Position numbers and translations under genes: made by a program. DNA of 64,000 bases from an uncultured Gammaproteobacteria bacterium (GTDB lineage Bacteria > Patescibacteriota > Microgenomatia > Woykebacterales > RBG-16-39-9b), in the NCBI GenBank assembly GCA_964360785.1, contig CAYHXX010000001.1, forward strand, positions 73,334-137,333, in the 5' to 3' direction. Within the stretch, counting starts at the first letter, position 1; each line of letters starts with the position of its first letter. The notes beneath the pieces were generated by a model, which was given only the letters and a program-made list of their open reading frames with translations, was not told the DNA's origin and did not search any database. This document shows positions 1 through 64,000 of the stretch, in pieces.

Positions 1-519
1 ACGGATGAGGCCTCTTACTAGCTTCTGAGGATCTTCTTCATAAAGTACGGAGCACTGGTGTTTGTGGGCTATCTCAGTAATTTCTTTAATCTCATCTGCA
101 ATTCCTCCACTATTTACCAAAACCCCGAGTGGTTTTTTGTCTTCAAAAGCTACCGTGAACTCATTGAGGGTACCAATACGTCCGCAGACGACGATCACGG
201 CATCGGCACTCCGAGTCAGTATTAGGTTTCTCCCCGCATAACCAAATCCGGTATAAACTATCAAGTCCATGTAGCGAGTTGGGAGTTGGTAACGCTTGAT
301 GTGGTCTTCGTAGGTTGCAGCTGGGGAAAAGCCAATACTAACCCCATCGAGTTTCTTCGCACCTTTGGCCGCATAGAACGGAATCCCTGTGGTCGCCCCA
401 GAAACCAGAATAGCGCCACTGCGAGCGATCTCCTTGCCAATTTGTTCGGCTTTTTCTATTGTTTCGTCATTCAGACAGTCCCCAGTGGCTGCCCCACTCA
501 CGCAGATTTTGTAACTCAT
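1..519 (-). CDS. TIGR00725/LOG-like Rossmann-fold nucleotide-binding protein (C-terminus cut by window edge)
   Basis: Own translation of the minus strand from ATG at 519: MSYKICVSGAATGDC...GAILVSGATTGIPFYAAKGAK...VVCGRIGTLNEF. The Gly-rich Rossmann motifs are typical of the LOG/DprA-like TIGR00725 family. Its ATG overlaps the upstream gene stop (ATGA). Confidence 0.5.
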   Translation of the reverse strand, partial: MSYKICVSGAATGDCLNDETIEKAEQIGKEIARSGAILVSGATTGIPFYAAKGAKKLDGVSIGFSPAATYEDHIKRYQLPTRYMDLIVYTGFGYAGRNLILTRSADAVIVVCGRIGTLNEFTVAFEDKKPLGVLVNSGGIADEIKEITEIAHKHQCSVLYEEDPQKLVRGLIR

Positions 520-1658
520 TTAATCCCAATTAAAGGTAGTAAAAAATAATTATTTTGTTCTTTCACCTCACCTGCTTTTTTGATAGTTGTATCGTAATCT
601 TTCGCAAGATCTTTGTAGGATGACAGTGCTTTATTGTTTTGCCAAAAGTTTAGTTCGTGAATTGAAGTTTGTACCCCGAGGCTCTTGGTTTCGCTCACAA
701 AAGTAGCTAGTGCAGTTAATAGGTTTCCTGGATTGCTCACAGAATCAGTTTTCACAGTTTTGAAAAAATTAATAAGTAAATCAAAAACTGTAACTACATC
801 CTTATTAAGATCGTCCATTTCTGCCGGCAGTTCCTTTTTATCGTAGTTGGCAAACACATTTCTGATCTTGGTTAGGTCAGTAACTGAATTGTCGATATCA
901 TTTACCGATGTGATTGTATTTGAAATATTGTAAAGTTCGATTGCAGCATCGCTGACAGAAACATAGTATTTTGCAGTTTTGTCTGTTTCACTCAAATAAA
1001 GATCTGTCTTTTTGGTTGTTTCTTCAACATCTTTTTTGAGTAAATCTGCTCCTGAAGGTACACTACTTGTTTTCAAATGTAGCAACTTCTTCTTCAGTAG
1101 ATCTTGGGCAAGTTCTGACTTGTCAGAAATGTTTTCCGCGAGTTTTCTTTGCTGCCGAACGGCCTTGTTTGGATCGTTTTCCGGAATACTAAACCCTTTG
1201 ACCTGACTACTTCTCTCGAGCACTTCTCTTATACTTTTGAGTAGTAGCAAGGAATTTCCAGAAAGTGAGTTGGTTGCAGCAGAAGTGTTGGCAGCGAGTA
1301 CTCCAGAGTCTATTTCCGAAAGGCTTGTGTCATCCGAAGCGTTACTAGCAGTCAATGACTGGTAAAGTAGATCTAGCGATTCGTTTACGTTTTTGATTCT
1401 TGTATCTAGGGTTTCGAGTGTTTCCGCAGCGTTTGCTGCATACATCACATTTCTAGTACGTGGGATAACAATAAAACCTAAAAGTAGGACTGCTGCTAAA
1501 GAAAATATAGACAGGACAGCAACTGCAATAGGTGTCTTCTGGTTTAAATCAGTTTGGTTACTTGTTGGCACCTTTAGATTTCCAGCTGCATGGTCTGGAT
1601 GGATAAGGACCTGATTTTGAAACGTTGATTGAATTTTGGGCAAGTCAGAGGATTGCAT
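516..1658 (-). CDS. hypothetical membrane-anchored protein (N-terminal TM helix, Ser/Thr/Asn-rich extracellular region)
   Basis: 380-aa ORF with one hydrophobic helix (IAVAVLSIFSLAAVLLLGFIVI). It is translationally coupled (ATGA) to the downstream gene. Confidence 0.5.
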   Translation of the reverse strand: MQSSDLPKIQSTFQNQVLIHPDHAAGNLKVPTSNQTDLNQKTPIAVAVLSIFSLAAVLLLGFIVIPRTRNVMYAANAAETLETLDTRIKNVNESLDLLYQSLTASNASDDTSLSEIDSGVLAANTSAATNSLSGNSLLLLKSIREVLERSSQVKGFSIPENDPNKAVRQQRKLAENISDKSELAQDLLKKKLLHLKTSSVPSGADLLKKDVEETTKKTDLYLSETDKTAKYYVSVSDAAIELYNISNTITSVNDIDNSVTDLTKIRNVFANYDKKELPAEMDDLNKDVVTVFDLLINFFKTVKTDSVSNPGNLLTALATFVSETKSLGVQTSIHELNFWQNNKALSSYKDLAKDYDTTIKKAGEVKEQNNYFLLPLIGIK

Positions 1659-1760
1659 CTAGTAACTTCAATTTTCTCATACTTAGCTTGAACCTGTCAA
1701 AGGAAAAATGAAAGAAGGCAGTTCTAGGTCGCCTTCGATACCTTTCTCTTCTGCTTTCCC

Positions 1761-2483
1761 TTACCGCAACTGCCGTAGTTCTGTCCGGCATTCTCGGCAG
1801 AAGATCACTCCAACCCTTTCTTCCTCCTGGAGTTGTTCGATCCAGGTTTTGCGGTCGACTCCTTGACGCATGCAGCAAGCAGCGTTGGTGCAGTGCGTGC
1901 CCAGACTCTGCTCCACATTCCAGCCGCGGGCCGGTAGGCCTAGGACATGGCCGAACTCATGACTGGTACAACGTTGAATCAGCCGCAATCGTAGTTGCCG
2001 GTCAATCCCGGGCCGAAGGCGCGAGACGGATTCAACGTAGCCGAGTTTTGGCCATGCAGCCCCGAAGACGAAGTTGGTGTTTCCGGTGGAGCAGTCTCGG
2101 TCGAGCAGCATTACGTCGTAGTGCGGACGCTGTTGTTGGTAGGGCTCATTGGCCAAGTAGACCAGTACTTGATTGGCGTTTACTTGAGCCCCGAGGCCGA
2201 TGTCCCTTTTCGGATTGAACATCGATCGATCCTGGTACCAATCAGGACTCCCATAGTCTCCGTCCGCGATCGGCAACGAGCCGAAGACCAAGACTTGCCA
2301 GTCGAGTTCCCCTGCTCTTAGCACGTCGTGGACTCCTTCGACTGCTGCGTGTCCCTCATCACCATCGACGCCGCTGGTCCAGCTGACATAGATGGGTTTG
2401 CGTGGGAACTCACGCTTGCGTCGCTCGCTTTCGACCGTCCGGATTACCGGGGTTGGTCTGATCCGTACGATTGGTGTTGCCAT
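1761..2483 (-). CDS. archaemetzincin-like zinc metalloprotease (peptidase M54-like)
   Basis: HEFGHVLGL followed by C-x4-C-C-M and a distal CRECR pair, matching the archaemetzincin HExxHxxG...CX4CXM...CXXC pattern. NFVFGAAW precedes it. The gene sits in a high-GC (about 60%) segment with a GGGTGGGAGA SD before the ATG. Confidence 0.5.
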   Translation of the reverse strand: MATPIVRIRPTPVIRTVESERRKREFPRKPIYVSWTSGVDGDEGHAAVEGVHDVLRAGELDWQVLVFGSLPIADGDYGSPDWYQDRSMFNPKRDIGLGAQVNANQVLVYLANEPYQQQRPHYDVMLLDRDCSTGNTNFVFGAAWPKLGYVESVSRLRPGIDRQLRLRLIQRCTSHEFGHVLGLPARGWNVEQSLGTHCTNAACCMRQGVDRKTWIEQLQEEERVGVIFCRECRTELRQLR

Positions 2484-2697
2484 TCTCCCACCCTCTTGGT
2501 CTCGACCTTACGGTCGGCTACTTCCCCTATCTTCTGATTAAATCAATACTCTTCCAGTACCATCTTCTTCCAGTCAGCCAGCGCCATCTGGGTAGAAAAG
2601 GAAATTGGCGTACGTGACGGACATGCCAGTACCTGTACATGGATCATCCCCTCCACTGAAGGGGAATTATAACTCACCTAGCAATAATATTGATTCG

Positions 2698-3240
2698 CTA
2701 AGAACTTTTCCAGGGTTGGTCGGGGTGTCCCGCTGATTGGTTTTCGACTCGGGCGAGGACAAAAAACAGGTCGGAGAGCCGGTTGAGGTATTTTTTTATT
2801 TCGGGATTCACATCTTCCAAATGTGTAAGTTTTCTTTCAGTTCGTCTTGTGACGCTACGTGAAAGGTGAAAATAAGCAGCTGCACGGGAACCTCCAGGTA
2901 ATATAAATTGGTTTAGTTTTGGTAACACGTTTTCGAACCGATCAATATATTTTTCAATTTCCACAACGTCAGAGTCCTTCAAATTGAAAGAAGCAGTGCT
3001 ATCACCTGCTTTCTCTGGGTTGGCCAGTTCGGCTCCGATCTCAAATAACTTATTTTGTATCTGCTGGACGATTTGTTTTATTTCTTCGCTCCCCGTCTCA
3101 GAAGCGCAGACTCCTAGAGTCGCATTTATTTCGTCGACACTACCGATCACCTCTATTCGCGGATCTGACTTTTTGACCCTTTTGCCCCCAAATAAAGAGG
3201 TTTCCCCGCTATCGCCAGTCTTAGTGTAAATTTTTACCAT
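2698..3240 (-). CDS. ATP:cob(I)alamin adenosyltransferase, PduO type
   Basis: N-terminus MVKIYTKTGDSGETSLFGGKRV is the hallmark of PduO/MMAB-type adenosyltransferases; length 180 aa. Confidence 0.8.
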   Translation of the reverse strand: MVKIYTKTGDSGETSLFGGKRVKKSDPRIEVIGSVDEINATLGVCASETGSEEIKQIVQQIQNKLFEIGAELANPEKAGDSTASFNLKDSDVVEIEKYIDRFENVLPKLNQFILPGGSRAAAYFHLSRSVTRRTERKLTHLEDVNPEIKKYLNRLSDLFFVLARVENQSAGHPDQPWKSS

Positions 3241-3243
3241 TTA

Positions 3244-4110
3244 TTAAATTTCGCTAAAATAATTGTAAACTAACCTTGCGCTATTTTGTATTGAGGTAAA
3301 GCGTGTTTCCCAAGGGGAACCTTTGGTGTCATTAGTAAAAATAGTTAAGATAAAAGGATTTTTGGGATGGATAACGATTGCAGCATCATGCACCCCACCC
3401 TGAAAGGTTCCAGTTTTGTGATAAAAATTTACTCCAGAGGGAACAGCCGGTGAAATACGGTTCTCAGTTTCGGTATTTTGCATGTAGGAAAAGAAAAGCT
3501 TGCGGTGCTCTTCTGTCAAAATCTCACCTTTGTAGAGTTTTAATAACAACTCGTTTTCACCTTTGGCGGACATCAAGTTTCCCCAAATCTTGACGTTGGT
3601 CAGTCCCAGTTGATCCGAGACTTCTTGCTGGTGGTCAAAGCTTTGTAGCTGGTTGAAATATTCCCAGGAGTTGTTGTTGCTTTGATTGATCATCTGTTGC
3701 AGGTTATACTCCACCGTCTTCGAGAGAGAATACTTCCCTGCTTCAATATCCCTAAAAGCAGTGGTGGCCACCACAGTTTTCATGACCGAAGCAGCGTGAA
3801 ATTGTTCAAGTTCGGCTATTCCAAAGGACTCATTGTTGTTGATGTCAAAAATAGCTATCCCAAATTTTTCATTTACAACTAGTTGAGTTTGGATTGTTGC
3901 CAGCAGCTGCGTCTTCTTTTCTTCTCTCAATTTTTTTGCAAGAGCTGCAGCTTCCGCAGTAGCCTTCTCGTTCTTATCATTTTTTTCCAGAACGGTTTCC
4001 TTTGAGATCACTTCTTGTAGGTTATTTAACAAGCTGTTGTGTGGTAGCAAAATCAGAAAGCCCAGCGCAAAAAGGAGTATTACTAGTTTATAGCGTTTCT
4101 TTATTTTCAT
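3244..4110 (-). CDS. class A beta-lactamase-like serine hydrolase (secreted)
   Basis: Signal/TM N-terminus, an SxxK motif (ASVMK) and a KTG motif (HKTGT). It lies 3 nt from the adenosyltransferase gene. Confidence 0.55.
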   Translation of the reverse strand: MKIKKRYKLVILLFALGFLILLPHNSLLNNLQEVISKETVLEKNDKNEKATAEAAALAKKLREEKKTQLLATIQTQLVVNEKFGIAIFDINNNESFGIAELEQFHAASVMKTVVATTAFRDIEAGKYSLSKTVEYNLQQMINQSNNNSWEYFNQLQSFDHQQEVSDQLGLTNVKIWGNLMSAKGENELLLKLYKGEILTEEHRKLFFSYMQNTETENRISPAVPSGVNFYHKTGTFQGGVHDAAIVIHPKNPFILTIFTNDTKGSPWETRFTSIQNSARLVYNYFSEI

Positions 4111-4115
4111 AACAG

Positions 4116-4712
4116 TTAGTTAAATTTGAAAGATTTGACTATATCGAGAGCAGAAGTGTAAGTGTCTTTGTCAGTAGCTCTGATCCAAAAAGTTGTTAGT
4201 GTTGTTTTTGTAGTCGCTGGTAGCACTAGCACACTAAAGTATCCGCCTGTATTATACGCATACTCTGTCATTTCGATTTCCTTGCCATTTACTTTGATTC
4301 TTACTTTATTTGTAGCAGAAATGCTGTTCTTCTGTTCTTGGCTGAGGCTGTAAGGTTGTTCAACTCGCAGCCAGATCTCAACAGAATTGGCCTCGTTTTG
4401 AATTAAAACACCCGGGGTACCAGATTGTCTTTCCTCAGCCTTCCAACTCTCTGGAAAAATAATGGAGTATTTTTCATTAGGACTTTCAAAAGTAGTTTTT
4501 CCGGCAGCAGTTTTGGTAGTCGCTTTACCGCCGACAGCTGTTTCTAATGAATTGCTCTCCATCCGGCCAAAAAAGTAACCGCCACCAAAGAATAATCCCA
4601 CAAAAACCAAAAGGACGATAAGGATTGTCACTGTTAAGCTAAATTTGCTTACCGAAATTTGGGGAGAAGGGATTTCGACAACCTTCTCATTGTGTTCAAA
4701 AGTAACCTCCAT
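4116..4712 (-). CDS. hypothetical membrane-anchored protein
   Basis: 198-aa ORF with a single TM helix (LTVTILIVLLVFVGLFFGGGYFF). It is the first gene of a three-gene minus-strand run. Confidence 0.5.
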   Translation of the reverse strand: MEVTFEHNEKVVEIPSPQISVSKFSLTVTILIVLLVFVGLFFGGGYFFGRMESNSLETAVGGKATTKTAAGKTTFESPNEKYSIIFPESWKAEERQSGTPGVLIQNEANSVEIWLRVEQPYSLSQEQKNSISATNKVRIKVNGKEIEMTEYAYNTGGYFSVLVLPATTKTTLTTFWIRATDKDTYTSALDIVKSFKFN

Positions 4713-4769
4713 ATAACTGAAATGATACAGGGCTTGAACAAATGTGTAAAGTTTGGGAAGATTAACTAG

Positions 4770-5300
4770 ATGTCCAAAGAAATATTGTTAAATGAAACGA
4801 ACCTTAGTCTAGTTACGATCCTAATAATTGCAGTACTCACTTGGGTGGCGCTTCAAATCTTTACCAAAGCCTTGGTTGATCGGATTACAGTCGGGACTCC
4901 GAGAGGAAGACGATTTCACACACTGAGTAATGTTTTTAAAGCTTTTGTCTCGGCGTTGATCTTAGCTTTCTCAGTCTTTGAAACACTTAAGGTTTTGGGT
5001 TTTGATCTAGCTCCTTTTTTGGCAAGTGCTGGAGTAATCGCCTTGGCGATTGGGTTTGGTTCGCAAGCCTTGGTCAAAGATATTGTCAGCGGATTCTTTT
5101 TGCTGGCCGAGGATCAGTTTTCTGAAGGTGATGATGTCGAGATAGCGGGAAAACGTGGTATAGTTGAGAGGATGAACATAAGGACAGTTTATCTACGTGA
5201 TAAGGATGGGATACTGCACCTGGTACCCAACGGTGCCATCAGTGTTGTATCCAATTTTTCCAGACAGAAAAAGACAATTAAAGAGAAAGGGCCCCGATGA
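4770..5300 (+). CDS. small-conductance mechanosensitive channel (MscS family)
   Basis: TM helices followed by GFGSQALVKDIVSGFFLLAEDQFSEGDDVEI, the conserved MscS pore/beta-domain region. Confidence 0.75.
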   Translation: MSKEILLNETNLSLVTILIIAVLTWVALQIFTKALVDRITVGTPRGRRFHTLSNVFKAFVSALILAFSVFETLKVLGFDLAPFLASAGVIALAIGFGSQALVKDIVSGFFLLAEDQFSEGDDVEIAGKRGIVERMNIRTVYLRDKDGILHLVPNGAISVVSNFSRQKKTIKEKGPR

Positions 5301-5707
5301 AAAAAATACTTTTAGTGGAAGATGATGTGTTTATTCGAGATATCTATGGACGGGAGTTGAAAAAAGGAGATTATCAGGTAGATATTGCTGAGGATGGTGA
5401 ATCAGGGGTTGCCAAATCAACATCTGTAAAGTACGACATCCTCCTGCTTGATATCATGCTCCCAAAAAAGACTGGGATTGATGTCTTGCGTGAACTTCGT
5501 GCTGCACCAGCACCATATAAAGACACTCCAGTTTACCTCCTGACCAATCTCGGTCAAGGGTCGATCATCAAACAAGCTGTCGATATCGGTGCTCAAGGGT
5601 ATCTTCTCAAAGCCCGTTTCTTACCTTCACAGGTTCTTGAAACAGTCGACCGTTTCTTTCGTGAAGGCCCAATGAAGATCGATCTTAAAGAATTTGGTTT
5701 GGAATAA
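5297..5707 (+). CDS. stand-alone response-regulator receiver domain (CheY-like)
   Basis: MKKILLVEDD...ILLLDIMLPKKTGIDVL...LLK carries the phospho-acceptor and conserved Lys pattern. No output domain. ATGA overlap with the MscS gene. Confidence 0.8.
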   Translation: MKKILLVEDDVFIRDIYGRELKKGDYQVDIAEDGESGVAKSTSVKYDILLLDIMLPKKTGIDVLRELRAAPAPYKDTPVYLLTNLGQGSIIKQAVDIGAQGYLLKARFLPSQVLETVDRFFREGPMKIDLKEFGLE

Positions 5708-5709
5708 AT

Positions 5710-5940
5710 TTAGTTGCCGGTTGTTCGGTAAAGAGTAAAAATTGACGAAAAAGTTATCAGGTAGAAAATAATAGTTAACACCCCAAAAACCACTAAACCA
5801 ATAATCCAGATCTTGGTTTTCTTCTTTTTAATAGAACTAAACAGGTAGCCACTCAAAAAGAAAATCGCCAGAAAAAGAAAAACTCCGCTAAGGAACGAAA
5901 AGTTTCTAATAAAACCAAGTAAGGTAGAAATATCAACCAC
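5710..5940 (-). CDS. small hypothetical membrane protein (GTG start)
   Basis: 76-aa ORF with two hydrophobic helices. Start-codon context is weak. Confidence 0.3.
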   Translation of the reverse strand: MVDISTLLGFIRNFSFLSGVFLFLAIFFLSGYLFSSIKKKKTKIWIIGLVVFGVLTIIFYLITFSSIFTLYRTTGN

Positions 5941-6020
5941 CCCCTAATTGTATGGCTTTTAATGGGGCTACGCTACACAGTTATACAACTATAGGTTGAC
6001 AGTTTCGTAGAAATTACTGA

Positions 6021-6068
6021 ATGCTATAACCTATAGCATTTGACTTTTGAAGCTAAATATGCTACACT
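6021..6068 (+). promoter_or_regulatory. sigma70-like promoter (TTGACT-17-TACACT) preceded by the perfect palindrome ATGCTATAaccTATAGCAT
   Basis: TTGACT at 6040-6045, a 17-nt spacer, TACACT at 6063-6068. The 8-bp inverted repeat at 6021-6039 abuts the -35. It is an AT-rich element in front of a high-GC gene. Confidence 0.45.
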
Positions 6069-6133
6069 GGTTTCAGTAAAAAGGCAGTCGTGTGACTGTT
6101 CTTTTTTGTACTCTACAAGGAAAGGAGTTTGCC

Positions 6134-6928
6134 ATGCCCGCCCGTGGCAAAAGACCACCAAACCCACCCAGTGCTTGCCGTCACAACAAGGCAGCTGGAC
6201 CGCTCGCCGTTGGTCTCTACCTCGCGATGTTGGTTCTGCTGATGGTTGGTGCCTCGATGTATTTCAGGTACCACACAGAGTGGCAGCGATACCAGCAGCT
6301 GCGGAACTTCTTCGGGGCCCTCGCCCAGAATAACGCGGAGGCCTCCGTCGGAGTTCCAGTTGAAGAAAGCCCTCAGGCTATCTTCAATATAACTCCTGAG
6401 TGTCGTGAGCAGTGGGACAACTACATGGAAGGCCACACTTTCTTGTACGAACCGCAGCGGTTCGGGCATCGGGAGTTTGGACTTCCAGACATCTCGTTCA
6501 CGGAGGACGAGAAGAACTGGTTCGAGGCCTTGGGTTGCAGCGAGTCGAAGTATCACCACTTCGATCCGGATAACAATCCATACGCGGCCACAGATCACGA
6601 AGGACGACCTTTGATCACCTCAGGGGCCGGCTGTGTCAGCATCTACCAAGGGTGCAACCTCAGCATTTGTCCTAAGGAGCTGTGGAGCGAGCTCAAGACC
6701 AACATCTGGTGCGGAGCCAAGCTCTTCCGTCAGCTGTTGGACCAGTTCCCAGGCGATATGGACATGGTCCTCGCCTGTTACAAGGACGCCGTGGTGAAAA
6801 TCGATACGGATGGGGATGGCTATAAGGAAACCTACGTCTATGACCAGGTGACCGGAAATGTCATCCCCGACCCCGAACTCGATTGGCAAGTCCAGACGGT
6901 TAGGGATTTGGTAACAAAAGTTCCGTAG
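6134..6928 (+). CDS. lytic transglycosylase-like protein (SLT domain) with N-terminal TM helix
   Basis: ES...SGAGCVSIYQ and ACYKDA resemble the SLT catalytic Glu-Ser, GLMQ and AYNAG motifs. The likely start is MPARGKR after the RBS AAGGAAAGGAG; the ORF track began it at an upstream ATG at 6092. The segment is about 58% GC. Confidence 0.45.
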   Translation: MPARGKRPPNPPSACRHNKAAGPLAVGLYLAMLVLLMVGASMYFRYHTEWQRYQQLRNFFGALAQNNAEASVGVPVEESPQAIFNITPECREQWDNYMEGHTFLYEPQRFGHREFGLPDISFTEDEKNWFEALGCSESKYHHFDPDNNPYAATDHEGRPLITSGAGCVSIYQGCNLSICPKELWSELKTNIWCGAKLFRQLLDQFPGDMDMVLACYKDAVVKIDTDGDGYKETYVYDQVTGNVIPDPELDWQVQTVRDLVTKVP

Positions 6929-6942
6929 TAGTACAGCGTCGG

Positions 6943-6976
6943 GTGTGGTGAGAATAAAGCGAATCATTCGCTCTCA
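6943..6976. terminator. nested hairpin (GGTGAGA..GCGAAT c ATTCGC..TCTCACC) between convergent genes
   Basis: 7-bp outer and 6-bp inner inverted repeats seen directly. No strong U-tract, so function as a terminator is uncertain. Confidence 0.35.
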
Positions 6977-7027
6977 CCCGCCCGGCGTCTCTGTTTCTAA
7001 TACTCTTTTTACTCCAAATTTATTTTC

Positions 7028-7858
7028 CTAAGTTGTAGTCGGCGTCGATTCTGGTGTTGGAGCAGCAGGTGCTAGTTCAGGTGCTGGTTCTGGTGCTGGT
7101 TCTGGTGTTTGAGTCGGTTCTGGTACCGCCGCTACAGGTGCTGGAGCGACTGGTGCCGCAGCAACAGGGGCTGGGGCTACTATGCTACCCGAGAGTTTTC
7201 GGTATGCAAAAGCATAAGCTATCATAATAACAGGGATTGCAACAAACAAACCAACTAGTAGCGCTAGTGCCCCAGCAATTGCAATCAGTCCGGAAACTAC
7301 TCCTAAGAAAACTAGATTCCACCAATTTCCTTTGGTAATTTCATAGCTAGACTTGATTGCATCGATTGGCCCAGCTTTCTTGTCAACCACAACATAGGTT
7401 GTCATACTAAGTTTTACTGCTAAGTAGATTCCCGGAATTATAAAAAATAAAAATCCAGCCAAGACTATTAAACCTTCTAAAATTGAAGCTCCAATATATT
7501 TAAGAGCCAATGGATACTGTTGGTACAAATCTTTAAGGTCACCTTTTTTGCCGTCAACAAAATCAAGAAAAATTTTCATCATGCCAATTGAAATCAGAAG
7601 ACTGATGATTGTAGATATGACATTAAGTAAGGTAACTATAGCTGGATTACCAGCAAAAACCCCTTCTTTGGTTTGTTGATATTGGGTACTTCCAACGTTA
7701 ACGTAAACATTCGTTTCTCCAGTAAGCCAAGACACCAGAAAACTAACTCCAAATTGAAAGATACCTAAAATCACGACAAGAATAATAAAAAAGCCCACAT
7801 TTTTCTTGAATGTTTCCCAACCAAATGCTAAAGCTTCTGAAATAGAAAAAGTATTCAT
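7028..7858 (-). CDS. polytopic membrane protein with Pro/Ala-rich C-terminal tail
   Basis: Several TM helices and a C-terminus APAPVAAAPVAPAPVAAVPEPTQTPEPAPEPAPELAPAAP, encoded by tandem GGTGCTGGTTCT units. Confidence 0.55.
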   Translation of the reverse strand: MNTFSISEALAFGWETFKKNVGFFIILVVILGIFQFGVSFLVSWLTGETNVYVNVGSTQYQQTKEGVFAGNPAIVTLLNVISTIISLLISIGMMKIFLDFVDGKKGDLKDLYQQYPLALKYIGASILEGLIVLAGFLFFIIPGIYLAVKLSMTTYVVVDKKAGPIDAIKSSYEITKGNWWNLVFLGVVSGLIAIAGALALLVGLFVAIPVIMIAYAFAYRKLSGSIVAPAPVAAAPVAPAPVAAVPEPTQTPEPAPEPAPELAPAAPTPESTPTTT

Positions 7859-7951
7859 TTGAATAAATTCCTCCTTTAATATAAGTCTGAGCTGTTTATG
7901 AGTGGCCTGTCAAGAGAAATTCTGCATTATAAGATACTTTTTGTTCATGAT

Positions 7952-9175
7952 TTACTCGTAACGAAGTGCGTCGATTGGGTGTTTTCGTGATGCACCAATT
8001 GCGGGAATAATCCCAAAGATAATACCCACAAAACCAGAAAACCCTAGTGCCAAAAGCAAAACCGTTGGTTCAAGTTTGATTGGAATTGGAGAATTTTCTG
8101 GAATCAAAGTTACAATTGTGGAAAAGATAGCGATGGCAAGTAGACCACCAACCAGAGTTAGTATCATACTTTCAATCAGAAATTGCAGTAGGATGGCTCC
8201 TTGAGTAGCACCGACAGCCTTGCGGATTCCAATTTCCCGTGTTCTTTCGCTGACCGAAACGAGCATAATATTCATAATTCCAATCCCACCGACAAGAAGT
8301 GAAATTGCCGCAAGTGCACCAAGCAGCGCCGTTACTGTATCTAGAATTCCTCCAGTAACTTGAAGCAAATCTTCCTGGCTCAACACTGTAAAGTCTTCTT
8401 CTCCCTTGTGGGTTTTGAGCATAACTTGTTTTACTTCCTTTTTAATTTTATCTACGGAGTCAGCATCCGGAGCTTGCATCGCGATTCGGAAAACTGATTT
8501 TGTGTTGGTTAGCTCCCAGCCAGTGTGTATTGGCATCATGATAACGTCATTAAAGTCCGGGCCACCGAGGTTGGAGGCAGTTTCAACAGTGTTAAAAATA
8601 CCGACAACTGTAAATTCAGTTGAGCGAATTTCCAAAGTTTCTCCCAGCGGGTCGGAACTACCAAAAAGTTTGCTAACTGTTTTTGGACCAATCACCACAT
8701 TTTTTGCCTTTAAATCATCATCAGCGCTTGTTAGTAGTCGACCTCGGTTTAAACTAAGATTGAATATTTCTTCAAATCCACTAGAGCCGGCCAAAATAGA
8801 AGCCGTATCAGAAGTTTTGTTGCCAACACGAGAGGTTCCGGAGAGCAAAAGTGCGACAGAAATCTTTTTGGCATCTTTGACATCGCGTTTAATAGCGAGA
8901 AAATCCTCTTCGGTTAGGGTGCTTTGGCCAAACTGGGCGGTCAAGTTTGTACCACCATCTTCACTAAATTGTCTTCCGGGAGTGACGGCTACCAGATTTG
9001 TCCCGAGATCGGTGATAGAAGTCTCAACCTCGGAACGTACCCCGAATGCTAGAGAAAGCAAACTGGAAATCGTCAGAATGCCAATAACTATTCCCAACAT
9101 TGAAAGAAAGCTACGAGCCTTCTTTGAAAGCAATGATGCAATGGCCATTCTGATGCTGTCGACTAATAAGTTCAT
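7952..9175 (-). CDS. ABC transporter permease, MacB/FtsX-like
   Basis: N-terminal TM helix, a large periplasmic domain and a C-terminal FtsX-type four-helix region. The start overlaps the ATPase gene end by 4 nt. Confidence 0.85.
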   Translation of the reverse strand: MNLLVDSIRMAIASLLSKKARSFLSMLGIVIGILTISSLLSLAFGVRSEVETSITDLGTNLVAVTPGRQFSEDGGTNLTAQFGQSTLTEEDFLAIKRDVKDAKKISVALLLSGTSRVGNKTSDTASILAGSSGFEEIFNLSLNRGRLLTSADDDLKAKNVVIGPKTVSKLFGSSDPLGETLEIRSTEFTVVGIFNTVETASNLGGPDFNDVIMMPIHTGWELTNTKSVFRIAMQAPDADSVDKIKKEVKQVMLKTHKGEEDFTVLSQEDLLQVTGGILDTVTALLGALAAISLLVGGIGIMNIMLVSVSERTREIGIRKAVGATQGAILLQFLIESMILTLVGGLLAIAIFSTIVTLIPENSPIPIKLEPTVLLLALGFSGFVGIIFGIIPAIGASRKHPIDALRYE

Positions 9176-9828
9176 ACTAGCCTCCCATCATTCAACTTAA
9201 TAATCCGATCAGTTTTTTCGGCCAAGGAGTTGTCATGCGTGACGAGTATTACTGTTTTTCCTTTTGAATTTAATTCTTTCAGAAGCTGAAAAATAGCTTC
9301 TCCCGTTTTGCTGTCAAGGTTACCGGTTGGTTCATCAGCCAAAATAATTTCCGGATCGTTAACCAAAGCTCTAGCAATCGAAACCCGTTGTTGTTCCCCA
9401 CCGGAGAGTTGGTTCGGTTTGTTACCTAGTTTTTCTTTAAGCCCAACTTCGGAAAGAAGTTCAACTGCTTTTAATTTCCGGTTAACTTTCTTGTGTGTAT
9501 AAATCAAAGGCAAGATTACGTTGTTTAGACTATTAGTTCCTTGCAAAAGATTGAAGAATTGAAAGACAAAACCAACCTTTTCATTCCGATATCTAGCTAG
9601 TTGCTTGCCGTTTAATTCACCTAAGTTTTGCTCATCGACAACTATCGTTCCACTTGTTGGCTGATCAAGACCGCCAATTAGGTGCATGAGAGTTGATTTC
9701 CCACTTCCCGAGGGGCCAAGAATGGCAACGAACTCACCTTTCTGGATTTTGAGAGAAATATTTTCAAGGGCTGTGAAAGTAGTTTCGCCGGTTTTGTAAG
9801 TTTTGTGTAGGTTGGAAATTGTGATCAT
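9172..9828 (-). CDS. ABC transporter ATP-binding protein (MacB/LolD-type)
   Basis: Walker [10 protein letters not shown], signature [15 protein letters not shown] and Walker [12 protein letters not shown]. Confidence 0.9.
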
Positions 9829-9896
9829 GAAAGGTTATTTTAGGGGTTGGAGACAGTTTATTCAAGGAAAGAAATTAACTTTCTTTTAAAATAGTG

Positions 9897-9924
9897 AAGG
9901 GAAGCGCGCAGCAGATGACGCTTC
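9897..9924 (-). terminator. hairpin GGGAAGCG-N12-CGCTTCCC followed by a U-rich tract on the minus strand
   Basis: Perfect 8-bp inverted repeat immediately downstream of mini-peptide C. Confidence 0.45.
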
Positions 9925-9949
9925 CCTTAGACCAACAGTGTTGTGACCT

Positions 9950-10069
9950 CTATCCCCCGGTGTAGTCGTTCTCCCGTTCGAATCCTTCTTCCAGGCCAGC
10001 GATGATGAGTACAATCGCTGCTGTGGTTACAGCGACCGCCAGTGCGCTGACGACAAGTACCTTTCTCAC
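9950..10069 (-). CDS. single-TM mini-peptide C (39 aa, GTG start)
   Basis: AGGAGG (10076-10081) lies 6 nt before the GTG. Product VRKVLVVSALAVAVTTAAIVLIIAGLEEGFERENDYTGG has a basic N-terminus, one TM helix and an acidic tail. Confidence 0.45.
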   Translation of the reverse strand: MRKVLVVSALAVAVTTAAIVLIIAGLEEGFERENDYTGG

Positions 10070-10098
10070 GCAGCACCTCCTAGGTGATTGCGATTCGT

Positions 10099-10203
10099 TT
10101 ACTCGACGTACCTCTCGGGATGTGGGTCGATTGTGTCTCCCAGACATTCCAGGAAACCCCAGACTGCTAGCAAGATTGCCGCGGCGATGACGACCTTCTT
10201 CAT
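10099..10203 (-). CDS. single-TM mini-peptide B (34 aa)
   Basis: AAGGAGGTACCGACATG: a strong SD, and the ATG overlaps the stop of peptide A (ATGA). Product MKKVVIAAAILLAVWGFLECLGDTIDPHPERYVE. Confidence 0.5.
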   Translation of the reverse strand: MKKVVIAAAILLAVWGFLECLGDTIDPHPERYVE

Positions 10204-10346
10204 GTCGGTACCTCCTTGTAACCGATGTCTCCCGTTTTTCCGTCGGCGCAGAGAATGACTTCCGTACCATCCGGAGGAGCGTTGGCTATTTCGTAGATGA
10301 GCCAACCCAGACAGACGCCTGCTAGAACGAGCAATAGCTTGAGCAA
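10200..10346 (-). CDS. single-TM mini-peptide A (48 aa, TTG start)
   Basis: GGGAGGGG lies 6 nt upstream of the TTG. Product MLKLLLVLAGVCLGWLIYEIANAPPDGTEVILCADGKTGDIGYKEVPT. An upstream in-frame ATG exists, but the SD then falls inside the ORF. Confidence 0.4.
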   Translation of the reverse strand: MLKLLLVLAGVCLGWLIYEIANAPPDGTEVILCADGKTGDIGYKEVPT

Positions 10347-10362
10347 CTGATTCCCCTCCCTA

Positions 10363-10446
10363 CTAGTGCGCTGCAACCGCAACGGCTCCGATGATGACGA
10401 TTCCGTAGTAGATTGCCAAGGCGATCCAACCCTGCCTTGTTATCAT
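10363..10446 (-). CDS. single-TM mini-peptide D (27 aa)
   Basis: GGAGCCGCTCACATG. Product MITRQGWIALAIYYGIVIIGAVAVAAH. Alternatively it is the C-terminus of a 116-aa ORF (10363..10713) that reads through an AT-rich promoter-like stretch and a perfect hairpin. Confidence 0.4.
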   Translation of the reverse strand: MITRQGWIALAIYYGIVIIGAVAVAAH

Positions 10447-10550
10447 GTGAGCGGCTCCTTCCGCTGCTAGGACAATGAAAAGTGCGAGATAAGATAATTG
10501 TACGCTTTTTGTTTTGTTTACAAAAGTATTGCTTGGGGAAAAATGGGTGG

Positions 10551-10597
10551 TCGGGAGACGGCACTGAGTTAACAGCAATCCGTCTCCCGTATGGAAT
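10551..10597. repeat. perfect 9-bp inverted repeat GGGAGACGG-N18-CCGTCTCCC
   Basis: Seen directly. On the minus strand it is followed 10 nt later by UUUUU, so it may act as a terminator or attenuator for the transcript coming from the 10852-10880 promoter. Confidence 0.4.
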
Positions 10598-10851
10598 CCC
10601 GTGAGACTAAGCAGCCGGTACCGCCTCAGGAGCTCTTGCTCATCTGCAAGGGAGTGGTATTTCACTTTTCGACTCCACGCTCGCCGAAACATGAGCGCTT
10701 CATTGTCTCCCACCTATGCTACGCCTCAAGCAGATACCTCACCAAGACCAACGGTAAGGATTCGAACCTTACTAAGCCACTCTCGTGACTTGTCCACAGT
10801 TTGAGCCAGGTTTGCTCGCTCTGTCGTTGTTTCCACGTTTGCAATTATAGT

Positions 10852-10880
10852 TATTTAGTTTGTTTTGTCAAGGAATTTAA
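10852..10880 (-). promoter_or_regulatory. sigma70-like promoter on the minus strand (TTGACA-16-TATAAT)
   Basis: The reverse complement of 10852-10880 reads TTGACAAAACAAACTAAATAACTATAAT, an AT-rich element inside a high-GC block. Confidence 0.45.
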
Positions 10881-10931
10881 TTAGAAAAGTTGTGGCATCT
10901 CTCTCCTTCCTCCTTTGAGATGCCATTCACC

Positions 10932-11744
10932 TTAAAGTCCTGCAGCAGCATCTACAAGACCGTGTTGGTTCGCTCTGCGCCAGAACCCGTGTTCTCCGGT
11001 GCGAATCAGGAGAAGATGAGCGAGCATCTCGTCCGAAGGCACCATGCACCCGGCGTAAGTTCGACGGTAGTAACCGAGTGGGTGCAGGCACATCGCGGCC
11101 AGGAATTGGGTTGCCTCGACTCCCCTCTCCACCTTCCATTCGCGGTAGGCGACGGTGGGTCGGCTAGCGCGAATCAGATAGCGCACCCCGCTCTTACCGA
11201 CCTCGACGAAAGAGTTGGTCAGAGTCAACTGACGTTTCTGCTCTCGACTCAGTTGGGACAGCAACCCCTTGCGAGCTTTCTTCTCCGCCCGACTGCTGGC
11301 AGTCTTCCAGACGACTTTGTCGGTGCGCATCAACAAGTCGTAACTGTGGTCCCAGCGGTGTAGGACGAAGTGGAGATATTCTCCAGTGACAGTGCGGTAG
11401 ACCAGGACCATGACGTCTGGATAGGGCATCCAAACGTTGATCACTGACCAGCGAACATCTTCGTCGATCAATGCCTTCCATTTGGCAAGGAAGCGATCCC
11501 AGTACTCTCCGCTCATTGCGCCAAAGTTGAAGTTCCGCATTTGGAGATCGTCTTCATCACCTTCCGCGACGTTGGGGTGGAAGTTGATGTCGAAGAGGTC
11601 GCGCAGCCTTCCGTCAGCGTTGCCGACGAGTTGGTAACCCTTGATCAACTTCGGTACACCGTAACCGTTTTTGCCAGTCAGTGCCTCTCGTAACTGCTCG
11701 TGTTCTGGCAGGTCGAGCTTGAGCATTCTTTGCTGCGGTGGCAT
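10932..11744 (-). CDS. hypothetical protein (270 aa, Trp-rich, no recognisable family)
   Basis: The ATG is preceded by GGAGGCTAAG, which overlaps the stop of the upstream 97-aa gene. About 58% GC. A hairpin (GGCATCTC..GAGATGCC) lies just downstream. Confidence 0.5.
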   Translation of the reverse strand: MPPQQRMLKLDLPEHEQLREALTGKNGYGVPKLIKGYQLVGNADGRLRDLFDINFHPNVAEGDEDDLQMRNFNFGAMSGEYWDRFLAKWKALIDEDVRWSVINVWMPYPDVMVLVYRTVTGEYLHFVLHRWDHSYDLLMRTDKVVWKTASSRAEKKARKGLLSQLSREQKRQLTLTNSFVEVGKSGVRYLIRASRPTVAYREWKVERGVEATQFLAAMCLHPLGYYRRTYAGCMVPSDEMLAHLLLIRTGEHGFWRRANQHGLVDAAAGL

Positions 11745-11745
11745 C

Positions 11746-12039
11746 TTAGCCTCCAGCAGTTGGCGGTACGATATTCACCGAAGCTCCATTGGCGGGGATG
11801 CGGAAGGTTTGCCGACCGCGCCGCGTTTCGTTCTTGCGAACGATCAGCTCGTCGTTCTTGAGGTCGTAGCCGGTGACGCGGAAATCGTTGCCACCAGCAG
11901 CAACGAAGATTGCTGCTCCGTCACGTAGATTTTCCTTGATGAGAGTTGCGACTTCGACCCGACCCTCTTTCGTGCTGGTGTCGATCTTGCGACGTCGGTC
12001 ACCCTCGCGCACGTTCAGCTGGATGATCTCGATAGACAT
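11746..12039 (-). CDS. hypothetical protein (97 aa)
   Basis: Start MSIEIIQLNV is preceded by GGGAGG 8 nt upstream. An extended -10 (TGTTATAAT) lies further upstream at about 12095-12110. Confidence 0.45.
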   Translation of the reverse strand: MSIEIIQLNVREGDRRRKIDTSTKEGRVEVATLIKENLRDGAAIFVAAGGNDFRVTGYDLKNDELIVRKNETRRGRQTFRIPANGASVNIVPPTAGG

Positions 12040-12255
12040 GGACGAATACCTCCCTGCTTTCACCTGCCTCTCCTTTCAAGGCGGGCTATCTATTATGGGA
12101 CATTATAACACAAAAAGGTTTTAGCTCATCAGAGAAAATTTTGTAGCCGTCGGATCCGTATCGACACGGAAAGGTGTTGGCTTATCGAAGTTTTACCGAA
12201 ACGCAAGGACCTATAGCTATTGACAAGGTACTATTTGGGTGCTAAAATATTTGCA

Positions 12256-12951
12256 ATGTTAAATAAGATCTTAGCTATAGGTTTTACTTTAGTCGCAGCA
12301 TCCTTTATTGCTGCTAGTCCGACGTTTGCAAAAAGCAATAACTCCAATCATTCACAAGATAAACCAACTAAATCCGAGATTGTTTTTGACCTTCCTGACA
12401 GTGGAGATAACCTCCACCCTTCAGGCAAAGATCGTAGTGTAGAGCCTGGCCGCTCACTGACTCAGGGGAAGTCCAAGTCTGATCCTGATGACAATAATAA
12501 AGGTCCAGAACGCTCAAACGGAAAATCTGATAAACCGGGAAGCGTTGGTGGTGTGGATAAATTTGATCAAGATGGCAACAACGGTTGTGGTAATGATGAT
12601 GATTTTGAAGACGACAATGAAGGTTGGTGTGGTCACAAGCCAAAGAAAGACCACGAAGAAAAATGCGAGAAAGATTGTTCACACGACAAAGATAAAGATC
12701 ACGATAAAGACGACGACAAAAATTGCGGCAAGGGTGGTTCAGACAAGGAAAAACCCAAGCCTCTAGTAGTAATTACTGAACCCAAAACTAGTTCTACTCC
12801 ACAAACTGGTAGCGTGTTGGGAATTTCCCAGCTTCCAAATACCGCCAACGAATCTGATTCTGATTTTAGCTTCATTTGGCTCGCCTTGGCGATAATTTCT
12901 ACTGGTGCGGGGTTGAACTTAGTTGCCCGCAAGTATGAAAAACTTTCCTGA
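12256..12951 (+). CDS. secreted Asp/Lys-rich, Cys-containing surface protein with an LPxTG-like (LPNTA) cell-wall sorting signal
   Basis: Signal peptide MLNKILAIGFTLVAASFIAASPTFA|K. A highly charged D/K/H region carries spaced Cys (CGND..WCGHK..KCEKDCSHDKDKDHDKDDDKNCGKGG). The C-terminus has LPNTA, a hydrophobic stretch and RKYEK. The ORF track started at a TTG at 12220, but that TTG is the TTGACA of a TTGACA-17-TAAAAT promoter. Confidence 0.55.
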   Translation: MLNKILAIGFTLVAASFIAASPTFAKSNNSNHSQDKPTKSEIVFDLPDSGDNLHPSGKDRSVEPGRSLTQGKSKSDPDDNNKGPERSNGKSDKPGSVGGVDKFDQDGNNGCGNDDDFEDDNEGWCGHKPKKDHEEKCEKDCSHDKDKDHDKDDDKNCGKGGSDKEKPKPLVVITEPKTSSTPQTGSVLGISQLPNTANESDSDFSFIWLALAIISTGAGLNLVARKYEKLS

Positions 12952-13082
12952 AAAAATTAGTCTAAATATTTCTGATCTTTTTTACGGCGCAATTGGCGCG
13001 TTTGTTGGTACAATGTCTGGTGTTGCCCTGACAAGCTTTGTCCTCTATCTCATTCTTTCTCACGTCTCTGTTTTGAAATAAA

Positions 13083-13112
13083 TAAAAAATCCCGCTGGGC
13101 CGTGCGCGGGAT
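13083..13112 (-). terminator. rho-independent terminator (ATCCCGC-N10-GCGGGAT + U tract) after the M23 peptidase gene
   Basis: Minus-sense AATCCCGCGCACGGCCCAGCGGGATTTTTTATTTATTT. A-rich on the other side, so it may also serve the convergent plus-strand gene. Confidence 0.6.
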
Positions 13113-13676
13113 TCATGGCAAGTAATCGATCGGGTTTACTCTCACTCCATTGTCGATGACTTCGAAGTGCAGGTGTATTCCTGTGCTATAGCCGGTTGAA
13201 CCAGCGATAGCGATCATTTCTCCTTGTTTGACCTGTTCTCCTTGAAAAACCTTTATCTCTGCAAGATGTGCATAAAGAGTTTCTACACCTTCCAGGCTCA
13301 TTATCACCAAGTAGTTTCCGTACGAGCAACACGGGTTTCCTCCAGCGAAGACAACTTCTCCTTCGGTCGCTGCCTTGACTTGTAGTTCTTCAGTACCTAA
13401 CTGTCGAAAACCCAAATCAATATCAATTCCTAACGGGTGTCCTGGGCCATAGTATGCAGCAATTGGCCCCTCAATCGGCCAAGCTAAACTTTGCCTAGAT
13501 GTCTGGATTGTCGGTGTTATATCTTTTCTTTCCGGTTGGTATATTGATACGTCCTTTGACGAATGAACAGGAATAACTCCGAAACCGACGAGCAAAACGA
13601 GGCCGGGAACGAATTCAGTCAGGACGCCAAGAAAAAACTTGGCCGAACGTTCGTTGCGTAGCCGTTTCATGACCAC
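13113..13676 (-). CDS. M23 family metallopeptidase (LytM domain)
   Basis: GIDIDL...GEVVFAG...YGNYLVI...HLAEI...GSTGYSTGIHLHFEV, the full M23 motif set. N-terminal TM anchor. Confidence 0.8.
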   Translation of the reverse strand: MVMKRLRNERSAKFFLGVLTEFVPGLVLLVGFGVIPVHSSKDVSIYQPERKDITPTIQTSRQSLAWPIEGPIAAYYGPGHPLGIDIDLGFRQLGTEELQVKAATEGEVVFAGGNPCCSYGNYLVIMSLEGVETLYAHLAEIKVFQGEQVKQGEMIAIAGSTGYSTGIHLHFEVIDNGVRVNPIDYLP

Positions 13677-13699
13677 TTCCTTTCACGGGAAGGATTTTA

Positions 13700-14212
13700 C
13701 TATGGAAAAGTTATTCTGTCACCTACTTTAAGATTATTTTCTTTGAAAAAGCCGGCGTTTACTTCCAGAACATTTGTGACAACTTGGGGTGAAGAGAAAG
13801 TTGGAATGTCTTCCATGGTTGGAATAGGAGCATTTTCCTCAACTCCCACGATGATCCCATCAGCGATCCAAATAATATCAATTGGAAATCTCATACCCCT
13901 CATCCAGAAACTAGCAACTTGTTTTTTGTCCAAAACAAAATACATCCCAGAACCTTCCTCGAGTGAATTACGATAAGACAGCCCAGTAACTATTGCTGCC
14001 TGTGTGTCAGCGATCTCCACGTTTATAACCTTATCCCCTACCTCCAGTTTCTTTTTTTCTAAAGTATTGGAGGTGCTACTTGCAGTCTTATTAAATGTTT
14101 GGGTATTGGAGTTGGAACTGTTTTCTCTAAAACTTAAGTAAATCGCGATTAAAATTACAGACAGCAAGAAAGCTATAACCACGATTTTCTCTTTTGGATG
14201 CAGCAGATGCAT
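13700..14212 (-). CDS. DUF192/COG1430 family protein
   Basis: GLSYR...GMYFVL...ASFWMRGMRFPIDIIWIADGIIVGV matches the DUF192 signature (GLM.R...FWM.N...PLDI.F.D). Confidence 0.6.
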   Translation of the reverse strand: MHLLHPKEKIVVIAFLLSVILIAIYLSFRENSSNSNTQTFNKTASSTSNTLEKKKLEVGDKVINVEIADTQAAIVTGLSYRNSLEEGSGMYFVLDKKQVASFWMRGMRFPIDIIWIADGIIVGVEENAPIPTMEDIPTFSSPQVVTNVLEVNAGFFKENNLKVGDRITFP

Positions 14213-14287
14213 GTATATATTGTACTGTCAAGTTGCGACTTTTGGCAAAGTTTCTGTATAATCCAAAAGTTCTTGAAGGGAGTGGTC

Positions 14288-15223
14288 ATGGACAAGCTTG
14301 CCATCATCACCGACGGCAGTCTAACCCCAGCGTCAGCTGTTCAACCAGACCGAATCGTTCCGTTTTCCATTAGCTACAAGGATCCAGAAACAGATTACTG
14401 GGAAGTTTTGAATGGCGAAGGAATGACGGTTGCGGAGTTCTTGGACATTCAAAGTAGGTCTAAAGATCTACCAAAAACGTCCTTAGTTCGCTACGAGGAG
14501 TTTCTACCTGTCCTAACCGAACTGATCGAAACGGGTGTAAACCGAATCGTAATTCTAACGGTACCTGAAGGTAAGAGCGGAACCTATCTCGAGGCGAAGA
14601 GAGCAAAAGAAGAGATTGAGAGAACGAATCCGGACGTTAAGATAGCGGTTATTGATACAGGAACGACGGCTGGTGGTGTTGAATACCTGATAGAAGTCTT
14701 TGACCAACTTCGTGCTGAAGGAATGTCGTTTACCGATATTCTTGGATGTCTCGAAGAGGAAAAACAGAAGATTATTCTTTTCCTAGGACTAGACTCCATT
14801 CGTTACATCGGAGCGAGTGGCAGAATTCCCTCACTTTCAGAGAAGAACTGGAAAGCGACACTTGGGCAGATCTCGAAGGTTGTTGTTGCCAGAGTTGTAT
14901 CACTCGTTGGACACTCACCGAAAGTGTTTATCACATTCCGTCATGGAAAAGAGCATATCAATCCACACGTTTCATTCTTACAGCTGAAGCCGATTGTCGA
15001 AAAGATTTGTAGTGAGATAGTCGATGAGATTGCTTCCGGTAAACGCTTGAGGAAGGTCTACCTTTTCTGTCCAGGTGCACCAACGGAAGGAGATCTGGTG
15101 AAACAAGTAATCCAGAATCTGGATGGAGGGATCGAACTTTACGTGAGATCAGACGAGTCGATATCGCTGGCCCTGTACACAACGGCCGGGCCGAAGTTCG
15201 TCGCGGTTTTCTGCGTTTTCTAG
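14288..15223 (+). CDS. DegV family fatty-acid-binding protein
   Basis: MDKLAIITDGSLTP and KSGTYLEA resemble the DegV N-terminus and SGTYQ motif. GGAG RBS before the ATG at 14288; the ORF track began it at an upstream ATG at 14198. About 50% GC. Confidence 0.6.
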   Translation: MDKLAIITDGSLTPASAVQPDRIVPFSISYKDPETDYWEVLNGEGMTVAEFLDIQSRSKDLPKTSLVRYEEFLPVLTELIETGVNRIVILTVPEGKSGTYLEAKRAKEEIERTNPDVKIAVIDTGTTAGGVEYLIEVFDQLRAEGMSFTDILGCLEEEKQKIILFLGLDSIRYIGASGRIPSLSEKNWKATLGQISKVVVARVVSLVGHSPKVFITFRHGKEHINPHVSFLQLKPIVEKICSEIVDEIASGKRLRKVYLFCPGAPTEGDLVKQVIQNLDGGIELYVRSDESISLALYTTAGPKFVAVFCVF

Positions 15224-15267
15224 TAGGACGAGGTCATGACATAAATGAGGGAAGAGAGATGAAACAT

Positions 15268-15300
15268 AAAAGCCGCTTTCGAGTACTCGGGGCGGTTTTT
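15268..15300 (+). terminator. probable terminator hairpin + T tract after the DegV gene
   Basis: AGCCGCTTTCGAGTACTCGGGGCGGTTTTTCTTTTT, an imperfect stem followed by a T-run. Confidence 0.4.
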
Positions 15301-15307
15301 CTTTTTG

Positions 15308-15632
15308 AAAAAAAGACGAAGGTGGAAAGAAATATCCACTCTAAGACCGGAGGAGACCAATCCAGAGCGTTGTCTTCCCAGCGAGGTTGGGTTTTCTCGC
15401 TCAGAACTATGGCTGTTCCACCTTCGTGCGAATGATCTCAAGTACGGGTCCTTCGACGGGCGACTCCTTGGGTATTCTCGTCTGTTCCTACCTACAGCGG
15501 GCACTCCACTCTAGAGTCGTTTGCTCGCTGTCCCCTTGGCGTTAACCCTTACTCACCTCCGCTTGACTGGAGTGCTGGTCGCCAGGATCGGTTGCGTCTC
15601 CCCTACTTCCGATTCATCGAAGGACCCGTGGG
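15308..15632 (-). ncRNA. rnpB: candidate RNase P RNA (rnpB)
   Basis: The minus-sense sequence contains GGGGAGACG, GGUUAACGCCAAGGGGACAGCGAGCAAACGACUC and, about 129 nt later, GAGCGAGAAAACCCAA. These resemble the conserved bacterial RNase P RNA motifs ACAGARAGCAAACC and GAGCRAGAAACCCAAA in the correct order and spacing. An upstream TTGCGC-17-TATAGT promoter sits on the same strand, and there is no credible ORF. Ends are approximate and the P1/P4 pairings were not resolved by eye. Confidence 0.45.
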
Positions 15633-15801
15633 AAAACTATAGAACTTTTGTAGCTTTGGCGCAAGTGAATATTATTCGGTTAAATTTTCGGTTTGTTACA
15701 GATTGATAGGATTGACAATTTCGTCTATGTTTCGGATTATTAGAGTGTCAAGTTACAAGTTTCACGTATCAAGAATTTTACAAATTTGAAAACGCTGACA
15801 C

Positions 15802-17004
15802 ATGCCACACACTACTTCGAAACGCTCTTCCTGGATGCATCTGGACATGGACTGTTTCTTTGCATCTGTCGAAATCAAACTAAACCCTTCACTCAAAGGT
15901 AAACCTGTATTAGTTGGTGGTGTTAATCCCCAAGGAAAAAATGTTCCTCGCGGAGTGATCGCGACGGCTTCCTATGAAGCCCGGAAGTTTGGTTGCAAAT
16001 CGGGAATGCCGCTTTATCAAGCTTTGAGACTGTGCCCAAACGCTGTCGTGGTCGGTGGGCACTATGAGGACTACATTGCGTGTTCTGACCAAGTCATGGA
16101 GATTTGTGCTCGCTACGCTCCGCGAGTTAAGCAGATCGGTATTGACGAAGCTTTCTTGGATTTTTCTAACACTGAGATTCTGTATTCCGATCTGAAAATA
16201 GTTGCTGAACAGATCCGTGCGGATATAAAAAAAGAGCTTGGTATCACTGCTTCGATTGGACTAGCGGCTACTAAAGTTTGTGCCAAAGTCGCCTCAGATT
16301 TTCATAAACCAGATGGTTTTACCTATGTTTCAGAAGGTTCTGAGAAGAGTTTTCTCGCTCCCCTACCACTGCGGGATTTACCCGGAATTGGACATAAGAT
16401 GGAAGAGTATTTCCATCGCTTGGGTGTCAAAACTCTGGGAGAATTAGCAGCAGTTCATTTTAAAAATATTGAAAATTGGGGCAAGTTTGCGGTCAATTTG
16501 TGGGAAGCTGCCAATGGAGTTGACAACATTTGGTTTACCCCGCACGTTGAAGTTAAATCTATCTCTCGTAGCGAAACTTTTTATCGTGATACACCTGACG
16601 AAGACTTTATCCTGGCGATGCTACGCAAACTGACTGAAAGTGTGGGAACTGAAGCTCGCACTGCGGGTTATCAGGGACGCACAGTTCACGTCACGATCCG
16701 TTACAAAGATTTTCGGACACTTAGTCGCCAGCGAGTTCTTACTTCCCCGACAAATGTGACCAAAGAAATCTATGATTTGGGTGAAACTCTGCTCAAAGAA
16801 CTTTGGGACTCTCGGACACCGTTGCGGTTGGTCGGAATTGGCTTAACCCAGTTTGGGGAAACGATTCAGCAATCTTTGTTTGGCAGAGAGCATGACAAAA
16901 GATTGGAGTTGGAGAAAAGAATAGATACGCTCAAGGAAAGGTTTGGCAAAGAAGCAGTTAAACCCTTATTCCTTCTTTACCTAAATTCCAGTGTCAGACA
17001 CTGA
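15802..17004 (+). CDS. dinB: DNA polymerase IV (Y-family, DinB)
   Basis: HLDMDCFFASVE is the catalytic DMD motif. Thumb and little-finger region conserved. The start could instead be the internal ATG at 15835. Confidence 0.85.
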   Translation: MPHTTSKRSSWMHLDMDCFFASVEIKLNPSLKGKPVLVGGVNPQGKNVPRGVIATASYEARKFGCKSGMPLYQALRLCPNAVVVGGHYEDYIACSDQVMEICARYAPRVKQIGIDEAFLDFSNTEILYSDLKIVAEQIRADIKKELGITASIGLAATKVCAKVASDFHKPDGFTYVSEGSEKSFLAPLPLRDLPGIGHKMEEYFHRLGVKTLGELAAVHFKNIENWGKFAVNLWEAANGVDNIWFTPHVEVKSISRSETFYRDTPDEDFILAMLRKLTESVGTEARTAGYQGRTVHVTIRYKDFRTLSRQRVLTSPTNVTKEIYDLGETLLKELWDSRTPLRLVGIGLTQFGETIQQSLFGREHDKRLELEKRIDTLKERFGKEAVKPLFLLYLNSSVRH

Positions 17005-17067
17005 AAACTATAGACATTTTAATCCAACAGCATCTTCTGCAGACTGATGTCTTTTTGGTAGTTAATT

Positions 17068-17595
17068 CTAGAATTGACAAATTCTTTGTAATCTTCCACT
17101 GGACCTTTTTTCGAGAAATAAGCAAGTTAACCTCTCATCAACGAAACTCATTTCCTCTATTCCTAAGTAGTGTCTATAACTAGTCCAAGGATATTCCTCT
17201 GGTTTCTTTACTAAGCCTGCACTACTCGGATTCAAATGAATGTAACGGCTAAGATGAACCAAATATTCATCAGTTGTTACATCAACATGCTTAAAGCGAG
17301 CTTCAAACAGATGCCCGGTTCGGTGATAACGCAGGTTAAAATAGTTTGCGTAGGCTGTAGTCAAAGTTTGCATGAATCTAGAAAGTGATAGATCAGAGTC
17401 TTGTCTTACAAGTAAGTGTATGTGATTGGGCATAAGAACAAAGGCTAGAATGCGGATCAAGAATTTATGGGAGTATTTACTTAGGTTAAAGGTAAACCTT
17501 ATAAAATCCCCATCATCAATAAAAAGATTCTGGTGATTAGCCCGACTGGTTAAATGGTAAATTGAATTTCTAAGGAAAATTCTTGGGGGTCTCAT
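17068..17595 (-). CDS. HUH tyrosine transposase, IS200-like/RAYT (COG1943)
   Basis: HUH motif VLMPNHIHLLV and catalytic-Tyr helix SRYIHLNP. About 175 aa. The ORF track's GTG start at 17610 overlaps a REP copy, so the ATG at 17595 is preferred. Confidence 0.8.
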   Translation of the reverse strand: MRPPRIFLRNSIYHLTSRANHQNLFIDDGDFIRFTFNLSKYSHKFLIRILAFVLMPNHIHLLVRQDSDLSLSRFMQTLTTAYANYFNLRYHRTGHLFEARFKHVDVTTDEYLVHLSRYIHLNPSSAGLVKKPEEYPWTSYRHYLGIEEMSFVDERLTCLFLEKRSSGRLQRICQF

Positions 17596-17675
17596 ACCTG
17601 TGTCTGACACTTAATACTATAAACATATTAGCTTTAAAAGTGCTTGTCAATACAGGTTAAACTAGTATTATTTAG

Positions 17676-17691
17676 TGTCTGACACTGGTTA
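17676..17691. repeat. REP-like palindrome CAGTGTCTGACACTGG (five copies in the window)
   Basis: Copies at 16989-17004 (inverted), 17597-17611, 17676-17691, 21693-21706 (degenerate AGTGTCTGGCACTG) and 23357-23372. All were found by reading the sequence. Confidence 0.7.
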
Positions 17692-17702
17692 GTTGAAAAA
17701 AG

Positions 17703-17740
17703 GTGCCGGCAAAGCTTTGGGGGCAGTGCCGGCGTGGATA
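17703..17740 (-). terminator. terminator after the SAM decarboxylase gene (GCCGGC-N17-GCCGGC + UUUUUU on minus sense)
   Basis: Minus-sense CGCCGGCACTGCCCCCAAAGCTTTGCCGGCACCTTTTTTCAA. Confidence 0.5.
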
Positions 17741-17777
17741 GGTACGGCCAAGTGGTTGTTCTGTTTATCGTCGTCCA

Positions 17778-18200
17778 TCAGCTTCCTACTGTCGCCGCTA
17801 CTTCTATCCGCTCGTCTCGGTTGAGCGGGATGCTCTGCGCGACGTCGTGCGGGTACTCCAGACCGCGCTCAAGCTTGTGAGTACGAGTATCCTGCAGCTC
17901 GAAAGCATCAACGATTCGCTCGATTGCGGGAAGCTCGTCGAAGCCCTTGCAGCTGAAGATGTCGACCCACACCTGTCTGTGCTCTGGGAACGTGTGGACG
18001 GCGATGTGGCTCTCGGCGATGAGCACAAAGCCAGACACGCCCCAGTCATCTGGGTTGTCTCCACGGTATTCGAAGACATGTGGCTCCGAGATCTTCGTCA
18101 TCCCGATCTCTGTCGGGTAGCGGTCGAGCAGGTTGCGGACCCGTTCTTCGCTACCGAGCAAAGCCGCGTTTCCGCCAAACCCATCGATCGTTACGTGCAT
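17778..18200 (-). CDS. speH: S-adenosylmethionine decarboxylase proenzyme (SpeH/class 1b)
   Basis: FVLIAESHIAVHTFPE is the self-processing Glu-Ser site region of pyruvoyl SAM decarboxylases. 140 aa, about 58% GC, SD GGAGGGACGAC before the ATG. Confidence 0.75.
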   Translation of the reverse strand: MHVTIDGFGGNAALLGSEERVRNLLDRYPTEIGMTKISEPHVFEYRGDNPDDWGVSGFVLIAESHIAVHTFPEHRQVWVDIFSCKGFDELPAIERIVDAFELQDTRTHKLERGLEYPHDVAQSIPLNRDERIEVAATVGS

Positions 18201-18280
18201 GTCGTCCCTCCTTCCAGGGTTGATCCTTTTGGCCGTAAAGGGAATTAAAAACGTTTATGAAATGCTTGTCAAGAGGAGTT

Positions 18281-18859
18281 TCAGATTTGCAAGCTAGAAC
18301 CAGCTAAAATTGTGTCCTTTATTTTCGAAAACCAAGGATATTTTAGTGAAGTTATTGCTTTGATTTCCTTGCGATAAATTTCATGGAAGTTACTATTTCC
18401 CGCTTCGATTTCCTCGAAACATTTGGAAAGCAAGGACAAGCTGTCGGCAAGTTTTACAACCTGGGATTCGATGGACTCACGCTTTTGTTCTTCATGCCAG
18501 AGGTCGATCAGATCCTTGGAAATTTCTTTTGGGAGGTCCTCAAACATCAGTCCGATTGTTTCCTCGTTTACTTCTCGGATTGCGCTAGCGATTTTTTCGT
18601 TGAAATGTTTGAATGGGTTAAGGATGTCACCAGAGAAACCTTCTTCCGAGTCGTGGATCAGAGCCATTGAAATAGCTTTTTTGGTATCAACTCCTACTTT
18701 CTTTTTTTCCAGCAACCAGCAAATTAGTTGGGTAAAATGAGCGACGTAAAAAGAATGCTCAGCCACGGATTCGGGAAAAAGAAGCGGGCGGTTGTTGAAC
18801 CTCTTTACATGGGCAAGATTGCGATTGAGAAAGTAATTAAAAAGCGCCATCCGCAACAT
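18281..18859 (-). CDS. HD-domain phosphohydrolase (YfbR-like 5'-deoxynucleotidase family)
   Basis: SVAEHSFYVAH...LIHDSEEGFSGDI carries the H..HD metal-binding pattern. Start placed at MLRMALFNYF; the ORF track's longer 18281..18952 form has an Ala/Pro-rich N-terminus that is probably spurious. Confidence 0.65.
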   Translation of the reverse strand: MLRMALFNYFLNRNLAHVKRFNNRPLLFPESVAEHSFYVAHFTQLICWLLEKKKVGVDTKKAISMALIHDSEEGFSGDILNPFKHFNEKIASAIREVNEETIGLMFEDLPKEISKDLIDLWHEEQKRESIESQVVKLADSLSLLSKCFEEIEAGNSNFHEIYRKEIKAITSLKYPWFSKIKDTILAGSSLQI

Positions 18860-18957
18860 CTTAATACCAATGCCTTTTTGTTGCAAACGGTTTTTGCTCC
18901 AGGTAGAATCAGTTTGCTCACTGGCAGGACTGGGCCAGGCTCGAGGTAACACGAGTC

Positions 18958-19941
18958 TTGATCGGTAAGGGCAGGGCTAGTACAAGGATGTGTACCTTGC
19001 CGAAGTCTCGAAAAGACGTATCGGTCAACTGTAATCAAGTAGATAGAAGGATAGAGAAATGGAACAAGCCAGCGGTACTGCAATTGGTACCTCAGACTAG
19101 TCTACTGACACTTGAGAGAGACCGTCCGAGATTGCCACCTTTGTACCTGACTGGGATCGAGAGAGTTAACAATTTGATGTACATCCCACCATTCAGTGTT
19201 TTGGATGCAAGGATCACACCGGTGCTTCCCAATCACTGGATGAGCCAGTTTGTTGGGATCCCTACCAAGGAAAAATATTGGGGAATTACCTATAAAGGTA
19301 GCAAACCTCATGTAAGAAACTATGATGTGGTAAATGGTCTAGGGTACGCAGAGAGAAGGTCTGAGCACATCTTGGCTGGCTATTCAGAAGAGTTGAAACA
19401 GCTTCGAGATTCTGCAAATGAGATACATCGTATGTCGGATCTGATGCTTGTCTCTAGGGGTAGACGAGCTATAGCACTCCAGCATGCACTACTAAGAATC
19501 CATCGAAGAGAGGAAGTTGTGCGCAATATCATTGCTAACAGAACTGTTAGGGACATCAACCTGCATTTTGCTTTCAATCGGGCAATCACTCGTTTGACAC
19601 AATTTGCGGCAACCCTGGAGCGTTGGTCGATAGCAATTCGCTACAATCCAAATCGAATACCAAACCGCTCGATCTTACAGATGCTTGGATGGATTGAACA
19701 TGAGATACCATACTTCGGGAGTAGAGAGATACAGCCAATTCTGATCCAGGTCAAGCTTGCAATCAGGATGTTTAGAAAAACACAAAAACCAAAAGATTTG
19801 GCTGCAAATACAGCCCTAGTGTTAACAGATAGCCTGAGTGGCTTGTTACTACTAGCTGTCGTAGAACTTCAGCGACAGGCAGATGCTGTGCCAGAAGAAG
19901 AAAAAGAAGCAGCAGCACTAATACGGTCAGGAAGAATTTAG
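18958..19941 (+). CDS. hypothetical protein (327 aa, Arg-rich, no recognisable family)
   Basis: Long ORF with a TTG (or internal ATG) start. About 47% GC. Followed by a (GA)n repeat and a terminator. Confidence 0.4.
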   Translation: MIGKGRASTRMCTLPKSRKDVSVNCNQVDRRIEKWNKPAVLQLVPQTSLLTLERDRPRLPPLYLTGIERVNNLMYIPPFSVLDARITPVLPNHWMSQFVGIPTKEKYWGITYKGSKPHVRNYDVVNGLGYAERRSEHILAGYSEELKQLRDSANEIHRMSDLMLVSRGRRAIALQHALLRIHRREEVVRNIIANRTVRDINLHFAFNRAITRLTQFAATLERWSIAIRYNPNRIPNRSILQMLGWIEHEIPYFGSREIQPILIQVKLAIRMFRKTQKPKDLAANTALVLTDSLSGLLLLAVVELQRQADAVPEEEKEAAALIRSGRI

Positions 19942-19959
19942 AGAGAGAGAGAGAGAGAG
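19941..19959. repeat. (GA)9.5 dinucleotide microsatellite immediately after the stop codon
   Basis: gagagagagagagagagag seen directly. Confidence 0.8.
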
Positions 19960-19961
19960 CA

Positions 19962-19995
19962 AAACCCTTACGCAAGTGAGGGTTTCTTATTTTCA
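19962..19995 (+). terminator. rho-independent terminator (AACCCT-N10-AGGGTT + T tract)
   Basis: AAAACCCTTACGCAAGTGAGGGTTTCTTATTTTCA. Confidence 0.55.
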
Positions 19996-20097
19996 TCCGC
20001 AAACGAAGGTACTTAGCTACCAGCTAAATAGTCGAAGACTATTGCTGGAGCGCAGGATGCGCAGTAGCTAATCTCTGGTAGGAGATATTAGTTACGA

Positions 20098-20178
20098 GTA
20101 GACTATAGATTCACTTCGTTCTCTGTAGTCTGTCGGAACAGACTATGGGTTGCATTTTAGCTTCAATTGTGCTATAAT
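20098..20178 (+). promoter_or_regulatory. operator-like repeats (TAGACTATAG; palindrome TAGTCTGTcggaACAGACTA) plus extended -10 promoter TGcTATAAT
   Basis: Perfect 8-bp inverted repeat at 20126-20145. A third AGACTAT half-site at 20098-20107. TGCTATAAT at 20170-20178. GGAGG SD 6 nt before the ATG at 20216. Confidence 0.45.
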
Positions 20179-20215
20179 AAATTTATTCGTAAGTTGCAGA
20201 GTTCAGGAGGATTGA

Positions 20216-20509
20216 ATGAATTGCGCTCTGTGCGGTGAGGAATTCGAACACCGTTACGGTTGCTGCAAGCTCTGCGGCAACGTGTTCTGTCGTAAGTGCT
20301 GGCCAGGCGGTGACTACTGCTCGGCTTGCAAAAAAGTGGTTGCCGGACGTGAAGTGATTCGTGTCCCAAAGCAGCCTACCAACTGCGAAGGTTGCGGAGG
20401 TGAGAAAGTCGACGATGTCTGCACGAAGTGCGGGCCTCACGACTCAGCTCGACTGACCAACCGTCGCAGACAGAACACAACGAAGAAGACCGCGACTCAC
20501 CCCCGGTGA
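20216..20509 (+). CDS. Cys-rich protein with six CxxC pairs (multiple zinc-ribbon-like motifs) and a basic C-terminal tail
   Basis: MNCALCGEE..CCKLCGNVFCRKCW..YCSACKK..NCEGCGG..VCTKCG, then RLTNRRRQNTTKK. About 58% GC. Strong RBS. Confidence 0.55.
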   Translation: MNCALCGEEFEHRYGCCKLCGNVFCRKCWPGGDYCSACKKVVAGREVIRVPKQPTNCEGCGGEKVDDVCTKCGPHDSARLTNRRRQNTTKKTATHPR

Positions 20510-20540
20510 CCATCGCGGCCTTTCTCTCTCCAAATATTTC

Positions 20541-21656
20541 CTAGTTAAAATTAAACAGTGCATCACTCGGGAAGTTGGGACAGCTCCAAGCAAGTGTTGC
20601 TTTCCCCACTCTGTATTTCCCTCTCATTTCTTTGGCTTTTCCAAGATCATAGCAATTGTGGACCCATTCGATATGAAGGTGTGAGCCATCCCCGGTTATC
20701 GGGCGAACATAACCAGAGTTACCAACTCGGCCAATTGCTTGTCCCTGTTCAACAATGTCTCCGATCTTAATCCCTGCTTCTCTAACCGATCCTTGCTGTA
20801 GGTGGAGATAATTTTGATTGCTGCCATCTTCAGTCTGAATGACGACAACATTAACTCGACTGAGCAGAGTTATATTGTTTCCTCCTGAGCCGAAACTATC
20901 CTCGATCCAGAGCACCATCCCTTTTTCGGAAGCGCAGATCTGCTCACCCTTCTTCATTCCAAAATCGAACGCTCTCCCGATATGGTGGTCTTCCCCTGGG
21001 TTAGTAGTAATTGGCGAACTCTGAAAACTGCACCACGGGTATTTGTAGTTTGGTGGGCTGTTGAAGGCTTGGGTTGTGTTGATCGAATCTCTAATAGTGT
21101 TTGGTTGTGGTTTGATGACTAGTTCCAGATAAAGATCGTTGTGGTCGCTATCTTTGTTGTCGTTATCCTCGATGTCAAAAGCCCAGTGCTCGTCTGAGTA
21201 TTTGGTAACCAAGACGCGCGCTGAAGTATGTGGGAAAGAGCTATTGCAGTCCCTCAGGAACTGGAAAGCGAAGACAATTTTTGTATCATCGTGGTACGGG
21301 CCGAGAACGATGGTTTCGCGAGTCTGTGGTAGGTGGTCAAAGATCACATCTGAACCAACTATGAAGGGTTCCTTTGTTGGTAGTGTGTAGGGAGGTACTG
21401 CTTTCGCATCTGGTTGTTGGAGATAAATCATCCCCTCATCGCAGCGGGCACTACCTTTCCAAGCGGTTACAATCAGAGTTGACTCTGCTTGCAGCACTAT
21501 GTCCTTGTCCGTGATCTGCTGTTGTCGATTCTCTGTTGCGTTCCCTAGAGAGCTTGCAAATGTCAGCATTGACACGACGAACCGTAGCAGCTCAAACACG
21601 GTTCCCACTCCTTCACTATGAAATTGGGAAAGAACGAGTCTAGTATCCAGGGACAC
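20541..21656 (-). CDS. secreted M23 family metallopeptidase with a large N-terminal domain
   Basis: The C-terminal half has HHIGRAFDFG...GGNNITL...YLHLQ...GNSGY...GSHLHIEW, the M23 motifs. N-terminal signal/TM segment. Confidence 0.75.
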   Translation of the reverse strand: MSLDTRLVLSQFHSEGVGTVFELLRFVVSMLTFASSLGNATENRQQQITDKDIVLQAESTLIVTAWKGSARCDEGMIYLQQPDAKAVPPYTLPTKEPFIVGSDVIFDHLPQTRETIVLGPYHDDTKIVFAFQFLRDCNSSFPHTSARVLVTKYSDEHWAFDIEDNDNKDSDHNDLYLELVIKPQPNTIRDSINTTQAFNSPPNYKYPWCSFQSSPITTNPGEDHHIGRAFDFGMKKGEQICASEKGMVLWIEDSFGSGGNNITLLSRVNVVVIQTEDGSNQNYLHLQQGSVREAGIKIGDIVEQGQAIGRVGNSGYVRPITGDGSHLHIEWVHNCYDLGKAKEMRGKYRVGKATLAWSCPNFPSDALFNFN

Positions 21657-21737
21657 CCCTCAAGAGTCAAGTATTAGTTGGGTTCGAATTTAAGTGTCTG
21701 GCACTGTGCCTAGGGTCTGATCCTAAAATAAGTGATT

Positions 21738-21760
21738 ACGTCGCACAATGGTTGTTTTTT
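21738..21760. repeat. direct repeat ACGTCGCACAAT-(TTG.TTTTTT), copy 1 (copy 2 at 22368-22390)
   Basis: An identical 12-mer plus a similar T-rich tail flank the 21793..22338 gene on both sides. Confidence 0.6.
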
Positions 21761-21792
21761 TGTTCTAATTTAGTTAAAGTTTATTAAGCAAT

Positions 21793-22338
21793 ATGGTTAG
21801 TGAAAAGCATAAAATAAGCAGAAAAGGGTTTTTATTGGCTATAATCTTCGGGCCAATATTTGGTCTTGCAATCACTTTTATCGTCATGGCGTTTTTAGGG
21901 GAAGTATTTCCAAATTACTATGAGGATTCTCTTGCATTTTCGTTATTGGGTGTACCACTTTCGTATTTGGCCGCTAGAATTATTTATGTAAATCAACTTT
22001 TAAACCCATATTTCTTTAGATATTTAATATACCTTAATGCTTATATAAGTTTCAAAAATAAGAGAGAAAAATATATAATTCTTTCAAATACGCATCAAGA
22101 TTTTGTCGGTAAATTTACTCTACTCATTGATGCTTTGAATCTAGCCTTTATTATCAGTTTTGGTAGTAATTTCATACTGAGTTTTATCTTAATAGGTATT
22201 TTCGGGAACGAAACCTTTTTAGTGTTATTTATTTTTACATTACCACTAATGATTTTATTGACTTGGCTCTTTTACATTAAACTTCTAAAAAACCCTTATC
22301 TCTTCTTAATTAAGAGGCTAACCCGAAGTCTTTTTTAG
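21793..22338 (+). CDS. hypothetical polytopic membrane protein (very AT-rich, about 30% GC)
   Basis: 181-aa ORF with about five hydrophobic helices. Flanked by direct repeats and REP copies. Confidence 0.5.
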   Translation: MVSEKHKISRKGFLLAIIFGPIFGLAITFIVMAFLGEVFPNYYEDSLAFSLLGVPLSYLAARIIYVNQLLNPYFFRYLIYLNAYISFKNKREKYIILSNTHQDFVGKFTLLIDALNLAFIISFGSNFILSFILIGIFGNETFLVLFIFTLPLMILLTWLFYIKLLKNPYLFLIKRLTRSLF

Positions 22339-22417
22339 CTTTAGTAAGCATAGAAACATACACTTCCACGTCGCACAATATTTGCTTTTTTAGCCTCCGT
22401 GCTGTTAAAATTTATAT

Positions 22418-23341
22418 ATGTCCCCACTGTCCAAACTTACTACTGATTTTCTCGAGCATCTTGAGGTTGAAAAAAATGCCTCGCAACTGACAATCCGTAA
22501 TTACGATCATTATCTGAAAAGATTTCTCGGTTTTGCTGGCGATATTGATCCAAAAGATATAAACCAAGAAATGGTGCGAAAATATCGAGTTTTCTTAGCC
22601 CGCTATATAGATGAGCGTTCTGGCCTTCCTTTGAAAAAAGTCACTCAAAACTATTTTGTGATTGCTCTGCGAGCTTTCCTGCGTTATTTAGCTAAAAATG
22701 ACGTGGAGACGCTAGCAGCTGAAAAAATTGAGCTTGGGGATCAGGATCCGCGGCCGATTAAAGTTCTGGATAATGATCAGCTCTCTCGCCTACTTTCATC
22801 TCCGGAGATTTCAAAAATTGATGGTGTGCGGGATAAGGCTATTTTGGAAACGCTTTTCTCGACTGGATTGCGGGTTAGCGAATTAACTAAATTAAACAGA
22901 GATAAAATTAACTTAGAACGACGAGAGTTTGGGATTGTGGGTAAAGGGGGAAAAGAACGAGTAGTTTTTATTTCTGATGCTGCGGCCGAGTGGATTGGCC
23001 GTTACCTGGCGCAGCGAGCTGATCGGTACAACCCATTGTTCATCCGTTACTCTGGTAAAGAAGATCCGGCCAAGGGTGGGGAAAAAATGCGTCTCACTCC
23101 CCGATCAATCGAAAGAATTCTTGAAAAATATGTCCGAAAAGCCCAAATACCAATCAAGGCTTCACCGCACACCTTGCGGCATTCCTTCGCTACGGACTTG
23201 TTAATAAATGGAGCTGATATCCGCAGTGTCCAAGAGATGCTCGGTCATGCCAATATTTCCACCACCCAGATCTATACTCATATTACAAATAGACATCTCA
23301 AAGATGTCCACAAAGCCTTTCACAGCGGCAACAAAGTTTAA
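22418..23341 (+). CDS. tyrosine site-specific recombinase, XerC/XerD family
   Basis: R...LRHSFATDLLINGADIRSVQEMLGHANISTTQIYTH is the catalytic R-H-R-Y region. N-terminal SAM-like domain. Confidence 0.85.
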   Translation: MSPLSKLTTDFLEHLEVEKNASQLTIRNYDHYLKRFLGFAGDIDPKDINQEMVRKYRVFLARYIDERSGLPLKKVTQNYFVIALRAFLRYLAKNDVETLAAEKIELGDQDPRPIKVLDNDQLSRLLSSPEISKIDGVRDKAILETLFSTGLRVSELTKLNRDKINLERREFGIVGKGGKERVVFISDAAAEWIGRYLAQRADRYNPLFIRYSGKEDPAKGGEKMRLTPRSIERILEKYVRKAQIPIKASPHTLRHSFATDLLINGADIRSVQEMLGHANISTTQIYTHITNRHLKDVHKAFHSGNKV

Positions 23342-23382
23342 CCTAAATTATAGTCTCAGTGTCTGACACTGGTTGGAAAAAG

Positions 23383-23417
23383 GAAAAAAGTTCCCGCCTT
23401 CAGAGTTCGTCCAAAGG
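23383..23417 (-). terminator. terminator (CCCGCCTT-N13-AAGGCGGG + U tract on minus sense)
   Basis: Minus-sense CCCGCCTTTGGACGAACTCTGAAGGCGGGAACTTTTTTCCTTTTT, downstream of the 23446..23667 gene. Confidence 0.55.
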
Positions 23418-23445
23418 CGGGGTGTGGTTTCTACGACAACTAGCG

Positions 23446-23667
23446 TTAGTTGGCGAAGACGACAATCGGTCGTGAGATTCCCAGCAGGATACACAGCTCT
23501 TTGTCGAATTCGTTGTCTGCAAGCTCGCCGGCGAAGAACCGTGAATACAGCTCTCTCACGGCTTGCTTGCGAGCGTGGGTGAGATTGCTGGTGTTGCCGA
23601 TGGCAGCGGCCACGCGACGGGGATCGTTGGACCTCCGAATCAGATCACGAAGTTGACGTGGATGCAC
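23446..23667 (-). CDS. hypothetical small protein (73 aa, GTG start)
   Basis: GGATGGAGG SD 7 nt before the GTG. About 58% GC. Own terminator. Confidence 0.45.
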   Translation of the reverse strand: MHPRQLRDLIRRSNDPRRVAAAIGNTSNLTHARKQAVRELYSRFFAGELADNEFDKELCILLGISRPIVVFAN

Positions 23668-23808
23668 TAATTGACCTCCATCCTAAATTTGCCCGAAGCT
23701 GAGATATTAACATAATTGAATAGGTTTTTCAAGTGTTGTAGTAGAAAGGCCCCCAATAATCAATGACTGATCTGGGAGCCTTATTTGAAGTAGCTCACTA
23801 TAGTTACT

Positions 23809-24066
23809 CTAACCTAGTTGTCTGATTACTGCGGTTGCGTAGTTGTATTGATCTCTCCAAGGATGGCCATTGGCACCAACAGCATATTTGTATCCCTCCC
23901 AGTTTTCGAATAATTTGCTTGCTGTAGCAGTGTCGATGATGTACGCCTCTTGGTATCTGGCAATTTCAGCACGTATCAGTTCATCAGCGGCACGCACATT
24001 GTCTCCAATTGTATCCTCCGGACGTGTATTGCAAATCAAAACTCTAAGAAGGCTGTTCTTAGTCAT
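23809..24066 (-). CDS. hypothetical small protein (85 aa)
   Basis: GTAAGGGAGGGATCATG is a strong SD. Start MTKNSLLRVL. The ORF track's longer 23809..24117 form starts at an upstream ATG. Confidence 0.45.
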   Translation of the reverse strand: MTKNSLLRVLICNTRPEDTIGDNVRAADELIRAEIARYQEAYIIDTATASKLFENWEGYKYAVGANGHPWRDQYNYATAVIRQLG

Positions 24067-24179
24067 GATCCCTCCCTTACTACAGAAAAGATACGGCGTA
24101 TTCAAAGAAATTGTCAATGTTTTTAAAAAGTAATTAAACTTTAACTAACGCAATTTGATTTGATCTGTTAATATCAACA

Positions 24180-25412
24180 ATGATGCTAGAAAAAGTCGAT
24201 CCTGAGCTTTCGCAGCTAATAAAAAAAGAAGAACTTCGCCAGAAAACTTCTCTTAATCTAGTGGCTTCCGAGAACTATGTTTCCAAAGCAGTTCGTGAGG
24301 CCTCTGGTTCGGTCCTAACCAACAAGTACGCTGAAGGATACCCCAAGAAGCGTTATTATGGCGGTACCCGCTTGATTGACGAAATTGAGCAGCTGGCGAT
24401 TGATCGCGCCAAGAAATTATTTGGTGCGGAACATATTAATGTCCAACCCTATTCTGGTACCAACCCAAATCTAGCGGTTTACTTTTCCGCAATGGAGCCA
24501 GGTGATACTGCTCTGGCAATGAATTTGCAGGCTGGTGGCCACCTTTCCCACGGCAGTCCGATGTCGATTTCGGGAAAAGTATTTCGCTTTGTACAATACG
24601 GTGTAAATCTTGAAACCGAACTTCTCGATTACGATGAGATTGAGTCAATTGCCAAAAAGGAAAAACCAAAACTGATCGTGGCTGGGGCATCTGCCTATTC
24701 CCGTTTGATTGATTACAAAAAATTCCGCGAAATTGCTGACAAAGTTGGTGCTTTACTTCTAGTAGATATGGCGCACATTGCTGGTTTGGTAGCTGCTGGA
24801 GTTATACCTTCTCCTATCCCCCATGCTCATTTTGTTACCACCTCTACCCATAAAACCTTAAGAGGACCTCGCGGCGGAATGATTCTTTGTAAGACCGAGT
24901 TTGCGGAAAGAGTTGATAAAATGCTTTTTCCCGGTATCCAAGGCGGACCGCTTGAGAATATTATCGCTGCCAAGGCAGTTGCCTTTGAGGAAGCTTCAAA
25001 GCCGGAGTTCAAAACCCACTCTCTTCAAATTATAAAGAACGCTAAAGTTCTAGCAGATGAACTTGCGAAGGAAGGGTTTAGGATTGTTTCTGGCGGAACC
25101 GATAATCATTTATTGAATATTGATTTTGGTAGTGAAGGTCTGACTGGGAGAGAAGCTGAAGCGATTTTGGAATCAGTTAATATTATCGTTAATCGTGAGG
25201 TTGTCCCACGCGACACGCGTAAACCTTATATTGCCTCCGGAATTCGACTCGGAACCTCGGTTGTTACTACCAGAGATATGGGACCAGACCAAATGAAACA
25301 AATAGCAGAATTGGTTGCCAGAGCTCTGAAACTGGGGGTAGATTCTGACAAACAAGAACAAATCATTTACGAAGTGACACAACTAACCTCTCACTTTGTC
25401 TTGCCCGACTAG
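24180..25412 (+). CDS. glyA: serine hydroxymethyltransferase
   Basis: [11 protein letters not shown]...[13 protein letters not shown]...[14 protein letters not shown] covers the PLP-Lys region. 410 aa. Confidence 0.95.
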
Positions 25413-25474
25413 GGACTAACTTGCAGTCAAATAAAAAATCAATTATGCTTAATTTATAGCCAAATTTAAATAAA

Positions 25475-27760
25475 ATGATATCACCTGCTCCAGCTTCAGA
25501 AATTTTTGACTTTACATTCAATTATTTTTCCCTACTTTCACTCCTTGGTACTTCCGTTAATTTGATTCTCATCTATCTAGTGCTTTCTCGCGGCGTACAA
25601 AGTAGTGCCAATAAATGGTTCACCTTATTTTTATCTTTGCTGGCTCTTTGGGGAGTGGGTGAATTTTTTGGTAGGCTAAGCGGAAATCCAGCTGCTTCTT
25701 CTTTCTGGAGTTCCGTAAGTTCTCCGGGTTTTGTCTTCATGAGTCCAATATTTTTCCTTTTCACCCTAACTTATATTGGAAAAGATAATTTTATGGAAGG
25801 TTTCGGAAGAAGACTGTTGGTTTTTGGCTCTGGGCTTTTGATGCTGTTTTTGATTTGGAATACTAACCTTATCGTTGATCATTCATTGATTGATGTTATC
25901 AAATTACCTTGGGGTTGGAGTGGGCCAACTGCCGCTTACTTTACTTTTTTTGTCATCTGGCTTGAAGTTTTTTTTGTCGTGTCACTTTACCTATTAATAA
26001 AATATTTCCTAAAGCTTAAGAATCCTTTAAAAAAGAAACAGACCCAGTTGATGATTATTGCTTTGTTGATCCCTTTAGTAATTGGGACTCTTACTGACGC
26101 TCTCTTTCCAATAATCAAAGTTAATTTTCCGGGAACTGCAGTACTTTTTACTTCAGTAATGGGAGTAATCACGACGTATGCAATTTTGAGATACAAACTT
26201 TTTGCTATTAACCCTGCAGTTCACTTTGCAAATATTGTCAAAACGATGAATGAAGCCTTGATAGTTTGTGATAGTAGTAACTCGATTCAATTTACAAATG
26301 ATGCTGTCTTACGTCTGTTTGGATTCAATCCAGAATCCCTGCAAGGTCGTAAAATACAAACACTTTTACAAAAGTCAGAAGAGCAGAATATATTTGAGAC
26401 TGGTTTTCTTGCAAAAATAAACAATAAGGAACTTGTTACGGATTTGGAAATTAATCTTTCTAGCTCAACAGGCGAGGAGATTCCGGTTAACCTTTCCGGG
26501 TCACCTCTCTTTGATGAAACAAACTCACTAACTGGATATGTTATCGTCGCTTCCGACATTCGCGAAATTCGTAAGCTTGTTTACAACTTGGTTGCAGAGA
26601 GAAATAAACTCTCTGTCACCCTTTCAGGAATTACCGAAGGTGTCTTTGTAGTTGATAAAAGTGGGGTTATTTCTTTCTTTAATGAAGCTGCCGAGAAAAT
26701 ATTTGAGACCAAAGCGTCTGCAGTTATTGGTAAGAAAGCTGATGATGTGCTGCATATTACGGATCAAGAAGGCCCTGTAAAAGTGGAGTACTTTTTCCCC
26801 CAAGAAAAACTTTCAAAAGATATGGTTACTTATAGTCGTAACGGTGTTAAGATTCAGACTGCGGCAGGGATAATCAACTACGCAAACCTAATTGCTGCCA
26901 ATATTGTTGAGGGAGAAAGTATCAACCTCGGAGCGATTGTTACCTTGCACGATGTTTCCCAAGAAAAGGAACTGGAAGAAATGAAGCTGGACTTTGTTTC
27001 AATGGCAGCCCATGAGCTGCGTACACCATTGACTTCGATCAGAGGTTACCTATCTGTTTTACAAGAAGAAATTGGTAAGAAACTCTCAGAAGATCAATAT
27101 TCGTTCCTAGAGAAAGCATTTATTTCCTCGACACAACTAGCCGCTCTGGTTGAGAACCTACTTTCTGTTTCACGTATCGAGCGCGGGTCTTTGCAAATCC
27201 AATCTCAAGTAACACAGTGGGAAAATATCTTGGAAGAAGCCTACAACAATTTCCTGCCGCAAGCCAAGGAGCGTCAAGTTTCTCTAACCTATGTTAAGCC
27301 AACAAAAAAACTGCCGTTTGTTTCAGTTGATAAATTCCGAATTGGTGAAGTTGTTTCAAACCTAATCAGTAACGCTTTGAACTATACACCTTCGGGTGGT
27401 GCTGTTGAGGTGAGTACGGAGACTAGTGGTCAAGAAGTAATCACTCACGTAAAAGATACCGGACCCGGTATACCGCCGTCAGCATTACCAAAACTGTTTA
27501 CCAAATTCTTCCGCGTTTCGGGGGTATTGGAGCAGGGTTCGAAGGGAACAGGTCTCGGGCTTTATATTTCCAAAGCTATCGTTGATATGCACAAAGGTCG
27601 AATTTGGGTGGAATCTGAAATCGGTAAGGGTAGCATCTTCAACTTTACAGTTCCTGTTTCAAATGATCAGAATCTACCAGCGAAACCTTACATGCAGAAG
27701 GGCCAGAGAATGTTCTTACGCAAATCTGACGTTCCAAGTAGTCCGGAAAAAACTTCCTAA
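25475..27760 (+). CDS. sensor histidine kinase with multi-TM N-terminal domain, PAS domains, HisKA and HATPase_c
   Basis: About seven hydrophobic helices. H-box [18 protein letters not shown] and G boxes ([11 protein letters not shown].., [13 protein letters not shown]). Confidence 0.85.
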
Positions 27761-30276
27761 GGCTTCTTTTTGGTAGTGGTTTTTGGTACTTCTCTTTCTT
27801 CTTTGGGTTCTTTTTTGATGGTGGTTACAGCGGAAACCTTATCGTCTTTATTGGCCAGTCTGATCAAAATAACACCTTGGGTCTGACGGGTAAGGAGTGG
27901 AACGTCTTTTATCGGAAGCTTAATGACCTGACCATTCTTTGAAGTTATCAAAAGATCTTGGTCGTTTGGTTCTATTACAATGGCCGACATTACTTGTCCG
28001 TTTCTTGAAGTTACCTCAGCTGCCTTAACTCCAGAACCAGCCCTTCCTTGCAGCGGCCAATCCGAGAGCTTGCTTTTCTTTCCAAACCCCTTCTCGGTCA
28101 CAATCAGTAACTCTCCACCTTCTGGAGCTTTGTGGGCACAAATAAGCTCATCATCTTTCATTCGAATTCCCATCACACCTGAGGTAGCTCTTCCCATCGG
28201 GCGAACATCTTTTTCAGAAAACCTAATCGATTGCCCCTTTCTGGTTGCCAAAATGATTTGATCCGCTCCACTAGTGAGTGAAACAAAATTTAGCGAATCA
28301 CCGGCTGCCAAGTTGATAGAAATAATACCGGTGCGGCGAATATTCGCAAAATCGACTAATGGGGTTTTTTTAACAATTCCCTTCTTTGTCGCCATAAAGA
28401 TGTTGCCCTCAGAAACACTTTTTGAAACGTTGAAAAGCGAAGTGACTTGTTCTCCTGGTTCAATATTAATCAAGTTGATTATAGCTTGACCTTTAGCAAT
28501 GCGCGTACCCTCTGGTAGTTCCCAAACTTTTAGTTGAAAAACCTTACCCTTATTCGTGAAAAACATCATGTTGTCATGGGTATTGGCGAGAAAAATTTTG
28601 GCGATACTATCCTCTTCTTTTAAAGTTGCTCCACTAACACCTTTTCCGCCTCTTAGTTGGGTTCGGAAGGTATCGATTGGGCTTCTTTTGATATACCCAG
28701 TTTCAGTTACTGTCACGATTACGTTCTCCGCAGGTATCAGGTCTTCCTCAGAGAATTCGCCGATGGCTTGTTTGTAAACTCGAGTTCTTCTTTCATCCCC
28801 ATATTTTTCCTTAAGTTCTTTTAGTTCAGTTTCAATAACGCCCAAAATCTTTTTTGGAGAAGCAAGGAGTTCTTCCAGATGGCGGATAGTTTTTAAAATT
28901 TCGTTATACTCGTCTTCAATCTTCTTTCTCTCAAGTGCTGCCAATCGACGAAGCTGCATATCCAAAATCGCTTGGGATTGGATTTCCGAGAGCTTGAAAC
29001 GTTCCATCAAATTATTCTTGGCGACCTCGGCATCTGCAGATTCACGAATTGTTTTGATAACTGCGTCCAGATGATCAAGCGCAATTTTCAAACCCTCGAG
29101 AATATGGGCGCGTGCTTTTGCTTGGTCAAGCTCAAACTGGGTTCGACGAGTGACAACATCTTGTCTGTGACGAATGTACTCAGTTAGAACCTGTTTCAGT
29201 GTTAGTGTCTGTGGCGCCCCGTCAACCAGAGCCACCGTGTTAACGTTGAAAGACATCTGCATGCTGGTGTGTTTGTAGAGTTGGTTGAGAATATTTTTTG
29301 GTCGGGCATCGCGCTTGAGTTCGACCACCATGCGCATACCTGAACGATCAGATTCGTCGCGGAGATCTGAGATACCTTCTAGTTTTTTGTCCTTTACGAG
29401 CTGAGCAATGCGAGAGATAAGTTGGGATTTGTTGACTTGATATGGGATTTCGGTAACGACTATTTTAAACTTGCCGCCTCGATCTTCCTCAATTTCAGCC
29501 TTGGCGCGCATTACTACCCGACCTTTTCCGGTAGCATAGGCATTGGTAATTTCAGTGATATCAAATATAGCCCCGCCAGTTGGGAAATCTGGCCCTTTGA
29601 TAAACTGCATCAAATCCTCCAGGGATGCTTCGGGATTGTTTATCAAATGGATAATGCCGTCACAGACCTCGTTGAGGTTGTGTGGTGGGATGTTGGTGGC
29701 CATTCCAACTGCAATTCCACTACCCCCCGAGAGTAATAAGTTTGGAAGCTTTCCCGGAAGATAAACCGGCTCTTTCCTGGTTGCGTCAAAATTGTCAACC
29801 CATTCAACTGTGTTTTTATCAATATCAGAAAGCAGTTCGTCGGCAATTTTTGCTAATCTCGCCTCGGTATACCGCATGGCTGCCGGCGGGTCACCATCGA
29901 CACTTCCGAAATTTCCCTGACCATCGACAAGTGGGTAACGCATTGCAAAATCCTGAGCGAGACGGACCATAGCGTCGTATACCGGACCGTCGCCATGTGG
30001 GTGGTATTTTCCAAGAACTTCTCCGACAACAGTAGCGCTTTTTCGATATTTTGCGCTGTGTGTGAGCCCAATTTCATTCATTGCGTAAAGAATTCTCCGA
30101 TGCACTGGCTTGAGACCATCCCGAACATCTGGCAAGGCTCGGGCTACAATGACCGACATCGCGTAGTTGAGATAGCTTGTTTGCATCTCTTCTACGATCT
30201 TTACATCTTTTAGTTTCCCGATTGAATTCTCGGTAAATTCCTCACTATTTACTTGTTCGTTCTCATTTTCTGCCAT
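27757..30276 (-). CDS. gyrA: DNA gyrase subunit A
   Basis: [29 protein letters not shown] with the active-site Tyr region. Six-bladed C-terminal domain. 839 aa. Confidence 0.95.
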
Positions 30277-30279
30277 AGT

Positions 30280-32340
<2,061 letters not shown>

Positions 32341-32392
32341 TTAGGATTGAAAAACAAGTCCCTAGTATATTAACAAACTCTACTAGATTCGA

Positions 32393-33028
32393 TCAAGTTT
32401 CATTTGGTGATTCTAGCGTCGCGATCAATGCTAGGAGTTTTTTGTTCACAGAAAAGTTCTCTGCTTTTTTTAGTTTTAGTAAAGTTTTGTTGTAACGGTG
32501 CAATTTTTTGAGTTTGGTTTTATCGACGTTTGTTTCAGTAGCAGCGATGGCTAGTTTATTCTCCCAAAAGCTTATCTGTTTCTCCAGGGTGGTTTTCTCA
32601 GTTAGTTCCAGTTTTTTGCTAAAGCTCAGATTGTCTAGTTCCAGCTTTGTAAGCTCCGTTTTCTTAGTTCCTTCGTCCAACCTTAGTTCTAGACAACGCG
32701 AAGCTATAGTAGAGAGCACACTATCCGTATTTGGCGCAGTCAAAATCAACTGTGCCTTACTTGATGGTTCTTCGAGGGTCTTCAGTAAGGAATTTTGAGC
32801 TTCAACTGTGAGATTTTGTGCTTCAAGTACCACTATGGAGCTCAATTTACTTTGGAAAGGCTGCTTATTGGCTTTTTGAATTATTTGTTTTGCTACTTCG
32901 ATTCCTCTTTCCTCATCTGTATTAACTAGCGTTATATCAAAAAGATCGCTTTGTTCTGCCGCCAGCTCGAGGGCTTTCTCGGAGCGATATTTTGGATTCC
33001 TACCTGTTATAATGGTTGAAGTAGCCAT
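32393..33028 (-). CDS. holB: short DNA polymerase III delta'-like clamp-loader subunit (HolB-like, 211 aa)
   Basis: SLLKTLEEP...LILTAPNTDSVLSTIASRC matches the delta'/DnaX sensor region. No Walker A. Unusually short. Confidence 0.5.
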   Translation of the reverse strand: MATSTIITGRNPKYRSEKALELAAEQSDLFDITLVNTDEERGIEVAKQIIQKANKQPFQSKLSSIVVLEAQNLTVEAQNSLLKTLEEPSSKAQLILTAPNTDSVLSTIASRCLELRLDEGTKKTELTKLELDNLSFSKKLELTEKTTLEKQISFWENKLAIAATETNVDKTKLKKLHRYNKTLLKLKKAENFSVNKKLLALIATLESPNET

Positions 33029-33064
33029 AGATTAAGCTATTTTACCTAAAAGTTCGTTGACAGC

Positions 33065-33095
33065 ACAAGTTGTTCCATACTATATTTAAGAGTAG
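33065..33095 (+). promoter_or_regulatory. sigma70-like promoter for the pilus operon (TTGACA-18-TATATT)
   Basis: TTGACAGCACAAGTTGTTCCATACTATATT, upstream of pilB and divergent from holB. Confidence 0.45.
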
Positions 33096-33121
33096 CTAAA
33101 TATTACTTAGCGCTTGCCCAA

Positions 33122-34888
33122 ATGGAAGTTGCCAACAAAAGCATCGAAGACGTACTCTTCGAACAAAAAAAGATAACTGCCGATAACCGCTCGCTTATTA
33201 AGCTTGAATCTGTTAACACCGGCAAAACCTCTGAAGATATCATCAAAGAGCACAACTTTGTTTCCTCTGAAGATTTGGTGGCTGCAAAGGGACAACTCCT
33301 CGGTATTCCATTTTTCAACCCGGTCTCAAAACCAATCACAAGTGAAGTCCTTTCTCTTATTCCAGAACCAGTGGCACGCCGTTACGTTTTGATACCATTT
33401 GAACTCTCATCAGATGGTGTTTTGTCAGTAGCCATGTCGGATCCCCTTGATTTACAGGTAGTAGAGTTTGTCGAGAGGAAATCGGCAAAAAGAGTAAAAA
33501 CTTTCATATCCTCACCTAACCTAATCAATGCAGCAATTGCGGATCAATATGCCCAAAGTTTGACCACAACGGTGTCGGCAGCAGTTGAGGAGGCCTCGCC
33601 AGTCGAGGTCAAGGAAGCGCTTAAGGATCTTGATAAAGTTGAAGAAGTTATCAAAGAAGCTCCGGTTGCAAAAATTGTTTCAACACTGCTGGAGTATGCA
33701 ATGAAAGGTCGAGCCTCAGATATTCATATTGAGCCTCTAGAAGAGAAAACTCGGGTTCGCTACCGCATCGACGGTGTGTTGCAGGAACGTGTTGTCCTAC
33801 CCAAAAAAGTTCACGACGCCCTTGTTTCGAGAATAAAAATCCTTTCAAATTTGAAAATTGACGAAAAACGTATTCCCCAAGACGGAAGATTTAGTTTTAA
33901 AATTGGTGATCAAGCTGTAGATTTGCGTATCTCTACCTTGCCTACTGTCCATGGCGAAAAGATTGTCATGCGGCTTTTGCCAAAAGCAGGGTCTGCGCCA
34001 ACACTTACCGATCTGGGTCTGCGGGGTATGGGATTGAAAGTATTTGAAACCAATATTACCCGTCCAAATGGTATTATTTTGATCACAGGACCGACTGGGT
34101 CAGGAAAAACTACCACACTATTTGCTGCTCTTTCAAAAATTAACTCTCCAAAGGTGAATATTGTTACTTTGGAGGACCCCGTCGAATATCAAATTCCAGG
34201 AGTCAATCAGGTTCAAATAAATCCCGTAGCTGGTTTGACCTTTGCCTCTGGTCTTCGCAGTTTCCTGCGACAAGATCCGAATATTATCATGGTTGGAGAG
34301 ATTCGTGATTCGGAAACCGCTGGTCTGGCTATTCAAGCTGCTTTGACGGGACACTTGGTCTTTTCGACTTTGCATACCAGCTCGTCTGCTGGAGCACTCC
34401 CGCGGCTTTTGGATATGGGAGCCGAAACATTCTTGCTAGCTTCTTCAATCAACGCTGTTGTTGCTCAGCGCGTTGTTCGTAAGATTTGTGACCACTGTAA
34501 AGAGGACTATGACCCACCCGAAATTGTCGTACAAAATATCAAGACAGTTTTGGGAAACCTTGCAAACCAAGCGACAGAAAAGAAACTAGATCCGGCCGAG
34601 TCGAAAGATGTAACTGAACTTTCAGAAAACAAAAAGTTCAAGCTGTACAAAGGCAAAGGTTGTGATCAATGTGGCGATTCCGGCTACCGAGGCCGAATGG
34701 GTGTCTATGAAGTTCTGAATATTACAGAAAAGATCGGGAAGTTGATTCTTGAACGCTCTCCTAGTAACAATATAGAAAAGCAAGCAATTGACGATGGGAT
34801 GATAACTATGAAACAGGACGGTTACTTGAAAGCAATGGAAGGTTTTACGACAGTTGAAGAAGTATTGCGGGTAGCTCAGGACTCTTAA
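33122..34888 (+). CDS. pilB: type IV pilus assembly ATPase PilB (GspE family)
   Basis: N-terminal GSPII_E_N domains. Walker A GPTGSGKTTT, Asp/His boxes and a tetracysteine motif (CDHC...CDQC). Confidence 0.9.
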   Translation: MEVANKSIEDVLFEQKKITADNRSLIKLESVNTGKTSEDIIKEHNFVSSEDLVAAKGQLLGIPFFNPVSKPITSEVLSLIPEPVARRYVLIPFELSSDGVLSVAMSDPLDLQVVEFVERKSAKRVKTFISSPNLINAAIADQYAQSLTTTVSAAVEEASPVEVKEALKDLDKVEEVIKEAPVAKIVSTLLEYAMKGRASDIHIEPLEEKTRVRYRIDGVLQERVVLPKKVHDALVSRIKILSNLKIDEKRIPQDGRFSFKIGDQAVDLRISTLPTVHGEKIVMRLLPKAGSAPTLTDLGLRGMGLKVFETNITRPNGIILITGPTGSGKTTTLFAALSKINSPKVNIVTLEDPVEYQIPGVNQVQINPVAGLTFASGLRSFLRQDPNIIMVGEIRDSETAGLAIQAALTGHLVFSTLHTSSSAGALPRLLDMGAETFLLASSINAVVAQRVVRKICDHCKEDYDPPEIVVQNIKTVLGNLANQATEKKLDPAESKDVTELSENKKFKLYKGKGCDQCGDSGYRGRMGVYEVLNITEKIGKLILERSPSNNIEKQAIDDGMITMKQDGYLKAMEGFTTVEEVLRVAQDS

Positions 34889-34890
34889 GT

Positions 34891-34955
34891 TTGTGTCAAG
34901 TGTCACGTTTCATGTGTCACGGACTACTTGATACTTGTAACATGACACGTGTAAC
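34891..34955. promoter_or_regulatory. cluster of TGTGTCA(C) half-sites (3 direct + 1 inverted) and an ACACGTGT palindrome between pilB and pilT
   Basis: ttgtgtcaAGTGTCACgtttcATGTGTCACgg...catGACACGTGTaac. The half-sites resemble the REP core GTGTC/GACAC. Confidence 0.4.
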
Positions 34956-34975
34956 TTAAACCGGAGGTTTAAACA

Positions 34976-36055
34976 ATGGAAATTCAAGAAATATTAGAAG
35001 AAGCATTGCGTCGAGGGGCATCAGACGTCCATCTGATGGTCGGTACCTACCCGACTCTACGTATTAACGGCGAGCTGATACCGCTTTCAAAAGCGGGTAA
35101 TCCAAATCCTGAATATATTGAAAAGTTAGTTTTTGGTCTTACCACACCGGAACAAAAAGAACTGCTTCTGACAAATAAAGAGCTAGATTTCTCCTTTGCC
35201 CTTGGTGAGTTAGCTCGATTTCGTGTCAATGCCTTCTACCAGAAAGGGTATGTTTCTGCTTCCTTGCGTTTGATTCCAGCAAAAATCCCTTCACTCGAGG
35301 AGCTACATTTACCGAAAGTTTTTAGTAATTTTTCTAAACTTCGTCAAGGACTCATTCTTTTGACTGGGCCAACTGGGCATGGAAAGTCCACAACAATCGC
35401 CTCGATCATCAATGCTATTAACGAAACCCGCGGAGTTCACGTCGTGACGGTTGAGGACCCAATCGAGTATGTCTACCCATCTCGAAAATCTCTCATCGCC
35501 CAAAGAGAAATGCACCTTGATACTCACAGTTGGGAAATTGCCCTACGCTCAGTCTTACGTGAAGACCCGGATGTCGTACTCATTGGAGAAATGCGTGACT
35601 ACGAAACGATTGAGGCTTGTCTGACAATTGCTGAGACTGGACATTTGGTATTTGCAACTTTGCATACGAACTCCGCTTCCCAATCAGTCGATCGTATTGT
35701 CGGTGTTTTCCCGGAGAACCAACAAGCCCAGATTCAAATGCAACTTTCAAATACTATGGAGGCAATTGTTTCGCAAAGACTTCTCCCCGCAGTCAAAGGT
35801 GGACGTTATCCGGCAACTGAGGTGCTGCTGGCAACAGGAGCTGTTCGCAACGTTATCCGTGAGGGAAAAACTCATTTGCTGGACAATATCATTCAGACTT
35901 CAACTGGTGTGGGTATGAATACTATGGAAAATTCGCTTGCTGGGATGGTCAAAGATGGTCGTGTCAGCCTCGATACTGCTCTTAGCTATAGTCTCAAACC
36001 AGATGATCTACTGCGAGAGGTCAAGCGTTCAGGAGGAGCGACCCAAGAGAAGTAA
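34976..36055 (+). CDS. pilT: twitching-motility ATPase PilT
   Basis: ASDVHLMVG...LLTGPTGHGKSTT...GEMRD. 359 aa. GGAGG SD. Confidence 0.9.
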   Translation: MEIQEILEEALRRGASDVHLMVGTYPTLRINGELIPLSKAGNPNPEYIEKLVFGLTTPEQKELLLTNKELDFSFALGELARFRVNAFYQKGYVSASLRLIPAKIPSLEELHLPKVFSNFSKLRQGLILLTGPTGHGKSTTIASIINAINETRGVHVVTVEDPIEYVYPSRKSLIAQREMHLDTHSWEIALRSVLREDPDVVLIGEMRDYETIEACLTIAETGHLVFATLHTNSASQSVDRIVGVFPENQQAQIQMQLSNTMEAIVSQRLLPAVKGGRYPATEVLLATGAVRNVIREGKTHLLDNIIQTSTGVGMNTMENSLAGMVKDGRVSLDTALSYSLKPDDLLREVKRSGGATQEK

Positions 36056-36064
36056 GGTAAACCT

Positions 36065-37264
36065 ATGCAACAATTCAACTATATAGTCAAGGATAAAACC
36101 GGAATAACCCGTAAAGGTTTGATCGAAGCAAACGACGAACGGGCTGCTTCCGCTATTTTGCACGAGCGTGGTTATGTCGTCATCAAAGTTGACGCCAAAA
36201 AGAAGGAACTTACTTTTGGACTGGGTGGTGTAGGGATTGGTCCGATTGCCAATTTTACCAGGCAACTGGCGACCATGATCAGCTCGGGACTACCCCTGAC
36301 AGAGTCTCTAGTTGTTTTGCAGAAACAGACAGATAATAAAAAGCTTCAGGAAGTAATTCAACAATTAGGTGATGATATTCAGGGAGGCAGTACTTTTGCT
36401 GCTTGTCTATCCAAGCATCCCAAAGAGTTCTCGATTGCTTATATCAATATTGTTAAGGCTGGGGAATCCTCCGGTACCTTGGACAAAGTCCTTAATAAAC
36501 TTGCCGAAACTCTCGAGAAACAGCGAGAATTTCAGTCAAAGGTTAAGGGCGCTTTTGTTTACCCGGCGATTGTTATGGTGGCAATGGCAATGGTAATGGG
36601 TGTCATATTGATATTTGTTATTCCAAAACTATCCGAGCTTTATACTCAACTAAACATCACTCTACCTTTACCAACAATTATTATGATTGGGCTCTCCAAC
36701 TTTACGGTACGGTTTTGGTGGTTAATGATCATAGCTGGCTTCGCAGCTTCGGTCGCGCTACGGCGTTACCGGGCCACCGAAGCTGGTGCTCTCGTGGTTG
36801 ATAATTTAATATTAAAAATCCCAATTATGGGAAGGCTCAATCGTGATAGTTCTCTGACTGAGTTTACCCGGACTCTCAGTTCTTTGATCACTGCCGGGGT
36901 ACCGATTCTTGAGGGATTGAAGATTTCCGGAGATGTCGCAACCAACGCAATTCACCGTCAAGCAATAGTACACGCGATTGCCCTTGTAGAAAAAGGAACC
37001 CCACTTTCCAAAGCTTTAGGTCAGGAAGATGTTTTCCCGGCAATTATTCCGCAAATGGTAGCTGTCGGTGAGGAAACAGGGAAAATTGATGATGTTCTCG
37101 CCAAGGTCTCCAACTACTTTGAGCTTGAAGTCGACCATCAGGTAAAGAATCTTACCGCCAGCTTAGAACCAATCATTATGATTGTACTTGGGGTCATGGT
37201 CGCTTTGTTGGTTATCTCAGTTATCTTGCCGATTTACTCAATGACCTCGGCTTTTGGAAACTAG
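36065..37264 (+). CDS. pilC: type IV pilus platform protein PilC (GspF family)
   Basis: Two GspF repeats with three TM helices. 399 aa. Confidence 0.9.
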   Translation: MQQFNYIVKDKTGITRKGLIEANDERAASAILHERGYVVIKVDAKKKELTFGLGGVGIGPIANFTRQLATMISSGLPLTESLVVLQKQTDNKKLQEVIQQLGDDIQGGSTFAACLSKHPKEFSIAYINIVKAGESSGTLDKVLNKLAETLEKQREFQSKVKGAFVYPAIVMVAMAMVMGVILIFVIPKLSELYTQLNITLPLPTIIMIGLSNFTVRFWWLMIIAGFAASVALRRYRATEAGALVVDNLILKIPIMGRLNRDSSLTEFTRTLSSLITAGVPILEGLKISGDVATNAIHRQAIVHAIALVEKGTPLSKALGQEDVFPAIIPQMVAVGEETGKIDDVLAKVSNYFELEVDHQVKNLTASLEPIIMIVLGVMVALLVISVILPIYSMTSAFGN

Positions 37265-37276
37265 ATAAATACTCTC

Positions 37277-37873
37277 ATGAAGCTCCCTAAATTGCTCTCC
37301 GTACTAGTTATCTGTTTTGTGGCTGTGGTTATCTCTGTTTTTCTTCTCAACCCATCTGACCGAGCAAAACAAACAAGGGATCAACAGAGAATCACTGATT
37401 TGGAGCAGTTGAAGAAAGCACTGGATTATTTTCTCACCAAAAACGCGAAAACAAGTTCTGACACTGAGAAAATTCTCTGTACTGATTGCGATCTGGCTAG
37501 AGACGTGTTTTCTTATAGAAAGCTCGAATTGGCAGGGATAGAAACTAAAGAGCGCCACGGAAGATACGTTAATGGTACCGGTTGGATACCAATAGATTTC
37601 TCTGCCAATATGAGGATCGGTGAGACTCCCCTCTCGTTGCTTCCAATTGACCCGTTGGAAAAAGGTTATAGTATTAGAAAAACATTTCCAATTGTTAGTT
37701 TGTTTTCTACTAACAATGAAGACTACATTTATACTTTTCGGCCAGCAAAAAATGGTAAATACAAGCTCACTGCAAAGTTGGAGAGCAAAACCGGCCTTGA
37801 GAAAGCCAAAGACGATGGTGGTACATTGGACGATCGTTTTGAAATTGGTTCCGATTTAGACTTAAAACCTTGA
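37277..37873 (+). CDS. pilin-like protein with a non-canonical N-terminus
   Basis: Has the post-TM motif RDQQRITDLEQLKKALDYF shared by GspG-like pilins and a C-terminal DP...Y.Y pattern, but lacks the GFTLIE prepilin site. Confidence 0.45.
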   Translation: MKLPKLLSVLVICFVAVVISVFLLNPSDRAKQTRDQQRITDLEQLKKALDYFLTKNAKTSSDTEKILCTDCDLARDVFSYRKLELAGIETKERHGRYVNGTGWIPIDFSANMRIGETPLSLLPIDPLEKGYSIRKTFPIVSLFSTNNEDYIYTFRPAKNGKYKLTAKLESKTGLEKAKDDGGTLDDRFEIGSDLDLKP

Positions 37874-38706
37874 TGATTACATTTTATTCAACAGTTTTCT
37901 TTATTTTTGGTGCTTGTATTGGCTCTTTTCTGAACGTTGTGATATTGCGTACCCATGAGAAAAAGACTCTCGATGGGCGTTCCCGTTGCCCACATTGCAA
38001 ACATGAGCTACAAACCCTTGATCTTATCCCGATATTTAGTTACCTTGCGCTGCAGGGTAAATGCCGCTACTGCAAACACAAACTTTCAATTCAGTACCCG
38101 CTGATTGAGCTAACCACAGCGATCTTGTTTACAATTGCTTTTCTCGTTTGGGGTCAGACCCTGACAGAAGAGGGTCTGACCCCAGTAAGTTTAATTGCCT
38201 TTTTATTTTCCTTATTCTTAATCTCAGTTCTGATTGTAGTTACAGTTTATGACCTGCGCTGGGGATTGATTCCTGACAAAATAGTGGTTCCCGCTTCCCT
38301 TACTGCAGTCTTTTACACCTTATTTAAATTTGGTTGGTTATTGTTTACAGATCCCAACCGTATGACCACATTGATTGATCTTGGAGTTTATTTGCTGCTA
38401 GTATTAGGAGTAGGTGGTTTCTTTGCTACCCTGATTGTTGGCACCAAAGGAAAAGGTATGGGTGGTGGCGATCTGAAGTTGTCGGTCTTTATTGCCCTTG
38501 CCTTGGGTTTTCCTCTGACGATCATAGCCTTACTTCTAGCTTTCTTGACAGGGGCCGTAGCCTCAGTTATACTTTTACTATCAGGCAAAAAAGGATTTAA
38601 GAGTCAGATACCATTTGGTCCTTTCTTAGCCCTTGGTGCCCTACTATCAATGATATTGGGCACAAACCTCTGGAGTGCGTACTTGCAAATGTTAGGGTTT
38701 AATTGA
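37870..38706 (+). CDS. pilD: prepilin peptidase PilD (A24 family)
   Basis: N-terminal zinc-binding CPHCKHEL...CRYCKH and catalytic Asp regions (VYDLRWG..., GGGDLKL). Confidence 0.85.
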   Translation: MMITFYSTVFFIFGACIGSFLNVVILRTHEKKTLDGRSRCPHCKHELQTLDLIPIFSYLALQGKCRYCKHKLSIQYPLIELTTAILFTIAFLVWGQTLTEEGLTPVSLIAFLFSLFLISVLIVVTVYDLRWGLIPDKIVVPASLTAVFYTLFKFGWLLFTDPNRMTTLIDLGVYLLLVLGVGGFFATLIVGTKGKGMGGGDLKLSVFIALALGFPLTIIALLLAFLTGAVASVILLLSGKKGFKSQIPFGPFLALGALLSMILGTNLWSAYLQMLGFN

Positions 38707-38836
38707 TAAACTTATCTAAGTAAATGAATTACTCTGCCCGAGTACAGCAAATAAATTTTTTTTCAAAAAACAAAACTAAAAATTCTAGTGATCAGCAAAT
38801 AGTATCTTTATTTGCTTTGAAGGGGGGTGAGAACGT

Positions 38837-39283
38837 ATGATCGATCGACTTCGCTCTCACCTCAAGTCTGAAAAAGGGTTTACCCTTATCGAACTTTTGG
38901 TCGTAATTGCGATTATCGCTATTCTTGTGGTTATCGTCGTTGTAGCTATCAACCCAGTTGAAAGACTTCGGGAAGCTTCAGACCGACGGGCAGCAGCCAA
39001 CACTCGTTCAGCTGGTACCTTAATCAGCACATGTATTACTCGTGCTTTGTCTGGAGCAGGTGCAACTGCGACACTGACTGACTGTGAGTCTATTAATGCT
39101 GTAAATGCTGTTGGAGAGGGTAACTGGCCAGCAACAGCTTCCTATGCTGATGACAATGTAGCAGGTACTCCACCGACCAACATTTGTGCAATCGAGCAAG
39201 GACGTGCAGCTAGATTCTACAGATATCAAAGTGTAACTGGAGAGGTAGATGCCACTGCAACTAGTTTAACTGACTGTCCTTAG
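38837..39283 (+). CDS. type IV pilin (major pilin candidate 1)
   Basis: Prepilin signal ...SEKG|FTLIELLVVIAIIAIL with Glu+5. Cys pair in the C-terminal domain. Confidence 0.8.
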   Translation: MIDRLRSHLKSEKGFTLIELLVVIAIIAILVVIVVVAINPVERLREASDRRAAANTRSAGTLISTCITRALSGAGATATLTDCESINAVNAVGEGNWPATASYADDNVAGTPPTNICAIEQGRAARFYRYQSVTGEVDATATSLTDCP

Positions 39284-39348
39284 AGTCTTTGTAGGTAACA
39301 CCCAGATTAATTGTAATAACTTATAAAATTGTTGCAATTAATTTAAAA

Positions 39349-39816
39349 TTGAAACTAATAAAACAAAGCAGAGGTTTTACTTTAATAGAGTTATTGATTG
39401 TCATTGCGATTATTGCAATTCTAGTAATAATTGTAGTTATAGCCGTAGATCCGGTAAGGATCTTGAGAGAGGCAAACGACAGGCGTAATAGTGCCAATGT
39501 CAGGTCTGCCGGGAGTTTGATAAGTACTTGTATTGCAGCTGAGTTAAGTGAAGAAAATGACCCATTTACTGTAAGTAGCTGTGCAAGTACTTCCGGAGCT
39601 GGGAGTGCTTTGAGTAGTTACGGAACAGTACCACCGACAACAGGTGACGCTGCAATTACTATCGAAGCCGCTACAGATTCAAACTTAAATGGTAAAGTTC
39701 AAATCTGTGCTTATTCAGATAATCCGGGTGGGAACGGCAATATTCGCTGGCAAAATAGCACAGGAGGAATTGAGCTTCCAGCTGCAAATCCAGCCCTAAC
39801 TTGTCCGGATATTTAA
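39349..39816 (+). CDS. type IV pilin (major pilin candidate 2, TTG start)
   Basis: MKLIKQSRG|FTLIELLIVIAIIAILV. A paralogue of the upstream pilin with the shared SAGSLISTCI segment. Confidence 0.7.
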   Translation: MKLIKQSRGFTLIELLIVIAIIAILVIIVVIAVDPVRILREANDRRNSANVRSAGSLISTCIAAELSEENDPFTVSSCASTSGAGSALSSYGTVPPTTGDAAITIEAATDSNLNGKVQICAYSDNPGGNGNIRWQNSTGGIELPAANPALTCPDI

Positions 39817-39829
39817 ATAAGGAGATTTT

Positions 39830-40309
39830 ATGATAAAAATTAATAAAAAAGGTTTCACTTTAATAGAGCTACTTATAGTTATTGCTATTATCGGGGTTTT
39901 GGTTACTATAGTGGTGATCGCCATAAACCCAGCCCGTTTGATTCAAGATGCTCGAGATTCAACAAGACGTTCTGATTTGCAGCAAGTAAAAGCTTCGTTG
40001 CAGCTGTACTACAACGATTGCAAAACATATCCTCCAACTACTGCGTTTAATACACTTTTAAACGCGGGTTCTGAGATGGGCGGTACCGCCGATGCCGATG
40101 GCGTTGACGATGATGTGGCCACGACTTGTGATAATAACCAGACTTACATGAGACAATTACCTGATGACCCGGGGTTTGTCTATACACTTCTTGTGGGTGC
40201 CCAGAACTATACTCTGACGGCTGTATTAGCCAACCCAAACGATGACGATGCCGATACTATAACAAAATGTTCTCCGGCCGAAGGGAATTTTGCTGTCTGC
40301 AATGACTAA
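39830..40309 (+). CDS. GspG-like pseudopilin
   Basis: KKG|FTLIELLIVIAIIGVL, then ARDSTRRSDLQQVKASLQLYY. Confidence 0.75.
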   Translation: MIKINKKGFTLIELLIVIAIIGVLVTIVVIAINPARLIQDARDSTRRSDLQQVKASLQLYYNDCKTYPPTTAFNTLLNAGSEMGGTADADGVDDDVATTCDNNQTYMRQLPDDPGFVYTLLVGAQNYTLTAVLANPNDDDADTITKCSPAEGNFAVCND

Positions 40310-40823
40310 ACTGCTTTTTTCTCAAAAAGGTATCAGCGCTATTTCGGTGATTATTTTTCTGGCTGTAGTGGCAGCGGTTCTAGCAGGCTACTCCTACTAC
40401 AACCCAAGTTTTAGTCTTTCCAAATACAGTCCCCTGAATTATTTCCGGATGAAGCAAGATGATAGCAGGATTGCGGATCTGAAATCTCTGCAATCTGCTG
40501 TGGTGAAATATTACGATGAAAACAACGAAATGCCGGCTAAAGACGGGTGGTGCGGTCGGATCTCTGGCGTACTGCACCCGGAGTTTAGGGATGCTGTCGA
40601 AAATTATTTTCCCAACGCTGAGCCACCACAAGATCCGCTGCGGCCAAACTCGCCCAAAGACTATTTTTATTATCGAGTTGATCGCAGCCACTATGTCCTG
40701 ATGGCGGTTTTGGAAATACCACGGGACCAGGGTTTGTCAAAAGAACAGTACAACTTTACCGGCTGCCACGACTGGCCCGGAGACGGTTTATACAACTACC
40801 AAATCAGCAACCTAGATAACTGA
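40290..40823 (+). CDS. pilin-like protein (degenerate prepilin site)
   Basis: QKG|ISAISVIIFLAVVA, then DDSRIADLKSLQSAVVKYY. Confidence 0.5.
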   Translation: MLSAMTKLLFSQKGISAISVIIFLAVVAAVLAGYSYYNPSFSLSKYSPLNYFRMKQDDSRIADLKSLQSAVVKYYDENNEMPAKDGWCGRISGVLHPEFRDAVENYFPNAEPPQDPLRPNSPKDYFYYRVDRSHYVLMAVLEIPRDQGLSKEQYNFTGCHDWPGDGLYNYQISNLDN

Positions 40824-40831
40824 TACTCTAC

Positions 40832-41413
40832 TTGCTTGTTTTCGGAGTATTTAATATCATTAAATCAATGTTTCCTGCCGACAACAATTTCAAATCTTTT
40901 CAATTAAGAAATCAAAGCGGTCAAGGAATTATTGAGATTGTAGTTGTCCTTGGGCTAGCTGCAATACTCATACTTTCTTTGGTAGCACTCTCAGTTCGCT
41001 CCAACCGCTCGGCCAACTTCTCCAGAGCCGAAGATCAGGCAGCTAGATTTGCGCAGGAAGGTATGGAGTATATCCGAAATATGCGTGACTACAATACCGC
41101 GACCATCACCCTAGCGAGTTGTAGCCCTTCAACTGCTTGGACTTGTATTTTTGATGAGGATTTTTCCGGTGATAAATCAGCTGAACTTACTTCAAGTACT
41201 TCTCTTGATTTCGATTCAGGCTTAGTTGAAGAAGTACTAGCTGGTGGTCGTACCTTTGAGCGTCGAGTTACAGTTCGTGATGATGGTACTGATAACCCTT
41301 GTAATCCGTCTGGGGTAGATTCGGACAAAATTAAACAATTTACTGTTGAGGTTAGTTGGACTGATACTTCTGGACCTCATGCTTCTACTACAAACTCTTG
41401 TCTGACGAAATGA
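40832..41413 (+). CDS. minor pilin (prepilin-type N-terminal domain)
   Basis: NQSG|QGIIEIVVVLGLAAILI with Glu at +5. The start may be the internal ATG at 40868 (MFPADNNF...). Confidence 0.55.
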   Translation: MLVFGVFNIIKSMFPADNNFKSFQLRNQSGQGIIEIVVVLGLAAILILSLVALSVRSNRSANFSRAEDQAARFAQEGMEYIRNMRDYNTATITLASCSPSTAWTCIFDEDFSGDKSAELTSSTSLDFDSGLVEEVLAGGRTFERRVTVRDDGTDNPCNPSGVDSDKIKQFTVEVSWTDTSGPHASTTNSCLTK

Positions 41414-41961
41414 AAAAAAATTATTGGTCTAGAACAAAAAATTCAAACGGATTCACCCTCATTGAGGTGCTTGTGACAGTGGCAGTTACCGGTATTTTGA
41501 CAGTTATGGCTTCGGTTATTTTCATAAACACAGTCAGAAACTCAAAAAAAGCGGAAGTTACAGCCGAAGCTCGACAAAACGCAGCCTTGGTGATCGATCG
41601 TTTGCAAAAAGATGCGCGTGGAGCTAGCTCTATGTCCACAAACGCTAGTGGAAAAATCCTTACCATTGAAAACGGCTCCAATATTATACGTTGGACTTGC
41701 ATTGATCCTACCGCTACCACTAACGGTTCAATCAGTCGGGAGGTAAACAGTTCGGGGCCACTTACGGTTACAAATAAAGACACTGTAGATGGGATTAGTG
41801 TTTTGGACACCTGTGTTTTCAGTCCAATCAACACTGGCAACGTTGAACTGGTAACAGTAGAATTTACGATTACTGAAGGAGTGGGAGTACTGTCAGGACC
41901 GCAAGAGTATCAGGTACAGTTACCGTTTAGTACCTCTGTGTCTAAGAGGCCGCTAGATTAG
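41398..41961 (+). CDS. minor pilin, PilW/PulJ-like
   Basis: SNG|FTLIEVLVTVAVTGILT prepilin cleavage/methylation motif. Confidence 0.7.
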   Translation: MSDEMKKNYWSRTKNSNGFTLIEVLVTVAVTGILTVMASVIFINTVRNSKKAEVTAEARQNAALVIDRLQKDARGASSMSTNASGKILTIENGSNIIRWTCIDPTATTNGSISREVNSSGPLTVTNKDTVDGISVLDTCVFSPINTGNVELVTVEFTITEGVGVLSGPQEYQVQLPFSTSVSKRPLD

Positions 41962-42034
41962 ACTTGACGAAGTTTGGGCTTTAGATTTACACTAAATATA
42001 GCATTAGCTATTTATCGACTAACTCTAAATACAA

Positions 42035-42973
42035 ATGTTTCTGCCTAGATACCTAAAAAGCAACGAATCCGGACAGGTTTTGGTAATTTTCCTTTTGGTT
42101 TTGGTTATTGGCTTGGCCTTGGTCCTTTCAATTGCCTCTCGTACAGTCACCGATATCCGGCAAACTACAACTTCAGATGAAAGTAATCGTGCATACTACG
42201 CTGCTGAGTCTGGAGTCGAAGACGCTTTGAAGAAAATTGAGGATGATTTTAATTTTGATACCGATGGTGATGGAAACCCAGATGCTTATAATCTTGATTT
42301 CGCATCTGTAAATCGCACAAATGCAGATGTAGACGTGATCCCTTTAAGAGCAGATCCTGGAGTAATTCTAGATTTTCTTAATTACGCTAAAGATGATGTC
42401 GCCCAAATAAACCTCATGGCAGATTTTAATACATTGGCACCAGGTGGTGCAGTAGGAATCGTTCCAGGAGATACAATAATACTTCATTACGGAACGCCGG
42501 GTAGTCCAACCACACCAGCTATTGAGGTGTCTTTTGTTACCTATAATGGGTCTGCTTGGGGAATCCGTAAAATGACGTTTGACCCAATTCTTGGCCGTAG
42601 TAGTGGTTTTTGTGGGGGAGGAGGAGTTTCAGTACCAGCAGTACAAGGTGTACACAAAGCCTATGATTTTTCAGCCCAAATCAGACTTAATGATACCGCT
42701 CTATCCAACCCTTCTTGTGCCAGTAATGAGGCTGTGACAGTCAATCCTGTTATCGCACGAGTAAGATTTCTGTATGGAGACTCTTCTTTAGGAGTTGAAG
42801 TGGTAGGAAAGGCTTTGCCACAACAAGGTCAGAAAATTACATCAACTGGTGAGACCCCTTCCGGTGTAACACGAAAGCTTGAGGTAAACCGCTTCTACCC
42901 CACCCTCCCTGCTATCTTTGATTATGTTCTGTACAATGGTTCCTCTGGGGATCTCTGCAAAGGGAGCTGTTAG
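42035..42973 (+). CDS. PilX-like minor pilin
   Basis: N-terminal TM helix, then NRAYYAAESGVE, which resembles the PilX_N motif AFYAAEAG. Confidence 0.55.
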   Translation: MFLPRYLKSNESGQVLVIFLLVLVIGLALVLSIASRTVTDIRQTTTSDESNRAYYAAESGVEDALKKIEDDFNFDTDGDGNPDAYNLDFASVNRTNADVDVIPLRADPGVILDFLNYAKDDVAQINLMADFNTLAPGGAVGIVPGDTIILHYGTPGSPTTPAIEVSFVTYNGSAWGIRKMTFDPILGRSSGFCGGGGVSVPAVQGVHKAYDFSAQIRLNDTALSNPSCASNEAVTVNPVIARVRFLYGDSSLGVEVVGKALPQQGQKITSTGETPSGVTRKLEVNRFYPTLPAIFDYVLYNGSSGDLCKGSC

Positions 42974-43031
42974 CAGCCTCCAAAAAACTCTTGCCTTGAA
43001 TTTATTTTGTGTGCTAAACTGATATACAGAC

Positions 43032-44069
43032 ATGCCTGCCATCAATCATTTCGGTCTTGATATTGGAACTCACAGTATCAAACTCGTTCAACTAACCGGC
43101 TCAACACAAGCGGCTTCGTTTGTGACAGCTGGACAGTTCCAAACTCCACCCCAAGCACTACTTTCCGAATCCGACGAAGATCTACAGCAGCTCGCAACTG
43201 CCATAAAAAATTTGGTAAAAGAAGCTAAAGTTACTACAAATCGTGTAGTCGCTTCTCTTCCGGAATCACAGATATTTACTCGGGTGGTGGAGATGCCGCA
43301 GCTTTCGAAACAAGAAATGCAGACTGCAATCGACTACGAGGCCGAGCAGTATGTTCCTCTTCCGATGACCGAAGTTACTCTGACCTGGCAAGTTCTCTCT
43401 TCCAGAGTGGGAGCTGATAAGAAGACTACGATGGAAGTACTCCTGGTAGCCGCCCCAAAAAACTTGATAAATAAGTATCTTAAAATTTTGAAAATGGCTG
43501 ATTTAAATCCAGTTTCAGTCGAAACCGAAACTACTGCAGCCGTACGTGCGCTTGTGCAACGTGTCGAAGGTTCACCAACGACAATGCTCGTAAGTTTAGG
43601 AGCCTCAACCACTGACCTCACCGTTGTCACCGACAACCAAATTAGTTTTACACGTTCCATTGCAACCGGAGGTGTGGCTTTGGCACGTTCGGTCGCAAAT
43701 GACTTGGGTTTTGAACTTGACCAGGCAGTTGAATACATGAAAACCTATGGGCTAGACTCGACACAGCTTGAGGGTAAGGTTACCGCGGCTATCAAACCAG
43801 TATTTGATGTGATCGTCAATGAAATTCGTCGCGCTCTCGCTTTTTATCAAAGTAAACATCCCGACAAACCCGTCAAAAGAGTTGTTTTGACCGGAGGTAC
43901 TTCAAAATTACCTGGGGTTGTGATTTATTTGGCTGAGGCTCTTGGGCTTGAGGTACAAATAGGTAATCCTTGGGATGGTATTGCCTTACCTCAACAAATT
44001 TCAAAGAAATTAATTGATGAAGGTACTACCTACGGAGTTGCCGTAGGACTAGCTTTAAAACAAGTATAA
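43032..44069 (+). CDS. pilM: type IV pilus assembly protein PilM (actin-like ATPase fold)
   Basis: GLDIGTHSIKLVQL...VLTGGTSKLPG, the actin/FtsA-like phosphate motifs. 345 aa. Confidence 0.85.
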   Translation: MPAINHFGLDIGTHSIKLVQLTGSTQAASFVTAGQFQTPPQALLSESDEDLQQLATAIKNLVKEAKVTTNRVVASLPESQIFTRVVEMPQLSKQEMQTAIDYEAEQYVPLPMTEVTLTWQVLSSRVGADKKTTMEVLLVAAPKNLINKYLKILKMADLNPVSVETETTAAVRALVQRVEGSPTTMLVSLGASTTDLTVVTDNQISFTRSIATGGVALARSVANDLGFELDQAVEYMKTYGLDSTQLEGKVTAAIKPVFDVIVNEIRRALAFYQSKHPDKPVKRVVLTGGTSKLPGVVIYLAEALGLEVQIGNPWDGIALPQQISKKLIDEGTTYGVAVGLALKQV

Positions 44070-44071
44070 AA

Positions 44072-44701
44072 ATGGAAAACACAAAACCAGATCAACCAAA
44101 ACCGCAAACGATTCAAGCCCAGCCCGTATCCGCAGGAATAAATCTTTTACCAGACGTTGCTGAAAGAGAGATAAAATCCGGAGTCTACAAGCGCAAGGCA
44201 AATATTATTTCTCTTGTTTTACTAGGAGTCATCGGTGTTGTTATAGTCGGAATCTTGATATTTCAGGGTAGTTTGGCACTTCAGGCTAATTCAATTAAAA
44301 ATAAGACTGCCGAAGCCGAAGATCGAATTCGCCAGAAACAAGCACTCGAAATAAAGGCTTTGGCAACCAAAGAAAAGCTTGATAAAATTAAACAGCTTCT
44401 GACCTCAACAATACCTTCATCTGCATTCATTAGTGAAATAACTAAAGACTCGGCAACAACCCAACCAATCGTTTTGACCAACCTAACGATTTCACAAAAT
44501 GGCGAGGCGTTTGTTGACGGTACCGCGGTGAATTCAGAGGTGTTCAAGCAGTGGGTTGCCAATCTCACCTCCGAAGCTTCGCAAGAATTCTTTGACAAAT
44601 TGAACGCAGTTTCCTTTACTGGTAATCCAACAGAGGGCTATAAATTTTCCTTCAAACTCAGTTTCTTGAAAAAAGGAGTCTACAGTTTTAATGAAAAATA
44701 A
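44072..44701 (+). CDS. pilN: PilN-like pilus assembly protein
   Basis: INLLPDVAEREIK plus a single TM helix and a coiled region, directly downstream of pilM. Confidence 0.65.
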   Translation: MENTKPDQPKPQTIQAQPVSAGINLLPDVAEREIKSGVYKRKANIISLVLLGVIGVVIVGILIFQGSLALQANSIKNKTAEAEDRIRQKQALEIKALATKEKLDKIKQLLTSTIPSSAFISEITKDSATTQPIVLTNLTISQNGEAFVDGTAVNSEVFKQWVANLTSEASQEFFDKLNAVSFTGNPTEGYKFSFKLSFLKKGVYSFNEK

Positions 44702-45449
44702 CTTCTCTGAAAATATAAAATTATATTTTGTCCCCATCGTTAGCCTTTTAGTAGTTGGTTTTCTTGTCCCGACTGTAATTATTCCGCAAGTAAAGCAGAT
44801 TAAGGAAAATTGGAAAATTGTTAGTCAAAACAGTAAGCGTTTGGACGCTTTAGAAGCAAAAGCGAAGGCCTTGGAGCAGCTTGAAGGTGCACAAGCAGAG
44901 CTTGATAAGAATCTCGCAACCGCAGAATCTGCCTTGCCGATAGAAAAAGATGTTGCTCGTTTGGTACGCGGGGTACAAAATTTGGCAGTGGCAAACGGTT
45001 TGGAGGTTAGTAAAGTGGAAATAAAGCCAGGTAAAACCGCAACTGAGTCCGCAACTCCAGTTGCAGCCGAGGCGACCACAACGAAAAATTCGAAAGTTTC
45101 CGTCGGTAGTACTAGTAAGACAGAATTGGTCTTTGAACTGGCCTTAAAAGGCAATTTAGCAGCTTTTCAAAGCTTTATGAAATCTATTGAAAGTACCAAA
45201 AGATTGCTTATTTTGAACTCATTCAAATCTACCTTAGGATCTGGCCCGGACTATTCTTTTAGTGTGACAATAAATGCACCTTTTGGTGCTTTACCCAAAA
45301 TCTCAGAGGATCAGCTTGCAGCTGCGGTTGCAGAACTTTCTCAGAACAATAAAAAACTATTAAAAGATTTGGAAAGCTCAATTTTCAAGGACGTTACAAA
45401 TGATCCCCTACCTACTGGACCCACTGGTGTAACCGATCCGTTCAAGTAG
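44691..45449 (+). CDS. pilO: PilO-like pilus assembly protein
   Basis: N-terminal TM helix and coiled coil. Position after pilMN. 11-nt overlap with pilN. Confidence 0.6.
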   Translation: MKNNFSENIKLYFVPIVSLLVVGFLVPTVIIPQVKQIKENWKIVSQNSKRLDALEAKAKALEQLEGAQAELDKNLATAESALPIEKDVARLVRGVQNLAVANGLEVSKVEIKPGKTATESATPVAAEATTTKNSKVSVGSTSKTELVFELALKGNLAAFQSFMKSIESTKRLLILNSFKSTLGSGPDYSFSVTINAPFGALPKISEDQLAAAVAELSQNNKKLLKDLESSIFKDVTNDPLPTGPTGVTDPFK

Positions 45450-45451
45450 GG

Positions 45452-46150
45452 CTAATTTCTCGTAAGTAAATCCGGTCGTAGTTTCTTGGTTTTCTCCAGA
45501 GCCTTACCTAGTCTCCATTTATTGATTTCTGCATGATTGCCGGAGCGCAACTCATCTGGGACATTTTCACCTTCAAATTCGGCAGGCCTAGTATATTGCG
45601 GATACTCTAACAGAGTTTGCTTTTTCCCCTCAATTTCTTGTTTTGAAAAAGATTCAAAGTCGAGTGACTCTTGTGCACCAATTACGCCTGGTACCAGGCG
45701 TGAAATTGTTTCCAGGATTACCAGGCAGGCTACTTCCCCACCGTTTAACACATAATCCCCAATTGAAATCTCCAAGTCCACATACTTGTCCTTAAATCGC
45801 TGGTCTACGCCTTCGTATCTCCCAGCTATCAGCAACAAGTTTTCCTGTTTACTTAATTTGTTGGCCAAGGCCTGGTCAAATTTTACTCCTGTTGGGTCAG
45901 TCAGGATAACTAGACTGTTTGTTTTTTTTATCTTCTTTACAGCTTGGGCCAGAACATCAGGTTTAAGCACCATCCCGGCTCCGCCGCCATAAGGTGTATC
46001 GTCGACTTGTTTGTGGGGTAAGTCAGAAAAGTCACGCAGATTGTGAGTTTCTACAGAGATTTTGCCAGTTTCAATCGCTTTGGCCACAATACTTTCTTTT
46101 AAAGGAGAACTGAAGAAGTCAGGAAAAAGGGTGAGAATGTCAAATTGCAT
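45452..46150 (-). CDS. trmD: tRNA (guanine37-N1)-methyltransferase
   Basis: MQFDILTLFP...TPYGGGAGMV...GRYEGVDQR. Confidence 0.9.
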   Translation of the reverse strand: MQFDILTLFPDFFSSPLKESIVAKAIETGKISVETHNLRDFSDLPHKQVDDTPYGGGAGMVLKPDVLAQAVKKIKKTNSLVILTDPTGVKFDQALANKLSKQENLLLIAGRYEGVDQRFKDKYVDLEISIGDYVLNGGEVACLVILETISRLVPGVIGAQESLDFESFSKQEIEGKKQTLLEYPQYTRPAEFEGENVPDELRSGNHAEINKWRLGKALEKTKKLRPDLLTRN

Positions 46151-46189
46151 TTGTTTCTATGAAATCAAAATTCATTGTTCTAACAGTTT

Positions 46190-46432
46190 TTAGGCTCGAT
46201 CTTCATCTAGAAGAAGGTTGACCCGCTTATTTTCCAAAATAGCCTTTGTCCGCAGAAGATTTCTTATAGATTTTATTACTTTTCCCCCTTTACCGATTAC
46301 TAGGCCCATGTCTTCAGGTGAGACTCGGAGTTCAAGAACAATTTCGCCTTCTTGACCTACCGAATCAGCAATGGAGATCTCATCTGGGTGTTTAACAATA
46401 TTTTTAACAATGACTGTCAGCAAGTCCTTCAT
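46190..46432 (-). CDS. KH-domain RNA-binding protein (UPF0109/YlqC-like)
   Basis: VIGKGGKVIKSIRNLL is the GXXG KH loop. It sits in the conserved rpsP-KH-trmD context. Confidence 0.75.
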   Translation of the reverse strand: MKDLLTVIVKNIVKHPDEISIADSVGQEGEIVLELRVSPEDMGLVIGKGGKVIKSIRNLLRTKAILENKRVNLLLDEDRA

Positions 46433-46665
46433 TATGAGGTTTGGTTTGCGAGCTTAAATACAGTTTCGGTTGGCTGTGCGCCTTTAGAGATCCAAAAATC
46501 GTACTTTTCCTTATTCAGAACAACTGTCCTTGGTTTGACAGTCTCATCGAGCGTACCGATGACCTCGAGAAAGCGACCATTGCGGGCTCTTTGTTGATCG
46601 GCAACTATAATTCGGTATTTACGTTGGTTCGTACTGCCAACTCGCGATAATCTAATTTTGACCAT
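46432..46665 (-). CDS. rpsP: 30S ribosomal protein S16
   Basis: MVKIRLSRVGSTNQRKYRIIVAD. Confidence 0.9.
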   Translation of the reverse strand: MVKIRLSRVGSTNQRKYRIIVADQQRARNGRFLEVIGTLDETVKPRTVVLNKEKYDFWISKGAQPTETVFKLANQTS

Positions 46666-46707
46666 AAAAATTATTTCTGGATCAAATTCCAGCTTCAGGA
46701 AGGGATT

Positions 46708-47397
46708 CTATACTATCTTGTCAAAGTTTTCAAGGGCAGCGGAGGCTGCTTCTTGTTCAGCCTGCTGTTTGCTCTTACCTTTGCCTTTACCAACCTGTTT
46801 GTCTGAAATAAAAACTCCTACTTCAAATGTTCGATCGTGGTCAGGGCCAATTTCCTCCAAGACTTTGTACGTCGGAGTAACGTTCAATTTATCTTGAGAC
46901 TGTTCTTGGAAAGCACTCTTGAAATCCTTGTACGAACCTGTAGTGATAATCGCTGGTAGCAAGGGTATTAATTGTTCATGGATCAGTTCTGACGCCTTCG
47001 GTAAACCCAGATCAAGATAAATCGCACCTAGCAGAGCTTCTAGAGTGTTTGCAAGCAGGTACTGTCTCTCACGTCCTCCTGTGGCTTCCTCACCTTTAGA
47101 GAGAAGTAAATATTTGCCCAACTCTAACTTGCCACCAACTTCCGAGAGTGTTCTAGCATTTACAATACTTGAGCGAAAGTTGGTTAAATCTCCTTCGGGT
47201 CGGTTCGGATACTTGAGAAAAAGATATTCTGAAACAACAAACCCAAGCACTGAGTCTCCGAGAAATTCTAGACGCTCATTGTGAGGTATTTTTTCCTCCG
47301 GGTGCTCGTTTAGATAAGAACGGTGAATAAAAGCCGATTTTAGTAGATTCTTATCTTTAAAATTTAGTTTTAGTGATTTTTCTAGTTCTTCTAACAA
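46708..47397 (-). CDS. rnc: ribonuclease III
   Basis: ERLEFLGDSVLGFVVSEYLF RNase III signature plus a C-terminal dsRBD. Confidence 0.9.
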   Translation of the reverse strand: MLEELEKSLKLNFKDKNLLKSAFIHRSYLNEHPEEKIPHNERLEFLGDSVLGFVVSEYLFLKYPNRPEGDLTNFRSSIVNARTLSEVGGKLELGKYLLLSKGEEATGGRERQYLLANTLEALLGAIYLDLGLPKASELIHEQLIPLLPAIITTGSYKDFKSAFQEQSQDKLNVTPTYKVLEEIGPDHDRTFEVGVFISDKQVGKGKGKSKQQAEQEAASAALENFDKIV

Positions 47398-47465
47398 GTA
47401 TTTTAGTTGATTGGGCGCTTACGAATAGTGACTACAAAAGTTAACACCACTCACAAGAGACCAAA

Positions 47466-47705
47466 TTAAACTTCTCCTATTGATTCAGAAACATACTCGA
47501 CTATATCTCCGACTTTAATAAATTTCTGGCTGTCTTGCGCAGGAATTGCAATTTTAAACTCATCTTCTAGTGAAACAACTAAGTCTGCAAGGCTAAGTGG
47601 GTCTGAGTTCAAGTCATCCTTAAGATGGGCTTCGTTGTTAATCTCATTTTCTGCCACTCCTAAATATTTTGAAACTATCTTTGCGACTTTTTCTTCGACA
47701 TTCAT
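47466..47705 (-). CDS. acpP: acyl carrier protein
   Basis: 79 aa. LNSDPLSLADLVVSLEDEF matches the ACP phosphopantetheine-Ser helix region. Confidence 0.7.
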   Translation of the reverse strand: MNVEEKVAKIVSKYLGVAENEINNEAHLKDDLNSDPLSLADLVVSLEDEFKIAIPAQDSQKFIKVGDIVEYVSESIGEV

Positions 47706-48190
47706 TTTTTCTCTGCACTTTCTTTTGTTTTTGTTTCCTTGGCAAATTCGGGCATTAACTCTTTAACAACTGTTCCCAAAACACCATTGATAAATTTACT
47801 AGAATTCTCACCTCCGAATTGTTTAGCTAGCTCAACACCCTCATCAATCGCTACTTTTGGTGGTACATTGCGAGCAATGTAAAGTTCAAAGATTGCAATG
47901 CGTAATATTTCCAGATCTATTTTTGCGATTTGTACCAGTGGCCACTCAGGAGCCGCTTTTTCAATAATTTTGTCGATTGTATCTAAATTGTTTGTTGTAC
48001 CCTTGAGTATGAAACTAACCAACTCCGAGTCGATTTCTTTTTTTGTACCCGCATTTTCCTCGTCGGCAATATCGAGTACCAGATCTCTTTCGGCAATAGT
48101 CTCAATATCAATTGAGTTGAAACTCCACTCAAAGAGAGCTTGAAGAGCGACAATTCTTGCTTCGTGTCTTTTATCGTTAATTTTCTTCAT
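47702..48190 (-). CDS. nusB: transcription antitermination factor NusB
   Basis: RHEARIVALQALFEWSF. Position next to rpmF and acpP. Confidence 0.8.
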   Translation of the reverse strand: MKKINDKRHEARIVALQALFEWSFNSIDIETIAERDLVLDIADEENAGTKKEIDSELVSFILKGTTNNLDTIDKIIEKAAPEWPLVQIAKIDLEILRIAIFELYIARNVPPKVAIDEGVELAKQFGGENSSKFINGVLGTVVKELMPEFAKETKTKESAEKK

Positions 48191-48211
48191 TGAAGCAGAT
48201 TATTAGTAAAG

Positions 48212-48436
48212 TTACTTGCCTTCGCCCGTATCTGCTACTTTTGTAACTTTAGTTTTTATCTTAGGTGCTACGATTACGGCGCCTTTGTAGGTTCCGCAGT
48301 TTTTGCAAACCTCGTGTGGTATCTTTAAACTCCCACAGTTTTCACACTTAGCTAAAGCCCTTGCTTTAAGTTGTATGCTTGCTCGTCGCTTGCCTTGACG
48401 TTCAGACGAATGACGGCGTTTTGGTAATGGAGTCAT
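48212..48436 (-). CDS. rpmF: 50S ribosomal protein L32 (with C-terminal extension)
   Basis: KRRHSSERQGKRRA and a CxxC...CxxC zinc ribbon. Confidence 0.85.
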   Translation of the reverse strand: MTPLPKRRHSSERQGKRRASIQLKARALAKCENCGSLKIPHEVCKNCGTYKGAVIVAPKIKTKVTKVADTGEGK

Positions 48437-48480
48437 AAATAAACTAGTCCTATTCTTAACAAGAATTTCTTAATTTACCT

Positions 48481-48510
48481 ATTATATTGAATTCAAAGCT
48501 AGACTGTCAA
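48481..48510 (-). promoter_or_regulatory. sigma70-like promoter for rpmF (TTGACA-18-TATAAT) with the leader palindrome ATTCTTaacAAGAAT
   Basis: Reverse complement of 48481-48510 is TTGACAGTCTAGCTTTGAATTCAATATAAT. A 6-bp inverted repeat in the leader at 48452-48466. Confidence 0.55.
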
Positions 48511-48515
48511 CAAAT

Positions 48516-50534
48516 TCAATCATTTGAAGAATTTGATTTTTCTGGAAACCAGGTGCGCACCAATTGCGTGGGATTGGTTAATAACTTCTTTTCTAAAGCT
48601 AAATCAGCAGCCGCGCGAGAGCGTTCGATTAATTCTAGGTTCAGGAAATCAGCGGTTTTGAGATCTATCTGACCGTGTTGAAGGGTACCGAAAACGTCAC
48701 CCGGACCCCGCATTTTCATATCGAGTTCTGCCAAATCTAGCCCATTGGTGTACTTCTCCAAGTATTTCAATCGTTCCAGCGTCCGCTCTGAAGTTGTTTG
48801 GGTAAATAGCAAACAGAAGCTTTCTTGCCCCACTCTCCCGACTCTTCCTCGAAGCTGATGGAGCGAAGCGAGCCCAAAACGCTCGGCGGCCTCAATTATG
48901 ATGATGTTTGCTTCCGGTATATCAATTCCAACCTCGACAACTGGTGTAGTTACCAGAATTTGTATTTTTTTGTCTCTAAACTGCTTTATTGCCTCATCTT
49001 TCTCGCTCGATTTAAGTTTGCCATGAAGTAAGGCTATTTTTAAATGGGGAAATACTTCTTTACTGAGTCTTTCGTATTCTTCGGTAGCACTTTTAACCGA
49101 AAGAAGCGACTCTGAAGTGTTGATCAACGGGCAAACAACAAAAGCTTGTCCACCCTTCAGGACTTCCTTCTGAATAAATTCATAGGCTCTTTTTCGTTTT
49201 ATTTGAGGAACAAGATAGGTTCTCACCTTTTTCCTGCCAAATGGAAGTTCTTCCAAGGTCGAGATATCAAGTTTTCCGTAGATGGTCAAGGCTAGTGTAC
49301 GTGGTATTGGGGTTGCGGTCATGGTAAGAAAATGCGCTTTCTTACCTTTTTCACGCAAGAGTTGTCTCTGATTTACACCAAACCGTTGTTGCTCGTCCAC
49401 GACAATCAAACCAAGGTTTGAAAAGTTAACAGTCTTTCCCAAAAGAGCGTGGGTACCCACGGCTAGATCGAAGTTTAATTCCTTCAATTTCGAAGTACTA
49501 GTGACTAGTTTTAGACTTAATTTATTCTTAAATATGCTCTCTAAAGTGTTGAAGTGTTGTTTTGCCAATATTTCAGTTGGTGCCATCAACGCTCCCTGAA
49601 AACCGTTTTTCACGGCGCAAAACAGGGCAAAGGCGCTGACGATTGTCTTACCGCTACCAACCTCACCTTGCAGCAGTCTGTTCATGGGGTTTTGCCCTCG
49701 TAAGTCACTACTAATTTCGGTTATCGCTTTTTTCTGTGAAACTGTCAGTTCAAAGGATAGTAAACTAGAAAATTCATCGATAATTGTTTTGTCAAACTTC
49801 CAGCCTCGTCTGAAGGCAATTTCCTTAGGTTTAGTTAGTTGATTTCTAATCCGCAGGAAAAAAAGTTCTTCAAAAGCAAATCTTTCCCTTGACTTGCCAA
49901 GTTTTTCGCTGGTGGTTGGAAAATGGATCTCCTGAAAAGCTGACTTGGAATCGATCAAATGCTCTGCCTTCAAAACTTCTGCCGGTAAATCTTCCTGGAA
50001 ATCCAAATTCGTATCTTTAAGAATCAGGTTAATTTTGCTTCTGATCCACCTGCTCGATACACCTCCCGATTCCGAGTAAATTGGTATTAACCTGGCTGTA
50101 TGTACGGCTTCTTTCCCTTGTGAAAAAGCTTCAAATTTTGGGTTAAGAAAGGTTAATTTGCGATTAAAAATGCTTACTTTGCCGGAAAAATTAAAAACCT
50201 GGTTTATCTTCAGTACAGACATGAGATATTCTTGATTAAACCAGACCGCTTCAATGCTACCCGTCGAATCGTTTAGCACGGCTTTTACAAGAGTTTTACC
50301 GGTTCTGGTACGGATTTTTGTAATCTGCCAAACTTGGGCTGTAATGGTAACAGTCTGTCCCTGCGTAAGATTTACAATTCTACGAGTATCAGAAAGGTCT
50401 TCGTACCTGAAAGGGAAATAGAAAAGCAAATCTCTGATCGTGAATATACCTAAGGAATTCAATTTGTTCCGGTAAACCAAACCAATTCCGGGTACAGAAG
50501 CTAAAGGGGAAGTTGGTAATAGTCTAGCTGACAT
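48516..50534 (-). CDS. recG: ATP-dependent DNA helicase RecG
   Basis: Wedge domain plus helicase motifs GEVGSGKT, DEQQRFG. 672 aa. Confidence 0.9.
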   Translation of the reverse strand: MSARLLPTSPLASVPGIGLVYRNKLNSLGIFTIRDLLFYFPFRYEDLSDTRRIVNLTQGQTVTITAQVWQITKIRTRTGKTLVKAVLNDSTGSIEAVWFNQEYLMSVLKINQVFNFSGKVSIFNRKLTFLNPKFEAFSQGKEAVHTARLIPIYSESGGVSSRWIRSKINLILKDTNLDFQEDLPAEVLKAEHLIDSKSAFQEIHFPTTSEKLGKSRERFAFEELFFLRIRNQLTKPKEIAFRRGWKFDKTIIDEFSSLLSFELTVSQKKAITEISSDLRGQNPMNRLLQGEVGSGKTIVSAFALFCAVKNGFQGALMAPTEILAKQHFNTLESIFKNKLSLKLVTSTSKLKELNFDLAVGTHALLGKTVNFSNLGLIVVDEQQRFGVNQRQLLREKGKKAHFLTMTATPIPRTLALTIYGKLDISTLEELPFGRKKVRTYLVPQIKRKRAYEFIQKEVLKGGQAFVVCPLINTSESLLSVKSATEEYERLSKEVFPHLKIALLHGKLKSSEKDEAIKQFRDKKIQILVTTPVVEVGIDIPEANIIIIEAAERFGLASLHQLRGRVGRVGQESFCLLFTQTTSERTLERLKYLEKYTNGLDLAELDMKMRGPGDVFGTLQHGQIDLKTADFLNLELIERSRAAADLALEKKLLTNPTQLVRTWFPEKSNSSND

Positions 50535-50634
50535 TCAAAAGCATGATTACAAATGGGGCGACTATCAAGGATAGTATCATTACTATGGTAACTATTATCC
50601 AAACAAAACGAGCTTTCTTGGAGAGATTCATTAG

Positions 50635-51834
50635 TTAGCTAAATTTTAATCTAATATAGTTTCTTTTTCCAGCTCTTATTATTACTGATTCTTTATTGGT
50701 TGTGAATTCTTCCTTCGGGTCAAAAATTCTTTTACCGTCAAATTCTACCCCACCTTGTTCTGCCAATCTAATTGCCTGTGAATTACTTTCACAAAGACCT
50801 GTTTCTACCAAAAAGTAGAGGTACGGTTTTGGCATGAGGTTTTTCGAAAGTTCAACCTCCTTTATATTTGCGGGCAATTGCTTTTTTTGGACTACAAATT
50901 CAAACTGAGCTTGAGCCTTTGTGGCCTCGTCTTCGCCAGAATATAGTTTAGTTATTTCAAAGGCTAGTTTCTTTTTCAAATTTATTGGGTTTTCCTTTTC
51001 AGAATTCTTCCGAAGTCTTTTCAGCGTTTCTGCATCAAGATCTGTACACATTTCAAAATACTTCCAGATCAGTTCATCCTTTATCCCCATGATTTTGCCG
51101 AACATGTCTGCAGGAATCTCATCTATATCGATCGAGTTTCCAAAGGATTTGCTCATCTTTCGTCCGTCAGTACCCTCAAGAAGCGGCAGTGTAAGGACAA
51201 ACTTTTCTTTACCGTTTAACTCTCGTTGTAAGTCACGGCCGATGAGCATGTTAAAAGTCTGATCTGTGCCTCCGACTTCAAGATCAACATCCAGAGCGAC
51301 GCTATCATAACCTTGCATTACTGGGTAAAGAAATTCGTGTAGACCTATTGGTTTGTTGTTTTTCAATCTTTCTTGGAACATGTCACGTTCGAGAAGTTGT
51401 TGAATTGTAAAGTGGCCTGAGAGTTTGACTACTTCTTCAAAATTAAGCTTTGAAAGCCAAGTACTGTTATAAACGATTTCGGCTGGGTTTTTTCCTTTGA
51501 AACTTAGGATTTTCTCGGCTTGTCTCCTGTAGGATTTGGAATTTTCGAGAACTCGGTCTTTAGTTAATGGTTGTCTAGCAGAACTTCTATCTGTTGGGTC
51601 CCCGATCATTCCGGTGAAATCACCTATCAAAAGAATTATCCTGTGACCCAGATTTTGAAATTCGGCCAATTTGCGCAGGGCAATGGCGTTGCCCAAATGA
51701 ATTTTGGGGCTAGAAGGGTCAATTCCCAAATAAATTTTTAATTTTGTATCCGAGCTGAGTTTCTTGAGAAATGCTTCTTGGTTTGGGTAAATTGCTGAGA
51801 CATTTTTGGTTAACAGAGCATCAAAGAAATTCAT
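50635..51834 (-). CDS. tyrS: tyrosyl-tRNA synthetase
   Basis: HLGN (HIGH-like) and KMSKS motifs. C-terminal S4 domain. Confidence 0.9.
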   Translation of the reverse strand: MNFFDALLTKNVSAIYPNQEAFLKKLSSDTKLKIYLGIDPSSPKIHLGNAIALRKLAEFQNLGHRIILLIGDFTGMIGDPTDRSSARQPLTKDRVLENSKSYRRQAEKILSFKGKNPAEIVYNSTWLSKLNFEEVVKLSGHFTIQQLLERDMFQERLKNNKPIGLHEFLYPVMQGYDSVALDVDLEVGGTDQTFNMLIGRDLQRELNGKEKFVLTLPLLEGTDGRKMSKSFGNSIDIDEIPADMFGKIMGIKDELIWKYFEMCTDLDAETLKRLRKNSEKENPINLKKKLAFEITKLYSGEDEATKAQAQFEFVVQKKQLPANIKEVELSKNLMPKPYLYFLVETGLCESNSQAIRLAEQGGVEFDGKRIFDPKEEFTTNKESVIIRAGKRNYIRLKFS

Positions 51835-51907
51835 ACTTTTCGGATAAAGGGAAATTCAAGCTAAATTTATTTCATGATAATGATTTTTGTGGTAAAATAC
51901 AATCCTC

Positions 51908-54451
51908 ATGGCGTACTCAATTCTCCCACCACCACCAAGATATATCAGCCGACTCAAGTCACACCGGCGTTCAAAAAGGCGAAAAATTAAGATTGCCGGA
52001 GCTCTGCTTACAGCCGGCTTTATTTTCTTTATTGTCTCTATCGTTAGTACAGCAGTGGCTTTTGGTTATTTTGCCCGTGGCTTACCCTCTCCCAACGAGC
52101 TCACTAATCGTCAAACTTCACAAAGTACCCAAATCTTTGACCGCAATGGCACCCTACTTTACAACGTTTTTGATGAGCAGAATCGAACTTTAGTGAAGCT
52201 GGATAAGATTCCAAAAGATTTACAGCGCGCTACGATTGCTATTGAAGATAAGAATTTCTACGAACACGAGGGCTTTGATCTTACTGGAATCGCTCGATCT
52301 GCGCGTGAAATAGTAGTCGAGAAACAAGTCCAGGGTGGTTCGACTCTCACTCAACAGCTTGTAAAAAAGGCGCTCCTTTCCGATGAGCGCACCGTCACTC
52401 GAAAAATTAAAGAGCTTATTCTAGCAATTCAAATCGAAAGAAGGTATTCAAAAGACGAAATTCTGCAGATCTACCTCAACGAGATTCCTTACGGTGGTAC
52501 TGCTTGGGGCGTAGAAGCTGCCTCAAATCAATATTTCAACAAACATGTTTCCGAACTCTCCCTTACCGAATCTGTAGTGCTAGCGGGTTTACCTCAGCTT
52601 CCCTCAAAATACTCTCCGTTTGGACCCGATCCGGAAGCGTATATTAGCCGCTCTAAAGATGTGCTGCGCAGGATGCGTGAGGATGGTTATATCACCAAAG
52701 AGCAGGAAGAAAAATCGGTCAAGGAACTACCAACTCTTAAGTTTGCTGCATTCGGGCAGGGTATCAAAGCCCCGCACTTTTCTATCTATGTAAAAAAGAT
52801 CCTTGAAGAAAAATACGGTCAGGAGAAAGTTTTACAAGGAGGTTTGCAAGTAACTACAAGTTTGGATCTTAACTTGCAGAATTTGGCCCAAGATGTTGTC
52901 AATAAACAGATTACTTCAGAACAGAACAGAAAACTAAAAGTCAGCAATGGGGCGGCTGTCATCGAAGATACAAAGACCGGAGAAATTCTTGCTTTGGTTG
53001 GTTCAAAAGATTATTTTGCAACTGATATACCGGGTAATTTTGACGTCGCAACTCAAGGACTCCGACAACCTGGTTCCGCACTCAAACCTTTTAACTACCT
53101 GACTGGATTTAAAGAGGGTTACACACCCGCAACAATGTGGCTAGATGAAAAAACAGATTTTGGTGGTGGTTACGCTCCTGGAAACTATGACGATAAGACC
53201 CACGGTTCCTTGCAAACCCGCTACGCTTTGGCTAATTCCTACAACATCCCGGCGGTAAAACAGTTAGCAGTCGTAGGTTTGCCTGACATGCTTAAAACTC
53301 TCAAAGATTTTGGTATTACCACTTTGAACGAACCAAATAGATATGGCCTTTCACTTACCTTAGGAGGTGGTGCTATCAAACTGTATGAACTTACCAATGC
53401 TTATGCGATTTTAGGAAATGGTGGTAACTATGTTGAGCCGACCGCGATTCTTAAAATAACAGATTCCTCCGGTAAAGTCCTGTTTGAAAAAAAGCCTAAA
53501 GAACCTAAACAAGTTGCCGATCCGGCAAAGGTTTATCTGATCAACAGCATCCTTTCAGACAAAACCGCAAAATACCAGGCCTATGGTAGCTTTTGGGCCA
53601 ACCGTCTTAACTTCCAGGAAAATATCGGGGTTAAGACTGGTACAGCCGAATTGAAAACCGACAACTGGACTTTTGGTTACACCCCAACCTACACAGTTGG
53701 TATTTGGGTCGGGAACAATGACAACAAACCAATGCATCCATCTCTTGCTTCTGGTGTTACCGGTGCAGCCCCAATTTATCGAGAAATTATGGAAACTCTT
53801 CTCAAAGGAAAACCAATCGACAAGTTCGTAAAACCTTCGGGGATAGTTGAAATGGAGGTTGATGCACTCACTGGACAAAAAGCCAGCCCAAGTAGTGGTA
53901 GTAAAAGGATTGAAATTTTTGACAAGACAAATTTGCCACCAGAGGATGATATGCATGTCAAAGTCAGAGTTTGTGCACCAACAGGATTACTCGCAAATGC
54001 CTCTTGTGAGGCTGCTGGGCAAGCAGAAGATCGAGTCTACACAGTTCTTTATGATGCTTATACCAAGCAATTTCAGAATGGGGCAACAAAATGCGATCCT
54101 TGTCCGCCAACGCAAACTGACCCAGGTTCCTACACCATAACTGGGACAAATAAGCCGATAGTTGAAATCACAGTTCCAGCCAAGAATGCCGAGATTTCCA
54201 AAGGCAATAACATTGGTTTTACTGCAATTGTCACAGGCACTTCTGTACCAATAGACAAAGTTATATTTACTCTGCGGAATCTTGCAAGCCCACCAGGTAG
54301 CGAATCAACAAAAACAGTAAACTCTGGTACTTCGCCATTCTCGACTACTTTCAATATCAACTCACCTGGAAGCTATTCTATAAAAGCCAAAGCCCTTGAC
54401 GATTCTGGAAACGAAGGTGAGTCCTCCACAGTGACCTTTACTGTCATCTGA
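51908..54451 (+). CDS. bifunctional penicillin-binding protein 1A (glycosyltransferase + transpeptidase) with C-terminal Ig-like domain
   Basis: GT51 motifs (IAIEDKNFYEHEGFD, RKIKEL...). Transpeptidase SxxK and KTG. TGxTVNSG-type C-terminal repeat domain. Extended-10 promoter TGgTAAAAT at about 51884. Confidence 0.9.
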   Translation: MAYSILPPPPRYISRLKSHRRSKRRKIKIAGALLTAGFIFFIVSIVSTAVAFGYFARGLPSPNELTNRQTSQSTQIFDRNGTLLYNVFDEQNRTLVKLDKIPKDLQRATIAIEDKNFYEHEGFDLTGIARSAREIVVEKQVQGGSTLTQQLVKKALLSDERTVTRKIKELILAIQIERRYSKDEILQIYLNEIPYGGTAWGVEAASNQYFNKHVSELSLTESVVLAGLPQLPSKYSPFGPDPEAYISRSKDVLRRMREDGYITKEQEEKSVKELPTLKFAAFGQGIKAPHFSIYVKKILEEKYGQEKVLQGGLQVTTSLDLNLQNLAQDVVNKQITSEQNRKLKVSNGAAVIEDTKTGEILALVGSKDYFATDIPGNFDVATQGLRQPGSALKPFNYLTGFKEGYTPATMWLDEKTDFGGGYAPGNYDDKTHGSLQTRYALANSYNIPAVKQLAVVGLPDMLKTLKDFGITTLNEPNRYGLSLTLGGGAIKLYELTNAYAILGNGGNYVEPTAILKITDSSGKVLFEKKPKEPKQVADPAKVYLINSILSDKTAKYQAYGSFWANRLNFQENIGVKTGTAELKTDNWTFGYTPTYTVGIWVGNNDNKPMHPSLASGVTGAAPIYREIMETLLKGKPIDKFVKPSGIVEMEVDALTGQKASPSSGSKRIEIFDKTNLPPEDDMHVKVRVCAPTGLLANASCEAAGQAEDRVYTVLYDAYTKQFQNGATKCDPCPPTQTDPGSYTITGTNKPIVEITVPAKNAEISKGNNIGFTAIVTGTSVPIDKVIFTLRNLASPPGSESTKTVNSGTSPFSTTFNINSPGSYSIKAKALDDSGNEGESSTVTFTVI

Positions 54452-54529
54452 ACAAATTCGCCGCTTCTTTGTTGTAATTCCATGTAAAATATGTTAATCA
54501 GTTGTCTATTGCTGGGAGAAAGGGTCGAC

Positions 54530-54790
54530 ATGACTAGTCAAGAAAGGGACAAGAGAGATCTCGTTAGGGACTTGCAGAGAGCGATCCGCTCAAACGGCCT
54601 GGCCGGTTTTCGAGTGGAAGAAGCTCTTTCCAAGGGTCCAGTTCCTCGGATCCTGAACGACCTGCGCAGGTATCCGAACATCCCTAGCATCGTGGCACGG
54701 CAAACCATCTTCCGCGACACGTTCGCCGCGATGAAGATGGAGGAAGCAACAACAGCGAACACAGTCGGCCGGAGGCCAGTAGCCGTTTAG
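54530..54790 (+). CDS. hypothetical small protein (86 aa)
   Basis: GGGAGAAAGGG before the ATG. About 57% GC. No recognisable family. The ORF track's 54491 start is an upstream in-frame ATG. Confidence 0.4.
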   Translation: MTSQERDKRDLVRDLQRAIRSNGLAGFRVEEALSKGPVPRILNDLRRYPNIPSIVARQTIFRDTFAAMKMEEATTANTVGRRPVAV

Positions 54791-54853
54791 GGAGGTAGTC
54801 CAGGTGAAGGATGAACCTGGTACAAGCAAGTATTGCCCAGCAATCACCTAGCC

Positions 54854-54890
54854 GTCACGAAGGAATTTGTGGCGGCTACTCTTTTCTGAC
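54854..54890 (+). terminator. terminator hairpin (GCCGTCAC-N10-GTGGCGGC + T tract)
   Basis: Lies between the convergent 54530 gene and the pheT 3' end. A second hairpin CCAGGT-N9-ACCTGG sits at 54811-54831. Confidence 0.45.
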
Positions 54891-56864
54891 GCTAGCTTTA
54901 AATTTTGATTCGAGAAGTTTAGATATTTTCCGACGAACCTGTTCTACTTCTTTACTTTGCAGCGTTTTTTCAAGGTCCAGAAATTCTAAACTCAGAGTTA
55001 TTGAACGGCCTTTACTACTCCTAAATTCATCAGCTAGTTCAACCTTATAGACGAGTTTATCCAATCTGTAGAGCTGCTTTATTATATCGCCAACCAATGT
55101 TTTGTCAGCAATGAAAAACGAAATGTCTTCCTTGATGCTTGGGTATTTGGGTACTGGGGTATATTTGGACTCTTCTGGAATTTTCAAAAATTCGAAGTTC
55201 ACTTCAAGAGCAAAAATATCTTTTTCTTCAATTTTATTTAGCTCTAGTAATTGCTCGTCCAGTCTTCCGAGAACTCCGAATTGAGACCCTCGCAAACTTA
55301 AGGTTAGCTTCTGGGAGAAAATTTTGTCTTTCTCTGCTGCGGACTCAAGGACATTTAGATCAAGACTTTTCCATAATTCGTTTACAACACCCTTGAATTG
55401 TGCCAAAGACCCTTTGTAAATCAAAGCAAGTTTTAATGGTTGTTGTGGTAAATTGGTTGTCTTGTCAATGGTTTTTTCAAATGTCTTAGCGATCTCAAAA
55501 AAACCTAATTCTTCGTAACCTGGGTTTGCAGAGATTGCCTTGATTGCGTTGATCAGAAGAGTGGGTCGAAGATACTCAAAATCACTACTTGCAGGATTTT
55601 TTACCTTTAGACAGTTTTCTAAAGTATAGCCAAATTCTTGGCAATCCTCTTTGGAAATTAAAGTGTAGCCTGTAACCTCGTTAAATCCGTTTCGAAGTAA
55701 AAATCTTCTGACAAATTCTTCACTATCCTTTTCAAAAACCTCAGCTGTTTGTGGTAAGTCTCCTTTTGGAAGAGTTTTGGGTAGATTGTTATACCCAAAA
55801 AGCCTAGAGATCTCCTCGAGGATATCTTCTTCTATTTGAATATCGGTTCGAAAAGAAGGTATTTGAATTTCAAAGGCATCTTCTTTTACTTTTGAACTTC
55901 GTAGAATAAAGCCTGCGGAGGAGAGAATCTCATTAATCTGGGTATCTGTGAGTGAAATACCGATAACTTTGGGGATTAAGTTTTTATCAAAAGTAAGGAG
56001 TTTTTCTTCTACCTTTGGAGTAGAAGTAATCTTACTCGCGATTCTAGCATTAGCAAGTTCGAAAAAAAGCTTAACTGCTCGGTCAAGAGCAAAAGGGTGC
56101 ATGTTCGGGTCAAGTTTCTTCTCAAATCGATTTGACGCTTCAGTCCGTAGGTTTGTGGACATTGAGGTTTTACGTATAGTTTGGGGATCGTATATCGGAC
56201 ATATGAGTAGTATATCTTTGGTTTTTGCATCGATCTCACTGTTTTGCCCACCCATCAGTCCGGCGAGATCAATAATTTGTTTCTCGTCTTCAATAACGAT
56301 TGCTCCTCGTGGAAGCTTCCGTTCTTGCCCATCCAAGGTGATAAGGATTTCTCCCTCCAAGGCTCCGCGTAAAGTCAGTTGACCAGCTATTTTATTTGCA
56401 TCAAATGCGTGCATTGGTTGTCCAAGCTCTAGCATCACAAAGTTTGTGATATCAACGACATTATTGATAGAACGTACACCAGCTAGGTTCAAATAATCTT
56501 TCATCCAGGTTGGGGACTTGTCGAATTTCACCCCACTCAGACGAACAAGACTGTAGTACGGACAGAGCTTTCTATCCTTTACTCTGAAATCGACTTTACT
56601 AGAGACTACTTTCGGAGGAAGCAGTAGGTCTGTATCGGGGAGTTTAAACTCTGAGTGTTCAACGGCTGCTAGTTCTCTGGCCACGCCAACAATTGAAAGT
56701 GTGTCAGGTCTATTAGGAGTGATCTCCAATTCAAAGACTAGCTCCTTTCCAACTTTTTTTATCTGCTCAACCTTTGTTCCAGCAAGTAATAGTTTTTCTG
56801 CTATCTTTTCCGGCGAACTTTTTGTCGAAACGTATTCTTTTATCCAACTTAGAGGAGCTAACAT
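54876..56864 (-). CDS. pheT: phenylalanyl-tRNA synthetase beta subunit (short form)
   Basis: N-terminal tRNA-binding/B3-4 domain, B5 domain and catalytic-like C-terminus. 662 aa. Confidence 0.9.
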   Translation of the reverse strand: MLAPLSWIKEYVSTKSSPEKIAEKLLLAGTKVEQIKKVGKELVFELEITPNRPDTLSIVGVARELAAVEHSEFKLPDTDLLLPPKVVSSKVDFRVKDRKLCPYYSLVRLSGVKFDKSPTWMKDYLNLAGVRSINNVVDITNFVMLELGQPMHAFDANKIAGQLTLRGALEGEILITLDGQERKLPRGAIVIEDEKQIIDLAGLMGGQNSEIDAKTKDILLICPIYDPQTIRKTSMSTNLRTEASNRFEKKLDPNMHPFALDRAVKLFFELANARIASKITSTPKVEEKLLTFDKNLIPKVIGISLTDTQINEILSSAGFILRSSKVKEDAFEIQIPSFRTDIQIEEDILEEISRLFGYNNLPKTLPKGDLPQTAEVFEKDSEEFVRRFLLRNGFNEVTGYTLISKEDCQEFGYTLENCLKVKNPASSDFEYLRPTLLINAIKAISANPGYEELGFFEIAKTFEKTIDKTTNLPQQPLKLALIYKGSLAQFKGVVNELWKSLDLNVLESAAEKDKIFSQKLTLSLRGSQFGVLGRLDEQLLELNKIEEKDIFALEVNFEFLKIPEESKYTPVPKYPSIKEDISFFIADKTLVGDIIKQLYRLDKLVYKVELADEFRSSKGRSITLSLEFLDLEKTLQSKEVEQVRRKISKLLESKFKASVRKE

Positions 56865-56867
56865 AAT

Positions 56868-57863
56868 TTAAAATTGTTCCAAAAACCTCATATCATTTCC
56901 ATAAAAAAGTCTGATGTCCTCAATACCGTATTTAAGCATAGCTATGCGCTCTGGACCCATACCAAAAGCAAAACCAGTGTATTTCTTGGGATCAATGTTG
57001 CAATTTTTCAAGACCTCAGGATGGACCATCCCAGCACCCATGATTTCAAGCCATCTACCGCTTTTGTGAAGCACCTCAACCTCAATCGAAGGCTCGGTAT
57101 AAGGAAAGTGGTGACCGTAAATTCTAGTTTTTGTGTTTTTCCCAAACATCTTCTTTGCAAAAAACTCTAGAGTACCAAGTAAATCTGTCAGTTTAACGTT
57201 CTGATCCACCAACAAACCCTCGACTTGGTAAAAAGCTGGTAGATGAGTAGCGTCAATTTGTTCGACTCTGTACACCCTTCCAGGAAAGAGCATTCGAATC
57301 GGTGGTTTGTGAGTTTCCATGTAGCGAACCTGCATGGTTGATGTCTGAGTTCGCAGGAGTACTTCATCATCAATATAGTACGTTTGTTGTAAATCTCGGG
57401 CCGGGTGATCTTTGTGTAAGCGCAGTTTCTGAAAATTGTAGAGATCAAACTCGACTTCTGGTCCGTCTTGCCAGGCAAAACCAAGATAGTGAAAAATTTC
57501 CTTTATCTCGCTGATAACCTGCAAGGTTGGGTGTTCGTGGCCATAATCTGGCTGCCCGCCGGGTAGTGATAAATCCTCAGAAGAAAATTCATGTTTTTTA
57601 GGTGTTTGTGTTTTAGCCACCTCGAACTTGAACCCCGCTAGTTGACCCCCCACAAATTTTTTAAGTTTATTTAGGCTCGGGACTATCTTCCTTTTTTGCT
57701 CGTCCGGAAGTTTTGGTATTTCGGAAAAAAGACCTGTAATTTTACCCTGCTTTCGACCAATATATTCAACGCGGAGTTTTTCCAATTCTTCTGGTGAACC
57801 AACTTTTTTTAAGGAATCAACGAACGATTTTCGTAACTCCTCTATTTTAGCTTCGCTCAGCAT
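56868..57863 (-). CDS. pheS: phenylalanyl-tRNA synthetase alpha subunit
   Basis: Class II motifs (FPYTEPS, GAGMVHP, GFAFGMGPERIAM). Start placed at MLSEAKIEELRK; the ORF track's TTG at 57902 gives a hydrophobic, atypical N-terminus. Confidence 0.9.
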   Translation of the reverse strand: MLSEAKIEELRKSFVDSLKKVGSPEELEKLRVEYIGRKQGKITGLFSEIPKLPDEQKRKIVPSLNKLKKFVGGQLAGFKFEVAKTQTPKKHEFSSEDLSLPGGQPDYGHEHPTLQVISEIKEIFHYLGFAWQDGPEVEFDLYNFQKLRLHKDHPARDLQQTYYIDDEVLLRTQTSTMQVRYMETHKPPIRMLFPGRVYRVEQIDATHLPAFYQVEGLLVDQNVKLTDLLGTLEFFAKKMFGKNTKTRIYGHHFPYTEPSIEVEVLHKSGRWLEIMGAGMVHPEVLKNCNIDPKKYTGFAFGMGPERIAMLKYGIEDIRLFYGNDMRFLEQF

Positions 57864-57902
57864 TAACCAATAATAACAGAAAGTAGAGATTTCAAACAAC
57901 AA

Positions 57903-58102
57903 AGTACTAAGATTATTTTGTGATGGTTAATTGAAAAAAATACGAGGACGTGTTCTTGTTAGGAAACAAGAATAATCAGACTTGTTTTTGTTAGGAAACA
58001 AAAATCGACCCGGAGATGGGAAGCTCACGCCTGCCCTACATGAGCCTCCCACTTCAGAGTCGATTACAAAGAAAGTATAGCACAATAACTTCGTAAAGTC
58101 AA
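57903..58102 (-). promoter_or_regulatory. pheST leader: promoter TTGACT-17-TATACT (58074-58102), a long terminator-like hairpin + U tract (58003-58065), and two tandem GUU/AAC hairpins with UCCU loops (57981-58002, 57955-57970)
   Basis: All read directly from the minus sense. The U tract of the terminator is also the 5' arm of the next hairpin (UUUUUGUU-UCCU-AACAAAAA). No T-box consensus (AGGGUGGNACCGCG) found. Confidence 0.5.
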
Positions 58103-58175
58103 GACTATGGGGCTGGAGATATCAACTGCTATAAGATAGCGTATGTTATTAGCTTGTTTTATCAGTCCAAATTGC

Positions 58176-58508
58176 CTAGGAAATAATCTTTTTGAAAGAT
58201 TTTGGATCTGTCTCTGCTATGTCAGCAAGTATCTTTCGATCTAGCTCGACTTTACTCTTTTTCAAATTGGAAATGAATGTACTGTAGGAGAGTTCCTCAC
58301 CTAAAGCTGCATTGATTTTAGTGATCCAGAGAGTTCTTTTTTGTTGCTTTCTCTGTTTACGACCAGCATAAGCATAACTCCCAGCATGCATGACTGCCTC
58401 TTTCGCTGTGCGCACTAGTTTACTGCGTGCTCCAAAATAACCCTTGGCTGCCTTAAGGATTTTCTTGTGTTTTTGTCTTTTAGTTGTACCTTTTTTTACT
58501 CTAGACAT
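58176..58508 (-). CDS. rplT: 50S ribosomal protein L20
   Basis: MSRVKKGTTKRQKHKKILKAAKGYFGARSKL. Confidence 0.9.
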   Translation of the reverse strand: MSRVKKGTTKRQKHKKILKAAKGYFGARSKLVRTAKEAVMHAGSYAYAGRKQRKQQKRTLWITKINAALGEELSYSTFISNLKKSKVELDRKILADIAETDPKSFKKIIS

Positions 58509-58509
58509 G

Positions 58510-58701
58510 TTATTTCGTTAACAACTTTTTAATTTTATTACGATCAGCACTTGCGACTTCTTTTGGTTCAAGTTGTGAACGCAAGCGTCTTGCGGACTTG
58601 TGTTGCTTCAAATGGGAACTCAAACCACCTTTTCTCAAAATCTTTCCGGTAGAAGTGAGTCTGAATCTTTTTTTAACTGCTTTTTTTGTTTTTGCTTTCA
58701 T
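58510..58701 (-). CDS. rpmI: 50S ribosomal protein L35
   Basis: MKAKTKKAVKKRFRLTSTGKILR. Confidence 0.9.
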   Translation of the reverse strand: MKAKTKKAVKKRFRLTSTGKILRKGGLSSHLKQHKSARRLRSQLEPKEVASADRNKIKKLLTK

Positions 58702-58703
58702 AT

Positions 58704-59216
58704 CTATTTTCTTATTGGGTTGAATGCAAGGCTTAAATTGCGTCCAAACATTTTCGGAAACCCATCCGCTATCCCCGCTTCTGCAAGGTAGAGCTTTGCT
58801 TTTTCCAAGACTTCATATCCAAATTCCTTGTGCGCCATTTCCCGCCCGGAAAATTTCACAGTTAATTTTACCCTATCACCGTTTTCAAAAAATTCCTTTG
58901 CTCGTTTCAACCTATTTTCCAAATCATGAGGGCTAATCAACGGCCCAAGCCAAATTTCCTTTGTGTCGATCTGATGAGTGTTTTTTCGAGCAACTCTTTC
59001 CTTCTTGGCTTCTTCGTATTTAAATTTCTTAAAGTCTACTATTTTTACTACTGGAGGCTTCGCCGTAGGAGCTACCTCAACCAAATCCAGCTCTTGCTCC
59101 CGTGCCATCTTCAGCGCTTCTTCGATTCTAAGAACTCCGACCTGCTTACCAGCTTGATCCAATACTCGAACTTGCGGTACACGAATATTGTTGTTAACTT
59201 TGTAATACTTTCCGAT
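58704..59216 (-). CDS. infC: translation initiation factor IF-3 (non-AUG start likely)
   Basis: KVNNNIRVPQVRVLDQAGKQVGVL matches the IF3 N-domain (INGEIRAxEVRL). C-domain present. The reading frame is open back to an ATC at 59216 with no in-frame ATG upstream, consistent with the typical AUU/AUC infC start. Confidence 0.8.
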   Translation of the reverse strand: MGKYYKVNNNIRVPQVRVLDQAGKQVGVLRIEEALKMAREQELDLVEVAPTAKPPVVKIVDFKKFKYEEAKKERVARKNTHQIDTKEIWLGPLISPHDLENRLKRAKEFFENGDRVKLTVKFSGREMAHKEFGYEVLEKAKLYLAEAGIADGFPKMFGRNLSLAFNPIRK

Positions 59217-59259
59217 TGTTTTTCTCTTTCTAGGAGCGTTTCTTAAACTAACTCCTTAT

Positions 59260-59847
59260 TTATCTAAGCGCTTGTTCTATCTGATTTAGGCTAATCTCGC
59301 CTTCCCTAACCATATTATACTTTCCATCTTCAAAAACTAATATAGTTGAAGGTTTCTTAGCTTCAGGTTCAATATCGACAACGTAGTCTACCAGGCTCGC
59401 TAGGTTCTTGTCAATCTCGGTGAAAGTTCTTGCAGGTTGACCCCCTTGGAAATTTGCAGATGGTGCCAGCAGGGGCGTATCGAGCCCGCCTTGAAGCTGC
59501 TGGATAAACGGATGGGAAGAAACCCTCACCCCAAGGGTATCCCCTGGCCCTAGGAGGCTATCTGGGACCTGTTTTCGTACAGGTAAACAAAGGGTAAGAT
59601 GTCCTGGCCAAAAGGCCTCAGCGAGCTTTATAGCAGTTTGATTGAAGTTCACCCACTCATGTGCCTGATTTAAATCTTTCACCAGTACAGCAGTTGGCTT
59701 AGTTGCGTCCCTTTTCCTGATTGAGTACAATTTCTCAATCGAGTCCTCCTTATTAATTAGACAACCAATACCATAGACGGTTTCCGTAGGAAAGATTACA
59801 ATCCCACCAGAGTTTAGGACTCTCGCAGCTCTAGTTACTTGGTTCAT
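59260..59847 (-). CDS. tsaC: L-threonylcarbamoyladenylate synthase (TsaC/YrdC family)
   Basis: GGIVIFPTETVYGIG, the YrdC/Sua5 signature. 195 aa. Confidence 0.8.
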   Translation of the reverse strand: MNQVTRAARVLNSGGIVIFPTETVYGIGCLINKEDSIEKLYSIRKRDATKPTAVLVKDLNQAHEWVNFNQTAIKLAEAFWPGHLTLCLPVRKQVPDSLLGPGDTLGVRVSSHPFIQQLQGGLDTPLLAPSANFQGGQPARTFTEIDKNLASLVDYVVDIEPEAKKPSTILVFEDGKYNMVREGEISLNQIEQALR

Positions 59848-61598
59848 TTTTTATTTGGGAGAGACTGACTAGCCAAAATAAAAAGCTCTTCAAGAGACTG
59901 CATTCCCAGATCTTCCCTCTCAAGAGTTCTGACAGCTACCTTTTTCTGGGCTTGTTCTTTATCACCAATAATCAGCATGTAGGGAATTTTTTGCAGCTGC
60001 GCATCTCGTATCTTTGCCCCCATTGGTTCGCTTTTACCATCAATCTCGACACGAAGATTCTCTTCCAACAACTTTTCCCTAACCTCCTGTGCATACTCAA
60101 TATGTCGGTCTGCTATTGGAATTATTTCAAATTGTACCGGAGCGAGCCAAAAAGGCAATTTACCACCATAATGCTCGATTAGAAAGGCCATAATACGCTC
60201 AAACGCTCCAATTGATGATCTGTGAATCACTACGGGTTGTACTTCTTTGCCGTTCTCATCGACGTAAGTAAGTTCGAATTTTTTCGGTTGGACAAAATCG
60301 TACTGTACAGTAAAGGCGGTTTCCTCTTTGCCAAGAACGTTTTTCATCTGAATATCTATTTTTGGCCCATAAAAAGCCGCTTCGTTTTCCGCTTCGAAGT
60401 AGGGAGCTATTGTTTCTTCCAGCACCGTTCTTAGAAGATTTTCAGCCTCTTTCCATGCCTTGGGATCTTTATAGTATTTCTTAGAGTCGGTAGGGTCTCC
60501 TAACGAAAGGCGAAAACGATAGTCTTTGCCCTTTTCCAAACCAAGGGTTTTGTTAATGAAGTCAATGAGTTCTAAAACCTTTTTAACTTCTTCCTTTGCT
60601 TGTGCCTTAGTACAAAAAATATGAGCATCTGCTAGGGTAAACATTCTTACCCGCATCAAACCTGAGAGCTCGCCGCTTTTTTCATAACGAAACTGTGGAG
60701 AAAGTTCGGCATAGCGCAGCGGTAATTCGCGATAGCTGTGCGGTTCGGATTTATAAAGCATGAAGTGATGGGGACAAGTCATTGGCCGCAATATTAGCTC
60801 GTCGTTGTCGACCTTCATCGGTGGATACATCGTATCTTTGTAGTACGGGTAGTGCCCTGAAGTTCTGTACAAATCGACTTTTGCCAAAGATGGTGTGACA
60901 ACATGTTGATAACCGCGCTTTAGTTCCTCATCTACCACAAATCTTTCCAACACGCGACGAATTGTGGTTCCTTTGGGAGTCAACAAAGGTAATCCCTGAC
61001 CAACTAGGTCGGAAAAAACAAAAAGCCCTAGTTCCTTACCCAGCTTACGGTGGTCATTATCTTTGGATTTTTCCAGTTTATCAAGATAATCGTCTAGTTC
61101 AGCCTTTGTTTCCCAGGCAGTGCCGTAAACACGTGTAAGTGAAGGATTTTTTTCACTACCCTTCCAATAAGCGGCTGCCAAGGAAATCAATTTGAAAGCT
61201 TTAATGCCCGAGGTATTAGTAATATGTGGTCCGGTACAAAGATCGACAAAATCCCCAGTTTTATAAAACGAAACCTGTTTCTCCCCTTTTTCCTTCAGAT
61301 CAGATATAAGTTCTGTTTTGAAAGATTCGTTTGCCTGTTTCGAGAATTCGAGAGCTTTATCGATCTGCATTTCAATACGCTCATAATCAAGTTTTTTCTT
61401 GACTAAGTTACTCATTTCAGCTTCAATCTGTGGAAGTTCCTCGGAAGAAAGGGGGTTTTTTAAAGACAAATCATAGTAAAAGCCGTTCTCCACCACGGGT
61501 CCAATACCAAGCTTAGTTTCTGGGTAAAGTTTTTTAACTGCCGCAGCAAGTAGATGGGCGGTGGAATGTCGAAGTTGATCTAGTTTCTGTTCGCTCAT
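59844..61598 (-). CDS. thrS: threonyl-tRNA synthetase lacking the N-terminal TGS domain
   Basis: Starts at the editing domain (HSTAHLLAAAVKKLYPETKLGIGP). Class II catalytic core and anticodon-binding domain. 584 aa. Confidence 0.9.
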   Translation of the reverse strand: MSEQKLDQLRHSTAHLLAAAVKKLYPETKLGIGPVVENGFYYDLSLKNPLSSEELPQIEAEMSNLVKKKLDYERIEMQIDKALEFSKQANESFKTELISDLKEKGEKQVSFYKTGDFVDLCTGPHITNTSGIKAFKLISLAAAYWKGSEKNPSLTRVYGTAWETKAELDDYLDKLEKSKDNDHRKLGKELGLFVFSDLVGQGLPLLTPKGTTIRRVLERFVVDEELKRGYQHVVTPSLAKVDLYRTSGHYPYYKDTMYPPMKVDNDELILRPMTCPHHFMLYKSEPHSYRELPLRYAELSPQFRYEKSGELSGLMRVRMFTLADAHIFCTKAQAKEEVKKVLELIDFINKTLGLEKGKDYRFRLSLGDPTDSKKYYKDPKAWKEAENLLRTVLEETIAPYFEAENEAAFYGPKIDIQMKNVLGKEETAFTVQYDFVQPKKFELTYVDENGKEVQPVVIHRSSIGAFERIMAFLIEHYGGKLPFWLAPVQFEIIPIADRHIEYAQEVREKLLEENLRVEIDGKSEPMGAKIRDAQLQKIPYMLIIGDKEQAQKKVAVRTLEREDLGMQSLEELFILASQSLPNKK

Positions 61599-61837
61599 CT
61601 TGGAGAGGTGTTTTGGAGATAGTCGATAATATTTGAAATATACTGTCCAACAAAAGGCACGGTATTAAGTTGTCCCAGAATAAAAATTAGTAAACCAAAA
61701 ACGATGGTAGCGCCAATAGCACTTCCAACTCCAGCAAGTACCCCAGAAGCAAAGCTGTTAAATAAAACCTTTTTCTGGTTTACCTGTACATTTACATTGT
61801 CTTTTTCAGTCTCAATCTTGATAATGTGTTCAGACAT
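61595..61837 (-). CDS. small membrane protein (80 aa) translationally coupled to thrS
   Basis: Hydrophobic segment GVLAGVGSAIGATIVFGLLIFILG. Its stop overlaps the thrS ATG. Confidence 0.45.
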   Translation of the reverse strand: MSEHIIKIETEKDNVNVQVNQKKVLFNSFASGVLAGVGSAIGATIVFGLLIFILGQLNTVPFVGQYISNIIDYLQNTSPR

Positions 61838-62016
61838 TACTTTTCTCTAGTTGTCAGTCTTAAAAAGGTTGTGATCAGAAGTAAAGTTGCGGAAACAAAT
61901 ATAACTAAAACTAAACCAATATCTGAAAGGATATTCCAGTTTAGCATACGGTCAGTGCCAGCAAATAAAAGTAGCATGATTGCTAGGATATCGATATAAA
62001 TTAAAGTTCTGGACAT
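61837..62016 (-). CDS. small two-TM membrane protein (59 aa), not in the ORF track
   Basis: AAGGAGGCTGCCTAGATG is a strong SD. Product MSRTLIYIDILAIMLLLFAGTDRMLNWNILSDIGLVLVIFVSATLLLITTFLRLTTREK. Its TAA overlaps the next ATG (TAATG). Confidence 0.45.
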   Translation of the reverse strand: MSRTLIYIDILAIMLLLFAGTDRMLNWNILSDIGLVLVIFVSATLLLITTFLRLTTREK

Positions 62017-62050
62017 CTAGGCAGCCTCCTTAAGTAAATTCTAAAGTTTC

Positions 62051-62127
62051 TGGTGGACGGCACAGGGCTCGAACCTGTGACCTCCGCAATGTCAATGCGA
62101 CGCTCTAACCAACTGAGCTAGCCGTCC
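62051..62127 (-). tRNA. tRNA-Val (anticodon GAC), CCA encoded
   Basis: Folded by eye. Acceptor GGACGGC/GCCGUCC. D arm GCUC-AGUUGGUUA-GAGC. Anticodon arm UCGCA-UUGACAU-UGCGA. T arm ACAGG-UUCGAGC-CCUGU, then ACCA. Confidence 0.9.
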
Positions 62128-62207
62128 ATAAAAATTCACGAAGCGATCTACTTTGACCGAAGGTCAATGCATCCTAATCCAACTGACCTGCTTGTCGGTA
62201 GACAAGG

Positions 62208-62816
62208 CTAATTGTCCTTCTTGGATTTCTTCACCGTTCGCTCTTCCAATATCTTGTCAATTATACCATAGTTTTTAGCTTCAGCTGCGTTCATGAAGAA
62301 ATCTCGTTCAGTATCTTTCTCTACCTGGGTAGGTTTTTTACCGGTTTCTTTAGCAAGTATTTCATTCAAGCGTTTTTTCATTTTGAGCATTTCTTCAGCG
62401 TGGATTTGGATATCGGTTGCTTGTCCCTCTATCCCACCTAGTGGTTGGTGAATCATTATTTTTGAATTTGGCAAAACAATACGCTTGCCTTTTTTTCCTC
62501 CTGCCAGTAATACTGCGGCTCCAGAGGCGGCCATTCCGATACAAAAAGTGGAAACATCAGCCCTGATAAATTTCATAGTGTCGTAAATTGCTAGAGTTGA
62601 GTGGACATAGCCACCAGGTGAATTTATGTAAAAAGAAATATCAGCTTCAGAGTTTTCGTTGTCCAGAAAAAGAAGTTGAGCAATGATAATATTAGCAACA
62701 TCATCATTGATTGCCCCACCAAGAAAAATGATTCTTTCCTCGAGAAGGCGGCTGAAGATGTCGTAGGCACGCTCGCCATTTGGTTCGCGCTTAATAACCA
62801 TAGGTACCAAATCCAT
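62208..62816 (-). CDS. clpP: ATP-dependent Clp protease proteolytic subunit
   Basis: INSPGG (Ser), HQPLGG (His) and the catalytic Asp region. 202 aa. Confidence 0.95.
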
Positions 62817-62966
62817 ATATTAATTCTTTCCCCTATGGTTACAGACTTCGAAGAAGTATATAACCATCGGTACTAGATCCATAAGTTTGAGTATTGTAAC
62901 AAACTATATCAACCAAGCAAATAGCTACTTTATTCATATGAAGCGTTCCTTTATTCCGATAAAGAG

Positions 62967-63878
62967 CTATTTTATTTCAACACTTGAGGCAGAACCTGAA
63001 ATTTCAATTTGTATCCTATTTGTTACATTGCCATAATTTGCAGTTGTGTAGATATTCTCCTTTTGTGTAAACCTCTTTGAATCCAGCTTTATATCTTTGA
63101 CCAGAGAGTCTATTTTCAACTGTGCCTCCAAGTCTGTTGGTATCTTGAGACGAATTTGTGCTGCCGTAGCCTTGATATAAGTTTTTGTATTTGCAACTTT
63201 GTTGTAAGAAATATCAATTTGTGAAGCCCCAGAATCTATCTCCAATTGATAAACATTGAGTTGTTCCAAATCTAGAATAAAGACACCGGCGTTTCCTTTG
63301 ATAAAAAGATAGGTTGGTACCAAGGGAGAAAGGTTCAGTTCAACAGTGTTTCCCAAATTACCTGAAAACGGCAAGTATTTCTCTGGTTGAGTAAAAGTAT
63401 ACTTGGCCTCATCAAATTTTCTATCCTCGACGATTTCTGGTTTGGGAAGTAATTTTGAATACTTGACCGAGGTTTTAAGAATCCGATCAGAAGTTTTCTC
63501 TAGGGAAACAACTTTCAAGTTATTACTTGGTAAATCGAAAACAAACTCGGCTTTGGTTAGATTACCTAAGGGTTTATCAAATCTTAGTGTTTCAGTAGCC
63601 AGGGGGTTTCCAGTTAAAGGATTGAGAATCAATAATATCGGTAAAAGAAATATCAGACCAATCAAAAAGAATACCGTTTTTGGTGCTGAGTTTCTCCCCA
63701 GTAGTACTTCGATTCCAAACAAGATTAAAAGAATTGGCCAGAATTTCCAAATATTCTGCCAAATTTCCCAGGGGAGCACCCCAAAATTATTAAGTAAGAA
63801 AATTATTCCTAATATAATTATTAGAATTGGACCTAGTGAAATACTTTTTCTAGAACGTTTTGATTCTGATTCGTACAT
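62967..63878 (-). CDS. membrane protein with C-terminal beta-rich putative adhesin/toastrack-like domain (LiaF/DUF4097-like)
   Basis: Three N-terminal TM helices, then a repetitive beta-strand-rich region ending in repeated IxIxxGSGxxxI-type strands. The family call is tentative. Confidence 0.45.
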   Translation of the reverse strand: MYESESKRSRKSISLGPILIIILGIIFLLNNFGVLPWEIWQNIWKFWPILLILFGIEVLLGRNSAPKTVFFLIGLIFLLPILLILNPLTGNPLATETLRFDKPLGNLTKAEFVFDLPSNNLKVVSLEKTSDRILKTSVKYSKLLPKPEIVEDRKFDEAKYTFTQPEKYLPFSGNLGNTVELNLSPLVPTYLFIKGNAGVFILDLEQLNVYQLEIDSGASQIDISYNKVANTKTYIKATAAQIRLKIPTDLEAQLKIDSLVKDIKLDSKRFTQKENIYTTANYGNVTNRIQIEISGSASSVEIK

Positions 63879-63880
63879 TT

Positions 63881-64000
63881 TTAACCCAATTTTGAGGATT
63901 TATATTTGTTTGGATTATAAGCTCTTGCTCTGATAATTTCTATAGAACTAAGCTTGTGACGCTTTAACGTCCTTCTAAGCTCGGGAATTGTCGGTTTCTG
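63881..64000 (-). CDS. C-terminal fragment of an unidentified gene (window edge)
   Basis: Open frame ...TIPELRRTLKRHKLSSIEIIRARAYNPNKYKSSKLG, then a stop at 63881. Confidence 0.3.
   Translation of the reverse strand, partial: QKPTIPELRRTLKRHKLSSIEIIRARAYNPNKYKSSKLG

Follow-up and report, generated by a model that had tools for sequence, protein, structure and literature searches.

Among single-recombinase Xer/dif modules, XerS/difSL is that of streptococci and lactococci, XerH/difH that of epsilon-proteobacteria and XerA/dif that of archaea. IMEX elements such as CTX-phi, TLC-phi, the gonococcal GGI and Legionella LME-1 integrate at chromosomal dif, integron cassettes lie downstream of attI and divergent from intI, and REPs and REPINs, short elements capable of moving by themselves, have no known cargo genes. 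In both XerS/difSL and XerH/difH the dif site is linked to the recombinase gene (PMC2731167), and the dif modules of Acinetobacter are bounded by complete 28-bp pdif sites in inverse orientation, each composed of a XerC arm, a 6-bp spacer and a XerD arm (PMC13141974).

We analysed a 64-kb stretch of DNA (the window; 43% GC, part of a 497-kb contig) in which an AT-rich membrane gene flanked by direct repeats precedes a tyrosine recombinase gene (Table 1), and compared it with loci of relatives covering 12.9 kb each. The host is a groundwater Patescibacterium close to Daviesbacteria. Like the single-recombinase modules, the locus has one Xer-type recombinase, and in relatives a near-palindromic dif with two like arms is linked to the recombinase gene, lying 0.05-5 kb upstream on the same strand. 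Unlike these modules, the window holds promoter-embedded half-sites only, with no full site in 64 kb, and its recombinase scores below every equivalog cut-off. With dif modules and IMEX elements the locus shares the bracketing of an accessory gene by dif-related sequences and a host Xer as the presumed recombinase, but its bracketing sequences are two direct single arms with non-identical spacers and no full dif, where a dif module would be expected to have complete two-arm sites with identical spacers, and they double as conserved putative promoters. The integron (IntI, attI, attC) similarly places a tyrosine recombinase beside a short promoter-proximal gene flanked by repeats; here, however, the recombinase is not IntI, and the gene lies upstream of it, co-directional and with its own putative promoter. 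A scan for repeats and inverted repeats found no attC-like hairpin at either boundary of the segment, which further argues against the integron-like layout proposed in a preliminary description of this DNA.

Table 1. Features of the locus, with positions in the 64-kb window
Feature	Position	Strand	Basis or context
RAYT (REP-associated tyrosine transposase) gene	17068..17595	-	Pfam Y1_Tnp
Degenerate REP copy, AGTGTCTGGCACTG	21693..21706		Intergenic, between M23 peptidase gene and membrane gene (divergent)
Xer/dif half-site copy 1, ACGTCGCACAAT	21738..21749	+	Repeat scan, match to relatives' dif arm
Putative promoter P1: -35 TTGTTT (21752-21757), -10 TAAAGT (21775-21780)	21752..21780	+	Read from sequence
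AT-rich membrane protein gene, 181 aa, without credible homologue	21793..22338	+	ORF list, family and homology searches
Xer/dif half-site copy 2, ACGTCGCACAAT	22368..22379	+	Repeat scan
Putative promoter P2 of xer: -35 TTGCTT (22382-22387), -10 TAAAAT (22406-22411)	22382..22411	+	Sequence, alignment
Chromosomal Xer-family tyrosine recombinase, 307 aa	22418..23341	+	Domains, catalytic residues, synteny
REP copy, (C)AGTGTCTGACACTG / CAGTGTCTGACACTG	23357..23371		Between convergent xer and orf73
Intrinsic terminator hairpin of orphan gene, possibly bidirectional	23393..23421	-	Terminator scan
Orphan ORF (orf73), 73 aa, 56% GC	23446..23667	-	Absent from all relatives

The recombinase and the dif-like site of its relatives

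The recombinase matches Pfam PF00589 (Phage_integrase) over its full length (E = 9.4e-43, positions 1-170 of 172) and carries an N-terminal SAM-like domain (PF02899). Its R-H-R-Y active site is complete, as first described, with R152, H251, R254 and Y286, to which H277 can be added. Against the NCBIfam models it scores 240 for XerC (cut-off 335), 238 for XerD (330), 216.7 for XerA (220) and 124 for XerS (267). By these scores the protein is a predicted Xer-family member that scores equally as XerC, XerD and XerA and is assignable to no curated subtype; its best match among solved structures is Pyrococcus XerA (4a8e). The integron integrase model TIGR02249 gives 126.3 bits, against a cut-off of 265, and NF011946 gives 75.6 against 435. 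The xer gene is syntenic across relatives, with 50-93% identity, in the order dinB, HD, orf327, [M23], xer, SHMT, kinase, p839. Sequence and gene order thus identify the protein as the lineage's core Xer, vertically inherited and encoded at a position that is conserved on the chromosome, by all indications a housekeeping Xer and not an integron integrase.

Upstream of xer in about 20 loci of relatives lies a 28-bp palindromic dif-like site, ACGTCGCACAA-TGTATC-TTATGCGACGT, which follows the pattern [AT][CT]GTCG[CGT]ACAA-TGTATC/TGATAC-TT[AT]T[GA]CGAC[GA]T and has the architecture of dif, with a 6-bp spacer between inverted arms of 11 bp. The likeness of the two arms fits a system with a single recombinase; the E. 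coli dif, for comparison, reads GGTGCGCATAATGTATATTATGTTAAAT (PMC2731167). In genome loci (L014, L017, L023, L026, L029, L032, L033, L035, L036, L037 and L061) the 28-mer shares the strand of xer and precedes the gene by 0.7-5 kb; it recurs in loci of the metagenome set (L089, L111, L114, L115, L117-L120 and L126), and in L123, L124 and L127 a full palindromic site separates the xer promoter from the start codon. The site is intergenic and always lies behind ruvC and a 260-aa membrane gene, and thus occupies a fixed chromosomal location. This provides a candidate dif site and a layout (ruvC, membrane gene, dif, variable cargo, xer) for Daviesbacteria and related Patescibacteria, neither of which we found described in the literature searched. 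Structured RNA was considered for the hairpin-forming 28-mers and rejected, as Rfam searches with the window and six loci gave nothing at the gathering threshold, and similarity to dif accounts for them.

No full dif occurs in the window, where the best profile score is 8.8 compared with at least 36 for real sites. Both ruvC and the 260-aa membrane gene are absent from the window, as they are from L004-L011, so the host's own dif presumably lies on another part of the contig. Within the window, GC skew tracks gene orientation, with no clear extremum.

Half-sites and putative promoters upstream of xer

The 12-mer ACGTCGCACAAT corresponds to positions 1-12 of the dif-like site, that is, its left arm and the first base of the spacer. 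A search for further copies returned two exact ones only within the 64 kb, at 21738 and 22368; the direct repeat that contains them is 24 nt long at 88% identity, its copies 630 nt apart. The two copies score 8.8 and 4.9 on the dif profile. At both the second arm is missing (4/11 right-arm positions match), and their spacers, TGGTTG and TATTTG, agree at 3/6 positions. The dif-like character proposed earlier for the repeats therefore holds for one arm of each: judged by sequence, both are dif half-sites and not full dif sites.

These half-sites are conserved and enriched at xer promoters. Copy 2 is orthologous to the single copy that precedes xer in the six closest relatives (L004, L005, L006, L077, L079 and L083), and copy 1, together with its leader, has its orthologue in the promoter of a small ORF of L038. 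Upstream of xer we count 19 half-site matches in 20.7 kb against 36 in 1.35 Mb of background, an enrichment of about 35-fold over a background count that takes in the dif sites themselves, and the pattern recurs in an independent metagenome set. CGTCG next to ACAAT is kept across phylum-level distances. A generic intergenic motif was rejected, since the window has two copies and the frequency elsewhere, outside xer promoters and dif sites, is near a rough estimate of chance. Within genomes, half-site and dif arm show no signal of covariation; position 7 is free to be C, G or T.

Each half-site is followed by a putative promoter. P1 has a 17-nt spacer and 12 nt from its -10 box to the ATG, and P2 an 18-nt spacer and 6 nt, the latter distance implying a leaderless xer mRNA. 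Both match the sigma-70 consensus weakly and fall below the threshold of the consensus promoter scan. We infer both promoters, and leaderless transcripts, from the arrangement of these motifs and from its conservation. Indeed, the architecture of P1 is kept in L038, L007, L008 and L156, and the same half-site promoter stands before xer, or before a small xer-coupled membrane ORF, across relatives, among them species in which xer has the promoter but a second copy is never seen. An alignment of eight orthologous promoters reads CGTCGnAnAAT, 1-2 nt, TTGnnn, 17-18 nt, TAnnnT, 6-7 nt, ATG, the last gap comparing with 12 nt in P1 of the window.

In the clade of the window, about 38-43 nt separate the end of the half-site from the start codon (the 10-mer starts at about -48); the half-site starts at -13 to -22 in other lineages, where its TACAAT could be the -10 box itself. 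Given this variable position, part of the conservation could reflect promoter function alone. Tandem half-sites also occur with no gene between them (L035, L111, L114 and L077), which suggests that the repetition is a regulatory habit and not the mark of a cassette boundary. Among about 150 loci, the window is the only one in which a gene-sized segment is exactly bracketed by two half-site promoters.

The membrane gene and explanations of the segment

The gene between the repeats has a GC content of 30%, and its position in an AT-rich segment flanked by direct repeats is as originally reported. Its product has at least four strongly hydrophobic segments, and the chance of an open frame of this length at its composition is about 1.4e-6. 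Pfam and NCBIfam give no family for the protein, and no credible homologue was found among 5.8e9 and 1.84e9 proteins, the sole other match being weak and repetitive (E 3e-6); the gene was found nowhere else, viral contigs included. Recombinase, membrane protein and orf73 each form a single-member 90% cluster, so that no strain-level variants were found, and exact look-ups lead only to three contigs of the same population, each with both repeat copies.

The 630-bp segment, whose presence or absence the preliminary description proposed to compare, is missing in all six closest relatives, which look, from their sequence, like the product of a deletion between the two half-site promoters. The slot before xer is thus empty in these relatives and holds a membrane ORF of 66-80 aa in others, the small ORFs of sister species being two-helix and translationally coupled to xer. 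Profile comparison showed no significant similarity between the 181-aa protein and the small ORFs that precede xer in L007, L008 and L038 (E = 0.22, probability 0.3%). Alignment of the upstream flanks with those of relatives is no better than that of shuffled sequence (z about 0). A tRNA or tmRNA attachment site was rejected, the sole tRNA of the window lying at 62 kb.

We favour, with a probability of about 60%, the explanation that the unit consists of tandem half-site promoters through which Xer regulates its own gene and its neighbour. Two promoters of the same build, each with one dif arm directly upstream of its -35 box, would stand in tandem, P1 driving a lineage-specific membrane gene in a fast-evolving slot before xer and P2 driving the housekeeping Xer, the resolver of chromosome dimers. 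Most likely, Xer would bind the half-sites and tune the transcription both of xer, by autoregulation, and of the preceding membrane gene; a role of the half-sites in recombination is unlikely. The REPs would be passengers with no part in this, spread from the RAYT gene at a distance of 4 kb to intergenic spacers in the vicinity. In the literature searched we found no half-site operators at xer promoters. If this explanation is correct, isolated dif half-sites may give Xer control over its own promoter and over a neighbouring gene. A system mostly regarded as purely structural would thereby gain a level of regulation, and a simple sequence signature would be at hand with which to find xer regulons and dif sites in uncultured bacteria. 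On its own, a dif-like repeat adjacent to a recombinase does not make the case for a mobile cassette.

Ordinary recombination or slippage could also have duplicated or deleted the promoter with no role for Xer, an account that we regard as possible but doubtful. The repeat would then be a duplicated promoter of about 47 nt, and the gene would have emerged at this locus, or diverged there, from the small two-helix ORF that L007, L008, L038, L081, L082 and L156 carry. That the copies share the whole promoter (motif, TTGnTT and GTTAAAnTTTA) and not the 12-mer alone agrees with this, as do the rapidly diverging small membrane ORFs in the slot of sister species; moreover, xer of the window, L004 and L006 and the small ORFs of L007 and L008 all start with ATGTC(C/T), a hint at past in-frame deletions at the locus. 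However, the identity of the 12-mer with a dif arm and the conservation of CGTCG beside ACAAT over such distances are left unexplained, and the non-significant profile comparison offers no link between the 181-aa protein and the small ORFs. Conceivably, the membrane gene was gained or lost by recombination between the repeats.

It is improbable, in our assessment, that Xer integrates and excises the 630-bp segment, comprising the membrane gene and one promoter copy, at the two direct single-arm sites in the manner of IMEX elements with degenerate dif-like att sites. Excision would leave junctions reading ...AAGTGATTACGTCGCACAATATTTGCTTTTTTAGCC... in the empty site and ...ACACTTCCACGTCGCACAATGGTTGTTTTTTTG... 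in the circle. The repeats are indeed direct and identical over the arm and first spacer base, beside the position of the Xer cut, the recombinase gene adjoins, and the single copy of the six closest relatives, with its copy-2-type downstream flank, is what excision is expected to yield. The gene without credible homologue lies 13 GC points below the genome, and IMEX elements with incomplete att sites exist, such as Legionella LME-1 with a 22-bp att (10.1101/2021.09.12.459815). Against this stand the missing second arm, with profile scores far from those of real sites, the differing spacers, and the role of the same half-site as a fixed promoter element in single-copy species. The orthology of copy 1 and its leader to the L038 promoter is not what an imported att site would show, the gene was found in no other place, and the unalignable upstream flanks do not demonstrate a precise insertion or deletion. 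The three assemblies of the population all show the occupied, two-copy state, and we find no evidence of mobility for the exchangeable XerCD-mobilised cassette first proposed. Even harder to credit is that single-arm sites might be functional minimal substrates with which a housekeeping single Xer inserts and excises a one-gene micro-cassette directly at its own promoter; a single dif arm at each site would then suffice to mobilise a gene, and this could explain the species-specific genes without homologues at both xer flanks in the clade. A 1.7-kb segment defined by two REPs and moved by the RAYT transposase is the reading we consider very improbable: two same-orientation REPs do flank the membrane gene and xer, and the RAYT gene lies 4 kb upstream, but dozens of relatives have xer at the same syntenic position with no such REP, and the 21693 copy is degenerate.

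REPs, the RAYT gene and the orphan gene

The REP family has five loci in the window (16989, 17598, 17673, 21693 and 23357), all intergenic or at gene ends, with nine strand matches where 0.62 are expected, a number reached by 0/100 shuffles. At 21693 the family hairpin is not formed. The RAYT gene, which is the source of the family, has a REP on either side (16989-17003 and 17598-17612) and a third one at 17673-17687; its product matches Pfam Y1_Tnp above cut-off (E = 4.5e-13) and reaches 74.3 bits for NCBIfam REP_Tyr_transpos, with a cut-off of 80. This clustering of short extragenic palindromes around a Y1-transposase gene resembles described REP/RAYT systems (Nunvar 2010, PMC2817692; REPINs, PMC3116915), from which the window differs in the five copies seen, within 64 kb, in a very short REP stem of 6 bp and in a RAYT score just under the NCBIfam cut-off. 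The REPs are absent from all syntenic relatives and specific to the host genome, and so did not deliver the unit. The two REPs taken to bound it are genuine, but they stand on either side of it by coincidence of position, as REPs of intergenic spacers close to a RAYT gene.

Downstream, the high-GC orphan gene stands as first noted. The terminator placed after the recombinase in the same account is present as a hairpin; it scores as a terminator on the minus strand, however, and thus ends the orphan ORF and not primarily xer.

Composition of the unit and identity of the recombinase

The 181-aa ORF that lies between two copies of a 12-mer has a GC content of 30%, against 43% window-wide, and its product contains several strongly hydrophobic segments; with this composition, an open frame of that length would arise by chance with a probability of about 1e-6. 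It is followed directly by the gene of a 307-aa tyrosine recombinase (xer) with a complete catalytic set (R152, H251, R254, H277 and Y286), and both genes named in the preliminary description are present. The terminator that it placed after the recombinase also exists, but scores on the minus strand and is therefore assigned to the orphan ORF orf73. No credible homologue of the 181-aa protein was found in two very large searches, where the sole other match was weak and repetitive (E 3e-6), and none in viral contigs; its similarity to the small ORFs preceding xer in relatives is not significant.

Features of the window and of related loci
Feature	Position	Strand	Remark
12-mer ACGTCGCACAAT	21738, 22368		only exact copies in 64 kb
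Promoter P1	21752-21780		inferred
181-aa membrane gene	21793-22338	+	30% GC
Promoter P2	22382-22411		inferred
xer	22418-23341	+	start ATGTC(C/T) at 22418-22423
Terminator hairpin	23393-23421	minus	terminator score on that strand
orf73 (orphan ORF)	23446-23667	minus	56% GC
REP palindrome (C)AGTGTCTGRCACTG	21693, 23357, 16989, 17598, 17673		
REP with tail	17673-17760, 23357-23425		
RAYT gene	17068-17595	minus	
AdoMetDC	17778-18200		59% GC; terminator follows tailed REP
TAnnnT ahead of start codon	22406-22420, 24162-24182		
TAnnnT ahead of start codon	13700-14212	minus	
dif-like 28-bp sites	L014:780-807, L017:4892-4919, L023:758-785, L033:5253-5280, L035:3027-3054, others		
Viral dif-like sites GTCGCACAAT-N6-TTNTGCGAC	L075:12355-12379	minus	
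	L076:687-711	+	

The locus was matched by exact protein look-up in Hainich groundwater metagenomes (well H52). Relatives of the recombinase, at 50-93% identity, come from MAGs whose label is Daviesbacteria, Microgenomates or only Patescibacteria. Mapping the window proteins onto these loci gives a conserved order of dinB-like, HD phosphohydrolase, orf327, (M23 peptidase), xer, SHMT, histidine kinase and p839. This synteny around xer shows the recombinase to be a vertically inherited core gene and not a passenger. It has no paralogue within the 64-kb window, scores equally as XerC (240 bits), XerD (238) and XerA (216.7), under the equivalog cut-off in all three cases, and has Pyrococcus XerA as its best solved relative.

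Relation of the repeat to dif-like sites

The direct repeats reported to flank the membrane gene are present, extend beyond the 12-mer (24 nt at 88% identity) and do resemble dif, as had been proposed. The 12-mer motif forms the left end of a 28-mer in 11 genome loci (e.g. ACGTCGCACAA-TGTATC-TTATGCGACGT), built from two inverted 11-bp arms with a 6-bp spacer between them, and the same arrangement recurs in at least nine metagenome loci. Judged by its sequence, this 28-mer is a candidate dif of classical layout, close to the proteobacterial sites of E. coli (GGTGCGCATAATGTATATTATGTTAAAT) and Shewanella (ACTGCGCACAATGTATATTATGTTAAAT) (PMC2731167). In every case it closely follows ruvC and a conserved 260-aa membrane gene and precedes xer, on the same strand, by 0.7-5 kb. 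Its two arms are alike, in keeping with a single recombinase, and an Rfam search gave no RNA family at the site. The window repeat is thus identical to one arm of such a site, a predicted Xer-binding sequence, together with the first spacer base. The second arm is missing from both copies, which score 8.8 and 4.9 on a dif profile built from the 11 sites, versus at least 36 for real sites. This profile finds no full dif-like site within the 64-kb window; the window also has no ruvC, so the real dif of the genome presumably lies elsewhere on the 497-kb contig.

In function, we liken the locus to single-recombinase modules such as XerS/difSL and XerH/difH, with linkage between dif and the recombinase gene (PMC2731167). 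No description of dif in Patescibacteria or of half-site operators at xer promoters was found in the literature searched. The window feature itself is modest; a by-product of moderate specialist interest is a candidate dif, together with a signature of Xer half-site promoters that is conserved across Patescibacteria. In Daviesbacteria-like genomes, ruvC, the 260-aa membrane gene and a 28-bp palindromic dif-like site are followed by variable cargo (a surface-protein operon or pyrH) and then by xer. This conserved module recurs in about 20 loci, drawn from two independent collections, and we found no published description of it. Sites of this dif-like type also occur on two IMG/VR viral contigs, with no xer or ruvC homologue nearby; these contigs may represent Xer-exploiting phages or elements of Patescibacteria.

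Putative half-site promoters and possible explanations of the unit

A single half-site precedes xer in the closest relatives (L004, at 93%, L005, L006, L077, L079, L080 and L083) and also in distant ones, as far as a Saccharibacteria-labelled MAG at 51% identity. Matches number 19 in 20.7 kb of xer-upstream sequence versus 36, the dif sites themselves included, in 1.35 Mb of remaining sequence. Across eight aligned promoters of the window's clade, an invariant CGTCGnAnAAT is followed after 1-2 nt by TTGnnn, a variable spacer of 17-18 nt and TAnnnT, which lies 6-7 nt ahead of the ATG (12 nt in window P1). From this alignment we infer a -35/-10 promoter with a leaderless or near-leaderless mRNA and an Xer arm abutting the -35 element; the hexamers are weak and went unlisted in a consensus promoter scan. 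Other lineages have the motif at -13 to -22, a position in which its TACAAT might itself serve as the -10 box. Tandem half-site pairs without a gene between them occur in L035, L111, L114 and L077, and a full palindromic site between promoter and start codon in L123, L124 and L127. This conserved sequence in variable placement suggests that the motif is an Xer operator rather than an element fixed for RNA polymerase. Most window genes lack a Shine-Dalgarno sequence, and in several a TAnnnT hexamer lies 5-9 nt ahead of the start codon; the organism may commonly use leaderless mRNAs.

The half-site promoter precedes a 66-80-aa two-helix membrane ORF, whose stop overlaps the xer start (ATGA), in L007, L008, L038, L081, L082 and L156, and sits directly on xer in L004, L005, L006, L077, L079 and L083. 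Among the loci compared, the window alone has two: P1, with a leader resembling that of L038, would drive the 181-aa gene, and P2, resembling L004, L005 and L006, would drive xer. We favour, with a probability of roughly 60%, a unit of tandem Xer-operator promoters, in which Xer would bind the isolated arm in each and thereby modulate transcription of its own gene as well as that of the membrane gene ahead of it. An origin by ordinary duplication or deletion of the promoter, with no part for Xer, is possible but rather unlikely; it accounts for the 47-nt promoter common to both copies and leaves the identity with a dif arm unexplained. It is improbable that the dif-like repeats act as recombination sites of an Xer-mobilised micro-cassette: their direct orientation, the adjoining recombinase gene and the likeness of the closest relatives to an excision product are set against a missing second arm, differing spacers, the role of the sites as conserved promoter parts in single-copy species, a 181-aa gene found nowhere else and three of three assemblies in the occupied state only. 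Alignment of the window flanks with relatives for a precise insertion or deletion scored no better than shuffled sequence. Truncated att sites can work, as in LME-1 (10.1101/2021.09.12.459815); the Acinetobacter dif-module class needs complete, inversely oriented 28-bp sites (PMC13141974), which places the window locus outside it, and the locus is no typical IMEX. The integron-like layout proposed earlier fails on the integrase (126 against a cut-off of 265, far below), on the absence of attC sites and on orientation.

The two REP copies that were said to bound the unit are present, and the palindrome has nine strand matches in the window versus 0.62 expected, a number reached by no shuffle. 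Palindromes flank a Y1_Tnp-domain gene, scored as a REP-associated tyrosine transposase (RAYT), which makes them genuine REPs (compare PMC2817692). No related locus carries the palindrome, although xer keeps the same place there; transposition of a REP-bounded unit thus fails on synteny and is highly improbable. The REP pair did not deliver the unit; it marks two intergenic spacers less than 6 kb from the RAYT gene.

Other observations on the REPs and the xer flanks

A similar tail (GGTT.G..AAAAAGG) comes after each of two REP copies, and beyond the tail lies the minus-strand terminator of a gene with unusually high GC content (AdoMetDC in one case, orf73 in the other); the palindrome may be only part of a longer repeated unit. 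The start ATGTC(C/T) is common to xer of the window, L004 (L004:6001) and L006 and to the small upstream ORFs of L007 (L007:5777) and L008 (L008:5780), which hints that the promoter-on-xer state arose through in-frame deletion of the small ORF. Between xer and SHMT the window has minus-strand orf73 and orf102 (23446-24117), which lack counterparts in all related loci, and in L005 and L006 xer directly adjoins SHMT; both xer flanks seem to collect species-specific genes without homologues. In many Daviesbacteria (L012-L032, L085-L110) xer is immediately preceded by a gene for a surface protein of about 240 aa, which has a conserved anchor at its C-terminal end (...ILTILGILGLALL). The stop of this gene often touches or overlaps the start of xer, which makes xer the last gene of a surface-protein operon.
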